The position numbers and the translations under genes are program-made. Positions 1 to 64,000 of a stretch of DNA of 64,000 nucleotides are shown piece after piece. Every line of letters starts with the position of its first letter. Positions within the stretch are counted from its first letter, which is position 1. Source of the DNA: Spirochaetia bacterium (GTDB taxonomy: Bacteria > Spirochaetota > Spirochaetia > CADAEX01); assembly GCA_963662265.2 (NCBI GenBank), contig CAXXHA010000015.1, forward strand, positions 13,653 through 77,652. The letters are read 5' to 3'. Below the pieces are notes generated by a model. The model ran no database searches. It saw only the letters and a program-made list of their open reading frames with translations, and was not told the origin of the DNA.

Positions 1-907
1 GCTTCATCAGTCTTGCTGTACCATAATCGAGATAATTAATATGAACCGCATTCGGGAGGTAGAAATTAAGCTCTCTCCCCGACTCAACAACCATTTCAAG
101 GAACGGAACAAAAATCGAATCCTTTTTATACAGAAGAGCATCATCATAAAATGCGAAATTGTTCGTATTCCAGTCTCTGCAGTATTCCTCAAGCTGGCTG
201 TATGTATTTTCTGCTGTTCCTGGTCTGAAATCGGAAATAACCGATGATGCGCAGTATCTGCACTTAAGGGGACAACCTGTGTTCAGCCTTAAAACAGCTG
301 ATTCCTCCCACAGGGGAACAGAAAGAAGCTTTTCCACGGGAGGGGTAGAAGGAAAAGGAAGGGAGAGATTTCTGAAAATATCTTCAAGCTGATCAATACT
401 GTCGCCTGTAACAGTATAGTCTGCACCGCTTTTACCCCTGCAGTGCTGAGGAAGCAGAGTTGCGTAAATACCGCCTACAGCAACCGGAACATTGCCCCAG
501 ACTTTCCTGACTGCTGCTATAGCCTCAAAAACACCCTGGTACCAGTAGGTCATTGTTGATGTAACAAACACAATATCGGGTCTTCCGGCATCTCTTACCC
601 TGTTTTCAAGAGACTCAATCTTTATCCCGTATCTGGAGAAACCGCGTCCTGTATCACCCAAAGCAGCGGGAACTTTAACAGGCTGCCTCAGGAATTTACC
701 GGTACCATTCTTTCTCCTTGAAGGTTTTTTCATTGTCTCAAGAGAAAAGGGATCTTTCCAGTCAAGGGAATCGACAAAATCAACGTCCCATCCTGAGTCT
801 TCAAGCCATCTGCCTATCCTGAGAAGGCCGTAAGGCTTGAGAAAAAGGTCAAAAAGCGCAAAATCATAAATCGGCGGTGAAATCAGCAGGGCCCGGGGCT
901 TTTCCAT
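1..907 (-). CDS. B12-binding domain radical SAM protein (partial; runs off the left edge)
   Basis: Manual translation from ATG at 907 gives MEKPRALLISPPIYDFALFDLFLKPYGLLRIG...TSTMTYWYQG...VGGIYATL...TGCPLKCRYCAS (CxxxCxxC)...FAFYDDAL. Absent from the ORF track because the stop lies outside the window. Confidence 0.85.
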   Translation of the reverse strand, partial: MEKPRALLISPPIYDFALFDLFLKPYGLLRIGRWLEDSGWDVDFVDSLDWKDPFSLETMKKPSRRKNGTGKFLRQPVKVPAALGDTGRGFSRYGIKIESLENRVRDAGRPDIVFVTSTMTYWYQGVFEAIAAVRKVWGNVPVAVGGIYATLLPQHCRGKSGADYTVTGDSIDQLEDIFRNLSLPFPSTPPVEKLLSVPLWEESAVLRLNTGCPLKCRYCASSVISDFRPGTAENTYSQLEEYCRDWNTNNFAFYDDALLYKKDSIFVPFLEMVVESGRELNFYLPNAVHINYLDYGTARLMK

Positions 908-1096
908 AATCACCATAATAAACTTTTTTCCACTGTTGGGAAGTATTCTCTTCCAGAATTCAGAAAAAGAATTTACATTCCGATCCAGCCTGAGGCAGCC
1001 TTGACACGGTATTAAGCATTAATCAGAAGGTGAATAAGCGGATTATTTCTGCCGTAAATCATCAAAAAGTTTATTTATCTTACTTTTCAAATGGAC

Positions 1097-1125
1097 TGGA
1101 CATTAAAAAAAAATACTGTTATATT
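1097..1125 (+). promoter_or_regulatory. Putative sigma70 promoter of tRNA-Cys
   Basis: TGGACA-17 nt-TATATT directly upstream of the tRNA. Confidence 0.5.
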
Positions 1126-1136
1126 CTAACCATATT

Positions 1137-1208
1137 GGCGCCGTACCCAAGTGGTAAGGGAGTGGTCTGCAAAACCATGATGCACCGGTTCGAATCCGGT
1201 CGGCGCCT
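1137..1208 (+). tRNA. tRNA-Cys(GCA)
   Basis: Acceptor GGCGCCG/CGGCGCC, anticodon arm GTGGT-CTGCAAA-ACCAT, T-loop GGTTCGAATCC, U73; CCA not encoded. Confidence 0.96.
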
Positions 1209-1209
1209 A

Positions 1210-1240
1210 AAAGCTGCTCTTTTAACGGGCAGCTTTTTTT
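1210..1240 (+). terminator. Rho-independent terminator after tRNA-Cys
   Basis: AAAAGCTGCTC...GGGCAGC followed by a T run. Confidence 0.75.
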
Positions 1241-1442
1241 ATACCCGCTCGTCAAGAGCAGAATACTCCACAACTTCACAAAAAAATCACACAGCTTTTC
1301 TTCCCCGGCTCATGATTCAAGGCTGAAATTTCACACAGTTTTTCCGCTTGCATACTTGAGATTTTGCGCTTAAAATCACCTTATGCAGAAACCGGCATAA
1401 AAATACACACAATCAGCCGGACTCTGATTAAAGGAGTTAATT

Positions 1443-2048
1443 ATGAAAAAAGTATTATTATTAACAGCAGTCCTGTTATTTGTCTTTATTTTTTCAAACA
1501 GTTTTTGTGAAAAAAGCTATGAAATAGAAAAAGCAATTGTCAACTATAAAATGACAGGCATAATGTCAGGGACAATGGAACTGATCTTCGATAAGTATGG
1601 AGAGTATGTTTCCACAACAACAGAAAGCCCCGGAACACCGAAATCAACAATGATAATGACACCTGACAGCAGCTATATGATTAACTGGGAAGACAAGACT
1701 GCCATGGATATGGGAATGATGGGTGAAGGCATGATGGAAGATGAAGGCCCTGAATCTGATATCGATTTTGAAGATGAGGCAAAAAAAGTCGGAACAGAGA
1801 CAATTCTCGGGAAAAAAGCAACAGTATATCTTTACGAACCCGAAGAAGGCGGAAAAGCAAAATACTGGGTATGGAAAAATATAATGCTTAAAAGCGAATC
1901 CGAGATAAACGGAATGAAATCAACAATGGAAGCCACTTCACTGAAAACACCAGGCTCCATACCTTCAAAAACATTCAAAGTTCCCTCAAACATAAAAGTA
2001 CAGAAAATGCCTTCTTTTTCACTCCCTATACCGGGATTCGGAAACTGA
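1443..2048 (+). CDS. Exported protein, probably DUF4412/outer-membrane-sorting-like beta fold
   Basis: Signal peptide MKKVLLLTAVLL; G-x-E-T-I-L-G-K-K-A...YWVWK...F-x-V-P pattern; RBS AAGGAG. Confidence 0.6.
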   Translation: MKKVLLLTAVLLFVFIFSNSFCEKSYEIEKAIVNYKMTGIMSGTMELIFDKYGEYVSTTTESPGTPKSTMIMTPDSSYMINWEDKTAMDMGMMGEGMMEDEGPESDIDFEDEAKKVGTETILGKKATVYLYEPEEGGKAKYWVWKNIMLKSESEINGMKSTMEATSLKTPGSIPSKTFKVPSNIKVQKMPSFSLPIPGFGN

Positions 2049-2260
2049 TCAGCAACATTAAACAGACAGCTTATCCTGCAGGATAAACTGTCTGTGCATT
2101 TTTAAAACTCAAATCCTTCCAGTTCGAATAACAATAAATAAAAATCATATAAATACCTGCATATAACATTTAAACAATATTGAATTTCTTAAATATTAAT
2201 TTGATTATTTGGCAGACCAGTATTAGAATTTAAGGATGTTAAAAATATAAGGAGAGAAAT

Positions 2261-2698
2261 ATGAATGTTGGATTTTATCTGGAAAAAAAGAAAGGGAATG
2301 AAGTTTTTTCAATCAACCTGAACAAGACAGTGTCTGACGGTATAAAACAACTCAACGAAAAAAAAGTTGGAGCCCTCATAGTAACAGATGACAACGGCAG
2401 TATTCAGGGAATTATTTCAGAACGGGATATTCTCAGAAACGGCTGCAGCTGCGAGGGATCAGTAAAAAAGATTTCAGAGATCATGACACCGAAGTCTAAA
2501 CTTGTTACAGCAGATAAAGATGAAAATATTGCTGATATAATAAAAAAACTTGATGAAAATAAAATCAGGCATCTTCCGGTTATGGATGGTGAAAAGGTAA
2601 TAGGAGTTGTTTCAATTACAGATGTTTTAAATGAACTGAGACAGCTGGATCTTTTTGAAAATGAACAGCTGAAAAACTATATTCTCTCTCCATATTAA
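2261..2698 (+). CDS. Stand-alone CBS-pair protein (paralog 1)
   Basis: VGALIV...GIISERDIL and IRHLPVMD...GVVSITDV; RBS AAGGAG; 145 aa. Confidence 0.9.
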   Translation: MNVGFYLEKKKGNEVFSINLNKTVSDGIKQLNEKKVGALIVTDDNGSIQGIISERDILRNGCSCEGSVKKISEIMTPKSKLVTADKDENIADIIKKLDENKIRHLPVMDGEKVIGVVSITDVLNELRQLDLFENEQLKNYILSPY

Positions 2699-2739
2699 AA
2701 ATACAGCTGTAATACAACAATAAAACTGAATTCAAACCT

Positions 2740-2769
2740 AATGCCTTTCAAACTGAAAGGCATTTTTTT
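2740..2769. terminator. Terminator between the convergent CBS and NUDIX genes
   Basis: AATGCCTTTCA-AAC-TGAAAGGCATT followed by Ts. Confidence 0.7.
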
Positions 2770-2864
2770 ATCGATAGAAAATTATACTTCATATTCTGAT
2801 GACAGCTGTTTCAAGGACTTCTGCGTTCTCCGGGGATGGAACAACCAAACCCGATATAAATGCC

Positions 2865-3434
2865 TCAGCTGTTTGCTTCCATGTATCTTTCATACCATGT
2901 GTGGGCAACAATGCTTACTGCATTTATAAATTCACCTCTCCCAAGAAGGGCTCTAGCCTCTTCAACAGGAACAAGCACCGGATCAATAATTTCATGTTCA
3001 TCAAGGTCCTGTTTTTCTGAAAGAACAGGATTTACAGCAAGAAATGTATGGCAGTCATTATTCATGAAAGCGGGATCAGGATTTGCTTTTCCGAGAAAAA
3101 CAAACTCATCTGCCCGGTACCCGGTTTCCTCAAGAAGTTCCCTTTCTGCGGCAGCAGCAGGGTTTTCCCCCGGATCAACCAGCCCTGCAGGGAATTCCAT
3201 GGTTATGGATGAACTTCCATGCCTGAACTGCCTCACCATAAGAAAACAATCCCTGTTATTTTCATCTTTCGTTACTGCTATAACATTTACCCAGTCGGGC
3301 GAATCAAGCATTACAAAAGATCCTTTTTTACCGTCAGGTGAAATTCTGTCAACTTCAACTGCTTTAAAAATTCTGAAATCCCGGACATCTTTTCTGCCGG
3401 TTTCATACCATTCAAGGTCCTGATCATTCTTCAT
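2865..3434 (-). CDS. NUDIX hydrolase (ADP-ribose pyrophosphatase-like)
   Basis: VRQFRH...EFPAGLVDPGENPAAAAERELLEETGY Nudix box. Confidence 0.9.
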   Translation of the reverse strand: MKNDQDLEWYETGRKDVRDFRIFKAVEVDRISPDGKKGSFVMLDSPDWVNVIAVTKDENNRDCFLMVRQFRHGSSSITMEFPAGLVDPGENPAAAAERELLEETGYRADEFVFLGKANPDPAFMNNDCHTFLAVNPVLSEKQDLDEHEIIDPVLVPVEEARALLGRGEFINAVSIVAHTWYERYMEANS

Positions 3435-3631
3435 AAATTAATTATATCAGCATTAAATAGTTATTTCTATATCTTTTTAAGCTCTCTTAAAAATAGTTCA
3501 AACTTAATATTTTAGACATAAACAAGTATAAATTCAATACCAAAAATATTCGAAAAAATATTTTTTTATTGATTTATGGGTTATGCAGTATTAAAATAAA
3601 AAATGATTTTAATTTTAATAAGGAGATACAA

Positions 3632-4069
3632 ATGAACGTCGGCACTTATTTGGAAAAGAAAAAAGGTCATGAAGTTTATTCGATTAATCAAAATCAGACA
3701 ATCATTGAATGTGTTGATTTGCTTAATGAAAAAAAAGTCGGTTCACTGGTTGTTACTGATGACAGCGGTAACATACAGGGAATAGTATCTGAAAGGGATA
3801 TCTTAAGAAAAGGATTCTGCGATAAACCAGAAAAAAAGAAAGTCAGCGAAATCATGACAGGAAAGGAGAAACTGATTACAGCTCCAAAAGAAGCAAACAT
3901 AGCAGATGTCATGAAAAAACTTGACGAAAACAAAATAAGACACCTTCCGGTAATGAATGGTGATAAAGTTCTTGGAGTTGTTTCCATCACCGATGTCATT
4001 AACGAACTGAGAGCTATCAGAGTTTTTGAGAATGAACAGCTTAAAAACTACATTCTTTCTCCATATTAA
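3632..4069 (+). CDS. Stand-alone CBS-pair protein (paralog 2)
   Basis: Start reassigned to ATG 3632 after AAGGAG; 145 aa; colinear with 2261..2698, about 70% identical by manual alignment. Confidence 0.9.
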   Translation: MNVGTYLEKKKGHEVYSINQNQTIIECVDLLNEKKVGSLVVTDDSGNIQGIVSERDILRKGFCDKPEKKKVSEIMTGKEKLITAPKEANIADVMKKLDENKIRHLPVMNGDKVLGVVSITDVINELRAIRVFENEQLKNYILSPY

Positions 4070-4231
4070 ATAATATTCAGGAATACAATCCTGATTAAAT
4101 TATTTTTTTTTACATTTATATAATTATTTTTTTATTTTATTTAATTTTTAATTCATCTACAGCCTTACAAAAAACCTCAACAGAACATGATGTATATCAT
4201 GAGCAAATATTTTTTTAAAGGAGGTATTTTT

Positions 4232-4762
4232 GTGAATCAACTTAAGGCTTCTCACTTCAATGAGCAAAAATGCAGTGATATTATTACCAAGTACCGGGAA
4301 AAACCTGGTGATTTACTTACAATTCTGGAAGAAGTTCAGAAAATCACCCCTCACAGTTACCTGCCGGAAAAAACACTTCAGTACATAGCTGAAAACATGG
4401 ATGTGCCTCTGTCTAGAATCTATTCAGTAGTCACTTTTTATTCATTCTTCAACCTGAAACCTCAGGGCGACCATACAATTACAGTCTGCCGCGGAACAGC
4501 CTGTCATACAAGAGGATCAAAATCACTTCTTGACGATCTGCTGATTCAGCTTGATATAAGAGACCTGGAAGATGAAGGAGAAGTATCCTTCACAACATCA
4601 GATAACAAATTCACAGTAAGAACAGTTGCCTGCTTCGGTCAATGCGCCTTAGCTCCTGTTATAGCAATTGACGGAGTTATTTACAGTAATGTTACATCGG
4701 AAATGCTGTCTGAACTGCTGAAAAAACTGACAACAAAAAAGAAAAAAAAGCAGGAGAAATAG
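4232..4762 (+). CDS. hydC: [FeFe]-hydrogenase NuoE-like [2Fe-2S] subunit
   Basis: VCRGTAC...VACFGQCALAP; VVTFYSFF; GTG start after GGAGG. Confidence 0.9.
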   Translation: MNQLKASHFNEQKCSDIITKYREKPGDLLTILEEVQKITPHSYLPEKTLQYIAENMDVPLSRIYSVVTFYSFFNLKPQGDHTITVCRGTACHTRGSKSLLDDLLIQLDIRDLEDEGEVSFTTSDNKFTVRTVACFGQCALAPVIAIDGVIYSNVTSEMLSELLKKLTTKKKKKQEK

Positions 4763-7700
4763 ATGGCAGACACACCTCAGACTATTAGTAGTTTAATAAC
4801 AAAGGGTAAGGAACTGATACTTGATTCAAAACCCTATATAGCAGTTGGTATGGGAACCTGCGGAGTGGGAAACGGCGCAGATGTCCTGTATGAAACATTT
4901 GAAAAAAAGATAAAAGACAAAAAACTCAACATTGGCCTGAAGAAGACAGGATGTATGGGTTTGTGCGCAGAAGAACCTTTTGTAAATATCTTTGTACCCG
5001 GTAAACCTGTACTTGTTCTTAATAAAGTTGATAAAAAATCAGCAGGTAAAATCATTGATGCGATTGCAAAAGGGGGAGCACCGGAAAAACTTGCTCTCTG
5101 TAAAATATCAGAATGGGACCATATAACAGGCAAAATTGAATATGGTGAAGGTTATAATGCAGTTCCTGAATGGAATGAAATTTCATTCTTTAAAAACCAG
5201 ACAAAAATAATACTCAGGGATGCGGGAATTCTGAATCCTGAGTCTATTGAAGAATATGCAGCTGTCGGCGGGTATTCAGCTTATATCGATGCTATTACAG
5301 AAAAAACACCTGACAGCATTATTGAAGAAATCAAAGAATCAGGTCTCAGAGGCCGGGGCGGCGCAGGCTTCCCGACAGGCATCAAATGGGGACTGATGAA
5401 AAAAGAGAAAGGAGAGAAAAAATACATTATATGCAACGCCGATGAAGGAGACCCCGGTGCATATATGAACAGAAATGAAATTGAGAGTGATCCTCACATG
5501 CTTCTGGAAGGGATGATGATCGGAGCCTATGCAATGGAAGCAACTGACGGAATTATTTACTGCAGAGCTGAGTATCCGCTTGCTGTTGAAAGACTCAAGA
5601 AAGCTATAGCAGATGCAGAAGCAGCCGGCCTTCTCGGTAATAATATACTGGGAACAGGCTTTTCATTTAATATAACTATAGTAGAGGGTGCGGGAGCATT
5701 TGTTTGCGGCGAGGAAACAGCTCTTATATCTTCCACAGAAGGAAAAGCAGGCCGACCAAGGCAAAGGCCGCCTTTCCCAGCACAGTTCGGTGTTCACGGA
5801 TACCCGACAAATATCAATAACGTTGAAACCCTCTGCAATATTCCTGTAATTATTTCAAGGGGAAGTAAATGGTTCAGAAAAACCGGCACGGAAAAGAGTC
5901 CCGGTACAAAAGTTTTCTCTCTGGTCGGTAAAGTAAAAAACACAGGTCTTGTGGAAATGGCGCTTGGTTCCCCTATTACAACTATTGTCTATGAAATAGG
6001 CGGCGGTGCCAGCGGAGATGAAAAGAAAATAAAAGCAATCCAGACAGGAGGACCGTCAGGCGGATGTATACCTTCCAACCTGTTTGAAACAACTGTAGAT
6101 TATGAATCTCTTGCAAAGCTTGGTGCAATAATGGGATCAGGCGGTATGGTTGTAATGGACCAGGACAACTGTATGGTGGATGTTGCAAAGTATTTCCTTG
6201 AATTCACAAATTCGGAAAGCTGCGGAAAGTGTACACCATGCCGTGAAGGACTTGCACAGGAACTTCACCTCTTAAGGAAAATAACAAACGGACAGGGAGA
6301 TGAGAGTGACCTTGAAGCACTGGCGGATATAGGAAACACAGTCATGGACACAGCTCTCTGCGGACTGGGACAGACAGCGCCTAATCCAATCCTTACAACT
6401 CTTAAATATTTCAAAAATGAATATGAAGAACATATTCACAATCAGCACTGCCAGGGCGGTACATGCGAAGCTCTTTTTGATGCTCTGTGTTCAAATTCCT
6501 GTCCAATGCACATGAATATCCCGGCATACCTCACACTTCTCAAGGAAGACAGACTTGAGGAAGCTTTTGAATCAACACTCAGAGACAATCCCCTTCCGGG
6601 AACAATCGGAAGGATCTGCCACTTCCACTGCCAGATGAGGTGCAGAAGGGAGACTATTGACGAATCAGTACAGCAGGGTGAAATACACAGATACCTTGCA
6701 GATACAATGTATAAAATGGGAAGAGAGAAAGCGATATATCAGTCACTTATCGACGAAAAACTTCCCGATACCGGCAAGAAGATTGCAATAATCGGAGCCG
6801 GACCTGCAGGTCTTGCTGCAGCATTCTACCTTGTAAGACTGGGTCATAAAGTAACTATCTATGATTCACATTCTGCCGCTGGTGGAGTTCTTAAATACGG
6901 TATACCAGCATACAGACTGCCAAAGGAGATCCTTGAAAAAGAACTGGAACTCTTCAAAATGCTTGGAGTCAAATTCGTTTTCAATACTGTTTACGGAAAA
7001 GATATTACTAGCAAAAAAATACTCAATGATTACGATGCTCTTTTTGTTTCCATAGGTTCATATAACCATGTTGAAATGAATATAAACGGAAACGAGCTTA
7101 AAGGGGTAATTCAGGGGACTGACCTCCTTGAACAGCTTGAAGAAAAGAAAATGGTGCCGATGGGTAAAAAAGTTACAATAATCGGAGGCGGAAATGTTGC
7201 AATAGATGCGGCAAGGACACTCTGGAGAATAGGTGTGGATGTAACTGTTGTCTACAGACGTGAAAAAGAAGATATGCCTGCAAACAAGCTTGAAATCAAG
7301 GAAGCTATTGAGGAAGGGGTAAAATTCATGTTTATGGCAGCGCCGCTTAGAATTGTAGGCGACAGCAGAAATGAAGTTGAAGCTCTTGAAGTAATGCAGA
7401 TGGAAGGAGGCTCTTTCGATATATCAGGAAGAAGACGGCCAGTTGAAACCGGTAAATCCTTCATGATTCCATGTGATACTGTTGTAATAGCTATCGGAGA
7501 AAGAGCAGACGGAGGACTTCTTGAAAGGGAAGGAATTGTCACAAACAAAAACGGAACAGCATGTATCAATCCGTATACATTCCAGACAAGCAACCCCGCA
7601 GTTTACGCAGCTGGTGATGTGGTAACCGGTCCTTCAACTGCAGCTGAAGCAATGGGTATGGCAAAGGATGCTGCCGAATCAATCGACCTTGCATTGATGG

Positions 7701-7930
7701 GAGAAAAGAGATTCCACAAACTGATGAAGGAATTCGTCTTTGAGGACACACCTCCTGAAGATCTCACAGCAAAACCGAAAATTGCAGGCCGTCACCTGCC
7801 GGTTGAACAAAGAAAAGGAAATTTCCAGGAAATTAATTTCGGATTCATGGGAGACCAGGCAAGACAGGAGGCTATGAGGTGCCTCAGATGCGATATAAGA
7901 ATAGGCTGCAGCAAAGGAGGTGAAAAATGA
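4763..7930 (+). CDS. hydB: [FeFe]-hydrogenase NuoF-like flavin subunit fused to a C-terminal GltD/NfnB-like FAD/NADPH oxidoreductase
   Basis: SGLRGRGGAGFPTG, NADEGDPGAYMNR, GAFVCGEETAL, GGPSGG and SCGKCTPCREG, then CSNSCP...GRICHFHCQMRC, IGAGPAGL, GGGNVAIDAAR...VYRR, AAGDVVTGP and a terminal RCLRCD. Confidence 0.9.
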   Translation: MADTPQTISSLITKGKELILDSKPYIAVGMGTCGVGNGADVLYETFEKKIKDKKLNIGLKKTGCMGLCAEEPFVNIFVPGKPVLVLNKVDKKSAGKIIDAIAKGGAPEKLALCKISEWDHITGKIEYGEGYNAVPEWNEISFFKNQTKIILRDAGILNPESIEEYAAVGGYSAYIDAITEKTPDSIIEEIKESGLRGRGGAGFPTGIKWGLMKKEKGEKKYIICNADEGDPGAYMNRNEIESDPHMLLEGMMIGAYAMEATDGIIYCRAEYPLAVERLKKAIADAEAAGLLGNNILGTGFSFNITIVEGAGAFVCGEETALISSTEGKAGRPRQRPPFPAQFGVHGYPTNINNVETLCNIPVIISRGSKWFRKTGTEKSPGTKVFSLVGKVKNTGLVEMALGSPITTIVYEIGGGASGDEKKIKAIQTGGPSGGCIPSNLFETTVDYESLAKLGAIMGSGGMVVMDQDNCMVDVAKYFLEFTNSESCGKCTPCREGLAQELHLLRKITNGQGDESDLEALADIGNTVMDTALCGLGQTAPNPILTTLKYFKNEYEEHIHNQHCQGGTCEALFDALCSNSCPMHMNIPAYLTLLKEDRLEEAFESTLRDNPLPGTIGRICHFHCQMRCRRETIDESVQQGEIHRYLADTMYKMGREKAIYQSLIDEKLPDTGKKIAIIGAGPAGLAAAFYLVRLGHKVTIYDSHSAAGGVLKYGIPAYRLPKEILEKELELFKMLGVKFVFNTVYGKDITSKKILNDYDALFVSIGSYNHVEMNINGNELKGVIQGTDLLEQLEEKKMVPMGKKVTIIGGGNVAIDAARTLWRIGVDVTVVYRREKEDMPANKLEIKEAIEEGVKFMFMAAPLRIVGDSRNEVEALEVMQMEGGSFDISGRRRPVETGKSFMIPCDTVVIAIGERADGGLLEREGIVTNKNGTACINPYTFQTSNPAVYAAGDVVTGPSTAAEAMGMAKDAAESIDLALMGEKRFHKLMKEFVFEDTPPEDLTAKPKIAGRHLPVEQRKGNFQEINFGFMGDQARQEAMRCLRCDIRIGCSKGGEK

Positions 7931-9699
7931 GCACTGAAATGGTCAAAATAACGATAAATAACAATACCTATGAAGTAGCTGCCGGCACAACTATTCTTGA
8001 TGCCTGCAGAACTGCAGGAATTAAAGTACCTTCTCTGTGTTACATGGAAGATGTTGCCCATAATGCTTCATGCGGTATTTGCTGTGTTGAAGTAAAAGGA
8101 GCAAGAACTCTTGTAAGATCCTGTATACACAAGGTTTACGCAGGCATGGAAGTACTTACAAATTCAAAAAGAGCGCAGAAAGCAAGAAAGACAAACCTGG
8201 AACTGCTTCTCGCAAACCACCCGGATGACTGCCTTAACTGCGATAGAAACAACAACTGTGAACTTCAGTCACTTGCTTTTGACCTTGGGGTCAGAGAAAA
8301 TATCTACGCAAGAACAAAGAAGAAAATTCTGCCGCTTGATGTTTCTTCCCCATCCTTAATCAGGGATCCAAACAAATGTATACTCTGCAGAAGATGCGTG
8401 GATGTATGTGATCAGGTACAGGGTGTTAATGCAATCGACGTTACAGGAAGAGGACTAAACAGCAAAGTCACAACATTCATGGACAAGGGACTCGGCAATG
8501 TAGCATGCGTTAACTGCGGTCAGTGCGCAGTAGTATGTCCTACTGGAGCTATTGTTGAAAAATCATCAGTAGATGAAATCTGGGAAGATATTAACAACCC
8601 GGAAATAATAACACTTATTCAGACAGCACCTGCAATAAGGGTTGGAATAGGCGAAGCAATGGGAATGGGTTTCGGAGCCCTTGTTACGGGACAGATGGTT
8701 GCAGGATTAAGAAGACTGGGATTTGACAAAGTCTTTGATACACAGTTTACAGCCGACCTCACAATAATGGAGGAAGGGCATGAACTTATAAAGAGAGTTA
8801 CAGAAAAGGGGACCCTTCCGATGATAACATCCTGTTCACCGGGATGGATAAAATTCATTGAGCATTTTTATCCGGAACAGCTGCCGCATCTCTCAACCTG
8901 TAAATCACCTCAGCAGATGTTCGGTGCAGTTGCAAAGACATATTATGCGGAAAAAGCAGGAATTGATCCTGAAAAAATCAGGGTTGTATCTGTAATGCCG
9001 TGTACTGCAAAGAAATACGAAGCCGGAAGGCCGGAAATGTCATCGGCTCACACATACTGGAAGGAAAAAAAGAAACTTAAGGATAAAACAGTATTTGCAG
9101 ATGTAGACTATGCAATAACAACAAGAGAACTTGCAAGAATGTTCAAGGAGGCCGGTGTTGATTTTGCCTCCCTTCCGAATGAAGATTTTGACAATCCTCT
9201 GGGAGAATCAACAGGAGCAGCTGTAATCTTTGCTGCCACAGGAGGTGTTATGGAAGCAGCCTTAAGAACAGCTTACGAGGTGATATCCGGAAAAACCCTT
9301 GAAAATGTCGAGTTCCATGCTGTAAGAGGGATGGAAGGAATCAAGGAAGCTGAAGTTGATATTGACGGACTTGTAGTAAAAGTAGCTGTTGCCCACACAC
9401 TGAGCAATGCAAGAATACTTCTTGAGCAGATAAAGGATGGGACTTCACCTTATGCATTCATCGAAGTGATGGCCTGTCCGGGAGGATGTCTCGGAGGCGG
9501 CGGCCAGCCTATACCTACAACCTGGGAAATCAGGAAAAAACGTGCAGAATCAATATATCAGGAAGATATCAATCTGGGGACAAGGAAATCCCACGAAAAT
9601 CCTGATATTGCAATGATTTATGAAGAATTTCTCAAGGAACCGCTTGGACATCATTCACACCAGCTGCTTCACACCCATTATACAGAAAGGGTTCTATAA
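7927..9699 (+). CDS. hydA: [FeFe]-hydrogenase catalytic subunit (group A, M3 architecture)
   Basis: H-cluster motifs TSCSPGW, MPCTAKKYE and EVMACPGGCLGGGGQP; N-terminal [2Fe-2S], His-ligated HPDDCLNC and two CxxCxxCxxxC clusters. Confidence 0.95.
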   Translation: MSTEMVKITINNNTYEVAAGTTILDACRTAGIKVPSLCYMEDVAHNASCGICCVEVKGARTLVRSCIHKVYAGMEVLTNSKRAQKARKTNLELLLANHPDDCLNCDRNNNCELQSLAFDLGVRENIYARTKKKILPLDVSSPSLIRDPNKCILCRRCVDVCDQVQGVNAIDVTGRGLNSKVTTFMDKGLGNVACVNCGQCAVVCPTGAIVEKSSVDEIWEDINNPEIITLIQTAPAIRVGIGEAMGMGFGALVTGQMVAGLRRLGFDKVFDTQFTADLTIMEEGHELIKRVTEKGTLPMITSCSPGWIKFIEHFYPEQLPHLSTCKSPQQMFGAVAKTYYAEKAGIDPEKIRVVSVMPCTAKKYEAGRPEMSSAHTYWKEKKKLKDKTVFADVDYAITTRELARMFKEAGVDFASLPNEDFDNPLGESTGAAVIFAATGGVMEAALRTAYEVISGKTLENVEFHAVRGMEGIKEAEVDIDGLVVKVAVAHTLSNARILLEQIKDGTSPYAFIEVMACPGGCLGGGGQPIPTTWEIRKKRAESIYQEDINLGTRKSHENPDIAMIYEEFLKEPLGHHSHQLLHTHYTERVL

Positions 9700-9771
9700 T
9701 ATTCAGCATTATTATCTTTGAAACACCTGACTACTGTTCTGCAGTATTCAGATGAAATATTTAAAAGTTAT

Positions 9772-9803
9772 TGAACTGCCCCTTTCCAGGGGCAGTTCTT
9801 TTT
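9772..9803 (+). terminator. Terminator of the hyd operon
   Basis: GAACTGCCCCT-TTCC-AGGGGCAGTTC followed by Ts. Confidence 0.8.
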
Positions 9804-9888
9804 TGAAAAAACATATAAATGATGTGTGTTCTTAATAACATATTTTTATCTTTGTTAAATCATTAAATTAAATTATACTTAAGGCCAT

Positions 9889-12102
9889 ATGGAACTGTTT
9901 TCTTTATCTCAGAACAGCGAATCAACTCCGTTGGCCGCAAGGATGCGCCCTGAAACTCTTGATGATTTTATAGGGCAGGAACATATAGTCGGAAAAGGAA
10001 GACTCTTAAGAAGAGCAATACAGGCTGACCAGCTCTCATCAGTAATATTTTACGGCCCTCCCGGAACTGGTAAAACAACACTTGCAAGAATTATTGCAAA
10101 CACGACAAAAAGCTCGTTTATCACTATCAATGCAGTACTCTCTGGTGTCAAGGAAATCAGGGAAGCGATTATTGCAGCCAAGAAGAAACTGGAACTTTAT
10201 CAGCAGAAGACTATTCTGTTTGTAGATGAAGTCCACAGATGGAACAAGGCACAGCAGGACGCTCTTCTTCCATGGGTGGAAAACGGTACATTCATACTGA
10301 TCGGGGCAACAACAGAGAATCCTTTCTTTGAAGTTAACTCAGCACTTGTAAGCCGGAGCAGGATATTTCAGCTGCTCCCTCTTTCAGAAGCGGAACTTCT
10401 GAAAGCAGCTAAAATGACACTGGAAGACAGGGAAAGAGGATACGGTAAATATAACATAGAATTTGAAGAAGGCGCCCTTGAACACATAGCAGAAATTGCC
10501 AACGGCGATGCAAGAAGCCTTCTCAATGCACTAGAACTTTCAGTAGAAACAACACCTGAAAAATTCCCCCCCCCTGAGGGAGAAAAAATATTCATATCAA
10601 TAGAGACTGCCGAAGAAAGCATACAGAAAAAAGCAGTTCTTTATGACAAGGAGGGGGATTACCACTACGACACAATAAGTGCGTTTATAAAATCAATAAG
10701 AGGATCAGATCCTGATGCGGCGCTGTACTGGATGGCAAGAATGATTGACGCGGGGGAAGATCCCAAATTTCTATTCAGGAGGATGCTGATCTCTGCAGCT
10801 GAAGATATCGGGATGGCTGATCCCAACGCTCTTCCTTTGGTAAATTCCGCAGCACAGGCATTTGAAAGAATTGGAATGCCTGAGGGGAATTTCTTCCTGT
10901 CTCAGGCAGCTATCTATCTTGCAACTGCCAAAAAATCAAATACAACTCTTGCTTTCTTTGATGCTCTTCAGTCAGTGAGAAACGAGAAAAACGGGGAAGT
11001 TCCCGATGACCTGAAAGATGCTTCACGCGACAAGCACAGTTTCGGACACGGGCAGGGGTACCTCTATCCACATGCATACAAAGACCACTGGGTTGCCCAG
11101 CAGTACCTTCCCGACACCCTGAAAGGACGGGTATTTTACCAGCCTGGTGAAACAGGTTATGAAAAAGAGATAAAATCAGATATTGAAAGAAAAAGAGAAG
11201 TCCAGCTTGAAGCCCATCTTGAGCGGGGAGATGACAGCCAGATTCTCACTTTCACCCCTCCGGATAAAAGAAAGGATGAATGGCTAAAAAGAACAGCAGA
11301 TAACAGAAACCTGATACTGACATCAATAAGAGACAGGATTTTCAGAAAAAGCCTGATAAACAGGCACGGAAGAGTGCTTGTTGCGGGAAAAGACAGGGGG
11401 CTCCTCCTGTGGGAGGCACTCAGAAAAGCACCTGAGGGGGGCGTATGGACAGTAATCAGCGATAAGGAGGAGGTAGACTTCATAAACAGCTACCCCACCC
11501 CTCTACCGGATATGGAAAAACCAATTATAATTCCAGGAAGTATAGAAACACTTTCTACTGATGACAGCAACATTGTCCCCTTTGATACAATAGTAGGAAG
11601 AAATATCATCAGAACAGGTTCCGATGCGGAATATATATTCAGAAGCATTTATTCTCTTCTCGACAGAAACGGAATGTTCTCAATTGCAGATGTACTCCCT
11701 TCAAGAGCAACAAGGCTTTCCGAACTGATAAATACAAAATCTCTTACAGGGGAAGATGCAGAAACTATCAGAACAGCTGAAAACACGATTTATGAAAAAA
11801 ACAGGAAACATGGCCTTCTTGAAAGCAATGATGTTTTTAAAATGCTGGAAAAGACCGGTTTTTCAGAAACAGGGCTCAAGGAAAAGGAATATACAGAAAA
11901 CAGAATCATAACATCAAAAAATATAGAACGGTGGCTCGACCTGGAAGATACAGGCAGTTACGGTTCACAAATAAAAAAACTTATTCCGGAAGAATTATAC
12001 AGCAGGATTGCAGATATATTTTATCATGAACTTGCAGACAGGGAAGTAAAATGGAGAACAGTCTACCTCTTTCTTTGGGGTTTTAAAAAGATGAGTTCTT
12101 GA
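9889..12102 (+). CDS. rarA: Replication-associated recombination protein A (MgsA/RarA) with a C-terminal extension
   Basis: PLAARMRP, GPPGTGKTT, FVDEVHRWNKAQQDALLP, ATTENP, SAFIKSIRGSDPDAALYW; about 280 extra C-terminal residues. Confidence 0.9.
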   Translation: MELFSLSQNSESTPLAARMRPETLDDFIGQEHIVGKGRLLRRAIQADQLSSVIFYGPPGTGKTTLARIIANTTKSSFITINAVLSGVKEIREAIIAAKKKLELYQQKTILFVDEVHRWNKAQQDALLPWVENGTFILIGATTENPFFEVNSALVSRSRIFQLLPLSEAELLKAAKMTLEDRERGYGKYNIEFEEGALEHIAEIANGDARSLLNALELSVETTPEKFPPPEGEKIFISIETAEESIQKKAVLYDKEGDYHYDTISAFIKSIRGSDPDAALYWMARMIDAGEDPKFLFRRMLISAAEDIGMADPNALPLVNSAAQAFERIGMPEGNFFLSQAAIYLATAKKSNTTLAFFDALQSVRNEKNGEVPDDLKDASRDKHSFGHGQGYLYPHAYKDHWVAQQYLPDTLKGRVFYQPGETGYEKEIKSDIERKREVQLEAHLERGDDSQILTFTPPDKRKDEWLKRTADNRNLILTSIRDRIFRKSLINRHGRVLVAGKDRGLLLWEALRKAPEGGVWTVISDKEEVDFINSYPTPLPDMEKPIIIPGSIETLSTDDSNIVPFDTIVGRNIIRTGSDAEYIFRSIYSLLDRNGMFSIADVLPSRATRLSELINTKSLTGEDAETIRTAENTIYEKNRKHGLLESNDVFKMLEKTGFSETGLKEKEYTENRIITSKNIERWLDLEDTGSYGSQIKKLIPEELYSRIADIFYHELADREVKWRTVYLFLWGFKKMSS

Positions 12103-12127
12103 CAAATATTATGATTTACTACATATT
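12099..12127 (+). promoter_or_regulatory. Putative sigma70 promoter of the tRNA cluster
   Basis: TTGACA-17 nt-CATATT. Confidence 0.5.
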
Positions 12128-12176
12128 ACTATTACTCACGGAACAGGAGTTTTAAGCATTCAGGTTCTGTATTCAT

Positions 12177-12249
12177 GGTGGATATAGTTCAATGGTAGAG
12201 CACCAGATTGTGGTTCTGGTTGTTGCGGGTTCGAGTCCCGTTATCCACC
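12177..12249 (+). tRNA. tRNA-His(GTG)
   Basis: Encoded G-1, acceptor GTGGATA/TATCCAC, anticodon arm CCAGA-TTGTGGT-TCTGG. Confidence 0.95.
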
Positions 12250-12259
12250 CTTTACTAAT

Positions 12260-12315
<56 letters not shown>

Positions 12316-12333
<18 letters not shown>

Positions 12334-12495
12334 AAAACATCCAGTTTTCATTTTCAGACAGGATTCGATACGGAACTGTCGCCGAGCGATAGCGAGGAAA
12401 AGTGTAGAGGATGTTCACGCCAGACAGTGAAGTCGGCCTGTAATGAGATGACACGATGTCATCGATTGAAAGGCGAATCCTGCCGGGCGTAAAAA
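12316..12495 (+). repeat. tRNA-linked repeat: 22-bp direct repeat of the tRNA-Arg 3' end flanking a 122-nt inverted-repeat-bounded element
   Basis: CGAATCCTGCCGGGCGTAAAAA at 12316 and 12474; AGGATTCG (12360) is the reverse complement of CGAATCCT (12474-12481). Confidence 0.85.
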
Positions 12496-12643
12496 ATCAG
12501 GCATTACTTTTTTCAAGTCCCAATACTTGAAACAACTGCAAATAATGCTTGTTTTAATCACTCCATGACAGATATCCTGTCGGGGGTACAACTTGAAAAT
12601 TATTATATTTTGTATTAAAACAGGATAATAATTTTTCAATATT

Positions 12644-12716
12644 GGGCCGTTAGCTCAGCTGGGAGAGCAGCAGACTCTTAATCTGCGGGTCGAAGGTTCG
12701 AACCCTTCACGGCTCA
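12644..12716 (+). tRNA. tRNA-Lys(CTT)
   Basis: GGGCCGT/ACGGCTC acceptor, GCAGA-CTCTTAA-TCTGC anticodon arm. Confidence 0.95.
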
Positions 12717-12764
12717 CTTTATTTTTGGAAAGTTATTGACTAACTTTTTGAAATAATATACATT

Positions 12765-12846
12765 GCGAGAGTGGTGAAATTGGCAGACACGCCAGACTTA
12801 GGATCTGGTGCCGCAAGGCGTAAGGGTTCAAGTCCCTTCTCTCGCA
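12765..12846 (+). tRNA. tRNA-Leu(TAG)
   Basis: GCGAGAG/CTCTCGC acceptor, CCAGA-CTTAGGA-TCTGG, long variable arm GCCGCAAGGC. Confidence 0.95.
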
Positions 12847-12878
12847 TTAGCAGAGAAGAACACTGCAAATTAAAACCA

Positions 12879-12950
12879 GCGGGAGTAGCTCAGTGGTAGA
12901 GCTCCACCTTGCCAAGGTGGATGTCGCGAGTTCAAATCTCGTCTCCCGCT
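12879..12950 (+). tRNA. tRNA-Gly(GCC)
   Basis: GCGGGAG/CTCCCGC acceptor, CCACC-TTGCCAA-GGTGG. Confidence 0.95.
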
Positions 12951-12954
12951 CATT

Positions 12955-12985
12955 AAAAGCGATCCAAAACGGATCGCTTTTTTTA
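12955..12985 (+). terminator. Terminator after the tRNA cluster
   Basis: AAAAGCGATCC-AAAAC-GGATCGCTTTT followed by Ts. Confidence 0.8.
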
Positions 12986-13268
12986 TATTAAAATTGCCTT
13001 TTTTTTGAAGTATAACTGCAGATTATGGTATATACAAAAAATAAAGGTTTTGGTATTGTAAAGCCTGTTCATTGTTAGTTTTGTTAAAACATTTTTAGGG
13101 ATTTGTTTTATGACTGCAGATTAATTTCAATAATCTGTCATATGATCATGCTGTAATCAAATCCCATACAGGGCACCTGTCACCATGTATATAATTATTT
13201 TTTCCTCTGACAGGAAAATGCATAGTTTTCAAGGGTGCCGATAAATCAAATATCTAAAGAGGAAAACC

Positions 13269-14627
13269 GTGGTTGCTAACAAAGAGATTAAATCACTCGA
13301 AAACTCAATAGTAGAATTAACTGTAACTATTGAAAAAGACGCTGTAAAAAAAGAATATGACGAACTTCTGAAAAAATACTCAAAAACAGCGCATATCAAA
13401 GGCTTCAGAAAGGGTAAAGTTCCGGCAGCAGTACTTGAAAGAAAATACGGAGAAGGACTTGTAACAGAATCAGGATTCAACCTGATTGAAAAAAGCCTTG
13501 ATGAAGTTTTAAAAGATGTTGAAAAGAAGCCTCTTCCATACTCACAGCCTGCACTGAAAGATGAAGAAAACCTTAAAATTTCACTTGATGAAGACCTTGT
13601 CTATACAGTTTCATATGAAACCTTCCCTGAAGTAAAACTCGGCGAATACAAGGGCTTTGATATCGAAATTCCTGAAGTAAAACTTGCCGCAGAAGATGAA
13701 AAAAGAGAACTCAAACGATACCAGGACCAGAACGCTGTTGTCAGCGAAAAAAGAGGCGGAAAAGTTGCCAAAGACAATGTTGTCACAATCAACTATGCAG
13801 AACTTGATGAAAATGACAATGTAATTGAAGATACAAAACGGGAAGACTTTACTTTCACAGTTGGAACAGGTTACAACTACTACAAACTTGATGACGATAT
13901 AATCGGCATGAAGAAAGAAGAAGAAAAAGTAATCGAAAAAGAATTTGCCGATGATTTCGAATACAAAGAACTTGCAGGCAAAAAAATAAAACTCCAGGTA
14001 ACAGTAACATCTGTAAAATCAAAGAAACTTCCCGATCTTGATGATGAACTTGCACAGGATATCAGTGAAAAATACAAAACTCTTGATGACCTGAAAAAAG
14101 ATATCAAGGAAAGACAGGAAGGAATGATTGAAAACAAGCTCAAAGCTGTTAAACAGGAAAAAATGCTTGAAAAAATCATAGAAAACAGCGAAGTAGATCC
14201 TCCTGCTGCAATGATCAATGCGGAACTCGACAACCAGTGGAATAACTTCCTCTACCAGTTCGGCGGAGATGAAAACAAAGTACTTGAAATCCTTACAATG
14301 CAGAACAAGACAAAAGAGGACATGCTTGCTGAATGGAGACCTTTCGCTGAAAAAACTGTAAAAGGACAGCTCCTTATCAGCAAAATCGGGGAAGAGGAAA
14401 AAGTCGAAGCTACAGATGAAGAACTTGAAGAAGAAATCAAGTCTCAGTCTGCACAGAGCGGCATGAGCGAGGAAGACTTCAGAAACTACATAGAACAGAA
14501 TCAGATGAAAGAATATGTAAGACTCAGCCTCAAAGAGAGAAAAACTTACGACTTACTCATGGAAAACTGCAAGTTTAAGAAAGGGGAAAAAATAAAATTC
14601 CTTGATTTTATTCAGACAAACTATTAA
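13269..14627 (+). CDS. tig: Trigger factor
   Basis: IKGFRKGKVP ribosome-binding motif; upstream of clpP-clpX. Confidence 0.95.
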   Translation: MVANKEIKSLENSIVELTVTIEKDAVKKEYDELLKKYSKTAHIKGFRKGKVPAAVLERKYGEGLVTESGFNLIEKSLDEVLKDVEKKPLPYSQPALKDEENLKISLDEDLVYTVSYETFPEVKLGEYKGFDIEIPEVKLAAEDEKRELKRYQDQNAVVSEKRGGKVAKDNVVTINYAELDENDNVIEDTKREDFTFTVGTGYNYYKLDDDIIGMKKEEEKVIEKEFADDFEYKELAGKKIKLQVTVTSVKSKKLPDLDDELAQDISEKYKTLDDLKKDIKERQEGMIENKLKAVKQEKMLEKIIENSEVDPPAAMINAELDNQWNNFLYQFGGDENKVLEILTMQNKTKEDMLAEWRPFAEKTVKGQLLISKIGEEEKVEATDEELEEEIKSQSAQSGMSEEDFRNYIEQNQMKEYVRLSLKERKTYDLLMENCKFKKGEKIKFLDFIQTNY

Positions 14628-14636
14628 TTTACTTAC

Positions 14637-15242
14637 ATGAGATATATGAATGAACAAATGAACAGCCTTGTACCGGTCGTAATTGAACAGACCGGTATCG
14701 GCGAAAGATCCTACGATATTTATTCCAGACTTCTCAAGGACAGAATAGTCTTCCTTGACGGTGAAATAAATGATATCACTGCTGATCTTGTTGTTGCACA
14801 GCTTCTGTTTCTTGAATCACAGGATCCACAGAGAGACATTAGCCTTTATATTAACTCCCCCGGCGGTTCTGTTACTGCCGGGCTTGCTATCTATGACACT
14901 ATCCAGTATATAAAACCGGATGTTCAGACAATCTGCATGGGCCAGGCAGCATCAATGGGCGCACTTCTTCTTACATGCGGAGCGGAAGGGAAAAGACACA
15001 GTCTTCCTTCAAGCAGGATACTTATTCACCAGCCATGGGGCGGTGCGCAGGGCCAGGCAAAGGATATCAACATCCAGGCAAAGGAAATTATACGTCTTAA
15101 AAATCTCACAATAGATTATTTTGCAAAACACACAGGTAAACCGAGAAAAACAATTGCAAAAGATCTGGAAAGAGATTTTTTCATGTCTGCAGAAGAAGGG
15201 AAAAATTACGGTCTTATAGACAATATACTGATCAGAGGTTAA
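14637..15242 (+). CDS. clpP: ATP-dependent Clp protease proteolytic subunit
   Basis: [30 protein letters not shown]. Confidence 0.97.
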
Positions 15243-15247
15243 ACTTC

Positions 15248-16489
15248 ATGTCAAAAAACAGAAAAGACAATATTGCCTGTTCTTTCTGCGGAAAAGCATC
15301 CGAATCTGCAAGAAAAATAATAACAGGTCCGGGTGTTCATATTTGCGATGAATGTGTTGCAGTATGCAACCGTATTATTGAGGAAGACCTCAAGAAGACA
15401 CCTGAAACCCAGACTCTTGACAAGGCAGCAAAACCTGAAGAGATGAAAAATTTTCTTGATGAATATGTCATCGGCCAGGATGCTGCTAAAAAAGCACTTT
15501 CCGTAGCTGTATACAATCACTATAAGAGAATTCTCAACAAGGAAAAACTCAACAGCGATGTTGAACTTGAAAAGTCAAACGTCCTGATAGTCGGACCTAC
15601 AGGTACAGGAAAAACACTGCTTGCAAAAAGTCTTGCAAAAAAACTCAATGTTCCTTTTGCAATAGCTGACGCTACAACACTTACAGAAGCAGGATATGTT
15701 GGAGAAGATGTTGAAAACATCCTTTTAAAGCTTATCCAGAGTGCTGACAACAACATAGCTGCTGCCGAAAAAGGGATCATATACATCGATGAAATTGATA
15801 AGATATCCAAGAAAGGGGAAAATGTATCAATTACCAGGGATGTTTCAGGCGAAGGTGTTCAGCAGGCGCTTCTCAAGATAATTGAAGGTTCTGTAGCTTC
15901 AGTTCCTCCCCAGGGCGGTAGAAAACACCCCAACCAGGAAATGCTCAAGATAAATACAGATAATATACTCTTTATCTGCGGCGGCGCTTTTGTAGGTCTT
16001 GATAAGATAATAGAAGCACGTATTTCACAGCATCCCATGGGATTCGGTGCAGATGTGAAGATGACAGAGGAAAAAAGCCTTGTAGAGCTTTTCGAGAACC
16101 TCCATCCCGATGACCTTATCAAGTTCGGCCTTATTCCCGAATTCATAGGACGGCTCCCGATACAGGTTGCTCTAGAAAACCTTACAAAGGATGATCTTAA
16201 ACGGATTATCACAGAGCCCAAGAATGCAATTATACGACAGTACAAGGAATCGCTGAAACTTGATGACACAGACATTGAATTTACAGATGATGCAATAGAG
16301 GCGATTGCAGAACTTGCTGTTTCAAGAAAAACCGGGGCAAGAGGCTTAAGGTCAATTGTAGAATCATTCATGATTGACCTGATGTTTGAACTTCCTTCAA
16401 TCGAAGGCAAGAAAAAAATCACAATTACAAAAGAAGTTATTAACGGTGAAAAAAAGCCGGAAATTATAACAGAACTTAAATCCGCCTGA
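15248..16489 (+). CDS. clpX: ATP-dependent Clp protease ATP-binding subunit
   Basis: CSFCGK zinc finger, [36 protein letters not shown]. Confidence 0.97.
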
Positions 16490-16509
16490 TTAAGAAGGCA
16501 ATATATAAG

Positions 16510-16539
16510 ATCCCGGTTTCAAAAACCGGGATTTTTTTT
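16510..16539 (+). terminator. Terminator after clpX
   Basis: ATCCCGGTTT-CAA-AAACCGGGAT followed by Ts. Confidence 0.8.
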
Positions 16540-16756
16540 GCAATAAAGCTTTTTGACTTATGATTTTCATCATATATGTCTGGCTCATCTCATATTCCTG
16601 TTCTTTGCAGATATCAGACTTCAAAAGCAGCAGAACTGAATCTTCAACTCTTCATCAGATGAAATCGACAGATTTTCTGCATCATCTCATCAGTTGACCA
16701 ATAAATTGTTTTATGGTAATAAATTTCTTAAATATCACAACTAAAAGGAGCTGTTT

Positions 16757-17701
16757 ATGGCTGTTAATCTTACCGGAAAATCACTGATTTCACTAAAAGA
16801 CTATTCATATGATGAGATACGATATCTCATGGACCTTGCACATACTGTTAAAAAAGAAAGAAAATCAAATATCCGGAAACAGAGATTCACAGGCATGAGC
16901 ATTGCACTTCTTTTTGAAAAAAGATCTACACGAACAAGATGCGCATTTGAAACTGCATTCGGCGAAGAGGGGGGACATCCCGTATTCCTCTCAAGTTCAG
17001 ATATGCAGCTCGGTGCCAAGGAATCAATAGAAGATACTGCAAGAGTACTCGGCAGAATGTTTGATTGCATACAGTACAGGGGATTCAAAACATCCTACGT
17101 TGAAACTCTGTCAAAATATTCAGGCATACCTGTATATAACGGTCTTACAGATGATTACCACCCAACTCAGCTTCTTGCAGACCTCATGACAGTTGAAGAA
17201 TATTTCGGCACACTGAAAGACAAGAAGCTGACATATGTAGGTGATGGAAGAAACAATGTCGCAAACTCGCTCCTCATAGGCTGCGCCAAACTGGGAGTAA
17301 ACATAACAATAGCATCTCCAGCCTCTCTTCAGCCTGAAGAATATATTATAAAAATATCAAAGGATTTTGCTGCTGTTTCAGGGGCAAAAATAGAGACAAC
17401 AGAAGATCCTGTAAAAGGGGTGGAAGGAGCTGATGCAGTTTATACCGATGTATGGGTCTCAATGGGAGAAGAAGAGAAAATAGCAGAAAGAAAAAAACTG
17501 CTCTCCCCATACCAGGTAAACAGCAGCCTGATGGCAAAAACCGGCAAGGAAACAATATTCCTTCACTGCCTCCCTGCAGTTAAGGGAAATGAAGTTACTG
17601 CAGACGTTGTTGACGGGGAAATGTCTGAGGCATGGAACCAGGCGGAAAACAGAAAACATACAATCAAGGCAATAATGCTTGCAACACTTGGCCTTGAGTA
17701 A
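16757..17701 (+). CDS. argF: Ornithine carbamoyltransferase
   Basis: KRSTRTR, HPTQ, GDGRNN, DVWVSMG, FLHCLP. Confidence 0.93.
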   Translation: MAVNLTGKSLISLKDYSYDEIRYLMDLAHTVKKERKSNIRKQRFTGMSIALLFEKRSTRTRCAFETAFGEEGGHPVFLSSSDMQLGAKESIEDTARVLGRMFDCIQYRGFKTSYVETLSKYSGIPVYNGLTDDYHPTQLLADLMTVEEYFGTLKDKKLTYVGDGRNNVANSLLIGCAKLGVNITIASPASLQPEEYIIKISKDFAAVSGAKIETTEDPVKGVEGADAVYTDVWVSMGEEEKIAERKKLLSPYQVNSSLMAKTGKETIFLHCLPAVKGNEVTADVVDGEMSEAWNQAENRKHTIKAIMLATLGLE

Positions 17702-17772
17702 AAACTTTTTTTATCTTGATTTAGGATATCATTGGTTATATAATTTAGGTACGTCTTTTTGGAGGTAGTCAA

Positions 17773-18195
17773 TTGAAAAAATGGGTTATACTTCTCTCAC
17801 TTGTTATACTCGCAACAGTTACATACAGCGCATGGAGTGAAAGTGTTGAGTCTGAATATTATGTAAAAACTGTACATATTCATAAAATATATCATCACAA
17901 TGAAGGTTTCAGAATTGTATATGAAACACAGGATCTCAAGCTGAAAGATACATTTATACCTTACAGCTGGTTTAAAAATCCCCAGCTCCCTGAAAGCGGT
18001 CAGTGGAAAGCTGAAGTTGTTTACGGGGATATGGCTGAATATCCATACTTCAATGTATACTGGAAAAACGGGGAGTTTTCACATATAAGACTCTTTTTAA
18101 GAGCAAAGAGAACACATCCGTCATGGGGAACTCTCAAGGATCCGGACAGATATAATGACAGTTTCAATGTTGAAGCGCCTGTATTTGATTTCTGA
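17773..18195 (+). CDS. Exported hypothetical protein
   Basis: TTG start after GGAGG, signal peptide, no recognisable motif. Confidence 0.7.
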   Translation: MKKWVILLSLVILATVTYSAWSESVESEYYVKTVHIHKIYHHNEGFRIVYETQDLKLKDTFIPYSWFKNPQLPESGQWKAEVVYGDMAEYPYFNVYWKNGEFSHIRLFLRAKRTHPSWGTLKDPDRYNDSFNVEAPVFDF

Positions 18196-19355
18196 TGATT
18201 GATATAGATAGAATTAAGAAAGCCATTCTGGATGAAAATCTGTCAGGATGGCTTTTTTTTAACTTCAGGCACAGAGATCCCATATCAGACGCAGTACTGG
18301 AAATAAACCGGGATTTTATCAATTCAAGAAGCTGGTTCTGTATAGTTTTCCCGGACAGGGAAATACTTAAAATAGTCCACAGAGTCGAATCAGGCATACT
18401 CGACCACATCCCCGGGAAAACTGAATTCTACAGTTCAAGAGAAGAGCTTTCTGAAATTTTATCACAGCTGAAGGGAAACAGGATTGCCCTGCAGAGCGAT
18501 ATCAGCCTCACTACCCTCTCCTGCATGGACGGGGGGACGAAGGATCTTCTTGAATCAGCAGGAATAATTACAGAATCAGCAGCCCCCCTTATTCAGAGAC
18601 TGCTTGGCGTTCTCGATGATAACCAGATAAAATCACATGAAAAAGCTGCAGATCTCCTTTACACTGCTGTTGAAGAAACATGGAAGCTTATAAGAGAATC
18701 ATTCAGTAAAGGAAAACAGCTTACAGAAAAAAATATTGCCGATTATATACATGATTATTTCGAAAAGAACAACCTGGTAACAGAGCACAGGATACTTACA
18801 GCATTTGGGAAAAATACCTCAGACCCCCACTATGAGACAGGAAAAAACGATACAATACTTGAAAAAGAAACACTCATCCAGTTCGATATCTGGGCCAGGG
18901 AAAATAAAAAAAACAGTGTTTATGCAGATATTTCCTGGGTGGGATATACAGGTGATAAAGTCCCTGACAGATACAGAGCTGTTTTCAATACCCTGACAGA
19001 TGCCAGAGACCATGCTGTTGATATAATATCATCATCCCTGTCATCAGGCTCTGATATAGCAGGCTCTGATATAGACAGGGAAGTCAGAAAAATACTCATT
19101 GATTCAGGTTATGAAAAAGGGCTGTTTCACAGGACAGGACATGCTATTGACCAGGAACTTCACGGTTACGGCGTCAATATTGATTCAGTGGAATTCCCGG
19201 ATTCCAGGAAAATTCTCGAAGGCTCCTGCTTTTCTTTAGAACCGGGGCTCTACTTCAGTGACTTCGGAATGAGGACAGAAATCGACTGCTACATCAGGAA
19301 CAACTCACTTGTAATATCAGGCAAAAAGCCTCAGAAAAATATACTGACTTTATAA
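18195..19355 (+). CDS. M24 (aminopeptidase P family) metallopeptidase
   Basis: DPHYE, DIWA, YADISW, HRTGH, FSLEPGLY, GMRTEID. Confidence 0.88.
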   Translation: MIDIDRIKKAILDENLSGWLFFNFRHRDPISDAVLEINRDFINSRSWFCIVFPDREILKIVHRVESGILDHIPGKTEFYSSREELSEILSQLKGNRIALQSDISLTTLSCMDGGTKDLLESAGIITESAAPLIQRLLGVLDDNQIKSHEKAADLLYTAVEETWKLIRESFSKGKQLTEKNIADYIHDYFEKNNLVTEHRILTAFGKNTSDPHYETGKNDTILEKETLIQFDIWARENKKNSVYADISWVGYTGDKVPDRYRAVFNTLTDARDHAVDIISSSLSSGSDIAGSDIDREVRKILIDSGYEKGLFHRTGHAIDQELHGYGVNIDSVEFPDSRKILEGSCFSLEPGLYFSDFGMRTEIDCYIRNNSLVISGKKPQKNILTL

Positions 19356-19375
19356 ACCAGGAAACAGGATACTAA

Positions 19376-20335
19376 ATGAAAAATCTCATAAATTTTATTG
19401 CGGACTATGATAATTTCCATATATTCGGACACAGGGATCCGGATGCGGACTGTATCTGCAGCCAGCTTGCCCTTTCAAGTTTTCTATCAAGAAACGGGAA
19501 AAAAGCTTATCTGTACGCAGAATTACCACTTACACGGCCTGAAATATCAGACCTCGGAAGCAACTTCACAGGCAGCAGCAAAAACCTCAAAAAGGAGGGG
19601 AAAACAGCTGCAATTATTCTCGACTGCTCAACACCGGAGAGAACCGGCAGTTTTGCAGATACAGTAAGAGAATTTTCATACGCAGTTATTGACCATCACA
19701 AGACAGGTGAAATTACAGGAGATGCAGGATACATTGATCCTGACACCCCATCCACCACCCTCTTAATCTACCGGCTTATGAAAAGCATGGGGCAAAGCCC
19801 TACCAGGGAAGAGGCTGAACTGCTCTTTACAGGGCTTTGTACAGATACAGGATTTTTCAGGCACCTTGAAGAGGATTCCTCAGAAACGCTCAGAGATGCG
19901 TCAGAACTGGTAAAAACAGGAGTTTCCCCGAATAAAATATTCTACAAGATACATGGGAACAAAACACTATCATCCAGAATTCTTCTGGGAAAAATCCTCA
20001 CAAGGGCCGAGAATCATTTTTCAGGAAAACTTGTAACAACATATGAAACCTACCTTGATTTCAATATCCATGAGGAAAATGAAAGAGACTCTGACCTTGT
20101 CTACCAGCTTCTGACAGCTACTGCGGGAACAGATATCATAGCATTCATAAAAGAGGAAAAGCCTGATGAATGCTCGGTTAGCCTGAGAACAATAGGGGAA
20201 ACAGACCTTAGCTTAATTGCAAAAGACTTCAATGGCGGGGGCCACAGGAAGGCATCAGGATTTTCATACCCGGGCAATAAAGACAAAACAAAGGAAGCAG
20301 TAGTCAGATACTTCAGTAATCTATATTCATCCTGA
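19376..20335 (+). CDS. nrnA: DHH/DHHA1 phosphoesterase (NrnA-like oligoribonuclease/pAp phosphatase)
   Basis: GHRDPDADC, IDHH, TDTGFF, GGGHRKASG. Confidence 0.85.
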   Translation: MKNLINFIADYDNFHIFGHRDPDADCICSQLALSSFLSRNGKKAYLYAELPLTRPEISDLGSNFTGSSKNLKKEGKTAAIILDCSTPERTGSFADTVREFSYAVIDHHKTGEITGDAGYIDPDTPSTTLLIYRLMKSMGQSPTREEAELLFTGLCTDTGFFRHLEEDSSETLRDASELVKTGVSPNKIFYKIHGNKTLSSRILLGKILTRAENHFSGKLVTTYETYLDFNIHEENERDSDLVYQLLTATAGTDIIAFIKEEKPDECSVSLRTIGETDLSLIAKDFNGGGHRKASGFSYPGNKDKTKEAVVRYFSNLYSS

Positions 20336-20466
20336 AACAGCAGAATAATTCATATTTAATTTACTATCGACAACAGAATAGCTATCCGAAAATATTTACG
20401 AATGCAACTTGTCTCGCTACAGCGCTACAGGTTTACAGACCATATTAATAAATTGGAGGTATATAT

Positions 20467-21651
20467 ATGGAAACAATGAGTGCAATTCTTGTTATTGCAA
20501 TCATTTACGCAATAGGTGATTTTTTTTCCTACAAAACTAAAGCAATTTTCTCAATGCTTTTTGTATCTGGTATTATTTTTCTTGTCGGATTCTGGTTTGG
20601 AATACCACTTACACTTTTTGAAGATTCAAAATTAATACCTGTTGCCATGGCTCTCATTTCAATGCTGATGGTTCACATGGGCAGTTTTATGAAGTTAAGC
20701 GATCTTAAAGATGAATGGAAAACTGTTTTAATTGCTATTTCAGCATTAATAGCTCTTGCCGCTGCTCTTTATCTGCTTGGCAGTCTTATAATAGGAAGGG
20801 AAAGAGCTTTAACTGCTGTAGGACCCATTTCAGGAGGAGTTGTAGCAACCCTTATTTTGAGTGAAGCTGTAAAAGCTCAGGGACTTGAATCTCTTGCTAT
20901 TTTTGCCACTCTTTTGCTTGTAATGCAGAATTTTATAGGCTTGCCTATCGCTTCGTTCTGCCTTAAACGTGAAGGCCGCAGGATTTTGAGCAGTTTCGGA
21001 AATAACATTAATAATGACAATACTGATAATATAAAACAAATAGAATCAAATCCTGAAAAACCAACATGGAGAATATTTCCGGCATTGCCAAAGTCACTTC
21101 AGACTCCTTTCATTCTTATGACAAAAGCCCTATTAATAGGGTGGCTTGCCATGAAAATTTCAACACTTACAGGCAGAGTTATTCACCCTTTTGTTGTTGC
21201 GCTGCTTTTCGGAATCATTTTCTATGAAATCGGCTTTATTGAGCATAAAATTCTGGATAAAGCTAATTCATCAGGGCTTACACTTTTTATCCTGCTAGTG
21301 CCTATTTTTATGAGCTTGTCAAAAGCTACTCCCAAAATGGTAGCATCAATGATACTGCCAATGATGATTGCTTTCAGCATTGCTCTGCTTGGAATGGTTA
21401 TTGTTTCCCTGCTGTTAAGTAAAACATTAAAGTATTCATGGGAGATGAGCCTGGCAATAAGTGTTTCATGTTTATTCGGATTCCCTGGTACTTATATAAT
21501 AAGCCAGGAAGTTGCTGATGCACTTTCTGATTCAGATGAAAAAAAGGAATTTATCTTAAAAAGAATTCTTCCAAAGATGCTTGTAGCCGGTTTTACTACT
21601 GTAACAATAGCCTCTGTCATTCTCGCAGGACTGATAGTTAATTTACTGTAA
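20467..21651 (+). CDS. Polytopic membrane protein, putative transporter
   Basis: About 11-12 hydrophobic segments; 12 nt upstream of an amidohydrolase gene. Confidence 0.75.
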   Translation: METMSAILVIAIIYAIGDFFSYKTKAIFSMLFVSGIIFLVGFWFGIPLTLFEDSKLIPVAMALISMLMVHMGSFMKLSDLKDEWKTVLIAISALIALAAALYLLGSLIIGRERALTAVGPISGGVVATLILSEAVKAQGLESLAIFATLLLVMQNFIGLPIASFCLKREGRRILSSFGNNINNDNTDNIKQIESNPEKPTWRIFPALPKSLQTPFILMTKALLIGWLAMKISTLTGRVIHPFVVALLFGIIFYEIGFIEHKILDKANSSGLTLFILLVPIFMSLSKATPKMVASMILPMMIAFSIALLGMVIVSLLLSKTLKYSWEMSLAISVSCLFGFPGTYIISQEVADALSDSDEKKEFILKRILPKMLVAGFTTVTIASVILAGLIVNLL

Positions 21652-21663
21652 CAGGAGATTTGT

Positions 21664-22860
21664 ATGGATTATAACAAAGTAATACAACTTGCCAATGACA
21701 TCAGCCAGGATTTGACAGTTATTCGTCAGAAAATTCACGAAAACCCCGAATTATCCTGGCAGGAAATTGAAACTTCAAAGATAATTGAAAATGAGATGAA
21801 AAATCTGGGAATGAAAAATGTCAGGAGAGGATTTAAAGGAACAGGAAGCGGTGTAATAGCTGATCTTGAAGGCTCTAAAAAAGGGCCCTGTATTGCCCTG
21901 CGCGCCGATATAGATGCCCTGCCGATCAATGAGCAGAACAACCTTCCCTATAAATCTAAAAATGAAGGAGTAATGCATGCATGCGGACATGATGCTCATA
22001 CAGCAATAATGATTGGTGTTGCCAGGATTTTATCAAAAATAAAAGATGAAATTAAGGGCAGCATACGATTCATATTCCAGCCGGCTGAAGAAGCAGGGAT
22101 GGACTCAGGCGCGCCTGTAATGATTGCAGAAGGAGCGCTTGATAACGTAGATGCTATAGCTGGTCTGCATGTATGGGCAAGTGAACCTGCAGGAAAATTC
22201 GGAGTAAAAGCCGGTCCCTGCATGGCATCTGCTGATTGCTGGGAAATAACAATTAAGGGACAGGGCGGTCATGGAGCTATGCCTCATCTTGCCATTGATC
22301 CCACAGTTGCAGCAGCACAGATAATTTCGATGCTACAGACTATTGTCAGCAGGGAAATTGATCCCCTCGAAAGCACAGTTGTCAGTGTCGGAAAAGTTGA
22401 ATCAGGCAATGCTATGAATGTTATTCCAGATAAAGCAGTTATTTCAGGAAATGTCAGAACAACAAAAAAGGAAACCCGAGACACAATGGAAGACCGTTTC
22501 AACCGTATTGTTAATGGTATTTCATCTGCCTTAAACTGCAAAACAGCAATTGATTACAACCAGATTTATCCGGTAACTGTCAATGATCCCATTCTTACAG
22601 ACATTCTGAAACAGTCAGCTTCACAGGTATTGGGAGACGACAATTTGAAAAATATAGAAATAGCCATGGGATCAGAAGATTTCAGCTATTATGGGGAAAA
22701 AATCCCGGCAGTTTTCGGTTTTCTGGGAATCGGAGATCCTGATAAAGGAACAGATAAAGCTCACCATTCACCGCTTTTCAATGCTAATGATTCAGTATTG
22801 GCAAGCGGATCTGCAATTCTTTCATTATTTGCGCTGAATTATCTAGAAAATTGCAAGTAA
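21664..22860 (+). CDS. M20D amidohydrolase (hippurate hydrolase/IAA-amino acid hydrolase family)
   Basis: HENPELS, LRADIDALP, MHACGHDAH, FQPAEE, GGHGAMPH, GSEDF, HHSP. Confidence 0.92.
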   Translation: MDYNKVIQLANDISQDLTVIRQKIHENPELSWQEIETSKIIENEMKNLGMKNVRRGFKGTGSGVIADLEGSKKGPCIALRADIDALPINEQNNLPYKSKNEGVMHACGHDAHTAIMIGVARILSKIKDEIKGSIRFIFQPAEEAGMDSGAPVMIAEGALDNVDAIAGLHVWASEPAGKFGVKAGPCMASADCWEITIKGQGGHGAMPHLAIDPTVAAAQIISMLQTIVSREIDPLESTVVSVGKVESGNAMNVIPDKAVISGNVRTTKKETRDTMEDRFNRIVNGISSALNCKTAIDYNQIYPVTVNDPILTDILKQSASQVLGDDNLKNIEIAMGSEDFSYYGEKIPAVFGFLGIGDPDKGTDKAHHSPLFNANDSVLASGSAILSLFALNYLENCK

Positions 22861-22889
22861 TTCTAAAAGCAGACGGATTATGAATTCAG

Positions 22890-22926
22890 TGTCCGGCACA
22901 GAAAAATATTCAGTGCCGGACTTTTT
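22890..22926 (+). terminator. Terminator after the amidohydrolase
   Basis: GTCCGGCAC...GTGCCGGAC followed by Ts. Confidence 0.7.
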
Positions 22927-22965
22927 AGAATTTATCCGGTTTACATTATTATCTTTATAAAGCAT

Positions 22966-23139
22966 GTGTTAAATTATCACAGCAGCATAACAAAACTCAT
23001 AGAACTTTTCCACCTTGAAAACCAGAACACTACTCCTGAAGAAACTAAAGACAACTTACTTGAAAACTTTCTGCCCTGGATCTGTAATGAGGACGATATT
23101 AATAAATTAAGTTTCCCATACTATTAAACCGATGCTTAC
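22966..23139 (+). mobile_element. Possible IS66 right-end remnant
   Basis: 53-aa ORF containing LLENFLPW (resembles the L-x-x-L-L-P-W end of IS66 TnpC), followed by GATGCTTAC (reverse complement GTAAGCATC, like IS66 termini). Confidence 0.3.
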
Positions 23140-23204
23140 GAAACAGCCCATATCTTCTCTATTTTTAATTATCTGCAGAAAAATGAGATATATCACCATG
23201 ACAA

Positions 23205-23240
23205 TAAAAAGCCCTGAATACTGATGTTTCAGGGCTTTTA
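23205..23240 (-). terminator. Terminator of ackA
   Basis: AAAAAGCCCTGAA...TTCAGGGCTTTT. Confidence 0.7.
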
Positions 23241-23341
23241 TGACTGCTTGTAAAAACAGCAGGATCTTTAAAATATATTTTACAAAATCAGAAATTTATA
23301 ATCTTCAAAACTGAATAAATTACAATTCAAAGTAATAATTT

Positions 23342-24535
23342 TTACTTTACAAGCTCCTCAGTCTCCATTGCAATCATAAGTTCTTCATTTGTTGGAATAA
23401 CCATGATTTTAACTTCAGAGTCATCTTTGGAAATAATTCTTTCATCTCCCCTGAATTTGTTTTTCTCTATATCCATCCGTGCACCGAATATTTCAAGACC
23501 GTCACATATAAGCTCTCTTGATTCATAGGAGTTCTCACCAATACCTCCTGTGAAGATAACTGCATCAAGACGTCCTTTCATCTCTGTAGCAAGACCTCCG
23601 ATGAATTTTTTACAGGCATGTGCAAAAATATTATAGGTGAGAATTGCTCTCTCATTGCCACCCCTTGCCGCTTTATTGAGATCCCTCATATCTGAGGAAA
23701 TACCTGAAATCCCTTTAAAACCTGATTCCTTGTTAAGTATCCTTGAAACATCATCTGTCGAGTACCCCATATTCTCTATCATATAGAGCAGTATTGACGG
23801 ATCAATATTACCTGTTCTTGTTCCCATAGGAAGACCGGCAAGAGGTGTAAATCCCATTGTTGTATCTACTGATATACCATGATTAACAGCAGCAAGAGAT
23901 GACCCGTTTCCGAGATGACATGTTATGCAGTTGAATTTTTCATATTTAATTCCAAGGAGTTCAGACGCTCTTCTTGCAACATATTTATGGGATGTTCCGT
24001 GGAATCCGTATTTCCTTATTTTATGTTTCTCATAAAACTCATATGGGAGAGGATATACATATGCCTTGGGAGGCATTGATGAATGAAATGCTGTATCAAA
24101 AACCGCGACATTCGGAATACCGGGAAGTATTTTCTCAATCGCTTCAATTCCATCCAGATTATGAGGATTATGCAGAGGTGCAAGAGCAATGCACTCTTTT
24201 ATAATTGATTTGATTTCAGGAGTTACAACTTCTGATGAAGTAATTTTTTCTCCACCATGAACAACTCTGTGCCCTACAGCATTTATCTCTTTTATATCAT
24301 TAAGTATTCCGACACTTTTATCTGTCAATGTATTGAATATAAGCTCTATGCCATCTGCATGAGAAGATATTTTTTTATCAATTTTTACTTCTTTATCTCC
24401 ATTCTTGCATGTCATGGAGCTGTCGTCATATCCAATCTTTTCAATAATGCCTTTACAAAGCAGTTCCTTTGCTTCCATGTTCCATAAGTTATATTTAATG
24501 GATGAACTGCCGCTGTTGAGTACCAGAATGTTCAT
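23342..24535 (-). CDS. ackA: Acetate/propionate kinase
   Basis: LNSGSSSIK, GHRVVHGG, APLHNP, FDTAFH, YGFHGTSH, HLGNG, FTGGIGENS, IPTNEE. Confidence 0.96.
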   Translation of the reverse strand: MNILVLNSGSSSIKYNLWNMEAKELLCKGIIEKIGYDDSSMTCKNGDKEVKIDKKISSHADGIELIFNTLTDKSVGILNDIKEINAVGHRVVHGGEKITSSEVVTPEIKSIIKECIALAPLHNPHNLDGIEAIEKILPGIPNVAVFDTAFHSSMPPKAYVYPLPYEFYEKHKIRKYGFHGTSHKYVARRASELLGIKYEKFNCITCHLGNGSSLAAVNHGISVDTTMGFTPLAGLPMGTRTGNIDPSILLYMIENMGYSTDDVSRILNKESGFKGISGISSDMRDLNKAARGGNERAILTYNIFAHACKKFIGGLATEMKGRLDAVIFTGGIGENSYESRELICDGLEIFGARMDIEKNKFRGDERIISKDDSEVKIMVIPTNEELMIAMETEELVK

Positions 24536-24774
24536 TTCTACCCCCAGGATTTGTGATAAAATAAGTGATAATTTATGATGTGTAAAAACAGGAAATGCGA
24601 CCGGCTCTTACGTATAAATTATATAGTAAATACATATTTTTATCAATTTAATAATTTTAAGAATAGCTGACAAATTACAAATAATTGCCAGTTATTGAAA
24701 AGATTTTATAGATAATATAAGCACAGAACATATACACATGCATCTTAAACATCCATCAGGATGTATAATGAGAT

Positions 24775-25195
24775 GAAACCACCCCGGAAACAGCTTTATC
24801 TGAAGTGATTTTTTAGTATTTATGCGATATTTGTTTCAGCCAAAAACCTCCAGTAAAGCAGGTGGTTTGAAAGCCGCGCCCCCATAAGGTTATAAAATAA
24901 GTTTTTGACATAGCAACAAGGACTTCCCGAATGGAAGTGCCCGAAAGCGATCACTAAGTGAATTACAGGGGGCTTACGGTGCGGCAAAAGCCACACAAAA
25001 AGAAATCACATTGTATGCCCGATTCAGAAACCACCACCAGAGGAAGTTGCAAAACTTGCTTTGCAACAACGACAGAGACTTTCTCGAAGAGAAAGTGCTC
25101 GAATAATGTCAAAAACAAAGTTTTTGACATAGCGAAAGGGACTTCCCGAGGGGAAGTGTCCGAAAGCGATCAATAAGTGATTTACCAGGTGGCTT
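24775..25195. repeat. Tandem pair of ~170-200 bp palindromic (REP/MITE-like) elements
   Basis: Units 24775-24975 and 25027-25195 both start GAAACCACC and end GGKGGCTT; they share GTTTTTGACATAGC...GGACTTCCCGA..GGAAGTGYCCGAAAGCGATCAMTAAGTGA; a third GACTTTCTCGAAGAGAAAGTGCTCGAA hairpin lies at ~25077. Confidence 0.8.
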
Positions 25196-25200
25196 TTGCT

Positions 25201-25767
25201 TTAGTAAAGATATTTTGACTGTATTTTTACAAGCAGGTTTTCAAGATCTGTCCTGATTTCATCAGGTATCCTCAGGACAAAGACATCATGAATCAGCTTT
25301 TCAGCCATTTCATATTCTTTCAGATTCACACATACATAAATGAGAGCATACAGTGATTTATAATCATTACGGTTTTTAGAGAGAGCTGATTCCAGAAGTT
25401 CACGCGCCTTTTTATAATCTCTCTTGAGAATTGACAGGACACCCAGATTTCTCAAGATAGACCAGTTTTCAGGCTCATAGCGCAGAGCATTTTCAAGCGA
25501 TTCCTTTGCCTGAATATAGTCATTTTTTCTGAGCCATGCGCATCCAAGTGCTTCCCATGCAGCTGCATTGTATTCATTCTTTTTCAGACAGTACTTAAGC
25601 GCTTTAATGGCTTTGTCATTTTCACCTATCTCAGTGAGAGCAATACCCATAAGACAGATTGCTTCATTATTATCAGGCTCATCTTCAAGAAACTGGTTCA
25701 GTATCTTTTTGGCATCATCAAACTGTCCGTTGGTAATTAAGCTTTCAGCAATTTCTATAATACCCAT
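25201..25767 (-). CDS. Tetratricopeptide repeat protein
   Basis: Repeated A..LG......G....A...L..AL...P.N helical pattern. Confidence 0.85.
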   Translation of the reverse strand: MGIIEIAESLITNGQFDDAKKILNQFLEDEPDNNEAICLMGIALTEIGENDKAIKALKYCLKKNEYNAAAWEALGCAWLRKNDYIQAKESLENALRYEPENWSILRNLGVLSILKRDYKKARELLESALSKNRNDYKSLYALIYVCVNLKEYEMAEKLIHDVFVLRIPDEIRTDLENLLVKIQSKYLY

Positions 25768-26082
25768 CTATTAATAAATATAATATAGTCGTTGGAAAAA
25801 GCAAATTTTTAGAATAATTATTAGGTAAGTCCTGTTCTATTATAACTCACCTTAAGGGGATGATAAAATGCACATCCAGCACACACATGCGCCAGTGTTG
25901 CAGGTACAGAGAAAAACGTCATGTTTTTCGCCTCGTTAATATCCATCCCCCCTCGTTCCTCGGGATAATAAATGGACACTCGGCATACACATGTCCCCTT
26001 GCGGGGAAAACGTCCTGTTTTTAAAAGAGCTGCCCCGGCAAAGGGCAGCAGAAAAAGGTGAAAATATTAAAAAAGATGAGGA

Positions 26083-27198
26083 TCAGGCAAGTGCCAGCAA
26101 TACTCCGGCAGCAACGGCAGAGCCGATTACCCCCGCAACATTGGGTCCCATTGCATTCATCAGGAGGAAATTCTTGGGATTCTCCTGCTGGCCGACCTTC
26201 TGTACCACTCTGGCAGCCATTGGTACAGCCGATACACCTGCTGCCCCGATCATCGGGTTGATCTTACCGCCTGACAATACCTTCATCAGCTGCCCGAGAC
26301 CTAACCCGGAAGCTGTTCCGATAGAGAAAGCTATAAGACCAAGCACAATTATCATTATGGTCTGTACTGTAAGAAAATGCTCAGCAGACATTTTTGATCC
26401 TACAGATACGCCCAATAATATTGTCACAATGTTAATAAGCTCGTTCTGAGCTGTTTTTGAAAGTCTGTCAACCACACCGCACTCCCTGAAAAGGTTACCA
26501 AGCATAAGCATACCGAGAAGTGGAGCAGATGCAGGTATTACAAGTGCAGAAACAATACATGTTGCAACAGGGAAAATAATTTTTACCCTCTTGGAAACTT
26601 CCTTTACTTCAGACATTTCAATCTGTCTGTCTTTTTTAGTAGTAAGAGCCTTGATTATAGGAGGCTGAATAAAAGGCACTAATGCCATATATGAGTAGGC
26701 AGCTACAGCAATCGGACCTAAGAGGTGGTCTGCAAGTTTAGATGTCAGATATATAGCTGTAGGACCGTCAGCTCCCCCGATAATAGCTATTGAACATGCT
26801 TCTGCAAAATCAAATCCAAGTGCCTTTGCACCAAGCAGAGTACCGAAAATACCGAACTGTGCTGCAGCACCAAGCAGGAATGTCTGCGGTTTTGCAAGTA
26901 GCGGACCGAAATCAGTCATAGCACCTATACCCATGAAGATTATCGGAGGGAAAATACCCACTTTAACACCATAGTAGAAGTAGTAGAGCAGTCCGCCGTC
27001 CTCAAGAAGACCTGTCATCGGAATATTTACAAGGATTGCTCCGAATCCGATGGGAACAAGCAGAAGCGGTTCATACTGCTTTGCAATACCAAGGTATATG
27101 AGTGTACAGCCTACTGTAATCATTACAAGGTGCTGCCATGTAAGTTCAACAAATGCTGTGCTTACAAGGAACTCGTTTATCAGATGAAAGATACCCAT
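26083..27198 (-). CDS. mmdB: Na+-translocating decarboxylase beta subunit
   Basis: [54 protein letters not shown]. Confidence 0.95.
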
Positions 27199-27210
27199 TC
27201 AAGTTCCCCC

Positions 27211-27642
27211 TTAAGCCAGTTTAAGTATTGGCTGGTTTTCTTTTACACTGCTGCCCGGAGCAAGATAGATTTCCTGAACTGTTCCTGCAGTGTGTGCAAA
27301 AACCTCAATATCCATTTTCATTGCTTCCATTATTACAACAAGCTGATTAGCCTCAACAGCAGATCCTTTAGCAACTTTCACTTCTTTGATAGTACCTGTC
27401 ATAGGAGCAACAAGATCGCCTGCGCCTGCTGATGGAGCTGCCGCAGGGGAAGCAGCCGGAGCTGCTGCAGGGGCTGCGGCTGCTGCTGCCGGCTTAGGCC
27501 TCAGCGCTTTTCTTTCCCCTTCAAGGAGAGTTACAGTATAGTTTTTACCGTCTCTTGTAATTACAAGATCATCTCCCTGTCTTTCAACTTCTACATTATA
27601 TTTAGTTCCCTGGAACTCAAAATTTATCTTCTTTTTCATCAT
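27211..27642 (-). CDS. mmdC: Biotin carboxyl carrier subunit
   Basis: Ala/Pro linker and EAMKM biotinylation motif. Confidence 0.92.
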   Translation of the reverse strand: MMKKKINFEFQGTKYNVEVERQGDDLVITRDGKNYTVTLLEGERKALRPKPAAAAAAPAAAPAASPAAAPSAGAGDLVAPMTGTIKEVKVAKGSAVEANQLVVIMEAMKMDIEVFAHTAGTVQEIYLAPGSSVKENQPILKLA

Positions 27643-27977
27643 TATACTCCTGAGAATGTTTTCTGAACCCGTGGAGTAACAACCCAGGGATCTGATTTTT
27701 CATTTGCTGAATACTGCCATGCAAGAGCTGACCGGGGAGAATCCTCCTCTTCAAGATAAGCAGCTACTGCTGCTGTAATCCAGTCGGTATCATCAGCTTT
27801 TTCTGATTTATTATCAGAAGAGGATTCAACAACAGTTGTAGCCGGCTGTGCAGGTTTATCATCAAATAATCTCTTGATAAGAACCATAAATAAGCACAGA
27901 AATCCCAGAAAACAAAAAACTATTGTAATACCCAGAATTGCCGACAGCACAGTATAACTATAAGCTTCTATATTCAT
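27642..27977 (-). CDS. mmdD: OadG/delta anchor subunit of the Na+ decarboxylase
   Basis: N-terminal TM LGITIVFCFLGFL, later ITAAVAAY; position between carboxyltransferase and carrier. Confidence 0.85.
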   Translation of the reverse strand: MNIEAYSYTVLSAILGITIVFCFLGFLCLFMVLIKRLFDDKPAQPATTVVESSSDNKSEKADDTDWITAAVAAYLEEEDSPRSALAWQYSANEKSDPWVVTPRVQKTFSGV

Positions 27978-27994
27978 TATCCATCTCCGCTTTT

Positions 27995-29545
27995 TTAAAG
28001 AGGTACATTTCCATGCTTTTTAGCAGGTCTGTCTTCTCTCTTTCTCTGGTGCATTTCAAGTGATCTTATAAGTTCAATTCTTGTGTATTTAGGATCAATT
28101 ACATCATCTACATAACCGTAACCTGCAGCAATGAAAGGATTCATTACCTCCTGTCTGAACTCATCAATCTTCTCCTGTCTCTTGGCAGCAGGATCATCAG
28201 CTTCATTGATATCTCTTCTGAAGATAACATTAGCAGCACCTTCAGCACCCATAACAGCGATTTCTGATGTAGGATAAGCAAGTGTTCTGTCATATCCGAG
28301 CTGCTTTGCAGACATTGCAATAAATGCTCCGCCGTAAGATTTTCTGATAATAAGTGAAATCTTGGGAACTGTAGCTTCAGCCATTGCATAAAGGATTTTA
28401 GCACCGTGTCTGATAATACCGCCATGCTCCTGGGAAACCCCTGGAAGGAATCCGGGTACATCGACGAGAGAAATGAGAGGAATATTGAAAGCATCACAGA
28501 ACCTGATAAATCTTGCACCCTTGTCAGATGAGTTTATATCAAGAGCTGCTGCAAAAACCTTGGGCTGGTTCGCGAAAATACCGACTGTTCTGCCGTTAAG
28601 TCTTGCAAATCCAACTACAATATTCTTGGCATAATCCTCATGTACTTCGAAGAAACTTGCTTCATCAAAAACTTCATTTATAAAATCCTTGATATCATAA
28701 GCCTTGTTTGATTCTTCAGGAAGAAGATCATAAAGGCCTTCAGTTTCCCTGTCTACAGGATCGTTAGTAGGAACAACAGGAGGCATTTCCATATTATTTG
28801 AAGGAAGATAGCTTAAGAGTTTTCTAACACCCTCAATACATGCTTCTTCATCAGGATATCTGAAATGAGCAACACCGCTTTTTGCGCAGTGAGCAGCAGC
28901 ACCGCCGAGTTCAGCATGACTGATCTCTTCCCCTGTTACAGCCTTGATTACATCAGGACCTGTAATATACATGTTACTGATACCATCAACCATGAAGATA
29001 AAGTCAGTAATAGCAGGTGAGTAAACAGCACCGCCGGCGCAGGGACCCAGGATTACAGAAATCTGGGGTATAACGCCTGAAGAAATTGTATTGTTTCTGA
29101 AGATTTTACCGTATCCGCCGAGTGAAAGAATACCTTCCTGTATTCTTGCTCCGCCAGAGTCATTTACCTGAATAAAAGGTGTACCGTTCTGAAGTGCAAG
29201 AGCCTGAGCTGCTGCAATTCTTTCAGCGTGCATTTCACCAAGAGAACCGCCGAGTACTGTAAAATCCTGTGAAGAGAAAAAAACCTGTTTTTCGCCGATT
29301 TTTCCACTTCCTGTTACAACGCCGTCTCCGGCAAATTTTTTCTTATCAAGACCAAAATTACCTGCACGTCCGGTAATGTATGTTCCGTCTTCAACAAAAG
29401 AACCTTCTTCTACAAGCAGATTTATTCTTTCCCTTGCAGACATTTTTCCTTTTTCATGCTGAGCAGCAATTCTTGCTTCTCCTCCGCCAGCCATGGCTTT
29501 TGCCTGCATATCTTTAAATCGCTGCATTGCTTCCTTATTACCCAC
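27995..29545 (-). CDS. mmdA: Acyl-CoA carboxyltransferase (methylmalonyl-CoA decarboxylase alpha-like)
   Basis: QHEKGKMSARERI, DFTVLGGSLG, DSGGARIQEG, GPCAGGAVYSPA, DVPGFLPG, KKHGNVPL; GTG start after GGAGG. Confidence 0.9.
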   Translation of the reverse strand: MGNKEAMQRFKDMQAKAMAGGGEARIAAQHEKGKMSARERINLLVEEGSFVEDGTYITGRAGNFGLDKKKFAGDGVVTGSGKIGEKQVFFSSQDFTVLGGSLGEMHAERIAAAQALALQNGTPFIQVNDSGGARIQEGILSLGGYGKIFRNNTISSGVIPQISVILGPCAGGAVYSPAITDFIFMVDGISNMYITGPDVIKAVTGEEISHAELGGAAAHCAKSGVAHFRYPDEEACIEGVRKLLSYLPSNNMEMPPVVPTNDPVDRETEGLYDLLPEESNKAYDIKDFINEVFDEASFFEVHEDYAKNIVVGFARLNGRTVGIFANQPKVFAAALDINSSDKGARFIRFCDAFNIPLISLVDVPGFLPGVSQEHGGIIRHGAKILYAMAEATVPKISLIIRKSYGGAFIAMSAKQLGYDRTLAYPTSEIAVMGAEGAANVIFRRDINEADDPAAKRQEKIDEFRQEVMNPFIAAGYGYVDDVIDPKYTRIELIRSLEMHQRKREDRPAKKHGNVPL

Positions 29546-30081
29546 TTCAACCTCCTGTTAGGTACTACAACACAAAACATTGTTTTATTCATGTCAGAAA
29601 AAAAATATTCAAATTATTACAACACAAATATATAGATTTATCCAGATCATTTAAATCACAAAAACCATTATTTCAAATAATTTTTTTTATATTTTGGATA
29701 ACCTGAGGTTAGGATTTGAATTATCTTAATATCTGACAATATAATCAATGATCTTTTGTCAGATATTCAGGCATTTTGATGAGAAATATTTATTTTTCCC
29801 TGTTTTTTTGACATCATCGATTTTTTTTCATTGAAAAACCCGATTATATCCGGGAGTCATTAAAATTGAGGTTGAAAAGTTGTCACCATTTTATTTATTC
29901 ATAAAATCGAGACATAAAAAATAATCAATAATAAAACAGAGGAGACAAGACAAGTCTTTTTTACATACAGAATTTGTTTCTCATTAAAATATTCATTACA
30001 AAAGTCAAACAATATGATAAACAGGAATTATTAACTTTTTTTTCTGCAAACCGGATTTTATATAACTTTAAGAATAATAAA

Positions 30082-30921
30082 TCAGCCGTAATTTGTCCTG
30101 AAATCTTCAATAAGTTTCCGGCTGATACTTCCGTGAGGAGGGATTTCAGGCATTTCATCCTTGCCGTACCAGTCTGCATGACCTATCTCAACATCATCGA
30201 CAATTATTTCACCTGATTCATGTTCTGCTGTAAACCCGAGCATAAGCGAATGTGGAAAAGGCCATCCCTGGCTTCCGAAATACTTTATATTTTTAACTCT
30301 TATACCCACTTCCTCGAAAATTTCCCGCCTTACTGTCTCTTCAAGCGACTCGCCTGCTTCGACAAATCCGGCAAGTATACTGTACCTGCTCCTTCTCGGG
30401 AATCTTTTATTCTGAGCCAGAAGAAGCTTCTGACCTTTTCTGACTGCGACAATAACAGCGGGGGAAATCACAGGGTAATGGATCTGGGAACATTCACTGC
30501 ATATTTTAGCCCTCTCAGTATCGGAGAATTTGAGTCTTCCGCCGCAAGAAGGGCAGAGCTTCCAGGTGGAATGCCAGTTCTTGATATGAAGGGCTCTGAG
30601 AGCGAGGGCAAAGAAATCTTCACCGGCAAAGGGAAGCCACTCCCTTATATTTCTGTATTCATGTTCTGCCATTCCGCAGCAGTTGTTAAGAGGTTCCTCT
30701 TCATCAGATGCTTCACAGACAAAAAGATTTTTACCGTCAAGCTTTCCGAGATAGATATCAGAGCCTTCCAGAATTTTAATACCGATTTCTTCAGGATGCC
30801 TGATAAGGGGAAGGCTGAAATTTTCATTGCCTCCCGGAAGGAGAAGACTGGCATTCCTGTAGACAAACCAGTATCCTTTCTCCTCTTTGCTGCTGCACAC
30901 TATTCCGCTTTCAAAAATCAT
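30082..30921 (-). CDS. nudC: NAD(H) diphosphatase
   Basis: CPSCG...CSEC Zn ribbon, AGFVEAGESLEETVRREIFEEVG, SQGWPFPHSLM. Confidence 0.93.
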   Translation of the reverse strand: MIFESGIVCSSKEEKGYWFVYRNASLLLPGGNENFSLPLIRHPEEIGIKILEGSDIYLGKLDGKNLFVCEASDEEEPLNNCCGMAEHEYRNIREWLPFAGEDFFALALRALHIKNWHSTWKLCPSCGGRLKFSDTERAKICSECSQIHYPVISPAVIVAVRKGQKLLLAQNKRFPRRSRYSILAGFVEAGESLEETVRREIFEEVGIRVKNIKYFGSQGWPFPHSLMLGFTAEHESGEIIVDDVEIGHADWYGKDEMPEIPPHGSISRKLIEDFRTNYG

Positions 30922-31181
30922 CTTAACCTCTTCTCCCCGGCAAAAGTATATCTTCCCTGCCGCTGCTGTTTTTTTATATTATTCAAAATTATTCACATAT
31001 GTATTTTATATATATGTGATTTCAGGCACACAGCTTTTTTACTGCTTTTAAAACATATCAGAAAATTACCGGAAAACCGGTAACTTGCAATAATACATAA
31101 TCAGTATTCCATCCGGTCATACAACCTGTATATCCCCGAAAAGACACTATTCGGGAACAGCAAAAAAATAACTGCTCCTTA

Positions 31182-32249
31182 TCAGCACTCCCGGCTTTTT
31201 TCCTTTTCAAGAACTGAAACCATTGCCTGAAGCACCTCGACAGCATCTCCTGTCACAGCCACATCAGCAATCTTCATGATAGGGGCATCAGGGTCCCTGT
31301 TGACTGCAACAATGTATTCACATGACTGCATACCTACAAGATGCTGTATCTGACCCGAAATTCCGCATGCAATATAACACTTAGCCTGTACAGTCTGGCC
31401 GGTCTGCCCTATCTGATATGAATAGGGGACCCAGCCTGCATCGACAGCGCCGCGGCTTGCAGCAGGGGCGCCTCCTGCAAGGGAAGCAAACTTTTCAAGA
31501 ACTTTGAAGTTCTCAGCATTCCCCATGCCCCTTCCTCCGGAAATTATAAATTCAGATTCCGCAATTGAATGGACAGATCCGGATCTCTTCTCAGAAGAGA
31601 GAATCTTCTTTAAAAGTGCATATTCAGAATCAACAGGTGCTTCAGTTGTTATTTCAGGACCTTTATATTCCGCACCATTATTCATCTTATCGATAATAAA
31701 ATTTTTCATCACTCCGGGCCTTACAGTTGCCATCTGCGGCCTGTGCTTCTCACTTTTGATAGTGGCAATTATGTTGCCGCCGAATGCCGGGCGGGTCTGA
31801 AGAAGGTTCCCGCTTCCCTTTTCAATATCAAGAGATGTACAGTCTGCAGTAAGACCTGCATCAGACAGGACTGCAACACGGGGAGCAAGAGACCTGCCGT
31901 GTGCGGTTGCAGAAAAAAGAACTGTCTCCGGTTTATACTTATCAATCAGCCGCTTTATAAGGGCGGATTCAGCCTCATCATGGAATCCTGAAAATTTCGT
32001 ATCATCAGCAACTATCACCCTGTCTGCATAGAAAAACTCACTGCTGTAATCGGCCTTTCCTCCGAGATCACCAGCAACAATAATCCAGAGTTCTGAGCCC
32101 CGTATATCTGCAAGCAGCCTCCCCTTTCCCGCAATCTCATGGGTAACAGGGTTTATTGCACAATTTCCTGAAACTCCCCTGCTGTCTGTTTCCGCGACAA
32201 CCCATATGTTCCTGTAACTGCTGTAATCTTCCGGATTAATTATTTTCAA
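31182..32249 (-). CDS. etfA: Electron transfer flavoprotein alpha subunit
   Basis: GLTADCT, TRPAFGGN, PQMATVRPG, ASRGAVDAGW, QIGQTG, GISGQIQHLVGM. Confidence 0.93.
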   Translation of the reverse strand: MKIINPEDYSSYRNIWVVAETDSRGVSGNCAINPVTHEIAGKGRLLADIRGSELWIIVAGDLGGKADYSSEFFYADRVIVADDTKFSGFHDEAESALIKRLIDKYKPETVLFSATAHGRSLAPRVAVLSDAGLTADCTSLDIEKGSGNLLQTRPAFGGNIIATIKSEKHRPQMATVRPGVMKNFIIDKMNNGAEYKGPEITTEAPVDSEYALLKKILSSEKRSGSVHSIAESEFIISGGRGMGNAENFKVLEKFASLAGGAPAASRGAVDAGWVPYSYQIGQTGQTVQAKCYIACGISGQIQHLVGMQSCEYIVAVNRDPDAPIMKIADVAVTGDAVEVLQAMVSVLEKEKSREC

Positions 32250-32269
32250 CTTAAAGACTCCTCAAATAG

Positions 32270-33058
32270 CTACTCAATTATCATTTTTTCCTTAAGAAAA
32301 TCCATTATCTTCAAAGATACAGTTTCTGTATCACCTTCAATCTTCATAATATTATTGTCCCTCGGGGGGGGGAGAGCTGTCTTTACAACCCTTGTAGGTG
32401 AACCGTCAAGACCTATAAGTGATTCATCACAGTCAATTGAATCAAAATCCCATATATCAATATTCCTGTTTCTTGCGGCAAGCATCCCTTTGAGTGTTTT
32501 AAGACGAGGCTTATTAATATCTTTCACAACAGTTATTACAGCCGGCATTTCAAGGACAACCCGGTCGCTGCCATGCTCATCCATCCTCTCTGCAGTAAAA
32601 ATCCCATCTTTCTCATCAAGAGAAGAAACATACGCCGCCTGGCTCCATCCAAGGTGAGCAGCTATACCGGGACCTACCTGTGCAGTATCTCCGTCAATAG
32701 CCTGCTTTCCGCAGATAACAAGATCAACACTGCCGATTTTCCTGACAGCTTCTGAAAGGATGTAACTTGTAGACCATGTATCAGAACCTCCGAACTTCCT
32801 GTCGGAAAGAAGGATTGCCCTGTCGGCGGAAAGAGAAAGAGCATCTTTAAGTATTTTCCCGGCCTTTGAAGGCCCCATGGAAAGAGCTGTAACAGTACCA
32901 CCGAATTTTTCCCTCAGGAGAAGAGCCTCTTCAAGCGCATATGAATCATATGGATTTATTACAGATTCAATCCCCTCTCTTTTCAGCCTCTTGGTTACTG
33001 GATCAATGGATCCGCTGCTCCCAGCCGGGACCTGTTTCATGCAGACAACTATATTCAT
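32270..33058 (-). CDS. etfB: Electron transfer flavoprotein beta subunit
   Basis: VCMKQVP, NPYDSYALEEAL, FGGSDTWST, CGKQAIDGDTAQVGPG, GLDGSPT. Confidence 0.93.
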   Translation of the reverse strand: MNIVVCMKQVPAGSSGSIDPVTKRLKREGIESVINPYDSYALEEALLLREKFGGTVTALSMGPSKAGKILKDALSLSADRAILLSDRKFGGSDTWSTSYILSEAVRKIGSVDLVICGKQAIDGDTAQVGPGIAAHLGWSQAAYVSSLDEKDGIFTAERMDEHGSDRVVLEMPAVITVVKDINKPRLKTLKGMLAARNRNIDIWDFDSIDCDESLIGLDGSPTRVVKTALPPPRDNNIMKIEGDTETVSLKIMDFLKEKMIIE

Positions 33059-33336
33059 GGGTCAATAATAATGTTATTGGATTTTTATCTCAAGGAGTCT
33101 GGATGTAAATAGGAATTAATATTGGCTTTTTCAAGTTCAATGCTGTGATACAAATCCTGCTGCCTGATAATAAAATGGAAGGGATATTACAGATTTAATC
33201 AGTAAGAAAACGGCAGGAAATTTAATAAAAATTTAAGCAGAGAGAATATCCAGAAGAAAATAATTATTGATAAACAGGGGAACTTGCAATAAAGAACCTG
33301 TTTTACCATCTGCTGAGGCGGTTTTTAAGCTGTTTA

Positions 33337-34446
33337 TCAAAGATACTGCTTGTAATCAAATTTCCCGGGAATAAACAGATCACTCACGCAGTCTATAGCA
33401 TAGTCATCAGTCATCCCCGCAATATAGTCAAGAACAATATTTGCATTTGATTTTTCCTTTTCAGTGTAAAAATCCTTCATTTTAAAAAGAAAATCCCCAA
33501 AACGGTCCATCAGCATATTCTTCTCATCTTTATACCGGTCAGTATCAAAGCCATACTTGTCAAAGGTTTCTGAAAGATAATTCCACAGAGTCCTGATAAT
33601 TCTTTCTATAAACTGGTGATACTTTATAAGCGGATTGCTGTTATAGATATTGGCATAATTGAATTTCTTGAGTGTAAGCATTGCCTCATAGACATCATCT
33701 GAAAAACCGACAATCCCCTCTTTTTCCGCAAACGCTATGACATCCCTTACAAGGGTATCAATCATCTCGCTGTTTCTTTTGCCCAGAACTCTGGTAACAA
33801 CAGGTGGAATATCTTCCCGTTTTACAATCTTCAGATGTATGGCATCTTCAAGATCCCTTCCAAGGTATGCAATCCTGTCGCTCGCCCTTACAACAATACC
33901 TTCCCATGTTGAAGGATAATTCATCCTCCCCTCAAGATAGGATAATTTCTTGACCTTGAAATCAGGTTCATAAACCTTTTCAAAGACCTCTCCACAGTGA
34001 TTGAGAATACCATCCCTTACCGCATATGTAAGGTTAAGCCCCCTGCCGTAGTTTATGAGACTGTCAACAACCCGGAGGGAATACCCCTCATGCCTGAAAC
34101 CTCCCTGATCTGCCATGATTTCAGATACTATATGCTCACCTGTATGGCCGAAAGGGGTGTGCCCTAGATCATGCCCGAGGCTTATTGCCCATGCAAGGTC
34201 AGGGTCAAGAGAAAGAGCCTTGCAGATTGTCACAGACACTGTTGCCACATGCATTACATGCTCAATTCTTGTGCAGATATGGTCATTTTTTGGGGAAAAG
34301 AAGACCTGGGTCTTATGCTTGAGTCTCCTGTAGGGATAGGAGTGTATAATTGCAGTGATATCCCTGAAGAAATACCCCCTCATATCCTCAGTCCTGGGAT
34401 ATTCCCTTCTTACAAGTTCATCCATTGAGAGTCTGTTTTCAAGCAT
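33337..34446 (-). CDS. dgt: dGTP triphosphohydrolase-like HD-domain protein
   Basis: RRLKHKTQVF, TRIEH, GHDLGHTPFGH, DRIAY, DYIAGMTD. Confidence 0.88.
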   Translation of the reverse strand: MLENRLSMDELVRREYPRTEDMRGYFFRDITAIIHSYPYRRLKHKTQVFFSPKNDHICTRIEHVMHVATVSVTICKALSLDPDLAWAISLGHDLGHTPFGHTGEHIVSEIMADQGGFRHEGYSLRVVDSLINYGRGLNLTYAVRDGILNHCGEVFEKVYEPDFKVKKLSYLEGRMNYPSTWEGIVVRASDRIAYLGRDLEDAIHLKIVKREDIPPVVTRVLGKRNSEMIDTLVRDVIAFAEKEGIVGFSDDVYEAMLTLKKFNYANIYNSNPLIKYHQFIERIIRTLWNYLSETFDKYGFDTDRYKDEKNMLMDRFGDFLFKMKDFYTEKEKSNANIVLDYIAGMTDDYAIDCVSDLFIPGKFDYKQYL

Positions 34447-34727
34447 ATTACTATCCCCCTGTTATAATAAAATATAACACATATACTGCGACATCTGAAA
34501 TTTAAATAGGTTTTAAAAATATCTACCTGATATAACATAATTCATACTTTGCAACTTCAGATATTAAGAATGATTATATATCATAAATGTATTAAGCTTA
34601 TTTAACTGATAAAATACAGCTGAAATAGATATTATGACTTTTGTATTCAGATAAGAAAAAAGGTATTCCGCATGAATTCACACAGAATACCCTTTTATAT
34701 ATCAGTTTTTAATTGTCTTTTTTCAGT

Positions 34728-35816
34728 TTAGAGAGTAAGCGCTCCTGTTATACCGATGTTATTGGCAAACCCTGTTCCGTCGAAGTAGTATGTGAACGGT
34801 ATATCAATCTTAAGCGGGCCGAGAGCGAAGCCTAGTCCAAACATTGCCCTGAGCTTGATAAAGTCAACGCTGCCTGAGCCTTCGTCGATAGCTACTTTTA
34901 CTGAGCCAGGAGTAGTTTCTACAGTACCTGGTAATGCTGGATTAATATTAGTAATATAAGTATTTCCATCAGCACTCAATGCAATTTCAGAACTGCTTGC
35001 AAGATTAAGATCAGCACCGAGACCGAAGTTGAGGTTTGCTATCCAGAGAAGCCTGATACCGGATAAAATATCAATCGGCATCTTGAGCCCGCTGGATGTG
35101 ATTTCAGCATTAAGAGTCGGATCAAGTACAAGTGTAGCATCTCCGGGATTAACAATTGTGATAGAAGATTTTTGCTCAGGAACATCAATTGTCATATCAG
35201 CAGTTGAATTGTAATAGATAAAACCAGATCCAACCTGAAGACCTCTCCACTTGATAACGCCTATAGAAAAAGGATCTACAAGCTGGTAGTTTGCAAGGAG
35301 TCCGAAGTTGAATGAATCATATTTTATATCATCTGTATCTACACTGAATTTACCAACCTTCGCAGAAAGGAAAAGCCCATCAAGGAGAAAGCTTGAATTA
35401 AGCCCCACACTAAGAGTAAGCGCCTGGAGTCCTGCCCCAAAATATGTATCTCCCTCACTTTCAAGCTGGGATACATAATCTCCTATTGCATCAAGACTTG
35501 AACCGGGAGCCTGAAAACCAACCATTGTACCAACAGCAATGGTAAGGAATTTGTATCCCATAAGCCCTCTCTGGTTGGCACCGTCTGCAGCGTAGGATGC
35601 AGCATTGCCGAAAGCTTCTGCCGCCTTATCCATGTTATCAAATTTTGAGAGATCTGTTTCTGCCTGAGTAATAAGTGGTGTAAGAAGCGCATCTATTCCA
35701 GCAACGGGTGTACTATTATAAGTCAGTGTTGGAGCTGTAGCAGTCACATCCGCAGCAAATACACCGGCTGAACCTATAAACAGAAGAGCCATTAAAATAA
35801 TTAAAAACCTTTTCAT
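34728..35816 (-). CDS. Exported/outer-membrane protein, Lsa36-like
   Basis: Start reassigned to ATG 35816 after GGAGG; signal peptide; amphipathic beta-strand pattern; W-x-G-L-x-V-G-S-G motif. Confidence 0.55.
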   Translation of the reverse strand: MKRFLIILMALLFIGSAGVFAADVTATAPTLTYNSTPVAGIDALLTPLITQAETDLSKFDNMDKAAEAFGNAASYAADGANQRGLMGYKFLTIAVGTMVGFQAPGSSLDAIGDYVSQLESEGDTYFGAGLQALTLSVGLNSSFLLDGLFLSAKVGKFSVDTDDIKYDSFNFGLLANYQLVDPFSIGVIKWRGLQVGSGFIYYNSTADMTIDVPEQKSSITIVNPGDATLVLDPTLNAEITSSGLKMPIDILSGIRLLWIANLNFGLGADLNLASSSEIALSADGNTYITNINPALPGTVETTPGSVKVAIDEGSGSVDFIKLRAMFGLGFALGPLKIDIPFTYYFDGTGFANNIGITGALTL

Positions 35817-36128
35817 TATAAAATCCTCCAAATAAAGATGAGGCATAATGCCTCACGATTTCAGTGAAAACAAGTGACAGAACCAGCAATATGCACCTGT
35901 ATGTCTAATAATAAGGTATTATACCCTATAAAACAAATTTTTCCACATTTAGTTACGTGAAAGATGCTTTTGAACCGGCTTTTTTTGTGCGGTGATATTG
36001 AAACAGGGTCGATAATATATATACTGATTGCATATCTGCCGGGAAATCAGCATTTTAATCAAATCACTGAAAACGGCAGGAACAGATGTCAGTGCCTTTT
36101 TATATTATAATTTGAAACGGAGTGCAGT

Positions 36129-36920
36129 ATGAAGTGCGGATTTTATCAGTTTAATCCAGAGTTCGGAAACCCGGAAAAAAACCTTGAAACTATAATTAAT
36201 ACACTTTCCGGTGTCGATACAGACCTTGCAGTTCTTCCCGAACTCTGCCTTTCAGGCTACCTTTTTCTCGAAAAAGAGGAAGTCAGGAAGATGTCAGAAC
36301 CGGTTCCAGGCCCTTCAACTGAAAAACTTTCTATACTCTCAAAGAAAAAAGATATGGCTATTGTCATCGGCATGGCAGAAGAGGATAACGGGGAATACTA
36401 CAACAGTGCTGTACTGATCACTCCTGACGGAGATATTCACTCATACAGGAAAAACCACCTGTTTCATGAGGAAAAGCTTTTCTTCAAAAAAGGAAACAAC
36501 GGATTTCCGGTATTTCATGTAAAAGGTGTAAAGGTTGGTCTTCTTGTATGTTTCGACCACATGTTTCCTGAATCTGCAAGAACACTTGCCCTTCAGGGTG
36601 CGGAAATAATCTGCCACCCCTCCAACCTGGTACTCACAGGCAAGGCACAGATTACTACAAGGTCAAGAAGCATTGAAAACAAGGTATTCTGGATCCTGGC
36701 AAACAGGTGCGGAACAGAAAACAGGGGAGAAAAGTCACTCTCCTATTCAGGGTGCAGCCAGATTTCTGATCCTGACGGAAGGATAATGATTCAGGCGGGG
36801 GAATTTGAAGAGGGATTCTACTGTGTTGAAATTAATCCTGAACTTGCAAGAAACAAACAGATAACTGCTCTCTGCGATGTATTCAAGGACAGAAGGACAG
36901 ATATCTACCTCCTGCAGTAA
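36129..36920 (+). CDS. Carbon-nitrogen hydrolase (nitrilase superfamily)
   Basis: LPEL, YRKNHL and VCFDHMFPE (Glu-Lys-Cys triad). Confidence 0.9.
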   Translation: MKCGFYQFNPEFGNPEKNLETIINTLSGVDTDLAVLPELCLSGYLFLEKEEVRKMSEPVPGPSTEKLSILSKKKDMAIVIGMAEEDNGEYYNSAVLITPDGDIHSYRKNHLFHEEKLFFKKGNNGFPVFHVKGVKVGLLVCFDHMFPESARTLALQGAEIICHPSNLVLTGKAQITTRSRSIENKVFWILANRCGTENRGEKSLSYSGCSQISDPDGRIMIQAGEFEEGFYCVEINPELARNKQITALCDVFKDRRTDIYLLQ

Positions 36921-37169
36921 ATACCGGTAATTATCCGCCGATACTGCAGAAAAACTGTTTAAAGATTTCTTCAGACCAGAGATATCAGTAAAAATTGACA
37001 AACACATCTTATTCCATGCAAATAATCTGCATAGTTATCAAATTATAATGTTTAATAATTTCTGGTAAAATGCTATAAATAAGCAGTTTTCAGCTTGAGA
37101 AAATATAAACATATACTACTTTTTTCTGCATTCAGATATTTTACGGCAGAAACAGTATGGAGAATATTC

Positions 37170-37793
37170 ATGGAAAAATACAAGGCAGTACTTTTAATAG
37201 GAGCAACCGGCACCGGGAAAACACCGTTCGGGCAGCAGCTTGAGACACAGAACCTCTGGGGAAAGAGGTATCATCATTTTGATTTCGGGCAGCAGCTGAG
37301 ATATGCAGCTGAAGGAAGACATAAAATTCTGTCAGAGGAAGATGTTGACAGGATCAGTTCACTGCTGAAGACAAACTCTCTTCTTGAAGACAGTGATTTC
37401 CATATTGCTGAAAAACTGCTGAAACAGTTTGTGGAGAATAATACTGTATCTCCGGAAAACGATGTAATTATTCTAAACGGCCTGCCAAGGCATACAGGTC
37501 AGGCAGATGCTCTTGCATCAATTATTGATATCCACCTGGTTATTTATTTTGCAGCTTCAGCTTCAATTATTAAAGACAGGATCGCTTATAATTCCGGAGG
37601 AGACCGGACTGACAGAACAGATGATTCTATAGAAGAAATTGAAAACAAACTTGTAATATTCAGGGAAAATACGCTTCCTCTTATAAGTTATTATAAAAAT
37701 TATGATAAGACTGTTCTTGAAATTGAGGTTGATATAGATACAATTCCTCTTTTTATTATTCAGGAACTCAAATCAATGCCGCCTCTTATCTAG
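37170..37793 (+). CDS. Adenylate kinase-like nucleoside monophosphate kinase
   Basis: P-loop GATGTGKT, DFGQQLR, LNGLPR...QA, RTDD; start reassigned to ATG 37170. Confidence 0.75.
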   Translation: MEKYKAVLLIGATGTGKTPFGQQLETQNLWGKRYHHFDFGQQLRYAAEGRHKILSEEDVDRISSLLKTNSLLEDSDFHIAEKLLKQFVENNTVSPENDVIILNGLPRHTGQADALASIIDIHLVIYFAASASIIKDRIAYNSGGDRTDRTDDSIEEIENKLVIFRENTLPLISYYKNYDKTVLEIEVDIDTIPLFIIQELKSMPPLI

Positions 37794-38044
37794 CAGATAA
37801 TTACTCTGATTAAATAAACCGCCTTTTACACAGGGCGGTTTTTTATTACAAAAATGTTTCAGCTGCTACCTGTCTAATTACTTATTATTCGACACTAATT
37901 TCATGACCCGGATAAAATAATTGATATAAATTCAAGTGGTTTTATCAGAAAAAATACTGCTTAATTTTCTTTAATACCTGAAGGAATAAAAGTCTATTGT
38001 AAACCGGACATTTATTCTTTTTTAAATATGTCAGGAATATAAAA

Positions 38045-38573
38045 TTATCTCATACTGAACTCGCAGCCGCAGTATCCCTGCCTGTAAAGATCATATTCCC
38101 TGGAAAGCTCTATACTTCTCTTGAACCCCTCTTTTTTCTTGAAATCATAGGGGAGAAAACCCGGGTACTGAGATCCTTTTTCAAAAATTATTTTTGATAT
38201 TTTATGAGGACTTATAGTCAGAGTTGTGGTGAAATTTTCTATTTCAAGAGTTTTTTGCCATGGCAGCTGTACGGGAAAGAGCATAATTGAAACAGATGCT
38301 GCACCGCTTCCCTTTTTCAGGTTCATTCTCATAGCCGCTGACAACACTGAGCCATCTGGAATGATCATAATCATCAACAAATATGGGTATGTTATATACT
38401 GCAGAAAGCTTTTTTACAGATTCAAGCCTCTTTTCAAATTCAGCTTCAGTATTAATGTTGGAATTACTAAAAAAAAGGGTTACTTCCTTTTCTTCAAGAA
38501 GTAACCTTTCTATTGATGCTGAACCGCATGGCGCACAGCAGATATGAAGAAGTATCTTTTCCCTGCTACTCAC
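38045..38573 (-). pseudogene. queH: Epoxyqueuosine reductase QueH, split by a +1 frameshift (or sequencing error)
   Basis: LLHICCAPC and RCSICF in one frame; FTTTLTISPHK...YRQGYCGCEFS in another; joined by removing one base from the T6 run at 38251-38256. Confidence 0.85.
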
Positions 38574-38781
38574 AGCGATCCGCTATTTCCGCCCAGTACT
38601 GTTCTTTTTTTTCAACAAAATTATATGAACCATCTTCAGCTTCAAATTTATCCTGAATTTCACGGTCAGCTTCATGTTTGCATTTTTTACAGATATGTTT
38701 ATCTTTTACTGTAAAATAATTTTTCCCGTGGTCAGGACTATTTATCATTTTCTTACACATATCGCATGATATATACTGCAT
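38566..38781 (-). CDS. Small Zn-ribbon hypothetical protein
   Basis: CDMC...CKKC; RBS GAGG; overlaps the queH start. Confidence 0.7.
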   Translation of the reverse strand: MQYISCDMCKKMINSPDHGKNYFTVKDKHICKKCKHEADREIQDKFEAEDGSYNFVEKKEQYWAEIADRCE

Positions 38782-38960
38782 AACTTACTACCTCTTAAAG
38801 TAAATATTATATCATCAGCGATTTATTGTCGATAATTTTTTTAACTTAAATCTGATATAATTTATTATACGGGAAATATTTTCCTTATATTTTATACAGG
38901 TACATTATCATAAAGAGATGTATAATAAAGACTGAACAGCAGATATAAAACTCAAGGGAC

Positions 38961-40043
38961 ATGATGATAATAAACAGCGGAAAAACATATATTATTGCAG
39001 AGGCGGGAACTTCACACGGCGGGGATATAAGAAAAGGGTACGAGCTTATTGAAAAGGCAAAGGAGGCAGGAGCCGACTGTGTGAAATTCCAGATTGTGTT
39101 CGCGGATGAGATAATTCATCCCGATTCAGGTCTTGTTGATCTTCCGAACGGAAAAACAGCTCTTTTTGATGTATTCAGGGGACTTGAAGAGGATTATACA
39201 TTTTACTGGAACCTGAAAAACCACTGCATTAAAACAGGAATAGATTTCCTTGCAACACCGTTCGGTCTTAAAAGCGCATCACTCTTGAAAAAGCTTAACC
39301 CGGATGCTGTAAAAATCGCATCCCCGGAGCTCAACCACTACCCGCTTTTGCAGGAAATATCATCATGGAACTGCCCTGTTATTCTCTCAACCGGTGTATC
39401 AACAGTTTCTGATATAGAAAAAGCGCTTTCAATCACAGGCACAGAATCATACCTTCTTCACTGCATAACAAGCTACCCTGCCCCGGAGGAGGAATACAAC
39501 CTGAAGCTGATAAAATCACTTTCCGCCCTGTTCGGAGTAAAAACCGGCATATCAGATCATTCGAAAGATCCTCTTCTGGTTCCTGTGCTTTCGACTGTAA
39601 TGGGCAGCAGGATTATTGAAAAACATATAACACTATCAAACACTACAGACGGCCTTGATGACAAAATCGCTCTCGATGGTGAGAATTTCAGAATAATGAC
39701 AGAAGGGATAAGAGAGGCTGAACAATCAGGGTCTGATCATGCATTAAAAAAGCTTGAAAGAATCTACGGAAAGGAAAAGATTGATAGAGTATCAGGAACA
39801 GGCGTAAAGAAGCTTGCAGATTCTGAATCAGAAAACTACAGAACAACAAACAGGTCGCTTATTACAGTCAGGGAAATAAGGAAGGGGGATGTTTTTGATA
39901 CAGAAAATACAGCTCTTCTCAGAAGTGAAAAAAATATTACACCCGGTCTTCCGCCGGATTTTTATGAATTGATTCTAGGAAAAAAAGCAGTTTCCGATAT
40001 AAGATCAGGAACCGGTATTGATTTCAGCCACTTTATTCCATGA
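38961..40043 (+). CDS. N-acetylneuraminate synthase family (NeuB/PseI-like) protein with SAF domain
   Basis: IIAEAGTSHGG, GADCVKFQ, KIASPEL, LSTG, LHCITSYP, GISDH, IEKH. Confidence 0.9.
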   Translation: MMIINSGKTYIIAEAGTSHGGDIRKGYELIEKAKEAGADCVKFQIVFADEIIHPDSGLVDLPNGKTALFDVFRGLEEDYTFYWNLKNHCIKTGIDFLATPFGLKSASLLKKLNPDAVKIASPELNHYPLLQEISSWNCPVILSTGVSTVSDIEKALSITGTESYLLHCITSYPAPEEEYNLKLIKSLSALFGVKTGISDHSKDPLLVPVLSTVMGSRIIEKHITLSNTTDGLDDKIALDGENFRIMTEGIREAEQSGSDHALKKLERIYGKEKIDRVSGTGVKKLADSESENYRTTNRSLITVREIRKGDVFDTENTALLRSEKNITPGLPPDFYELILGKKAVSDIRSGTGIDFSHFIP

Positions 40044-40133
40044 TCATTGAGTGAATAGTTAAACCGCAGAAGCCTTAATTACCAGATTAATATGAAAGCG
40101 CGAAATATTTAATGCTGTTATTCCATATGCCTT

Positions 40134-40991
40134 TTACCACTCGGGAACATTTGTCATCTTCCGGCCGTGAACTTCAATAGTGTCCTGAATAATTATCATT
40201 CCCCGCTTATCATACTTCCTGACTATCTCCTTGAGACGGACCGCCTCCTTGACAGTCGCAACTGTGTAAAGCATCTTGGCACTCTGGCCTGAGCCGGCTC
40301 TTGTACCGTCCAGGACTGTAATACCCTTATGAAGCTCCTCCCTGATAATTGAAATAAGCTCGCTCCACTTATCTGAAATTATATAAACAACACGCCTCTT
40401 ACTGAGTCCTGTAACAACAAGGTCCATAATTTTTGATGATACATAGAGATAAATAAGGGTATAAAGTGCATCATCAGGTGTAAAAATGTATCCTGTGAAA
40501 ATAAGTACAAATACATTGAATCCGAGAACAGTCTTGCCGATCCGGATTGAAAAACGATTCATCAGAATAACTGAAAGGACATCTGATCCCCCTGCAGACC
40601 CCTTTGATTTCAATACAATCCCTGTTCCGAGACCGAATATGATTCCTGCAAGAATAGCTGAAAGAATTTTATCATGTACGCCGATTTCAATTTTCACAAA
40701 ATTAATCGCAAGTGTAAAGCATCCCATTCCGAACAGGCTGTAGAAAAAAAACCTCTTCCTGACAAAGACAAAGGCTGCAATAAATATAGGTATATTTAAC
40801 AGAAGGAGAATAACAGAAAGATTTGATGATTTCAGGATATAGTGAATCACAATACCGAGACCTGTAATTCCACTGCTGACAAAATGATGGGGAATAAGAA
40901 TCCCGTTTATAGCGACAGAACAGATAAGAGTTCCGGTAATAATAAGAAGCATATTTTTAAAAATATCTAAAGCAGTATCTTTCATAAGCAT
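40134..40991 (-). CDS. YitT family membrane protein
   Basis: SSGITGL, LNIPIF, GSAGGSDVL, C-terminal DUF2179-like GITVLDG segment. Confidence 0.88.
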   Translation of the reverse strand: MLMKDTALDIFKNMLLIITGTLICSVAINGILIPHHFVSSGITGLGIVIHYILKSSNLSVILLLLNIPIFIAAFVFVRKRFFFYSLFGMGCFTLAINFVKIEIGVHDKILSAILAGIIFGLGTGIVLKSKGSAGGSDVLSVILMNRFSIRIGKTVLGFNVFVLIFTGYIFTPDDALYTLIYLYVSSKIMDLVVTGLSKRRVVYIISDKWSELISIIREELHKGITVLDGTRAGSGQSAKMLYTVATVKEAVRLKEIVRKYDKRGMIIIQDTIEVHGRKMTNVPEW

Positions 40992-41153
40992 CTCCTTTTA
41001 TATATCTGATATTTCAATATGTTAAAAATCAGGATATTCAATATAACAGTCAAAACAATGGGTGGCTACTGCCAGATGAATAATAAAATTATTTTGTTCA
41101 TTATACCAGACACTCCCTGAAGCAGGAGTTCTATTTTCCCGGTAAACTTTTTC

Positions 41154-42686
41154 ATGGCATTAAATCAGGAATGCACAGATATTCATGATGATTTTCTTAA
41201 CTCAGCAGCTGAAAAATATTTCAATGTAAAATACCTGTTCCCGTACCAGAGACTTATTATATCCAATATACTGGAAATCACTTCCAAAACTGAAAATGAT
41301 TTCCCGAAAGGGCAGATTGTAATCCTCCCGACAGGGGCGGGAAAATCATTATGCTTCATGCTGCCTTCCCTGCTTATAGAAAAACCTACACTCATTATTT
41401 TCCCGCTCCTCAGCCTTATGGCAGACCAGAAGAGGAGACTTGATGAGGCTGGTATTAAAACAGCAGTTATAAAGGGAGGACAGGAGAGGAAAGAACGGGA
41501 AGAGATATTCAGGGGGATAGAATCAGGAAGATACAGGGTGATTCTCACAAACCCGGAGACTCTTTCAAGGGAGGAAATACTCACCTTTTTCACTCCGGCA
41601 GAGGGAAAACCGGTAATAGGCCATGTTGTTATTGACGAGGCGCATACAGTTTCAGAATGGGGTGATTCATTCAGAAGCGCATATCTTGCAACCGGCAATA
41701 TAATAGAAAAGATAAACCCCGATGCAGTAACAGCGTTTACAGCGACAGCATCAGAAAGCATACTGAAACGGCTGAAAGACATTATTTTCAGGAACAGCCA
41801 GATAAATATTATTTCAGCAAATCCAGACAGGACAAATATAAGATACAGTGTTGTGAAATCTGTTTCAAAAACACATGATATAATTTGGCTTGCAGAAAAA
41901 GCTGAAAAGCCGGCAGTAATTTTCTGTTCAAGCCGGGTATCGGCGGAACTCACAGCACAGATTCTGGTACGAAACAGCTCCCTGAAAGAAGTCAGGTTCT
42001 ACCATGCCGGGCTTGAAAGCGATGAAAAGAAAAATATAGAGAAGTGGTTTTTCTCATCAGACAGCGGAGTACTTTCAGCGACTTGCGCTTACGGCCTGGG
42101 CGTCGATAAATCAAATATCAGAACTGTTATCCACTATGAGCTTCCCGGATCTGTTGAATCCTACCTGCAGGAATCGGGAAGAGGAGGCAGGGACAGAAAA
42201 GAAGCCAGGGCTATTGTTCTCTTTTCTGAAAAAGACAGGAAAAGACTGGAACTTTTTAAGTCTGAAACAGAGAAAAAAAGATACCTTAAACTGCTTGAAT
42301 TCGCTGAAACAGAGAATAAATGCAGACGGAATATCCTGCTCAGGGCTCTTTCCGAGGAATCTGAAACAGATTTCTGTGAAGGTTGCGATATATGCAACAG
42401 AACATACAGTCCTTACGCAGAGGGCAGAACTCAAATAATCAACCTGGTAAAAGAAAACAACAGGACTCTTACAGAAAAAGAAGCTGTATCAATACTGGCA
42501 GGTTCTGAAAATGCTTTCGGCAGGGCAGATTTAATAAACCAGTCAGCTTTCTACGGGAACCTGTCAGGCTGGACTGAAGAATCGATAAAAGAGGGAATCG
42601 GATCACTTGTAAAAGAGGGTGTTATTACAAGGGGGCGCTGTTTATGGAAAAATCATCTTATTATTTCAAAACAGAGAAGGAAATAA
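41154..42686 (+). CDS. recQ: RecQ-family ATP-dependent DNA helicase (no HRDC)
   Basis: PTGAGKSLCF, DEAH...WGDSFR, TATA, YHAGL, QESGRGGRD, CRR...CEGCDIC. Confidence 0.9.
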   Translation: MALNQECTDIHDDFLNSAAEKYFNVKYLFPYQRLIISNILEITSKTENDFPKGQIVILPTGAGKSLCFMLPSLLIEKPTLIIFPLLSLMADQKRRLDEAGIKTAVIKGGQERKEREEIFRGIESGRYRVILTNPETLSREEILTFFTPAEGKPVIGHVVIDEAHTVSEWGDSFRSAYLATGNIIEKINPDAVTAFTATASESILKRLKDIIFRNSQINIISANPDRTNIRYSVVKSVSKTHDIIWLAEKAEKPAVIFCSSRVSAELTAQILVRNSSLKEVRFYHAGLESDEKKNIEKWFFSSDSGVLSATCAYGLGVDKSNIRTVIHYELPGSVESYLQESGRGGRDRKEARAIVLFSEKDRKRLELFKSETEKKRYLKLLEFAETENKCRRNILLRALSEESETDFCEGCDICNRTYSPYAEGRTQIINLVKENNRTLTEKEAVSILAGSENAFGRADLINQSAFYGNLSGWTEESIKEGIGSLVKEGVITRGRCLWKNHLIISKQRRK

Positions 42687-42752
42687 AGTTTAAATCATGC
42701 TCCATTTCCCCCCGAATTTACTTTACTGAGATATTTGTGTTAAAGTACTTAT

Positions 42753-43568
42753 ATGGAAGTAACGTTTTTAGGAACAGGGACATCTCACGGAATACCTGTG
42801 GTTGCCTGCGGCTGCAATGTCTGCAATTCAGATAATATAAAAAACAAAAGATACAGATCTTCTATCTATATAAAAACTGATCACAGCAGAATTCTGATTG
42901 ATGCTGCAACAGAATTCAGGCTTCAGGCAATCAGGGAAAATATCAACTTTCTGGACTTTGTACTGATAACACATGCCCACGCAGACCATGTCCACGGACT
43001 TGATGACCTCAGAACACTTTCAAGAAAGAAAAAACTTAATGTCTACGGCAACAGAGATGCAGTCGCAGATATGGAGCAGAGATTCAGCTATATTCACAGG
43101 GCAATCCAGAAGGGGGGAGGAATTCCCGATATAGATTTCATTACACTTGATACCCCTATTCACCACTGCAGTGAAACAGGAAGACAAACAGCATCAGAAG
43201 AGGTTGGAAAAAACAGCAAATACTCAGATTCAGGCGATATTATAATCCCCATACCTGTAAAACATGGAAAACTCGATATTTACGGTTACAGAATAGATAA
43301 CTTTGCCTATATAACAGACTGCAGCCACATACCGGAAGGATCAATGAAACTTCTTGAAGGAGTGGAAGTTCTCACACTCGGGGCGCTCAGATACAGGGAA
43401 CATATAACCCACTTCACGATAGACCAGGCAGTCAGTATAATAAAAAAAACCGGCGCAAGATTCGGATATCTGACCCATTTCTGCCATGATATTGAACATG
43501 AGAAGCTGAAAAAAGAACTCCCCTCAAATATCAGACCTGCTTATGATTCAATGAAGATTTATTTGTAA
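42753..43568 (+). CDS. MBL-fold metallo-hydrolase (PhnP-like phosphodiesterase family)
   Basis: LGTGTSHGIPVVACGCNVC, THAHADHVHG, YITDCS, THF, LTH. Confidence 0.88.
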   Translation: MEVTFLGTGTSHGIPVVACGCNVCNSDNIKNKRYRSSIYIKTDHSRILIDAATEFRLQAIRENINFLDFVLITHAHADHVHGLDDLRTLSRKKKLNVYGNRDAVADMEQRFSYIHRAIQKGGGIPDIDFITLDTPIHHCSETGRQTASEEVGKNSKYSDSGDIIIPIPVKHGKLDIYGYRIDNFAYITDCSHIPEGSMKLLEGVEVLTLGALRYREHITHFTIDQAVSIIKKTGARFGYLTHFCHDIEHEKLKKELPSNIRPAYDSMKIYL

Positions 43569-43930
43569 GATATAAGAAGTATATTGAAACAGATTCTCTG
43601 TACCACGATCGGAATCAGCAAAAAGAGAATAAACTATCGTTTTTCAGCAGCAATTTATCCTGTCCACAAAAAACCGACCCCATATAAATAATTTAAACAA
43701 GCGGGATATGATCCTGAAAAATAACAAGGATTATTAAGCAGAATCTGATTCAAAACAGAATAATACTTAAAATCACATTGCAATTAATAAAAAAAGAGGC
43801 TTTCCGGAAGCTTTTTTCCGAAAATCCTCTTTTAATCCCTGTATACGGTAAAAGTATAGTTAAGCTGCATCACACAGCCTGTATAATATTGCTGCAGGAC
43901 TTGCAGCAAATATACTTTTAATTAAGGTAA

Positions 43931-44119
43931 TTATATTTTTTCTACTTTGCCGCTTCTCAGACAAGCTGTGCAGATTTTTACAGTTTTCACTTTACCTGCT
44001 ACGAGTCCTCTAACCTTTTTAAGGTTAGGTTTCCAAACTCTTCTTGTTTTATTATGAGCGTGGCTGACATTGTTACCTGTAATAGTTCCTTTTCCGCATA
44101 TATCACATTTTCGAGCCAT
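43931..44119 (-). CDS. rpmB: 50S ribosomal protein L28 (Zn-binding type)
   Basis: [10 protein letters not shown]...[19 protein letters not shown]...ICTACLRSG. Confidence 0.97.
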
Positions 44120-44357
44120 TTTTCCCTGCCTTATTATATATAAAATAAATTATTGCTGTTTTAGATCGTAATAAAATAACAGTTTTTAAGTTTTTTGTAA
44201 ATAGGAAGGTTTTCAGGTTTTTATCCTGCTTAACAGTTTTATAAAAAAAAATCCATGTTTGAATTATTCCTGTTATAATAGTATTATTAACAGGAAATAA
44301 ACAGGATATCCAGTCAATAAAATTATTAACCTGATACTGGAACCTGCAGGACAGAAA

Positions 44358-45803
44358 ATGAGTTTTGCTGAGATTTTTAATATAATTCTTTGGCTGGATG
44401 CAATAATTGTACTTCTCATAATTATCCTTGATAACCGTCCCCCTGAAGTTGCAGTATCATGGTTTCTCATTATCCTTTTTTTCCCTATAGGGGGACTCAT
44501 TCTATATGCTCTTATAGGTATAAACTGGAAGAAATCAAAGCTGATAAGGCAGAATCCTGAAGATCTTTTCAGCCACAACCTCGAAACAATACTAGCCAAT
44601 CAGAAGCACTTTTTCAGGGAAATGAACTGGGAAACTGAGAATGAAAATGATCAGCTCAAGCTGATGAATCTCCTCCTGAACGCAAATAATTCCATAATGA
44701 CACTCAGAAACAGCTGTGAAATATACAACTCAGGGGAAAAATTCTTCCAGTCACTCCTGGAAGATATAAAAAATGCTAAACACTCCATTCACATGGAATT
44801 TTATATCTGGACATCCGACTCCCTGGGGGAGGAACTGAAAGAGGTTCTTGTACAGAAGGCTAAAGAAGGTGTTGAAGTACGACTTATTTTTGACGGAATA
44901 GGATCTTTCGGTAAAATATCCTTCAAATACAGGAGGGAACTGAGAAAAGCAGGTATCAAGTTCCGCTATTTCCTGGATCTTGCAGCCCCCCTGTCACTTT
45001 TAAAAATAAACTACTGTAATCACAGAAAAATCGCAGTAATAGACGGGCTTACAGCATACACAGGTGGCATGAATGTAGGTATCGAGTATATAACAGGCGG
45101 GGACCATTTTGAAAGCTGGAGAGATACCCAGGTCCGGATAAAAGGGGAAAGCGTAAACATGTTCCAGGCAGTTTTTCTGGTTGACTGGTATAACAGCGGT
45201 GAAAAACTGCTCCTTGACAAGGAGTACCTGCCGGAAGCAGATCCTGCCACTCCTGAAATGACAGTCCAGATAGCAACAAGCGGTGCAGATTCAAAATGGG
45301 CTTCTATCCAGCAGATGTTTTTTACAATGATCACAAATGCAAACAGGGATATATACATACAGACCCCCTACTTCATCCCTGATCAGAGCATAATGACAGC
45401 GCTTGAGACAGCTGCACTGAGCGGTGTCAATGTAAACATCCTGATGACCGGCGTACCTGACAAGAGGATTCCCTACTGGGCCGCCCATACATATTTTGAA
45501 CCTCTTCTTGATGCGGGAGTAAATATTTTCCAGTATAAAAAAGGTTTTCTTCACTCCAAGACAGTGATAATTGATAACTCAATTGTATCAATAGGAAGCT
45601 GCAATATGGATATGAGGGGATTTCATATCAATTTTGAACTGAATGCTGTTATTTACGATACAGCCACAGCAGAAAGCCTTGTTGAGGCATTTTACAATGA
45701 CCTTAAATTTGCAGAAACAATCACACGGGAACATATAAATAAATCCGGCCTGATCAGGAATTTCAGGAATTCCCTCTTCAGGATTCTTGCTCCCATAATG
45801 TAG
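44358..45803 (+). CDS. cls: Cardiolipin synthase
   Basis: Two N-terminal TMs; two HKD motifs NHRKIAVIDG and HSKTVIID; TPYFIPD. Confidence 0.93.
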   Translation: MSFAEIFNIILWLDAIIVLLIIILDNRPPEVAVSWFLIILFFPIGGLILYALIGINWKKSKLIRQNPEDLFSHNLETILANQKHFFREMNWETENENDQLKLMNLLLNANNSIMTLRNSCEIYNSGEKFFQSLLEDIKNAKHSIHMEFYIWTSDSLGEELKEVLVQKAKEGVEVRLIFDGIGSFGKISFKYRRELRKAGIKFRYFLDLAAPLSLLKINYCNHRKIAVIDGLTAYTGGMNVGIEYITGGDHFESWRDTQVRIKGESVNMFQAVFLVDWYNSGEKLLLDKEYLPEADPATPEMTVQIATSGADSKWASIQQMFFTMITNANRDIYIQTPYFIPDQSIMTALETAALSGVNVNILMTGVPDKRIPYWAAHTYFEPLLDAGVNIFQYKKGFLHSKTVIIDNSIVSIGSCNMDMRGFHINFELNAVIYDTATAESLVEAFYNDLKFAETITREHINKSGLIRNFRNSLFRILAPIM

Positions 45804-45876
45804 AAAAACCCCGGCTTTTACACCGGGGCAATGTTTAATACCTGACTTTCTATTTTTCTAAAAGGAGCTGTTTTAA

Positions 45877-47046
45877 TTAAAGTTCGTTGATTTCCTCATG
45901 AACAAAAATTCTTCTCTTTTCAAGTTCTTCAAAAACATCTTTAGGATCAAATGCATCTTCAGGAATAACTGCACCTGTTCCAACAATTTTGTTTTTAGCC
46001 ATAAGAATTGCCGCAACACCCATTGGTGTTCCCACATTTCTTACATATGCTTTAAGACCTTCCCATCCCGGTTCAGAACCATCACTTGAAGGATGTGTAT
46101 GTGTAAGAACGTGTTCCACTTTCTTTCCGTTTCTTTCACCCACTACCTGGATGTGGAGAGAATATCCGTAGAGGTCAGTATTTGTTCCCTCTTCAGACTG
46201 CATAAGGTATGCACCGATTGCATCCATAATTCCCATTTCCTGTCCCTTGAAAGTAAACTTGTCATTTCTCATGAATCCCCATTCATAAAGAGCTTTAACA
46301 AGTCTCATGTTTTTCGGTGGCCATGTTCCTCTGACTTCGATAAGTTTTACACCTTTGTCTTTAAGGTACTTCTGACCTGTTACTGTTTCTGAGTGAGGGA
46401 TAATCCACTGAGGATTTTCTCCGTAGGGTTCAGGAAGCTTGATCATTCTTTCCCTTGCAAAGGGGGGAACCTGTTTGAACTCACCATCTTCAAATACAAC
46501 TCTTCCCGGAAGATTAGGATCATATTCATAAGAAGTAGTTTCAAAAATAGCAGGTGAATAAGCTATCGGTCTGAAAGCTCCATGGCTTACCCTTACAGTA
46601 TCAACTTTTTCACACTGGTCAGCGCCGTGTTTAAGCATCATATCTGTGAGGCCTGGAGTCATTCCGAAACCGGGAACCATGATTCTTCCGTTTTCCTTGA
46701 AAATCTTGTCATATTTATATTCTTCGCCGAAACCGTTGAGGTTTACACCTGAGCAGCCTGCATTAGCAATACAATCTGTAGTTCTGTCATTAAGCTTGAT
46801 TGTTGTACCGTCCATAACAACATCATAACCTTTAAGCTTCTTGATTGTATCTTCTCTGTCCATTACATCGATTTTTACAAAATCAACTCTCTCGTCATCG
46901 AGTTCTGCTATAAGTGCTCTAGCAGCTTCTTCGTTGTATTCACCGATTGTAATTCTATCAAATACAGAAGCATCTGTATATTCAACAACATCTCTCACTG
47001 CCATGCTGCAAATTCTTCCAGCTCCAGCCAAACACATAAGTTTCAT
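45877..47046 (-). CDS. Saccharopine dehydrogenase/lysine 6-dehydrogenase-like NAD(P)-dependent oxidoreductase
   Basis: N-terminal Rossmann LAGAGRI, GFGMTPGLT, HSET, C-terminal G-x-x-x-PE. Confidence 0.82.
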   Translation of the reverse strand: MKLMCLAGAGRICSMAVRDVVEYTDASVFDRITIGEYNEEAARALIAELDDERVDFVKIDVMDREDTIKKLKGYDVVMDGTTIKLNDRTTDCIANAGCSGVNLNGFGEEYKYDKIFKENGRIMVPGFGMTPGLTDMMLKHGADQCEKVDTVRVSHGAFRPIAYSPAIFETTSYEYDPNLPGRVVFEDGEFKQVPPFARERMIKLPEPYGENPQWIIPHSETVTGQKYLKDKGVKLIEVRGTWPPKNMRLVKALYEWGFMRNDKFTFKGQEMGIMDAIGAYLMQSEEGTNTDLYGYSLHIQVVGERNGKKVEHVLTHTHPSSDGSEPGWEGLKAYVRNVGTPMGVAAILMAKNKIVGTGAVIPEDAFDPKDVFEELEKRRIFVHEEINEL

Positions 47047-47112
47047 AGTCTTAAGTCTCCTTAACTATAATTAATTTTTATACAAACAATAAGTTTGTTT
47101 AATTACTCCTTG

Positions 47113-47141
47113 ATTATCTACCCAATAAAGGGAGGTGTCAA
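47113..47141 (-). promoter_or_regulatory. Putative sigma70 promoter of the dehydrogenase
   Basis: TTGACA-17 nt-GATAAT on the minus strand. Confidence 0.6.
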
Positions 47142-47402
47142 TAATATTTCTTAATATTTTCCATCATTTTTTCTTATAGTTAAGGAAACGAGTATTATTA
47201 ATTATTATAAAGCTGATGAAAGAATCTTATTCTTAAGATAATACGGAAAGTATTCCAGATTGTCAGACAGACAGTACGCTATGAGGTAAAATTACAGTAA
47301 AGATAAAAGCAAAAAAAAAGTATCTGCCGCTCGGGCAGATACCGCAAAGAAAACCAGTTTAAAGTTTTTATCAGGATTCTTCTTAATAAATTATTTCCTG
47401 AA

Positions 47403-48317
47403 CTACACAGAATCAGTCAAACTGTTCATATATTCTGTAGCCCAGCTGTTAACTACTGCAACAAATTCGGCAATCGTCTTTGTGAAGTATTTTTCCTTGT
47501 GATAGGTTATATAAAATTTCCTGATCAGGTTGGGATCTTCAATATCTATAGAAACAAGATCCCCTTTTTTTATATCATCAATTACAGCATTTCTTGATAT
47601 CAGGGTTATGCCGAGTCCTTTTTTAACAAGCGCCTTTATAGCGACATTGTTGGAAAAATCACATACAACATTGAACCCTATATTATGCCTCTTCTTGAAA
47701 TCACTTATAACTTTTCTTGATCCGCATCCGACTTCAGGCATGATAATAGGCAGATTATTGAGTTCGGAAGGTTCCATTCTGCTGTTTTTTGCAATTGGAT
47801 GGTCGGGTGATGTAACAAGAACAATTTCCTCCCGCAGTATTTCCTTGACAACTATCTTCGGGTGTGCAATTTCCTTGGATATAAATCCCAAGTCATTTGT
47901 AAGTTTTGAAATACTTTCAATTACATAATTATCAGTAAGATTCAGGGCTGTAACAAAAATATCGGGAAATTTTCTGTTGTATTCAATTACAATCTCAGGA
48001 AGATAGAATGCTCCGAAAGTTTCTGTAGTGACAATTGATATCTTGCCGCTTTTCTGCTGCTGGAAATCCCGTATACTTTCCTCCACCTGTGTTTCAAGTT
48101 CAAATATTTTCTCGGCAAGCGAATACAGTGTTTCCCCTGCATCTGTGAGAATAATTTTTTTCCCGACACGGTTAAACAGTGTAAGATCGTATGTGGATTG
48201 AAGTTCCTGTATCTGCCTTGTCACGGCAGGCTGTGTTATACACAGCTCGTCAGCTGCTTTTGTATAACTTCTGAATTTAGCAGTATAATAAAATGTCTTT
48301 AAGTGATATAGGTTCAT
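47403..48317 (-). CDS. LysR family transcriptional regulator (CysL-like)
   Basis: SYTKAADELCITQPAVTRQIQELQ...LFNR...LTDAG. Confidence 0.93.
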   Translation of the reverse strand: MNLYHLKTFYYTAKFRSYTKAADELCITQPAVTRQIQELQSTYDLTLFNRVGKKIILTDAGETLYSLAEKIFELETQVEESIRDFQQQKSGKISIVTTETFGAFYLPEIVIEYNRKFPDIFVTALNLTDNYVIESISKLTNDLGFISKEIAHPKIVVKEILREEIVLVTSPDHPIAKNSRMEPSELNNLPIIMPEVGCGSRKVISDFKKRHNIGFNVVCDFSNNVAIKALVKKGLGITLISRNAVIDDIKKGDLVSIDIEDPNLIRKFYITYHKEKYFTKTIAEFVAVVNSWATEYMNSLTDSV

Positions 48318-48560
48318 AACTATTTGTATTATATTTTATAAAAAAATATTATGCAACAAACTTATTTATCCACAGAGAGATAGCCTGCCTGAAATTATCT
48401 GCTAAAAGGCGGAAATTGCAGATTTCAGATACATGACTCAAGGAATTTAGAAATAATGTGTTTATAAAGCTTATAAAAGCTGCATGTTATTCATACAAAC
48501 AACATGCAGCAGTAAATTTTTACTCAATTTAATCAATAAGGGCAACAAATTTATTACTTA

Positions 48561-49932
48561 TCAATACCCTTTGGGCCGGGGCCATCCTGTTCCGATAAAC
48601 TTTCTGAAATCAACAGATTTGTACCGGTGTTTAATAAACCACAGGGATGCAAGAGAGTAAAACAGAAGAGCGCCTATAATATTTATCCAGTATCCAAAAT
48701 ACATACCCACAACTGTGGCAAGGGTCAGGATAATCAGGATTATCGAGGGGACAGGGTGTGCAGGAGAGACATATCCCCGTTTTATATAGTTGCCGGGATA
48801 CATTTTCCTGAATTTAATCATCATCACAGCTGTAAAAAGATAAACTATAAGGGCTGAAAAGATTGAAAAAGTTACAACCTGGTCAAGCATACCTGTAAAC
48901 CCGAAAGCCATCGATATAGGGAGAAGAAAAATAATTGCCCTGTATGGTGTTTTATATTTCGGATGAAGAACTCCGAACTGTGAAGGAAGGAGTGTATCCC
49001 TGGACATTGAAAACCATGCACGGCTTGCATCGTTTATGCATCCGTTCGCACTTGCGAGGCAGGCAAAAAGTGTTCCCGCGAATAAGGCTGCGATTACAAC
49101 AGGAATACCAGTTGCAAGGGCTGCATCAAAAAGTGGATAGACAGATTTACCGAGGATTTCCGCATCAACCATACCTGAACAGACAAACCATGTAAGAGAT
49201 GCGCCTATTAGAAGGGTTATAAGCCCTGTAATTGCTCCAAGAGGAAGAGACCTGCCTGTTGATCGGCACTCTTCAGCAGCAAGAGCTGTCCCTTCAATAC
49301 CCAGATAAAACCATATCCCGAACTGGAGGGCCCCGAGAATACCTATCCAGCCATACGGCAGCCCGTTTGTCATCTCCTTCAAACGAAGAAGTGAATTACC
49401 AGGAGAATAAAACCGGGTACTGAAAAGGAGTATGAGTATTGTAACAAAAGCAATCCCTGTTATTACAATATTCAGTGTAAGTGTTGCATAAGCTCCCCTG
49501 TAATTAAGATATGTGAGAAACACAAGGCTCAGTACAATATAGGGCAGAGCCTGAATATCAGGGTGAATTGATTCCAGTACAGCTCCCACTACAAGAGCAT
49601 CTGCAGCTTCCAGCATTGCATATTCAAAAACAAGCATCAGTCCTATATTGAATGCAGCAACAGGACCGAGAAAATATTTTGCCATGGCATATTGTCCCCC
49701 TGCCTCAGGTTATAACTGACCCCATTTCTGTATTAATCATGATCAGGGTTATATACAGAAGCCCTATAATCCAGCATGCAATCACGGCACCCAGAGAGCC
49801 CCCTTTTGCAACAGCAAAATTCCAGCCCATAAACTCGCCGACAAGTACAATACCCACACCGAGTGCCCAGACATGGGCAGGCCCAAGCACTTTTGACATT
49901 GAATGCGTTTTCTCATCTTTAATTTCACTCAT
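48561..49932 (-). pseudogene. APC-family amine permease (ethanolamine/methylamine permease-like) with a +1 frameshift (or sequencing error)
   Basis: LGPAHVWALGVGIVLVGEFMGWN...TEMGSVI continues as PEAGGQYAMAKYFLGP if one T at 49710-49711 is removed; WFYLGIEG...AAEE. Confidence 0.85.
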
Positions 49933-50049
49933 TATTATCACCACCGTTTTTCATTCTTCCGTACTCAACTCTTATAAAATCAATCAAGATGAGAGCAGTA
50001 AAATATGCGCTCAATACCCATGCCGCAAAATTCATTGTTTTAAAGATAT

Positions 50050-50313
50050 TCATTTTTCCGATTCTCCGTCACTGTACCTTTCTTCTATCATGCTCTTAAG
50101 TTCCCTGTCAGAACTCCTGAGAACATAAATCATATACATAAACAGCCCCCCGACTGTGATTATGAATGTCACAGGATTAAAACTGTAATCAATGCCGCTT
50201 CCTTCGCCCCCCACAAGAAGCCCGCCCTGCAGCAGCATTGTCGAAAGCAGAGTTGCAAAACACAAAAGCATCACAAACATGACATCAAAAATCAGCATTA
50301 TCTTATTTTTCAT
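50050..50313 (-). CDS. Small two-TM membrane protein
   Basis: Two hydrophobic helices; overlaps the upstream gene's stop (ATGA). Confidence 0.75.
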   Translation of the reverse strand: MKNKIMLIFDVMFVMLLCFATLLSTMLLQGGLLVGGEGSGIDYSFNPVTFIITVGGLFMYMIYVLRSSDRELKSMIEERYSDGESEK

Positions 50314-50591
50314 ATCTGTGCAGCCTTTTCCTTTTTTGTAATATACAGAAGTTCATCTTCATAAAGTTCTTTTCTGTTTTTCTTGAGATGGAAAATCAAC
50401 GCTGCAGAAGTTACTGTAAGTGCTACAAGAACAGAAACAGCAGAGACGGCAGAAACAACAGTGAATATCCGGCTGGTGCTTAACTCAATGACTCTGAAAA
50501 GAATCATTATTATTGTTACCCACACAGCTGCAACAGATATAAATACTGCAATATTATCCATTGAATGAAGTAACCTGATTTTGTTTTCCAT
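50310..50591 (-). CDS. Small two-TM membrane protein
   Basis: Two hydrophobic helices, then H-x4-R-x2-LY-x-DE tail; RBS GAAGGGG. Confidence 0.75.
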   Translation of the reverse strand: MENKIRLLHSMDNIAVFISVAAVWVTIIMILFRVIELSTSRIFTVVSAVSAVSVLVALTVTSAALIFHLKKNRKELYEDELLYITKKEKAAQI

Positions 50592-50619
50592 TAACCCCTT
50601 CCTTTTATTATTTTTTATT

Positions 50620-50674
50620 ATCGTTATGATAACTATTTTTTATAGGAATATATCACAGATCAGATATCTGTCAA
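50620..50674 (-). promoter_or_regulatory. Promoter and palindromic operator of the permease module
   Basis: TTGACA-16 nt-TATATT (50674-50647); near-perfect palindrome ATCGTTATGATAACTAT (50620-50636). Confidence 0.55.
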
Positions 50675-51076
50675 TAAGTTTTACTTATTATTTCTATCAT
50701 TTTTTTTAATGTTAAAGCTGGTTATATATAACAAAAACTGCTCAATAAAAATATAAGACGGGAAAACAATTGTTGAAAATTATGCAGAAATATATTCCCG
50801 GTTATCAGGAAAACAATTATAGCAGGAGAAAAGACCAGATCAGTTATATGACTAGGGGCCATATCTGCAGTCATCGAAACAGCAGATATGGCAAAGAAGT
50901 CTTTTGTTTTTAACAATCACATACATGTTATGCAGCTTATTTTGTTCGGCAAAGCTATAAAGCTGTCAGAACAGTGCAGGATTATATAAGACCAGATTTT
51001 ATTCAGGTCTTTATAAACTGACCGGGTATTTGGAGGAATACCCGCATCAGCTTTTTTCCTTTTTTTATAGATATAA

Positions 51077-52078
51077 TTACTGAATTAAACCAGCTTCTCT
51101 GTAGTATTTTTCAGCTCCGGCATGAAGAGGAAGAGCAAAAGATTCATTTCCGCCAAGAGCATTTTCAAGAGTAATTGCTTTGGTAGCTGATGCTACATTC
51201 TGTACTTCTTCAAGTCCTTCACCGTACATTGCTTTAAGATATTTATAGACAAAATCTTCAGGAACATCTTCGTTGGCAATGATAAATCCGCCAAGATAGA
51301 TAGTTTCAACTTCTTTATCTACACCATTATACATACCTGCAGGAATTGTATATGGACCGTACCATGGGAACTTTTCAATGATTTCTTCTCGTTCCTTACC
51401 CTTGATTTCAAGAATAGTAATAGGAGAAAGAGCAGAAGCTTCAGTAATACTTCCTGAAGGCTGTGCTGTCTGATATCCAATACCTTCAAGCACCTTATCC
51501 TTGAAAGCCATAACTCTTTCATTATGTGAAAGAGGTTTCCATGTCATGTTTTCTGGGCCTGCGCCGTAAACACTGAAGATCTCCATCCAGCAGAATTCAT
51601 CTCCTGAACCTGCAGAACCTGGAGCAAATCCATACTGTGCTCCACCGTTTGTTTCTGTATTATAATCAAACATAGTTTTTACAGGACCGTCTTTTTTTAC
51701 AACAGCACAAACAGCATTCGGATAAAGGTTGGATACATATGTTATGTTTTCATATCTTCCGTCTTCCTTGAACATCTGCTCCCCTCTGTATGCATAGTTA
51801 GCAATATTTGGTTCAGAAAGCCCCATCTGATACTGGTTCTGTCGCATGAGTCTGCAGTTTTCTACACCGCCGCCTGATGACTGTACAGTAACTGTAAGAT
51901 CTTCATATTTCATGGAAACACCTGCAATTCTACAAGCTGTCGGATACCAGGTACCGCCAAGACTTGAACTACCCATAATTGCAGCATAGCGTTTTCCGCC
52001 GCTTTTTTCTCCCTGACCTTCTGCAAAAACAAAACCTGCCAATGCAATCATCAGAAGTAAAACTAAAATCTTTTTCAT
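51077..52078 (-). CDS. TAXI-family TRAP transporter solute-binding protein
   Basis: GSSSLGGTWYP, SSGGGVENC, LYPN, VPEDFVY, PLHAGAEKYYREAG; signal peptide ending FAEGQGE. Confidence 0.9.
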   Translation of the reverse strand: MKKILVLLLMIALAGFVFAEGQGEKSGGKRYAAIMGSSSLGGTWYPTACRIAGVSMKYEDLTVTVQSSGGGVENCRLMRQNQYQMGLSEPNIANYAYRGEQMFKEDGRYENITYVSNLYPNAVCAVVKKDGPVKTMFDYNTETNGGAQYGFAPGSAGSGDEFCWMEIFSVYGAGPENMTWKPLSHNERVMAFKDKVLEGIGYQTAQPSGSITEASALSPITILEIKGKEREEIIEKFPWYGPYTIPAGMYNGVDKEVETIYLGGFIIANEDVPEDFVYKYLKAMYGEGLEEVQNVASATKAITLENALGGNESFALPLHAGAEKYYREAGLIQ

Positions 52079-52260
52079 TCCTCTCTCCTTAAATTTTTTA
52101 GTTTAAATTATCAAGACCAGATAAAACCTGATTTTCTGCTTGCTCAATATTTAATCAGGACATTACAGGTCTGAGTTCAGGAATCGTATTAAAATCTTTC
52201 ATGCTTCACTTCCGATGTGTATAAGTTGTTTTAATGATTCCCATAATTTATTGTAATAAA

Positions 52261-52289
52261 ATTATCCCCCTGAATTTTTTATTTGTCAA
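52261..52289 (-). promoter_or_regulatory. Putative sigma70 promoter of the TAXI gene
   Basis: TTGACA-17 nt-GATAAT on the minus strand. Confidence 0.6.
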
Positions 52290-52350
52290 TCGTTAAATAA
52301 TTAATTTTTATAGGTTACATTATACAGTTTTATCTTCCTTATGTTTGTAT

Positions 52351-52494
52351 ATTTGTACATACATATAAAAGTCGTATAAAATGATATCTGAATAAAATGC
52401 AGGGTAATTATTGATTGTTTTTTCATTCCCCCAAGTAATTATAATAATATTTTTAATAATACATAAAAAAATACATATATTTGTATATACAAAT
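52351..52494. promoter_or_regulatory. Two GntR/HutC-type operator palindromes between the TAXI gene and pbfA
   Basis: ATTTGTATATACAAAT (52479-52494, perfect palindrome) and ATTTGTACATACATAT (52351-52366, 14/16 match); GT-N-TA-N-AC core. Confidence 0.6.
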
Positions 52495-52550
52495 GCATCA
52501 ACCAATGATACGATATCAGTATCAAAATAAATAATGAATCTGGAGGCATT

Positions 52551-53921
52551 ATGTCAGAAAAACTGGACAAAGAGCTGAAACTTGAAGGAGATGTAAACAT
52601 CTCTGAAAAAAGACAGAAATGGCAGGATGAAAATATAGGGGCAGAAACACAGAAACTTCTTGATGAAGATGAAAAGTATTTCCTAAAACAATCGCTTTCA
52701 ACACCATGCCTGAACGGAATGAAATCTGCGAAAGGAGCATGGATAGAAGACCTTGAGGGAAGAAAATATATTGATTTTCATGGAAACAATGTACACCAGG
52801 TAGGATTCGGAAATGAAGATGTTATCAATGCGGTAAAAGAACAGCTTGATGAACTTCCTTTCTGCACAAGGAGATACACAAACTGGAAAGTTGTTGAATT
52901 TGCAAAAAAAATTGCATCCATTACTCCCGGAAATCTTAATAAAATGCTTTTTGCACCAGGCGGAGCTGAAGCAAACTCAATAGCACTGAAACTGGCCAGA
53001 CTTGCGACAGGCCGGCACAAAACAATTTCAATGTGGGATTCTTTTCACGGTGCAGGACTTGATACAATCTCTGTTGGAGGAGAAGCTGTTTTCAGAAAAG
53101 GAATAGGTCCTCTTATGTCAGGAACAGAACATGTTCCGCCGCCAGACATTCACAGAAGATTCATGGATATCGGAAAACCTGAGGAATGGGAAATACTCTG
53201 GGCAAAATATATTGAATATATACTTGAAAAAGAAGGAGATATTGCTGCTGTAATATCTGAACCTATGAGAAGTACACCTTATGTTCCGTCAAAAAAGTAC
53301 TGGCAGATTGTAAGAAAAGCATGTGACAAATACGGAGCTCTTCTGATTTTTGATGAAATTCCCCATGCACTCGGAAGAACAGGCCAGTGGTTTACATGCC
53401 AGAATTTTGATGTTACTCCCGATATCCTTGTAATAGGGAAAGGACTCGGAGGCGGAGTATTCCCGATTGCTGCTGTCATTGCAGACGAAAAACTTGATGT
53501 CGCGGGAAATATTGCACTCGGACACTTCACACATGAAAAAAGCACACTAGGGGCTGCAGCCGGTCTTGCAACAATCAATTATATAGAAAAGAACAACCTT
53601 ATTGAGCATTCAAGAGAGCTTGGAAAATATGCACTTGAAAGAGCAAATGAAATGATGGAAAGACATCAGCTTATCGGGGCTGTAAGAGGTATCGGGCTCT
53701 TTTTAGGCATAGAACTTGTCAAAGACAGGGAAACAAGAGAGCTTGCAATTGAAGAGACAGAAGAGGTTATGTACAGGTCACTTTCAAAAGGTGTAAGTTT
53801 CAAACTCACAATGGGAAATATTCTTACACTCACACCTGCGCTGACCATTACTAAAGAGGAAATGGATTTTGCCCTCAATGCAATTGAAGAATCAATTACA
53901 GAGGTTGAAAACAACATCTAA
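52551..53921 (+). CDS. pbfA: (R)-1-hydroxy-2-aminoethylphosphonate ammonia-lyase-like class III PLP enzyme
   Basis: EGDVN...FLKQSLSTPCL...DFHGNNVHQVG, WDSFHGA, FDEIP, IGKGLGGG (PLP Lys), GHFTHEKS; this N-terminus matches PbfA rather than generic ArgD/GabT. Confidence 0.8.
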   Translation: MSEKLDKELKLEGDVNISEKRQKWQDENIGAETQKLLDEDEKYFLKQSLSTPCLNGMKSAKGAWIEDLEGRKYIDFHGNNVHQVGFGNEDVINAVKEQLDELPFCTRRYTNWKVVEFAKKIASITPGNLNKMLFAPGGAEANSIALKLARLATGRHKTISMWDSFHGAGLDTISVGGEAVFRKGIGPLMSGTEHVPPPDIHRRFMDIGKPEEWEILWAKYIEYILEKEGDIAAVISEPMRSTPYVPSKKYWQIVRKACDKYGALLIFDEIPHALGRTGQWFTCQNFDVTPDILVIGKGLGGGVFPIAAVIADEKLDVAGNIALGHFTHEKSTLGAAAGLATINYIEKNNLIEHSRELGKYALERANEMMERHQLIGAVRGIGLFLGIELVKDRETRELAIEETEEVMYRSLSKGVSFKLTMGNILTLTPALTITKEEMDFALNAIEESITEVENNI

Positions 53922-53982
53922 ACTGAAGTCTGCTTATTTCCGTCACAGAAATCAGTTGAAATGCTATTTCAATATATAAACA

Positions 53983-54033
53983 GAAAAGGGGCTATTGCAA
54001 AAGACTGACAAGACTTGAGCAATAGCCTCTTTC
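53983..54033. terminator. Terminator after pbfA (convergent genes)
   Basis: AAAAGGGGCTATTGC...GCAATAGCCTCTTT. Confidence 0.65.
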
Positions 54034-54127
54034 TTTATATGGATTAAAATTAAACAGGAAATCATTATCAAACTCTCAGGATACAAAATAAAGCTTACCA
54101 GGCAGCTGTCTCAAATATATACAGATA

Positions 54128-55759
54128 TCACGATCTTTCCCTGTTAAGCAGTATAAGGCTCCCGGCAGGCATTGATGCCACATCATCAAGCGCAAAAGCA
54201 AGTTTTTCCGCATCTGAAAGGAACTGATTCTCTTTATTATCAAGAATCATGTTGAGAAATTCCTCTTTTTCAGGATATCTGTCTATGAGGCGTGGAATAA
54301 TATGACCAAAATAGTACGGTATAACCCTGTCCAGAGGCTGCTGCAGATTATAAGCCATGAATTCATTGACAAGAAGGTAATGATCTTCTGTGTCATAACG
54401 CTTGTATTCAAAAAACAGTTTCCAGAATTCCTTCATTTCAGGTTCAACTTCATCCCAGATTACTTCACATCGTTTTCTGAACTCAGGGGAAGAGAAAAAA
54501 ACTCCGTGATATCCTTCATGCGTTATAAATATTCTGCGAAGATATCCGCTTGATTCTCTTGAAACAGAAAGGATTCCACCGTTTCCAGCAGCATAGACTT
54601 CCCCTTCTTTTTTTATCACATTGTTTTCAAGAAGTATTTTTTCCAGCAGTTCCTCTTCCCGGTTAAGGGGAAAATCAAGCTTTTCTGTTTCATTGAAAAA
54701 TGAAGCAAGATCTGCAGCTTTATAATCATGGGCATTCCAGCCGTGAAGGTTTTCAATTTCCTCATTTGTACGGATAACACCCCTGCTTCCCGGTTTTTCC
54801 ACATAAAAGGCCAGTCTTTTAAACATTTTTGCCTGAAAACTGTAATCAATAGTATCAATAATAAGAAAATCAGGAAAATAGTTCCAGCTGTAAAGCTCAT
54901 ATTCATCATTACGCCAGCTTTCCCTGTCAGCATGCAGAATAAGACCGAATCCGGCCCTTACAGGTAAAAATAGATCATTTTCATATTTACTGCAGAAATC
55001 TGAATTTGCATACAGATTCCTGAGCTGCAGATTACCTTCAGCTGATGATATTTCAACTGATGAAGGTAAAAAACCGAAAAGCCTGCTGTTCAGAACAATA
55101 CTATTTTCACCGTGCAAAGGAAAATAATTATAGGCAATTCTTTCACCGAGCTTTCCAATAAGCACTATTTTTACAGTTTCCCTGATCCGGTTTAAATAAT
55201 CAAAATCAGCAGTAATCTCTGTACACATGCTGCTTCCTGAAAAAACAGAATATTTATAGGTATCCTGCCCGCTCACCTTTTCAAGTAAAACAGTATCACT
55301 TCTAAACAGTTTGCCATTTTCATGTTTCATCCCTGAAAAGAAATCTGAAGAATCAATCATGTCGATTTTTTCAACTGCCGGCAAGTTGTCTGATTTGACT
55401 TTGTTTTCAAGGATAAAACCTTCAATCGAATGCCCTGTCGGGATGCTGAAATACAAGGAACCTGTCTCCCCTTTAACTGCAGAGACATCAAGGACTTTAT
55501 CTTCTTTATCAAGAAGTATTCTGAATGTGAAAGGATTTTCTATTCCGCCAATATCGGCCTTAAACAATGTTTCAGTATCATAAGGGGCCGGCTTGCTGCT
55601 GTTTTTAAATGAATATATAACTGATGAATCTTTTTCAGTCTTATACAGTTTTATTTTTTCACCCTCTTTTGAGAGAAAAACCGGTTTGTCCCCGGCACAG
55701 GAGAGCACTGATAACACACATACCGCAATAAAGAGTCTTTTAAATAAGGTTTTATTCAA
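54128..55759 (-). CDS. Lipoprotein with a C-terminal HExxH motif (putative Zn metallopeptidase)
   Basis: Lipobox VLSC; ITHEGYHG followed by NEFMAY. Confidence 0.65.
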   Translation of the reverse strand: MNKTLFKRLFIAVCVLSVLSCAGDKPVFLSKEGEKIKLYKTEKDSSVIYSFKNSSKPAPYDTETLFKADIGGIENPFTFRILLDKEDKVLDVSAVKGETGSLYFSIPTGHSIEGFILENKVKSDNLPAVEKIDMIDSSDFFSGMKHENGKLFRSDTVLLEKVSGQDTYKYSVFSGSSMCTEITADFDYLNRIRETVKIVLIGKLGERIAYNYFPLHGENSIVLNSRLFGFLPSSVEISSAEGNLQLRNLYANSDFCSKYENDLFLPVRAGFGLILHADRESWRNDEYELYSWNYFPDFLIIDTIDYSFQAKMFKRLAFYVEKPGSRGVIRTNEEIENLHGWNAHDYKAADLASFFNETEKLDFPLNREEELLEKILLENNVIKKEGEVYAAGNGGILSVSRESSGYLRRIFITHEGYHGVFFSSPEFRKRCEVIWDEVEPEMKEFWKLFFEYKRYDTEDHYLLVNEFMAYNLQQPLDRVIPYYFGHIIPRLIDRYPEKEEFLNMILDNKENQFLSDAEKLAFALDDVASMPAGSLILLNRERS

Positions 55760-55764
55760 TTAAG

Positions 55765-57500
55765 TTATTCCCCTGTTTTTTTATAATTACAGTCACCTTC
55801 TGCAACAACAACACAGTTACGCCCTTCTTCTTTTGCCATATAAAGAGCATTATCTGCAGCTGAAGTAAGAGACTCGGCTTTGTTATATTCAGGAAAAGAA
55901 GCTATTCCGCAGCTGAATGTAACATAAAATTCTGAATCTGCCGATGAATGCTTTATTTTTGAAAATCTTTTTCTCACTTCATTCATAACAGTTGCAGCAA
56001 CTTCTTTTTCAGTATTTGTCAGGAGAATACCGAATTCCTCACCGCCATACCTGCCGATGACATCAGTCTTCCTAAGCCTTTCCTGAAGAAGATATGCAAG
56101 ACTTTTCAGGACAGTATCACCGGTGAGATGACCGTATGTATCATTAACCGACTTAAAGTGATCAAGATCAATCATTGCATAGGAAAGCTGATTATCGGTT
56201 CTGTCAGCCCGTATAATTTCACGATACAGGTTGTCGTTGAAATTTGAATGATTTAAAAGCCCGGTCAGCGAATCACGTTCCATCAGATATCTCAAATCAT
56301 TTGAGCGCTGGATTTTGTTTTTTACAAAGTTCAGGAGATAACTGTCATCTATAGATTTATTTAAAAAATCATCTCCTACAATGTTATAATTCGTGAGCAG
56401 TTCCCCCGGACTGTCAAATGAAGAAAGAATAAGAATTGGAATTGATACAAAGTTTGCATTCTGCCTGATCATTGCGGCAAGCTCAAAGCCGTTGCATCCC
56501 GGCATGAAAAGGTCAATCATGATGAGATCAGGTGTACTTTCAATGAGAAGATTAAGAACAGATGATGGAGAAGAGGCTACTGATGTTATCATTCCGTTCT
56601 GCTGAAAAAGATGAGCGTAATATGCTATGGCATCAACATCATCATCAACAATAAGAACATGGTCAGGTTTTTTTATACTGGATTCCTCGAAACAGTATAT
56701 TTTATCAACAAGTTTTACAACATCGAGAGGAAGCTCAAAAAAAGCATCCCCGCCTGCTTTCACTGCTGTTATACGGGTTTGAAAATCACTTTTTGCTGAC
56801 AGATAAATCAGTTTCAGCGGGCTTAATATTCTTTTTATTTCGGTAAATATTTCTATATATTCCGGATTATCGATAACAGAATCTATATCTACGAGTATAA
56901 GGTAGTTTTCTTTTCTTGACGAGCTTCTCCTGGAGTTTACCGTAAGATCATTCAGGTAATTCTTAATTGTATATCCGAAAGAAACAAGCTGATGTCTCGA
57001 TATCATGGAGAATAGTCCCCTTTTTTGTACTGTAAAAGAAGAAGAATATTCTTATCCCAGTCACGGGGGATCTTTCTCAAGGACCTTTACCGTGAATGTA
57101 CAGGAAAATCAGTTACAGAATGACGGGATATTGCTTTTGGATCATCTGGTCTCTTTCAAAAGTAATTCTGATAATCTCGGTCAAGAGAATCCTTTATAAA
57201 TCCCCCGGTCTATCTCCTCATAGACGGAGGCCGTCCCTTCATGTGCATCATGACAGATACATTATCAAGATTTTTGAGAATTTTATCTCATTCCGCTCAT
57301 ATCCGAAAGTTCCAGACAGATCCGGCAAGCTTATGAATATCCATTCTAACAGTCACTGAAAGATTCTCCTCAGTCAAGCGTATTCTCCATGATCAAACGT
57401 ATAGATAATTTTCTTTCTTATGTTGTCGATACCTACGGGCAGATAATCTTTAAAATAGTGTTCTTCCAGTTCTTCGAAATTTTCAAAATTCCTGTCTCAT
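55765..57500 (-). CDS. Hpt-REC-REC-GGDEF diguanylate cyclase response regulator (5' part broken by indels)
   Basis: Intact 55765..57006 has a REC domain (VDDD...DLFMP), RKTD I-site and GGEEF; upstream frames contain the Hpt motif HKLAGS-x-GTFGY; probable ATG at 57500. Confidence 0.8.
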
Positions 57501-57643
57501 CGGCACTTTTCAAAATAATCTTATCCTGATAGTTTTTATTGTAATTCCTGTTACAAGTATATAACAATTTTATCAAATAAGTCTAACAAATAATATAAAA
57601 AGTATGATAGTATAAAAATAATATTTTAAATCGGGAATAAACA

Positions 57644-58115
57644 GTGAATAATAGTAAAAATAAACTGACCCCCAGCCTGGAAAACTATCTCGAAGCAATA
57701 CTTATTTATAGAAACGACGCAACAGGGTTGCACGGGTCAAAGGACATAGCTGATTTTCTAAAAGTCCAGATGTCATCAGTCACTGTGGCACTGAAAAACC
57801 TCAGGGAAAAAGGGCTTGTCAACTATGAAAAAAATTCATTTGTAGTACTTATCGGACAAGGGGAAACTGATAGCAGGCTAATACCCAGAAAAAACACGAT
57901 ATTATACGTAATTTTCATTGAAACATATTTTAAAGACTCGATCAGGCAGAAGATGACAGATAGGGCTGCATGTGAAATTGAACATATTCTTGACCTATGA
58001 AGTCAGCGCTCAAGGCTTGTCCAATTGTTCAGATTTTGTTATTGAAATGAACTGAAGGAATCGGGACATAAGCGAGAACAGGAATGGAAAACTATTACTT
58101 GAAAAAGAAGGTTAA
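57644..58115 (+). pseudogene. DtxR/MntR-family metal-dependent regulator, frameshifted
   Basis: LTPSLENYLEAI, DIADFLKVQMSSVT.ALKNL...LVNYE, ACEIEH; several frame breaks. Confidence 0.8.
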
Positions 58116-58156
58116 TCCGTAACCCAACATCATAAAATCAGTGATTTCCCTTTATA

Positions 58157-58820
58157 TTAACTGTCCCTTATAAAATAATCAGCAATATCTGCTTATACGC
58201 TGCATTTTCCGCACTCAGGCTTCCTCGAATGGCAGACAACCCTTCCATGCAGATTAACACTCATTGAAAACCTGTACTGCATATCATCGGGATTTATTAT
58301 TTCCCTCATACTCAGCTTCAATTCTGTCAGGATCAGTTTTTTCACTGTTCAGCCCCACCCTTTTCACAACCCTCCTGAAATGGGTATCAACAATAACTGC
58401 AGGCCGGTTTTGAAAAAAAGAGTACCTGAGAATTACGTTGGCACTTTTTCTCCCCACACCCGGGAAGAGTGACAAGTTCATCGATAGTATCGGGGACTCT
58501 CGCCTCTGTATTTTTCCGCAATTATTGCGGGCTGTCCTTATTATATTAATAGCTTTTACCCTGTAGAATCCTGTAGATCTTATTATATTCCTCAACATCC
58601 TGCTGCACAGGCTTTTCCGAGAAGCGAGGGCTCAGGATATTTTTTAAAAAGAAGCCGGGAGTGATTTTCATTACCTGTTTATCAGTAGTCTGAGCAGTCA
58701 GAATAACTGTAATCAGGAGCTGGTAGCTGTTCTTCAAAATCCAGGAACTCGATCTTCTTCAGGGTAAAGTTCTCTTAAGCTCTTCAGCAATCAGGGCTGC
58801 TTTTTCAATCTTAGGTTCAT
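58157..58820 (-). pseudogene. nth: Endonuclease III, multiply frameshifted
   Basis: YQLLITVILTAQTTDKQV, IRSTGFYRVKA, PGVGRKSANV, VDTHF, HGRVVCHSRKPECGKC spread over several frames. Confidence 0.85.
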
Positions 58821-58885
58821 TGGGAAAAAGTAGCATTTAGATATTGACCTTGTAAAGGTTTAATAAGTATACTCTGTGCATATTT

Positions 58886-58958
58886 CGGGATGTAGCCTAG
58901 TGGCTAAGGCGCCTGCTTTGGGAGCAGGAGACCGAAGGTTCGAGTCCTTCTATCCCGA
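58886..58958 (+). tRNA. tRNA-Pro(TGG)
   Basis: CGGGATG/TATCCCG acceptor, CCTGC-TTTGGGA-GCAGG; upstream TTGACC-18 nt-TATACT. Confidence 0.95.
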
Positions 58959-58969
58959 ATATTTTTTGT

Positions 58970-59043
58970 GCGTTCATAGCTCAGCTGGATAGAGCAACGG
59001 CCTTCTAAGCCGTAGGTCAGAGGTTCGAATCCTCTTGGACGTA
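58970..59043 (+). tRNA. tRNA-Arg(TCT)
   Basis: GCGTTCA/TGGACGT acceptor, ACGGC-CTTCTAA-GCCGT. Confidence 0.95.
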
Positions 59044-59273
59044 AAAAAAGAGAGATTACCTTTTGGTGATCTCTCTTTTTTTTATGTCCATTCAGTAAGG
59101 ATTCGATCCGGCGGAATGGCGCGAATACATGGAGCGCAAAATGCCAGGAAGGCATTTTAGTGACAGAGGCGGCTTTTTGTGTGTAAACAGGATGTTTGTA
59201 CACAAAAAGCGAATCCTCCTGCTCCTATAAAAACCATGTTTCCCGTAAAGGGATCTCTCTTTTTTTATGTTCA
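59026..59273 (+). repeat. tRNA-linked repeat (184-bp period) containing a 120-nt inverted-repeat-bounded structured element
   Basis: CGAATCCTC at 59026 and 59210; GATCTCTC-Tn-ATGTYCA at 59068 and 59252; AGGATTCG (59098) pairs with CGAATCCT (59210-59217). Confidence 0.75.
59043..59083 (+). terminator. Terminator after tRNA-Arg(TCT)
   Basis: AAAAAAAGAGAGATTACC-TTTT-GGTGATCTCTC followed by T8. Confidence 0.85.
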
Positions 59274-59431
59274 ACATGGAGAAATATCCATATCAAGTGT
59301 TTGATTGATACAAACCTATTAGCCTATTCACAACTACACCGTAACAACTTCTACCTGATAAGTTGAGAAACTATCATCTCCAAATCTAATTATTTACACC
59401 CCTACAAATATTATGAAAGTCTTCAATTCCT

Positions 59432-60124
59432 TTATTTTGTTAATGCACCCCTTTTTTCCATAAAATCATCAAGACCAGTTTTTACATATTTCCCCTCAGA
59501 AATTTGCTGTCGACGTATTGCTTCAGCAGCTAATTTTTTATCTGCACCTGCAATTGCTTCTTCAATATCATTTTTCGGTATTGCAACAACTCCATCGTCA
59601 TCAGCAAAAATAAGATCGCCAGGATTAACAACGACTCCTCCGCATGCTACAGGGAAATTAACTTCTCCAGGACCATCTTTGTCTCCGGCTCCACATACTG
59701 TTCCACGAGCAAATACCGGCATACCTATTTCACGTAGTGTTTTTATATCACGGACAGTTCCATCCACAACTATCCCCGAAACGCCCAGTTTGTCCATACA
59801 GCTTACCATAAGATCGCCACAAACTGCATAAGAATTACAGCCCTGTGTTTCAACAACTAAAACATCTCCCGGTTTCACAAGAGAAATGGCCTTATGCAAC
59901 ATAAAATTATCTCCTGAGCGTACCCTGACAGTAACTGCCGGGCCTGCAAATTTACGACAGGGAAATAGCTGCCTTATTCCACAATCCATTGTATAAAATT
60001 TATTTAATCCGTCTGATATATTACAAGTGTCATATTCCAACAGTTTTTTACTCCATTTAAAATCAGGACGTTCAATCTTTTCAATGAAACGAAAGCCCAT
60101 TTTTCCTTTAATTTTATTCTCCAT
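59432..60124 (-). CDS. RraA family protein (HMG/CHA aldolase-like)
   Basis: NISDGL, GPAVTV...GDNFMLH, GDLM, VDGTVRD, V.PGDLI.ADDDGVV. Confidence 0.9.
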   Translation of the reverse strand: MENKIKGKMGFRFIEKIERPDFKWSKKLLEYDTCNISDGLNKFYTMDCGIRQLFPCRKFAGPAVTVRVRSGDNFMLHKAISLVKPGDVLVVETQGCNSYAVCGDLMVSCMDKLGVSGIVVDGTVRDIKTLREIGMPVFARGTVCGAGDKDGPGEVNFPVACGGVVVNPGDLIFADDDGVVAIPKNDIEEAIAGADKKLAAEAIRRQQISEGKYVKTGLDDFMEKRGALTK

Positions 60125-60166
60125 ATGTACTCCTTCTTAATATTTTATTTCAGTTTTTCTTTTGTT

Positions 60167-61141
60167 TTATTTGATTAAATATTTCTGATTTACTAATGTA
60201 GGCGGCTGCAACCCGCCTCCTCTGTCATACTTGAGGATATTTTCTACACAACAAGATACCATATTTATATCGTTGTCAGCTGTGTTTCCTCCACTGTGAG
60301 GGGTTGCAACAAGATTTTCAAATTGAAGCAATGGAGATGTTGCAGAAAGAGGTTCCTTTTCAAAAGTATCCAAACCTGCACCAGCAATCACATTATTTCC
60401 AAGTGCTTCTACAAGATCTTTTTCGTTAATCACGCCCCCTCGAGACGTATTAATTATAATTGAAGACGATTTCATTTTAGAGAAACTATCACGATTAATC
60501 ATATGGTGAGTACTTTCAAGTAAAGGGACATGAAGGCTTAAAATATCCGAAGTACTCAATAAAGTATTTAAATCAACATATTTAAAACCAAGAGCAGTTT
60601 CTTTTTCTTCAGGCATCCTATTCAAGTCATAATATTGAATTTCCGCACCAAACCCTCTTTTTGCTATTTTCCCCACACGCTGTCCGATTGACCCAAGTCC
60701 TAATAAGCCGATCATTTTTCCGTTTAGCATATACGATTTTTTCGAATATATATCCCTTGCCCATTCATCTTTTTTTATCCTATTTGACAAAGGAAGTATA
60801 TTTCTATAAACAGACAGCATTAGCATTATAGTAAATTCTGCAACAGGCCATGTATTGCCGCCAAGACAAATTGCTACGGAAATACCTCGTTCCCCTGCAG
60901 TTTTTGTATCAATTTTATCATATCCAGCACCCCATTTTTGTATCAAAGACAACCTTGAAGCATGATTTATAACAGTTTCATTTATTTCAAATGATCTATT
61001 AACTATATATTCAACATCTTTAATTTTATCGTAATTTTCACGAGAATTAACCTCAATGATTTCAAAATCTCGTGGCAGTTTTTCTTGGAACATTCCTTTA
61101 ACCACAGGATTAAATATCCCATAAAGTGCAATTTTTTTCAT
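60167..61141 (-). CDS. D-isomer specific 2-hydroxyacid dehydrogenase
   Basis: GAGYDKID, VAEF, GLGSIG, LHVPL, NTSRGGVINE, AGLDTFEKEP, TPH. Confidence 0.9.
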   Translation of the reverse strand: MKKIALYGIFNPVVKGMFQEKLPRDFEIIEVNSRENYDKIKDVEYIVNRSFEINETVINHASRLSLIQKWGAGYDKIDTKTAGERGISVAICLGGNTWPVAEFTIMLMLSVYRNILPLSNRIKKDEWARDIYSKKSYMLNGKMIGLLGLGSIGQRVGKIAKRGFGAEIQYYDLNRMPEEKETALGFKYVDLNTLLSTSDILSLHVPLLESTHHMINRDSFSKMKSSSIIINTSRGGVINEKDLVEALGNNVIAGAGLDTFEKEPLSATSPLLQFENLVATPHSGGNTADNDINMVSCCVENILKYDRGGGLQPPTLVNQKYLIK

Positions 61142-61175
61142 AAAACACATCCTTCTATTGTAATTTTAATTAAAG

Positions 61176-62687
61176 CTATCCTGCTACTGATGATTTAGAT
61201 TTTTTATTTACAAAAGTCATAAGTATAGGAGAAAATAATGAAAGAATAACCAGTATAAAAAGTACAATACTTATAGGACGTGTTAGGAAATATGAAAAGA
61301 TATCTCCCCGAGCTAGAATTAATGCACGACGCCAGTTTGACTCAGCTATTGGGCTAAGAACCATTCCCAAAACCATTGGCGCTGTTGCAAAACCTGTTAT
61401 TCTGAGAAAATAGCCGATTAATCCAAATATCAGCATAATCACAACATCAAACATGCTATTCCTGATAGCATAACAACCTATACATGATAATCCTATAATA
61501 ATTGGTGATAAAATTGACGGAGACAGAGTACTTACCTTGGCAACATACCGGGCAATTCCAAGACCAATAATCCCCATTAAAACATTCGCAATTAGAAAGC
61601 CAGTACTTAGCGCAAAAGTCATATCTGCATGTTTAGTATACATTTCAGCACCTGGGACTAAACCATGAATCATCAATCCTCCTAAAAGGATAGCAGCAAC
61701 ACCACTTCCAGGAAGACCTAGTGTAAATAATGGAATTAAGGCCCCACCTGTTGCAGCATTATTTCCTGCTTCTGAAGAAGCAACTCCTTCCAATGCGCCT
61801 TTTCCAAAAGCTTCAGGATTCTTTGAAAATTTTTTCCCAAGAGCATAACAGACCCATGATGATATACCAGCTCCTGCTGCAGGAATTATTCCTACAATAG
61901 TACCTAAAAATGAAGACCTGATCATTGTTGGGAAAAGTGATTTAAACTCTTTCCAGGGAGGAAGAATGCGACCGGACATAACATCTCCAACCATTATAGT
62001 TTTTCGCCCTTTTGCAATATCTGAAGATAGAATAAGAACCTGCGATAAAGAAAACATCCCAATAAGTGCCGGAACAAAATTAATGCCGTCTTCCAAAGCA
62101 ATAATTCCAAATGTAAACCTTGGAACTCCTGTAAACATATCAAGGCCAATCGAACCAAATAATAATCCCAAAAATCCGGAAAAAAGACCTTTAACAAGAG
62201 ACGCCCCTGCAAGACTTGCAATAATTGTAAGCCCAAATATAGCAAGCATGAAGAATTCCAGTGAAGAAAACTTCAGAGAAAAAAGTCCCAGCGGAGGAGC
62301 AATAAATATCAGTGCCAAAGCACCCACAATCCCTCCTAACATTGATGATATTGTTCCGACACCAACAGCCTCCATTCCTCTCCCTTGAAGAGTAAGCTGA
62401 TACCCATCCAGTGCAGTTGCTGCTGAAGCTGGTGTTCCGGGAGTATGACATAACGTTGCAGTAATAGAGCCTCCGTAAATTGCTGAAGTATAAACAGCTA
62501 TAAGCATCAATAATCCTGCAACAGGATTCATACCAAAAGTGATCGGAATTAAAAGAGCAACTCCCATACTTGCAGAAAAACCAGGAAGCGCACCAATAAC
62601 CATACCCCCAACTACTCCAATAAAAAGAGCAATAATGGTATCAAATTGAAATAATATTTCAAATCCATTTAATAATATTTCGCTCAT
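61176..62687 (-). CDS. tctA: Tripartite tricarboxylate transporter large permease
   Basis: GALPG, YGGSITA...PGTPAS, EAGNNA, LTLG-like FTLGLPGS. Confidence 0.93.
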   Translation of the reverse strand: MSEILLNGFEILFQFDTIIALFIGVVGGMVIGALPGFSASMGVALLIPITFGMNPVAGLLMLIAVYTSAIYGGSITATLCHTPGTPASAATALDGYQLTLQGRGMEAVGVGTISSMLGGIVGALALIFIAPPLGLFSLKFSSLEFFMLAIFGLTIIASLAGASLVKGLFSGFLGLLFGSIGLDMFTGVPRFTFGIIALEDGINFVPALIGMFSLSQVLILSSDIAKGRKTIMVGDVMSGRILPPWKEFKSLFPTMIRSSFLGTIVGIIPAAGAGISSWVCYALGKKFSKNPEAFGKGALEGVASSEAGNNAATGGALIPLFTLGLPGSGVAAILLGGLMIHGLVPGAEMYTKHADMTFALSTGFLIANVLMGIIGLGIARYVAKVSTLSPSILSPIIIGLSCIGCYAIRNSMFDVVIMLIFGLIGYFLRITGFATAPMVLGMVLSPIAESNWRRALILARGDIFSYFLTRPISIVLFILVILSLFSPILMTFVNKKSKSSVAG

Positions 62688-62717
62688 AAAATCTTCTCCA
62701 TAATTATTATTTCCTTT

Positions 62718-63200
62718 TTATTGCTGCAGCAGATAGAAGGCATGCTCTAGATAGCCGAAGTTAAGAACAGGCACATTAAGCTGTTTAACAAACATTGCAT
62801 AGATAATAAAAGAAAAACTTGCAGTGATTAAGAGAATTTTTCTCCATGATTTCAATCGTAAGTTTCTCATAAAGACTATCATAAAAATAATGGTTGCAAT
62901 AAAATAACCGGTTAAAGCAAACAATGCAAAATATCCGCTTATAATAAGAAAGGTTATTAACGGAACTTTAAGATTTGAAATTGTAATTGAATTATCATTA
63001 GAATTGCCTTCTGCTACAAGCTTGGTCTTTTTAACCCCATCCCACAAAATCAAACAGGCCAGCAATAACAGGATAAAAATTAACATTAGAGGAAAAGCAG
63101 AAGCTCCTGACGGAAGTTTTATTGACAAAATAAAACCCGCTGTACAGAATATAAAAATTCCTACAGCAATATAAATATCCTGATGTACTTTTTTTATCAT
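62718..63200 (-). CDS. tctB: Tripartite tricarboxylate transporter small permease
   Basis: Four to five TMs, FP motif, GYFIAT, F..QLNVP; start reassigned to ATG 63200 after AGGAG. Confidence 0.85.
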   Translation of the reverse strand: MIKKVHQDIYIAVGIFIFCTAGFILSIKLPSGASAFPLMLIFILLLLACLILWDGVKKTKLVAEGNSNDNSITISNLKVPLITFLIISGYFALFALTGYFIATIIFMIVFMRNLRLKSWRKILLITASFSFIIYAMFVKQLNVPVLNFGYLEHAFYLLQQ

Positions 63201-63284
63201 AAAAAGTCTCCTAAAATTGATAAAATTAAAGATTGACGCAAAATCCTGCGCCAATCTTTTTGTGTAAAATTGACAAAATGGATA

Positions 63285-64000
63285 CTATTTTTTCTGAACA
63301 TCCCAGAGAGATAATCTCTGATCTAACTGTCCTTTCAGTATTTTTTTATACGGTTCGCCAGTATAAAGTTTTGTTTCAATCCCCATTTTGTTCATATTTG
63401 CAACACACTCAGGATCTACAATTGCCTTACTTAATGCTTCTGTCATTTTATCTACAATTGCCTGGTCAACCCCTTTCGCATAACTGTACCCCCGGGAAGA
63501 AAACGAAATATAATCATGTCCAAGCTCAAGTGCAGTAGGCACATCTGGAATCATAGAAGATCTGTCCTCTCCAAAAACAACAATAGTTTTAAAACTGCCA
63601 TTATTATGCCCAACAGCAGTATCTCCTACATTTCCAAAAAGAACGTCTGTATTTTTGCTGATAAACATAGTCTCTGCATCTTTTGAACCTGACACCGGTA
63701 CAATTGTTATTTTGCATCCATATTTTTTCTCCATCATTTTTGCTAGAGAAGCTTCACCGCTTGTTATACCAGTACTTGAAGCTGCAACAAGTAAATCATT
63801 CTTTTTTGAATATTCAATCAGACTTTCAAAATCATTAAATCTAGCCTCATCAGGCCTGATTGCTATAACTTCATAATCAATAGCCTGGTTTGCCATCAAT
63901 TCAAAATCATCCATAGTCTCTTTACGGGGATTTTTCACATCATAAGCTCCAAACATAATAGATAAATTTGTCAGTGCAAAAGTATATCCATCTTTTGGTG
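63285..64000 (-). CDS. tctC: Tripartite tricarboxylate transporter substrate-binding protein (partial; starts beyond the window)
   Basis: PKDGYT at the window edge, RSSMIPDVPTALELG; upstream of tctB-tctA. Confidence 0.85.
   Translation of the reverse strand, partial: PKDGYTFALTNLSIMFGAYDVKNPRKETMDDFELMANQAIDYEVIAIRPDEARFNDFESLIEYSKKNDLLVAASSTGITSGEASLAKMMEKKYGCKITIVPVSGSKDAETMFISKNTDVLFGNVGDTAVGHNNGSFKTIVVFGEDRSSMIPDVPTALELGHDYISFSSRGYSYAKGVDQAIVDKMTEALSKAIVDPECVANMNKMGIETKLYTGEPYKKILKGQLDQRLSLWDVQKK

What the first reader, a model, noticed from the sequence alone, without database searches (positions are those of the whole stretch)
4232..9699. Trimeric [FeFe]-hydrogenase whose HydB ferredoxin domain is replaced by a GltD/NfnB NADPH module
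Seen: the 1055-aa HydB keeps ADEGDPGAYM, RPPFP, GGPSGG and the H...C...C site (EEHIHNQHCQGGTC). Where canonical HydB has a C-terminal 2[4Fe-4S] domain, it continues into a complete GltD-like FAD domain with GGGNVAID...VYRR. Its first cluster ligands (RCLRCD) appear to be permuted to the C-terminus. Known: the A..M, F and GGPSG residues are published markers of bifurcating HydABC; the C-terminal clusters are the ferredoxin exit route; YRR marks NADPH preference. In Stn/NfnABC-type enzymes the GltD domain sits in the NuoG-like subunit, not in NuoF. Inference: an H2/NADH/NADPH three-way enzyme (ferredoxin-independent bifurcation or H2-linked transhydrogenation) with two nicotinamide sites on one chain.
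Basis: partly seen in the sequence, partly recalled or inferred. Interest (0 to 1): 0.8.

Follow-up and report, generated by a model that had tools for sequence, protein, structure and literature searches.

The report
Hydrogenase with built-in NADPH module
This three-gene iron-iron hydrogenase carries an NADPH-binding flavin module where its relatives have the part that passes electrons to ferredoxin, so it probably links hydrogen gas to both NADH and NADPH, and nobody appears to have tested such an enzyme.

Summary
hydC (4232-4762), a 1055-aa hydB (4763-7930) and hydA (7927-9699) form one operon. HydB keeps the bifurcating-type NuoF core and the 3Cys+1His zinc-hinge motif. In place of the C-terminal 2x[4Fe-4S] ferredoxin-like domain it has a complete GltD/NfnB-like module with two [4Fe-4S] sites, FAD and a GxGxxA/RR NADP(H) site.

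The fusion is not an artefact. 79 of 80 related genome loci have both halves in one ORF, flanked by hydC and hydA, across four named phyla. All cofactor ligands checked are invariant in 65 of 65 sequences. Contigs from three studies bridge the junction without indels.

The C-terminal "RCLRCD" permutation is real, but Stn/NfnABC-type modules share it. A confident AlphaFold model places the module's Fe-S part where the ferredoxin-like domain sits in solved BfuB structures.

Best reading, inferred and not shown: NADP(H) replaces ferredoxin at the end of the low-potential branch, giving an H2/NAD(H)/NADP(H) enzyme. Whether the reactions are coupled, and whether ferredoxin is truly dispensable, remains open.

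A 2018 genome paper noted the architecture in passing. I found no biochemical study. It is a new variant of a known kind.

The parts
4219..4226 (+). Shine-Dalgarno-like AAAGGAGG ahead of the hydC start
   Evidence: Read directly. The GTG at 4232 follows after 5 nt.
4232..4762 (+). hydC (BfuC/NuoE-like), thioredoxin-like [2Fe-2S] subunit (C1 cluster). The ORF is open from the ATG at 4187, but the GTG at 4232 is the likelier start.
   Evidence: Pfam PF01257, 1.2e-42, residues 31-181 of the 191-aa ORF. A hydC gene lies upstream of the fusion in 65 of 79 related loci. 13 of the 14 misses are at contig edges.
4763..7930 (+). hydB*, a 1055-aa NuoF-GltD fusion. The start abuts the hydC stop, and the stop overlaps the hydA start by 4 nt.
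   Evidence: AlphaFold model mean pLDDT 94.5, pTM 0.89.
4763..5167 (+). HydB* N-terminal thioredoxin-like domain (the site called B5 in the Bfu papers) with Cys33, Cys64, Cys68 and Cys113
   Evidence: Aligns to the N-terminal domains of BfuB chains. C33, C64 and C68 are present in 65 of 65 sequences. C113 is Cys in 47 and Ala in 18. Metal content was not determined.
5210..6442 (+). NuoF core: FMN/NAD(P)H site, SLBB domain and the [4Fe-4S] cluster next to FMN (Cys487, 490, 493, 533)
   Evidence: Pfam PF01512, PF10531, PF10589. TIGR01959 486 bits. RGRGGAGF, A233, M235, GGPSG and the four Cys are present in 65 of 65. F338 is F in 41 and Y in 24.
6431..6466 (+). Hinge motif H557-x5-C563-x4-C568. 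Together with C470 it gives the 3Cys+1His set of the Zn hinge.
   Evidence: All four residues are present in 65 of 65. A Zn site with three Cys and one His is described for T. maritima HydB (passages) and StnB. Assigning C470 as the fourth ligand is my inference.
6488..6718 (+). Fe-S subdomain of the GltD-like module (Fer4_20): C576, C580, C619, C623, C627 and H642
   Evidence: Pfam PF14691, 5.1e-21. All six residues are present in 65 of 65. H642 aligns with StnC K170 and the NfnL Glu, the non-Cys ligand of the FAD-proximal cluster. In the model this part is placed where the BfuB ferredoxin-like domain lies.
6779..7663 (+). FAD and NADP(H) Rossmann domains: GAGPAG 678-683, R718, GGGNVA 808-813, R832-R833
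   Evidence: Pfam PF07992, 8.7e-41, profile 2-291 of 291. The motifs are present in 65 of 65 and R718 in 64 of 65. The best solved relatives are NADPH-binding modules: NfnA 9n5u_A, StnC 8oh5_C, NfnI-L 5jca_L.
7796..7894 (+). Permuted C-terminal segment ending in R-C1040-L-R-C1043-D, which supplies two ligands of the FAD-distal [4Fe-4S] cluster
   Evidence: Aligns to residues 14-54 at the N-terminus of NfnI-L and to StnC about 520-568. C1040 and C1043 are present in 65 of 65. Fer4_20 profile positions 2-34 hit the ORF end in two relatives.
7927..9699 (+). hydA, a 590-aa [FeFe]-hydrogenase catalytic subunit: [2Fe-2S], His-ligated [4Fe-4S], 2x[4Fe-4S] and the H-cluster domain
   Evidence: Pfam PF13510, PF10588, PF22117, PF02906 (2.5e-97), PF02256. 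NF040763 is above its cut-off. Best solved relatives are T. kivui and A. woodii HydA1. It lies downstream of the fusion in 74 of 79 loci, and the 5 misses are at contig ends.
9773..9805 (+). Terminator-like hairpin (11-bp stem, 7 GC pairs) followed by a T run, closing the operon

Best explanation
hydC-hydB*-hydA encodes a soluble trimeric [FeFe]-hydrogenase of the HydABC/Bfu type. In this enzyme the ferredoxin-like B3/B4 domain has been replaced in place by a Stn/NfnA-type, circularly permuted GltD module with two [4Fe-4S] clusters, FAD and an NADP(H) site. In solved Bfu enzymes the B3/B4 domain ends the low-potential branch and docks ferredoxin. I propose that NADP(H) takes ferredoxin's role as the third substrate. 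H2 electrons enter through HydA's clusters to the [4Fe-4S] cluster next to FMN. NAD(H) reacts at FMN. The second branch runs from FMN via HydC's mobile [2Fe-2S] domain to the two GltD-module clusters and FAD, where NADP(H) reacts. The net reaction would be 2 H2 + NAD+ + NADP+ = NADH + NADPH + 2 H+, reversible and energetically coupled. In fermenters it would run towards H2. Shown here: the architecture, full ligand conservation, conserved synteny and the modelled position of the module. Inferred: the electron path, the coupling, ferredoxin independence and the direction in vivo.
For: Replacement rather than addition is shown against the genome's own canonical HydB. The alignment places fusion ALCSNSCP on the last two Cys of the first ferredoxin motif. 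All ligands and nucleotide motifs checked are present in 65 of 65 family sequences: the hinge residues, five module Cys plus two tail Cys, H642, GxGxxG, GxGxxA and RR. The published bifurcation markers A233, M235 and GGPSG are present in 65 of 65. The AlphaFold model is confident (pLDDT 94.5, pTM 0.89). In single rigid superpositions, BfuB chains with a resolved ferredoxin-like domain align up to model residues 638-640. Examples are 9n5u_B (model 22..640, chain 3..593, 557 aligned, rmsd 1.9, Z 55.3), 9bp5_B and 8oh5_B. The published Bfu model puts C1, then B3/B4, then ferredoxin on the low-potential path (passages). The hydC-hydB*-hydA order holds wherever contigs allow. In 2 of 5 complete genomes checked, this operon's HydA is the only [FeFe]-hydrogenase domain. 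My arithmetic uses the physiological potentials quoted by Schut 2022. NADH+NADPH could sustain about 145 Pa H2, against about 3 Pa for NADH alone.
Against: There is no biochemical datum of any kind. The energetic gap between NADPH and NADH is small compared with ferredoxin, so the selective value of tight coupling is unclear. NADH+ferredoxin would allow about 15 kPa H2. The Phe marker of bifurcating HydB is Tyr, the non-bifurcating state in Losey's scheme, in 24 of 65 members. The fourth Cys of the N-terminal site is Ala in 18 of 65. The tool gives only first and last aligned residues and no coordinates, so I could measure no cluster-to-cluster distance. AlphaFold domain placement may also be biased. 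The nucleotide preference of the FMN site was not determined, and a passage on T. kivui HydABC speaks of NADP affinity. The window's genome also has a canonical HydABC, an Stn-type NfnABC and PFOR, so ferredoxin is available to it.
Confidence: 0.4

Rival explanations
1. Uncoupled dual-nucleotide hydrogenase. Both the FMN site and the FAD site exchange electrons with the H-cluster independently, so the enzyme simply evolves or consumes H2 with either NADH or NADPH. It would also show an H2-independent NADPH:NAD+ transhydrogenase side activity, without energetic coupling.
For: The two nucleotide potentials are close, so no bifurcation is thermodynamically required. Tyr replaces the Phe bifurcation marker in 24 of 65 members. 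The N-terminal site is not fully conserved, with C113 being Ala in 18 of 65. Non-bifurcating NADH-dependent HydAB(C) enzymes exist (Losey 2020).
Against: A233, M235, GGPSG, the Zn-hinge ligands and HydC are all retained in 65 of 65. Losey's non-bifurcating enzymes lack such features. The NuoF core clade sits inside the radiation of BfuB proteins with a ferredoxin-like domain.
Confidence: 0.25
2. Hyd-Nfn hybrid that still uses ferredoxin. The module's two clusters keep the B3/B4 role and still dock ferredoxin, as the equivalent clusters do in NfnAB. The FAD/NADPH site adds a fourth substrate, and the FAD could even be a bifurcating NfnB-type flavin.
For: In NfnAB the two [4Fe-4S] clusters of the homologous subunit lead to ferredoxin (Stn paper introduction). 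The module keeps NfnB-like 'NIP' at 585-587, where StnC has Cys114, and keeps R718, the counterpart of NfnB R201. The model puts these clusters where ferredoxin-facing B3/B4 lie. PFOR is present in the window's genome and in the two genomes where this is the only [FeFe]-hydrogenase.
Against: The non-Cys ligand is His, not the Glu of bifurcating NfnB (65 of 65). R718 is also conserved in non-bifurcating StnC, so it does not discriminate. In NfnAB the high-potential partner is a [2Fe-2S] cluster in NfnA; no counterpart beside this module's FAD could be identified here. The bulky FAD domains now occupy the end of the chain.
Confidence: 0.25
3. The GltD-like module is not a catalytic nucleotide site in this context. 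It would act instead as a redox sensor or regulator, an oligomerisation domain, or a reductase for another acceptor, as in the sulfide-dehydrogenase or Fe(III)-reductase activities reported for homologues.
For: Homologues (SudA, SfrB, NsoC) were first described through other activities (Kremp 2020 passage). The curated NCBIfam models for GltD/NfnB-type proteins all score below their cut-offs.
Against: Every FAD, NADP(H) and cluster motif is invariant over four named phyla. The closest solved relatives are working NADPH modules.
Confidence: 0.07
4. The fusion is an assembly or frameshift artefact, or a decaying gene.
For: One related locus (L045) has the NuoF part split into two ORFs.
Against: 79 of 80 loci have both halves in one ORF. 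More than 120 full-length proteins of about 1045-1060 aa were listed. Contigs from three studies cross the junction with no indels. The model is confident throughout.
Confidence: 0.01

Closest known systems
Electron-bifurcating [FeFe]-hydrogenase HydABC (T. maritima, A. woodii, T. kivui; FeFe-Bfu)
   Same: It has three genes for NuoE-like, NuoF-like and HydA subunits. The N-terminal HydB domain, FMN/NADH motifs, the [4Fe-4S] cluster next to FMN and the 3Cys+1His hinge are present, as are the A-x-M, F and GGPSG markers. HydA is most like T. kivui and A. woodii HydA1, including the TSCSPGW motif of A. woodii.
   Different: The C-terminal 2x[4Fe-4S] ferredoxin-like domain of HydB is absent and replaced by a GltD-like FAD/NADP(H) module. 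A passage in Furlan 2022 says that domain's Cys ligands are conserved in all characterised bifurcating [FeFe]-hydrogenases. Gene order is hydC-hydB-hydA with hydA last.
StnABC / NfnABC (Nfn-Bfu) electron-bifurcating transhydrogenase (S. ovata, C. saccharolyticus, T. sibiricus)
   Same: It has a BfuB/BfuC-type core plus a GltD-like NADPH module with the same circular permutation, the RCLxC motif following the FAD domains. These are the best solved matches for both halves: 9n5u_B, 9bov_B and 8oh5_B, and 9n5u_A, 9bov_A and 8oh5_C.
   Different: In Stn/Nfn the module is inserted in the NuoG-like subunit. It feeds the mid-potential chain towards the FMN-proximal cluster, and the B subunit keeps its ferredoxin-like domain. 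Here the module is on the NuoF-like subunit at the ferredoxin-domain position, and the NuoG-like subunit is a true hydrogenase. The ligand position that is strictly Lys in StnC is His in 65 of 65. StnC Cys114 corresponds to Ile586.
NfnAB / NfnSL (NfnB, NfnL) and glutamate synthase small subunit GltD
   Same: It has two [4Fe-4S] clusters, FAD and NADPH Rossmann folds. It scores 304 bits to P. furiosus NfnI-L, 285 to T. maritima NfnB and 197 to GltD.
   Different: The order is not permuted in NfnB/GltD. The proximal-cluster ligand is Glu in NfnB. There is no NfnA partner here. The NCBIfam GltD/gltA models score below their cut-offs.
Enlarged HydB with a GltD domain in Vallitalea guaymasensis L81 (genome paper, Microorganisms 2018, PMC6163223)
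   Same: [quoted passage not shown]
   Different: It is only a genome annotation remark in a Firmicute, and the authors linked it to glutamate metabolism. I could not fetch that sequence, so I do not know whether it belongs to the window's clade or to the separate P0125-type lineage.
Non-bifurcating NADH-dependent HydAB(C) (Syntrophus aciditrophicus, Syntrophomonas wolfei)
   Same: It is a ferredoxin-independent hydrogenase built on a NuoF-like subunit.
   Different: Those enzymes have T/S and K/S/A instead of A-x-M, Tyr instead of Phe, and no GGPSG. The window protein has the bifurcating states at all of these positions.

Membership tests
Group A multimeric [FeFe]-hydrogenase (HydA catalytic subunit) | H-cluster motifs L1 (TSCCPxW-like), L2 (MPCxxKxxE) and L3 (ExMACxxGCxxGGGxP), as listed in PMC6085437 (passage) | tested here: met
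   TSCSPGW, MPCTAKKYE and EVMACPGGCLGGGGQP are read. The Ser variant of L1 is identical in A. woodii HydA1. PF02906 scores 2.5e-97. NF040763 scores 873.8 against a cut-off of 765.
Bfu / HydABC family as defined by Schut et al. 2022 | BfuC-type [2Fe-2S] subunit encoded next to BfuB | tested here: met
   PF01257 scores 1.2e-42. A hydC gene is upstream in all related loci with sequence available.
Bfu / HydABC family as defined by Schut et al. 2022 | BfuB with FMN/NADH site, the [4Fe-4S] cluster next to FMN and the hinge (Zn or [2Fe-2S]) site | tested here: met
   Motifs and Cys487, 490, 493, 533, and C470, H557, C563, C568 are present in 65 of 65. The model aligns to BfuB chains at Z 45-55.
Bfu / HydABC family as defined by Schut et al. 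2022 | BfuB C-terminal ferredoxin-type 2x[4Fe-4S] domain (B3/B4; IPR017896 was one of the four domains used to collect the family) | tested here: not met
   Pfam finds no Fer4-type domain. My regex scan of the fusion chains finds no CxxCxxCxxxCP motif. The alignment to the canonical paralog shows the domain absent. Two clusters of a different domain (Fer4_20) are modelled at that place.
Bifurcating versus non-bifurcating HydB (Losey et al. 2020 criteria) | A/E and M at T. maritima positions 232/234, Phe at 367, and GGPSG at 427-431 | tested here: met
   The window has A233, M235, F338 and GGPSG 429-433. In the family, A, M and GGPSG are present in 65 of 65, but position 338 is F in 41 and Y in 24. 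The criteria were read in full.
Stn / Nfn-Bfu transhydrogenase | GltD-like module inserted in the NuoG-like (A/StnC) subunit, with strictly conserved Lys at the StnC 170 position | tested here: not met
   The module is in the NuoF-like subunit. The NuoG-like subunit is a hydrogenase. The position is His in 65 of 65. Lys conservation is taken from the paper passage.
GltD / NfnB family (NADPH-dependent glutamate synthase small subunit-like) | Fer4_20 domain with two [4Fe-4S] sites plus FAD and NADPH Rossmann domains in the canonical order; curated NCBIfam scores | tested here: inconclusive
   All domains and ligands are present, but the first ligand segment is permuted to the C-terminus. TIGR01316 scores 351 against a cut-off of 471.75, TIGR01318 scores 314.3 against 482.95, and PRK12771 scores 449.5 against 516.
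NADP(H) specificity of the FAD-side site | GxGxxA second glycine motif (proposed for NADP(H) in Kremp 2020) and a basic pair after the next strand (recalled knowledge, from no call) | tested here: met
   GGGNVA 808-813 and R832-R833 are present in 65 of 65. Binding itself is not testable with these tools.

The most novel reading that the evidence does not exclude
This would be a natural Bfu-type enzyme that bifurcates or confurcates electrons between H2 and two pyridine nucleotides with no ferredoxin at all. NADP(H) would be bound on the same chain as NAD(H), at the end of the low-potential branch, behind a His-ligated [4Fe-4S] cluster that neither Nfn (Glu) nor Stn (Lys) has. It would let fermenters that send ferredoxin electrons through Rnf still vent NADH as H2 at roughly 50-fold higher H2 pressure than NADH alone allows. 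It would also give the field a bifurcating hydrogenase in which all three substrates are soluble small molecules.
Probability: 0.35. Interest if true: 0.85.

Novelty: new variant of a known kind. Interest (0 to 1): 0.65.

Why it matters
The mechanism of Bfu/HydABC bifurcation is still debated: where the low-potential branch runs, how HydC's mobile cluster gates it, and where ferredoxin docks (passages). Here nature has swapped the ferredoxin-facing domain for a nicotinamide site while keeping every other conserved element checked.

If the enzyme is coupled, it would be a ferredoxin-free test system for that branch. It would also show that bifurcation can work across the small NADPH/NADH gap. 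If it is uncoupled, it would define which retained features are not sufficient for bifurcation.

The enzyme is common. The scan found 265 species genomes, which is a lower bound, in Spirochaetota, Bacteroidota, Ignavibacteriota and Kryptoniota. In some genomes it is the only [FeFe]-hydrogenase.

Current schemes would misfile it. Schut's family was collected through a domain this protein lacks. HydDB looks at the gene downstream of hydA, which here is a RarA-like gene. H2 budgets inferred from metagenomes for these groups may therefore assume the wrong redox partners.

Tried and rejected
Earlier findings of this scan could not be read (closed). Cluster members and names for P0125, P0124, P0006, P0129 and P0127 could not be fetched (switched off). 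I therefore cannot say which organisms carry the separate P0125-type fusion, or whether the Vallitalea protein is one of them.

No RNA holder was listed for the operon, so this says nothing about expression.

I ran seven full-text searches. I also ran term look-ups in PMC6405883, PMC6085437, PMC9431212, PMC8924675, PMC11406978, PMC12918512 and PMC4478896. None found a mention of a NuoF-GltD HydB apart from the Vallitalea paper. The library lacks most subscription journals, and I opened no supplements. Schut 2022's supplementary tables may list such proteins.

I looked for a way to measure cluster distances in the model, but the tools return no coordinates. The placement argument therefore rests on aligned ranges only. 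T. maritima HydB rows stop at model residue 570-577, so they neither support nor contradict the placement.

Distant NuoF-like-GltD proteins of about 1030-1130 aa (P0132, P0143, P0147, P0148, P0149, P0184, P0203) were first taken as family members. I then set them aside because their FMN and cluster motifs are degenerate and they branch basally.

I considered a complex prediction of HydC with HydB* and did not run it. A pass would only reflect likeness to solved HydBC pairs.

The promoter scan gave no more sites than shuffles did (18 against a mean of 15.6), so no promoter is claimed.

Full report
**Observation**

The window holds three tightly packed genes on the + strand.
- A NuoE/HydC-like ORF is open from 4187, with the likely start at GTG 4232, 5 nt after AAAGGAGG.
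- A 1055-aa ORF runs 4763-7930 and starts right after the hydC stop.
- A 590-aa ORF runs 7927-9699 and overlaps the previous stop by 4 nt.
- An 11-bp GC-rich hairpin with a T run follows at 9773-9805.

Pfam reads the middle protein as Complex1_51K (190-361), SLBB (385-434), NADH_4Fe-4S (473-557), Fer4_20 (565-652) and Pyr_redox_2 (673-967, whole profile). It finds no ferredoxin-type Fer4 domain.

The last gene is a complete [FeFe]-hydrogenase catalytic subunit. PF02906 scores 2.5e-97 and NCBIfam NF040763 scores 873.8 bits against a cut-off of 765.

**Anatomy of HydB***

The N-terminal half (residues 25-574) matches solved BfuB/HydB chains at E 1e-158 to 2e-183. It keeps the following features.
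- A thioredoxin-like N-terminal domain with Cys33, 64, 68 and 113.
- The FMN/NADH motifs.
- The four Cys of the [4Fe-4S] cluster next to FMN (487, 490, 493, 533).
- A 3Cys+1His set (C470, H557, C563, C568).

The 3Cys+1His set corresponds to the Zn 'hinge' described for T. maritima HydB (three Cys and one His; passages) and for StnB. Assigning C470 to that site is my inference.

The three published sequence markers that separate bifurcating from non-bifurcating HydB are all in the bifurcating state here. They are A/E-x-M, Phe, and GGPSG (Losey 2020, section read in full).

I aligned the protein with the genome's own canonical HydB paralog. The canonical protein continues after the hinge with CKGCTLCARKCP...CIKCGACADAC, the B3/B4 ferredoxin-like domain. 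The window protein goes from the hinge Cys568 straight to C576-x3-C580-P and the GltD-like module. The ferredoxin-like domain is therefore replaced, not supplemented.

**The module and its permutation**

The C-terminal half is most like the GltD-type modules of Bfu-type transhydrogenases and less like NfnB or GltD.

| Solved chain | Bits |
|---|---|
| T. sibiricus NfnA 9n5u_A | 348 |
| C. saccharolyticus NfnA 9bov_A | 344 |
| S. ovata StnC 8oh5_C | 330 |
| P. furiosus NfnI-L | 304 |
| T. maritima NfnB | 285 |
| GltD | 197 |

The last 45 residues, ending in RCLRCD, align with residues 14-54 at the N-terminus of NfnI-L. They also align with StnC residues up to 568, after its FAD domains. In two relatives, Fer4_20 profile positions 2-34 hit the end of the ORF separately from positions 20-111.

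It is, however, the arrangement already present in Stn/NfnABC modules. Only C1040 and C1043 come from the tail, because C1049 is not conserved.

By analogy with the canonical motif order I infer two cluster sites.
- The distal cluster would use C1040, C1043, C576 and C627.
- The FAD-proximal cluster would use C580, C619, C623 and H642.

H642 aligns with StnC K170 and with the Glu of NfnL. The Stn paper shows this position ligates the proximal cluster. It is strictly Lys in StnC and Glu in NfnB, and it needs a residue with a lone pair (passages). His at this position is a family signature.

GxGxxG (678-683), GxGxxA (808-813) and R832-R833 are present. Kremp 2020 proposes GxGxxA for NADP(H).

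**Structure model**

AlphaFold2 with a 114-row alignment (A2) gave mean pLDDT 94.5 and pTM 0.89.

VIA-align superposes BfuB chains that have a resolved ferredoxin-like domain well past the NuoF core.

| Chain | Model range | Chain range | Aligned | rmsd | Z |
|---|---|---|---|---|---|
| 9n5u_B | 22..640 | 3..593 | 557 | 1.9 | 55.3 |
| 9bp5_B | 24..638 | 1..580 | not noted | not noted | not noted |
| 8oh5_B | 24..639 | 1..580 | not noted | not noted | not noted |
| 9mqx_B | 1..634 | 3..613 | not noted | not noted | not noted |
| 8a6t_B | 1..613 | 4..601 | not noted | not noted | not noted |

A chain without that domain (9bov_B) stops at model residue 572 with 526 aligned. T. maritima rows stop at 570-577.

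The model therefore places the module's Fe-S subdomain where B3/B4 sit. The tool reports only first and last aligned residues, and I had no coordinates. This is supportive evidence, not a distance measurement.

**Not an artefact; distribution**

The word-index search listed more than 120 full-length proteins of about 1016-1063 aa at 59-89% identity, plus one 956-aa partial. Sources named some of them Sphaerochaeta, Paludibacter and Bacteroidota.

A scan of one genome per species, using patterns from the GltD half, found 265 encoding stretches. The best 80 were kept. By record taxonomy they are 47 Spirochaetota, 26 Bacteroidota, 2 Ignavibacteriota, 1 Kryptoniota and 4 unplaced. The closest is a Spirochaetia MAG at 92% identity, so the window is most likely from that group.

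Context in these loci:
- Both halves lie in one ORF in 79 of 80 loci. L073 begins inside the module at a contig end. In L045 the NuoF part is split into two ORFs.
- hydA follows directly in 74 of 79. The 5 misses end at contig ends.
- hydC precedes in 65 of 79 by my distance rule. 13 misses start at contig edges. L045's hydC is present but failed the rule.

In the window protein plus 64 full-length relatives (55-89% identity), every ligand and motif named above is present in 65 of 65. The exceptions are C113 (47 Cys, 18 Ala), F338 (41 Phe, 24 Tyr), R718 (64 of 65) and E318 (64 of 65).

Contigs of four public runs from three studies cover the junction near nt 6470 with no indels. One run may be the source of the window.

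**Origin**

I built a quick FastTree of 126 NuoF cores. The window's clade of 13 sampled fusions is monophyletic (support 100). It sits inside the radiation of BfuB proteins that carry the ferredoxin-like domain.

Three other intact fusions (P0125, P0127, P0129) fall elsewhere. Starred branches force at least two origins. P0125 has Lys at the H642 position.

34 of the 150 listed 50%-identity representatives have a NuoF core followed by a GltD module. Many of these are fragments. A group with degenerate NuoF motifs is basal, and I treat it as a different family.

**Genome context**

The window's genome (90.6% complete) also encodes the following:
- a canonical hydCBA set, with a 630-aa HydB that has the ferredoxin-like domain;
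- a short Stn/NfnABC-type set, whose A subunit has the GltD module inserted in a NuoG-like domain;
- two further NuoF-type genes.

It also has PFOR, two Rnf/Nqr-type loci and glucose-6-phosphate dehydrogenase.

I checked five complete genomes of carriers. In two Bacteroidota chromosomes, the only PF02906 hit is the HydA of this operon. The other three have four or five hits. Those two genomes have PFOR, two NfnB/GltD-like genes and a weak [NiFe]-like hit.

**Mechanism**

In the current Bfu model (T. sibiricus NfnABC paper, passages) electrons move as follows.
- Mid-potential electrons reach FMN through the A-subunit clusters and the FMN-proximal [4Fe-4S] cluster.
- NAD(H) reacts at FMN.
- The low-potential branch goes through the mobile [2Fe-2S] domain of the C subunit to B3/B4.
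- Ferredoxin docks beside B3/B4.

Here everything up to the hinge is conserved. The B3/B4 position is taken by two clusters that lead to FAD and an NADP(H) site. The simplest reading is that NADP(H) replaces ferredoxin as the partner of that branch.

I used the physiological potentials quoted by Schut 2022: NADH about -280 mV, NADPH about -380 mV, ferredoxin about -500 mV. My arithmetic gives these equilibrium H2 pressures.

| Electron donor(s) | Equilibrium H2 |
|---|---|
| NADH alone | about 3 Pa |
| NADH+NADPH | about 145 Pa |
| NADH+ferredoxin | about 15 kPa |

Coupling to NADPH would therefore help NADH-driven H2 formation about 50-fold. This is far less than ferredoxin does.

That could suit organisms that pass ferredoxin electrons through Rnf or Nfn. 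This physiological rationale is speculation. Nothing here shows coupling, direction or ferredoxin independence. The nucleotide preference of the FMN site is also open.

**Rivals**

- An uncoupled NADH/NADPH dual hydrogenase is favoured by the small potential gap and the Tyr338 members.
- A ferredoxin-using Hyd-Nfn hybrid is favoured by the NfnB-like features of the module and by the position of its clusters.
- A non-catalytic module is disfavoured by invariance of all motifs.
- An artefact is excluded.

**Literature**

Schut 2022 collected BfuB sequences through a domain architecture that includes the ferredoxin-type domain. That architecture would exclude these proteins. HydDB classifies group A enzymes by the gene downstream of hydA. 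Here that gene is a RarA-like gene, so such a rule would not see the partner.

I found no biochemical or structural study in seven full-text searches. The library omits most subscription journals, and I read no supplements.

**Verdict**

This is a real, conserved and widespread variant of the HydABC/Bfu hydrogenases that has not been characterised. It fails one defining feature of the family as published, the ferredoxin-type B3/B4 domain, and keeps all the others.

It works most like a cross between HydABC and Stn/NfnABC. I file it as a new variant of a known kind, with interest 0.65.

Noticed in passing
L010:9441-13539 and L016:9437-13538 (minus strand): Two Spirochaetia/Spirochaetales genomes carry a second, divergent hydA (about 670 bits) and a second NuoF-GltD fusion (374 and 318 bits for the two halves). 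They lie head-to-tail on the opposite strand right after the main operon, so paralogous copies of this enzyme type exist.
   Followed up: no
window 7927-9699 (HydA residues about 298-304): The first H-cluster motif reads TSCSPGW, with Ser where the textbook motif TSCCPxW has its second Cys. The same string is in A. woodii HydA1 (7q4v_A), an active bifurcating enzyme.
   Followed up: partly
window 5774-5776 (HydB* residue 338) and related loci: The Phe marker of bifurcating HydB is Tyr in 24 of 65 family members. These are mostly Bacteroidota, Ignavibacteriota and Kryptoniota, plus two Spirochaetota (L022, L026). All other markers stay in the bifurcating state.
   Followed up: partly
window 9889-12102: The RarA/MgsA-type AAA+ protein is 737 aa. 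Its Pfam domains end at residue 434, leaving a C-terminal extension of about 300 aa with no Pfam match at E 0.01 or below.
   Followed up: no
window 2261-2698, 2860-3423 and 3569-4069: Two small CBS-pair proteins and a 187-aa ORF without any Pfam match lie just upstream of the hydrogenase operon on the same strand. I did not check whether they travel with the operon in relatives.
   Followed up: no
G000 contigs C1, C35, C38, C3 (own genome): The genome has four more NuoF-type modules. C1 holds a canonical hydCBA next to another HydA-like gene. C35 holds a short Stn/NfnABC-type set with a 685-aa A subunit. C38 holds a BfuB-like protein that ends before the hinge and lacks one cluster Cys. C3 holds a NuoF-like gene beside a small NuoG-like gene.
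   Followed up: partly
proteins P0132, P0143, P0147, P0148, P0149, P0184, P0203: A distant set of 1030-1130-aa proteins joins a NuoF-like domain to a GltD module. Their FMN and cluster motifs are degenerate. Four of them also have a C-terminal ferredoxin-like extension. Their partners and function were not examined.
   Followed up: no
G001 (genome of L013) and G004 (genome of L018): In these two complete Bacteroidota MAG chromosomes, the HydA of the fusion operon is the only [FeFe]-hydrogenase catalytic domain found. Both also have PFOR and a weak [NiFe]-like hit.
   Followed up: partly

Follow-up and report, generated by a model that had tools for sequence, protein, structure and literature searches.

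A pbfA locus of Spirochaetia as a likely arm of a dispersed aminophosphonate pathway in which PhnX is probably replaced

Where does a PbfA-type lyase lead in a bacterium that lacks PhnX? In the known hydrolytic AEP/HAEP pathway (Zangelmi et al. 2021, PMC8154272; Ruffolo et al. 2025, PMC12366243), pbfA accompanies phnW-phnX or phnW-phnY-phnA clusters. The pbfA-like gene considered here lies in a 64,000-nucleotide stretch of DNA (the window) on contig C15 of a Spirochaetia genome (G000; completeness 90.6%). Consistent with the first-pass annotation, which had read positions 45877–53921 of the window as a candidate aminophosphonate locus without phnW or phnX, family models and tblastn gave no match on this contig to phnW, phnX, phnA, phnY, the C-P lyase gene phnJ or an ABC-type PhnS2/U2-like transporter. 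As detailed below, the aminophosphonate role and the lack of phnX are supported, but the genome as a whole does have phnW, and the APC permease is not a core part. We consider it reasonably likely, from sequence comparisons, that this locus contributes the HAEP arm to an anaerobic system for aminophosphonate catabolism whose genes are dispersed over four or more loci in the genome.

The genes named at the outset were confirmed, with matching domain models. The pbfA1 gene (52551–53921, plus strand; NF049939, PF00202) is divergent from TAXI1 (51077–52078, minus strand), which encodes an orphan TAXI-family TRAP binding protein with a signal peptide (TIGR02122, PF16868), and the intergenic region between them spans 52079–52550. 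Also on the minus strand are genes for an ethanolamine-permease-like APC permease (48561–49932; PF00324, PF13520), a LysR regulator (47403–48317; PF00126 and PF03466) and a 389-residue protein with Sacchrp_dh_NADP and Sacchrp_dh_C domains (sdh, 45877–47046; PF03435 and PF16653). Instead of the two small membrane proteins originally described, the minus strand carries three small, translationally coupled ORFs: small membrane ORF 1 (50310–50591; 93 aa), the first gene of the permease operon; small membrane ORF 2 (50050–50313; 87 aa), whose start overlaps the ORF 1 stop; and ORF 3 (49925–50053; 42 aa), which overlaps both the ORF 2 stop and the permease start. Judging from promoter-like and terminator-like sites, the genes form several transcription units, as had been proposed. 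Among these are 11/12 promoter-like sites upstream of TAXI1 (minus strand, 52289–52261; a consensus match only) and for small ORF 1 (50674–50647), a promoter-like site for sdh (47141–47113), and terminator-like sites after the permease gene (48510–48479) and sdh (45829–45808). A comparison of nine upstream regions revealed no operator motif in common.

Some of these genes co-occur in other genomes, with the synteny of the sdh–LysR–TAXI–pbfA block kept across three genera. At 10 PbfA1 loci (genera g1, g2 and g4), a TAXI gene is adjacent in 8 and sdh is present in 7, the three loci without sdh being interrupted by contig ends; the G002 locus has no TAXI gene and the G005 locus no LysR gene. The small-genome genus g3 carries pbfA in a different context, 3′ of ilvB-ilvN in three of five loci. 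Because this family-level co-occurrence is drawn from a single clade, it counts as one event. The APC permease and small ORFs were observed in G000 and G001 only and therefore are not core parts. All three small ORFs are conserved in G001, ORF 1 (no Pfam family above cut-off) at 62% identity, ORF 2 at 78% and ORF 3 with a counterpart also of 42 aa. The permease frame is broken in the window by one extra base near 49710. Since Logan contigs of four of four runs (two samples from two studies, one of which samples may be the source of the genome) are without this base and the G001 orthologue is intact, the frameshift is probably an assembly error. The 456-aa G001 ORF scores 217.5 bits on TIGR00908, below the cut-off of 381.75, and the C-terminal part of the window's permease scores 147.7 bits.

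PbfA1 scores 682.2 bits against NF049939 (cut-off 525), and its orthologues at 15 loci of the family are 79–94% identical. Of the family's 19 other genomes, 15 have PbfA above cut-off, as against none of 41 genomes from other families of the class. In a PbfA tree, PbfA1 falls inside a 97%-supported PbfA clade shared with PhnW-PbfA-PhnX operons, and it is 56–64% identical to the PbfA proteins of PhnX-bearing loci. This nesting within the PbfA family supports an aminophosphonate role for the window. A second paralogue, PbfA2, forms a long branch, and its gene, too, is followed by an orphan TAXI gene. The first-pass annotation had also raised a non-phosphonate amino-alcohol as the substrate of the PbfA homologue, which the contexts seen do not favor. 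Were PbfA1 and its partners to use an amine that is not a phosphonate (ethanolamine, aminopropanol, isoserine or beta-alanine, for instance), a gene module on contig C13 (see below) would take the corresponding aldehyde, such as malonate semialdehyde or acetaldehyde. The adjacent ethanolamine-permease-like gene and the absence of PhnX, PhnA and PhnY are in keeping with such a substrate, but conservation of the locus does not extend to the permease, and PbfA1 is well above the equivalog cut-off; with the module evidence given below, we regard this alternative as quite unlikely.

How sdh would fit an aminophosphonate locus is suggested by its fold and its neighbors. The protein matches no NCBIfam model. 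The best folds for its AlphaFold2 model (pLDDT 86) are carboxyspermidine dehydrogenase (TM ~0.8) and L-lysine dehydrogenase, and with these enzymes and saccharopine reductase (PDB 8deb, 8h4z, 3abi and 1ff9) it shares the same two-domain fold (TM 0.72–0.82) and N-terminal glycine-rich nucleotide-binding motif. The modeled fold would imply NAD(P)-linked imine formation or cleavage between an aldehyde and an amine, as in the carboxyspermidine and lysine dehydrogenases. However, sdh is only 15–18% identical to these proteins, and its neighborhood is of the phosphonate rather than the polyamine or lysine type. The metagenome loci of its homologues are phosphonate-type clusters in 44 of 80 cases by the presence of a marker (39 of the 58 loci with at least five ORFs), and 35 of the 80 contain PhnS2/U2/T2-like transporter genes. 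Markers near sdh include PhnT2 (481.8 bits; cut-off 457.7), a PhnX-like HAD protein (221.9; cut-off 218.9) and PhnW (602 bits). On unrelated metagenome contigs, sdh directly adjoins PbfA-family genes (e.g., L208, L209, L251 and L261); among 76 non-spirochaete PbfA loci, a single one has it within 7 kb.

These neighborhoods bear on a narrower reading, in which the functional unit comprises pbfA1 and TAXI1 alone, sdh and LysR are part of an unrelated lysine or polyamine metabolism, the permease operon is likewise unrelated, and the genes are neighbors solely by descent. Such a reading would accommodate the promoter-like and terminator-like sites that mark off separate units, the gene cls that sdh also keeps as a neighbor in the same loci, the JGI naming of some sdh homologues as lysine 6-dehydrogenase, the polyamine and lysine enzymes as closest folds, the 36 of 80 sdh loci without a phosphonate marker and the restriction of the permease operon to two genomes. 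We nevertheless judge it unlikely, given the position of sdh directly beside PbfA-family genes in unrelated contigs and in a Syntrophales locus (L117, below), the transporter genes in its loci and its low identity to the solved dehydrogenases. The sdh gene probably widens the substrate range of a phosphonate cluster. The accessory factors treated in passages of PMC10590968, PMC12366243 and PMC13576164 are PbfB-D (FAD oxidoreductases), PbfF (a PF02826 racemase) and PbfG (a PF00107 alcohol dehydrogenase). Like them, sdh is a recurrent gene of unassigned role in phosphonate clusters, but it differs in its PF03435 plus PF16653 fold and occurs chiefly in uncultured lineages of anaerobe type; those passages do not name its type. 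The LysR protein reaches no NCBIfam cut-off (phn_lysR TIGR03339, 174 versus 341.1 bits) and shares 46% identity with the C13 module's LysR and 41% with one in a Desulfobacterales pbfA locus.

TAXI1 is a clear member of its family (TIGR02122, 196.6 bits; cut-off 84.35), but, unlike canonical TAXI-TRAP systems, its gene neighborhood holds no fused TRAP permease (TIGR02123). A cognate-looking fused permease is encoded elsewhere in the genome, together with a paralogous TAXI gene, adjoining phnW at C35:192930–194009 (TIGR03301, 409 bits; cut-off 360.8), and the genome is therefore not without phnW. TAXI1 is 53–54% identical to this PhnW-linked TAXI protein, 47% identical to the PbfA2-linked one and at most 28% identical to the others in the genome. 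TAXI1, TAXI2 and the PhnW-linked TAXI share 47–59% mutual identity and at most 32% with the remaining TAXI proteins, and PhnW adjoins a TAXI gene or TRAP permease gene in all 19 PhnW-type loci mapped. The three paralogous binding proteins appear to share one permease. Judged by titles and the starts of abstracts, no literature linking TAXI proteins to phosphonates was found. The proposed tool-kit of secondary transporters and an NAD(P)-linked enzyme survives as regards the TAXI-TRAP system and the oxidoreductase, which recur with phosphonate genes, but not the APC permease. Across the family, PhnW is above cut-off in 17 of 20 genomes and PhnX, PhnA and PhnY in 0 of 20, while PhnJ was found in none of five genomes; the absence of phnX thus holds family-wide, together with that of phnA and phnY.

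PhnW, PbfA and the TAXI genes could instead make or recycle the cell's own phosphonates. G001, G002 and G009 encode phosphonopyruvate decarboxylase and a PEP mutase that carries a fused cytidylyltransferase domain, and hence PhnW could also serve biosynthesis there; no transaminase was seen in the PEP mutase island of G001, and TIGR03301 includes the biosynthetic AepZ besides catabolic PhnW. However, G000 has no PEP mutase match and is contiguous at the site of the G001 island, G005 and G010 keep PbfA, PhnW and a Cit-like gene without PEP mutase, and extracytoplasmic binding proteins suggest uptake. This alternative is therefore highly improbable, and use of outside phosphonates is the reading pursued here.

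What, then, would act on phosphonoacetaldehyde? The candidate is a module at C13:30303–35735 comprising two citryl-CoA-lyase-like (Cit-like) genes, a SauS-like acylating aldehyde dehydrogenase gene, a HAD hydrolase gene and the LysR paralogue. In other phyla, the last part of a PhnW-PbfA operon is either PhnX or a Cit-like/dehydrogenase/HAD module, the latter with two Cit-like genes. Among 80 PbfA loci of other genomes, PhnX occurs in 12, a Cit-like gene or acylating dehydrogenase in 15 and both in none; in two near-identical Planctomycetota operons, PhnX (L151) and a Cit-like gene (L148) occupy the same position 3′ of PhnW-PbfA. The C13 module is 41–71% identical to that of L117, where a PhnS2/U2/T2-like transporter, sdh, PbfA2, PbfA1 and the module lie within one ~14 kb cluster. 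The Cit-like gene is found in 17 of the 19 other family genomes; G047 has it with neither PbfA nor PhnW above cut-off. The C13 module is a probable PhnX replacement. The position that PhnX and the Cit-like module have in common also speaks against a non-phosphonate amine, as do module contexts with PhnS2/U2/T2-like transporters, PiT/DUF47 and a PhnA-like gene. Although acetaldehyde is a common substrate of acylating aldehyde dehydrogenases, the C13 enzyme scores best on SauS (470 bits, versus 325–391 for acetaldehyde models). Sulfoacetaldehyde corresponds to phosphonoacetaldehyde with a sulfonate group in place of the phosphonate. Stabilization of the acetyl-CoA enolate is a trait of the family to which the Cit-like proteins belong. 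The first of them keeps equivalents of the His and Asp-Pro-Arg motifs of citrate synthase, whereas the second has lost the motif residues, and every score falls short of its family cut-off (470 versus 600 for the dehydrogenase; 117 versus 212 for the Cit-like family).

The HAD protein might itself be a non-orthologous phosphonatase yielding acetaldehyde and phosphate, with the dehydrogenase converting acetaldehyde to acetyl-CoA and no phosphonoacetyl-CoA formed. PhnX is a HAD enzyme too, a HAD gene is present in 8 of the 80 PbfA loci and accompanies the module, and the aldehyde dehydrogenase 3′ of PhnX in L146, L151, L152 and L171 parallels the HAD-dehydrogenase pair. We hold this route doubtful: it leaves two conserved Cit-like genes, the first with its motif counterparts, without a role; the C13 HAD matches TIGR02253 and nucleotidase-type models rather than PhnX models; and the dehydrogenase is nearest to SauS. 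The step that consumes phosphonoacetaldehyde is probably a CoA-dependent reaction not yet described. The paper listed in a literature search for "phosphonoacetyl-CoA" is a biosynthesis study, which we judged unrelated from the title and the opening of the abstract. To our knowledge, no reaction is known that cleaves the C-P bond of a CoA thioester.

We propose that TAXI1 binds an extracellular aminophosphonate, most likely 1-hydroxy-2-aminoethylphosphonate or a close derivative, and would pass it to the sole fused TRAP permease of its subfamily, encoded beside phnW on C35. PbfA1 would convert the ligand to phosphonoacetaldehyde and ammonia, and sdh, by fold an imine-forming C-N oxidoreductase, may channel a further amine into this pool, either an N-substituted aminophosphonate or, by oxidative deamination, AEP itself. 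LysR would regulate the unit, and the permease operon may be a lineage-specific add-on filling an uptake slot. Phosphonoacetaldehyde, not cut by PhnX, would enter the C13 module and most likely proceed through phosphonoacetyl-CoA to acetyl-CoA and phosphate. Shared with the AEP/HAEP pathway are the PbfA orthologue, which exceeds the equivalog cut-off, and a transaminase of the PhnW type; both would be expected to funnel into phosphonoacetaldehyde. In contrast to that pathway, this genome lacks PhnX, PhnA and PhnY, spreads its genes over four loci, would use TAXI-TRAP rather than ABC or MFS uptake, has the second, long-branch PbfA and carries the Cit-like, acylating-dehydrogenase and HAD module in place of PhnX. 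The system may represent a new way to break the C-P bond without the usual enzyme.

The gene content that the first-pass annotation had read from the sequence alone is borne out by ORF calls and HMM scans. PbfA1, the window's PbfA homologue (52551-53921, + strand), scores 682.2 bits on NF049939 (equivalog cut-off 525) and 261 bits on PF00202, which places it in the class-III PLP fold, and its residues K297 and D268 are invariant in our alignment A1. We take K297 to be the Schiff-base lysine, and the roles of both residues are assumed. Divergent from pbfA1 is the gene for TAXI1, a TAXI-family TRAP solute-binding protein (51077-52078, − strand; TIGR02122, 196.6 bits, cut-off 84.35; PF16868, 224 bits). 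It is followed by three small ORFs (50310-50591, 50050-50313 and 49925-50053), whose stops and starts overlap in one operon that runs into an APC permease gene (48561-49932), then by a LysR regulator gene (47403-48317) and by sdh, a saccharopine-dehydrogenase-like gene (45877-47046) that scores over the cut-offs of both PF03435 (38.2 bits) and PF16653 (60.5 bits). The several transcription units suspected at first reading are compatible with this arrangement, five units fitting promoter-like and terminator-like sites that are no more numerous than in shuffled sequence. The search for a shared operator in nine upstream regions of four loci (14-mers with at most two mismatches) returned only AT-rich chance matches, and no RNA dataset for the region was among the 10 public runs found. 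The LysR protein scores 174.1 bits on TIGR03339 (phn_lysR; cut-off 341.1) and is thus not classed as an AEP-catabolism LysR; its top NCBIfam match is a different LysR model, likewise under its cut-off. Next to pbfA1 and on the opposite strand, window positions 54128-57006 carry a 543-aa ORF without a Pfam family and a response-regulator-GGDEF gene, a pair kept adjoining pbfA in genera g1, g2 and g4 of the same family.

The reading frame of the APC permease is disrupted by one extra base. The base at 49710 is absent from contigs of all four public runs (two samples from two studies, one of which samples may be the source), and the permease gene is intact, encoding 456 aa, in the same-genus genome G001; the break in the window is probably an error. 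On the ethanolamine permease model TIGR00908 (cut-off 381.75) the C-terminal part of the window permease scores 147.7 bits and the intact G001 protein 217.5 bits. Because even the intact protein lies under the cut-off, we describe the permease as EAT-like rather than as an assigned ethanolamine permease.

We regard the locus as an aminophosphonate pathway in a new form. The first-pass annotation had proposed an anaerobic aminophosphonate or amine locus built around pbfA without phnW or phnX; its observation is confirmed, and its interpretation holds in part. Indeed, pbfA1 lies outside any phnWX or phnWYA cluster, as neither phnW nor phnX is present in the window. In the genome as a whole (3.77 Mb in 41 contigs, 90.6% complete; the window corresponds to C15:13653-77652), the absence extends to phnX, the best match to TIGR01422 reaching 48.5 bits against a cut-off of 220, but not to phnW, which is found on contig C35 (192930-194009; TIGR03301, 409.2 bits versus 360.8), divergent from genes for a TAXI binding protein and a fused TRAP permease and with a GntR/PhnF-like regulator upstream. 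PhnJ has no match in the genome. The genome-wide search for phnX, phnW and phnA that had been suggested was extended to the family, where none of 20 genomes has PhnX, PhnA or PhnY over cut-off, while 17 have PhnW (TIGR03301) over it. All 19 PhnW-type loci that were mapped have a TAXI gene or a TRAP permease gene alongside. PbfA itself is over cut-off in 15 of the 19 other family genomes, and in none of 41 genomes belonging to the class but to other families; because the family genomes are kin, the family-level pattern counts as one event. PMC12366243 describes the conversion of R-HAEP (1-hydroxy-2-aminoethylphosphonate) to phosphonoacetaldehyde by PbfA and places pbfA in under 25% of hydrolytic clusters, and PMC8154272 notes phnWX-pbfA clusters in some strict anaerobes.

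Comparison of 10 PbfA1 loci from genera g1, g2 and g4 shows TAXI adjacent in eight, LysR in six and sdh in seven, the three loci without sdh ending at contig edges. The slot between TAXI and LysR is variable: a second TAXI paralogue occupies it in G009, G003, G006 and G008, and the small ORFs and permease do so only in the window's genome and G001, while in G002 it is empty and TAXI is also missing. Genus g3, which has small genomes, keeps pbfA in another place, 3′ of ilvB-ilvN (acetolactate synthase) in three of five loci; in three small g3 genomes (L066 9983-13621, L067 and L071) pbfA shares the direction of these genes and is separated from them by ~11 bases. Four g3 genomes lack PbfA (G004, G014, G016 and G019), each with a PhnW-type match that is over cut-off in three and partial and below it in G016, and two lack PhnW (G007 and G017), both having PbfA; all six carry the citryl-CoA-lyase-like (Cit-like) gene discussed below. 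A PhnX-like HAD (TIGR03351, 148-159 bits, cut-off 218.9) is found only in G001, G006 and G009. In G001 (L288 9874-13742) and G009 (L289 6614-10657) it is followed by TAXI and TRAP permease genes of the same subfamily as TAXI1, a set not found in the window's genome or in G002.

A second paralogue, PbfA2, is encoded on C35 (235259-236578); it scores 647 bits on NF049939 (cut-off 525) and is 49% identical to PbfA1. An orphan TAXI gene comes after it. This unit (C35:235259-237896; locus L016 8182-11909) is divergent from genes for an MBL-fold hydrolase and a TPR-like ORF, both of which are kept beside it in G001, G002 and G006. The search by sequence for a solved PbfA structure found none, the top match being a 229-bit aminotransferase. 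Our PbfA tree has 100 rows, comprising PbfA-family ORFs of 380-560 aa with at least 45% identity to PbfA1 or PbfA2, shorter, longer or more distant ORFs being left out, and six outgroups. In this tree the PbfA family is a single clade (97% support), PbfA1 clusters with Spirochaetia orthologues within a Thermodesulfobacteriota clade (98%), and PbfA2 falls in a distinct subclade, set off by a long stem (1.29 changes per column, 100% support) and occurring in the context of sdh and the Cit-like module. The tree pattern, and the 59-71% identity that sdh and the first Cit-like gene show to Syntrophales genes, suggest acquisition of the toolkit followed by its dispersal.

The TAXI proteins linked to PbfA1, PbfA2 and PhnW share 47-59% mutual identity and show at most 32% identity to the other TAXI proteins of the genome. 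There is no fused TRAP permease beside TAXI1, either in 50592-51076 (485 bases) or nearby. The genome's fused TRAP permeases are on contigs C32, C24, C35, C16 and C3, and of the three subfamily members only the PhnW-linked TAXI protein is adjoined by one. Both orphan TAXI proteins may therefore use the permease beside the PhnW-linked TAXI gene. At C3:89681-92990, a TAXI binding protein gene and its fused TRAP permease gene are both disrupted by stops or frame changes. In the literature searched, no link between TAXI proteins and phosphonates was found.

Of most interest is a part of the system beyond the window, a candidate replacement for PhnX. When the neighbours of 80 PbfA loci from other genomes were clustered, the most frequent were PhnW (20), a LysR of the same type (14) and the Cit-like gene (12), followed by PhnX (12), a SauS-like acylating aldehyde dehydrogenase (9) and a TIGR02253-type HAD (8). 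Cit-like or dehydrogenase genes (15 loci) and PhnX (12 loci) occur together in none of the 80. Two Planctomycetota operons share the same MFS-PhnW-PbfA genes, followed by PhnX in one (L151) and by the Cit-like gene in the other (L148), and the PbfA proteins of these operons are near-identical (branch lengths 0.03-0.08). At L164, genes for PhnW, PbfA, two Cit-like proteins, the dehydrogenase and the HAD all run in one direction; in other phyla, the module lies 3′ of PhnW-PbfA, where PhnX would be. The window's genome carries the same module on C13 (30303-35735, equivalent to L186 6304-11739), with genes for two Cit-like proteins, a SauS-like dehydrogenase and a TIGR02253-type HAD, and for a LysR sharing 46% identity with the window LysR. 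Its neighbours are a Nudix gene and a DUF47 and PiT pair. The PiT-type phosphate permease is in two ORFs adjoining the DUF47 gene (L186 12584-14175), a split that, in view of the indel error in the window, could likewise come from assembly; in other phyla, PiT/DUF47 pairs are a recurring feature of phosphonate clusters. The first Cit-like gene is present in 17 of the 19 other family genomes and, outside the family, in one genome, G047, which has neither PbfA nor PhnW over cut-off and in which the Cit-like copy faces a PhnU2/PhnT2-like transporter.

SauS acts on sulfoacetaldehyde, the sulfonate analogue of phosphonoacetaldehyde, and we therefore propose that the SauS-like acylating dehydrogenase would convert phosphonoacetaldehyde to phosphonoacetyl-CoA. 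Enzymes of the citrate synthase family stabilise the acetyl-CoA enolate. Two citrate-synthase-like proteins acting as a heteromeric pair could then, alone or with the HAD hydrolase, release acetyl-CoA and phosphate, with the acetyl-CoA enolate as leaving group in C-P cleavage and the carbon conserved as a thioester. The counterparts of the His and Asp-Pro-Arg motifs, presumably catalytic in citrate synthase, are kept in the first Cit-like protein and lost in the second when compared with the genome's true citrate synthase. The C13 dehydrogenase scores 470 bits on the SauS model, under its cut-off of 600. A rival explanation makes the HAD of the module an ordinary phosphonatase, with acetaldehyde as the substrate of the dehydrogenase. 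With regard to the CoA-dependent route, the literature searched returned neither a Cit-like module in a phosphonate context nor relevant work on phosphonoacetyl-CoA or on phosphonoacetaldehyde with citryl-CoA lyase, acylating or anaerobic enzymes.

The sdh product has both Pfam domains and the two-domain fold, with a Foldseek TM of about 0.8 to carboxyspermidine dehydrogenase. Its AlphaFold2 model (pLDDT 86) matches carboxyspermidine dehydrogenase best, followed by L-lysine dehydrogenase and saccharopine reductases, all at 15-18% identity. These enzymes make or break the imine between an aldehyde and an amine with NAD(P). No NCBIfam model matches sdh, which falls outside the characterised carboxyspermidine dehydrogenase, lysine dehydrogenase and saccharopine reductase subfamilies, and the PDB search by sequence found only 4rl6 (E = 1e-6). 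Membership of the PbfF or PbfG type, accessory factors already described in the literature, was rejected because these belong to different Pfam families. Homologues 58-70% identical to sdh are found in Thermodesulfobacteriota, Syntrophaceae, Anaerovoracaceae and Brevibacillus. Among 80 metagenome loci of homologues, 44 carry a phosphonate marker, as do 39 of the 58 with five or more ORFs. The markers include a transporter ATPase over the PhnT2 cut-off (481.8 versus 457.7), the binding protein and permease of which score best on PhnS2 and PhnU2 yet under cut-off, a PhnX-like HAD (221.9 versus 218.9), a canonical PhnW (602 bits), PbfA-family genes and PiT/DUF47. Counting against a phosphonate link, 36 of the 80 loci have no marker, and, of 76 PbfA loci outside the spirochaetes, a single one has sdh within 7 kb. 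At the Syntrophales locus L117 (~14 kb), the parts that are dispersed in the spirochaete are all together: transporter, sdh, PbfA2, PbfA1, a PhnA-like gene, two HADs, the dehydrogenase and both Cit-like genes. PhnA-like alkaline-phosphatase-family genes adjoin PbfA genes both here (L117 11361-12452) and in a spirochaete (G008:C28:84-1130), scoring 170-216 bits, below the cut-off of 407.55. A Nudix gene at about 2892-3284 of the window (C15:16544-16936), ~43 kb from sdh, encodes a protein 44% identical to the Nudix recurring beside sdh in 11 of the 80 metagenome loci. The literature searches returned no report of the sdh family.

A biosynthetic role was also considered. PEP mutase is present in G001, G002 and G009 and absent from G005 and G010; the G001 protein carries a fused cytidylyltransferase domain, and its gene precedes that for phosphonopyruvate decarboxylase. 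The G001 genes form an island of ~6.6 kb (L292 4596-11194) that also encodes an ABC transporter. The window's genome has no match to PEP mutase, and at the syntenic site (C35:116116/116288) the genes that flank the G001 island lie 172 bases apart, the island missing. For these reasons, with no PEP mutase and the syntenic site intact, a biosynthetic role in this genome is rejected, and its genes are best read as catabolic.

To our knowledge, few routes of C-P bond cleavage have been described. They include C-P lyase, PhnX, PhnA, PalA and the oxygen-dependent PhnY*/PhnZ pair. Taken together, we put forward tentatively, and at somewhat under even chances, an undescribed CoA-dependent C-P cleavage by the SauS-like enzyme and the Cit-like pair, with or without the HAD, a new class of TAXI-TRAP phosphonate importer, and sdh as a new NAD(P)-dependent factor of phosphonate breakdown, in this spirochaete family and in many uncultured Thermodesulfobacteriota, Planctomycetota and Chloroflexota. 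The new players so nominated are a TAXI-TRAP phosphonate importer in which one permease would be common to several binding proteins, a conserved NAD(P) oxidoreductase family of phosphonate clusters (sdh), and a long-branch PbfA paralogue. If true, an oxygen-independent, energy-conserving CoA-thioester route would be a new mode of C-P cleavage, and would account for the use of AEP (2-aminoethylphosphonate) and its hydroxy form by anaerobes that have PhnW and PbfA without PhnX.
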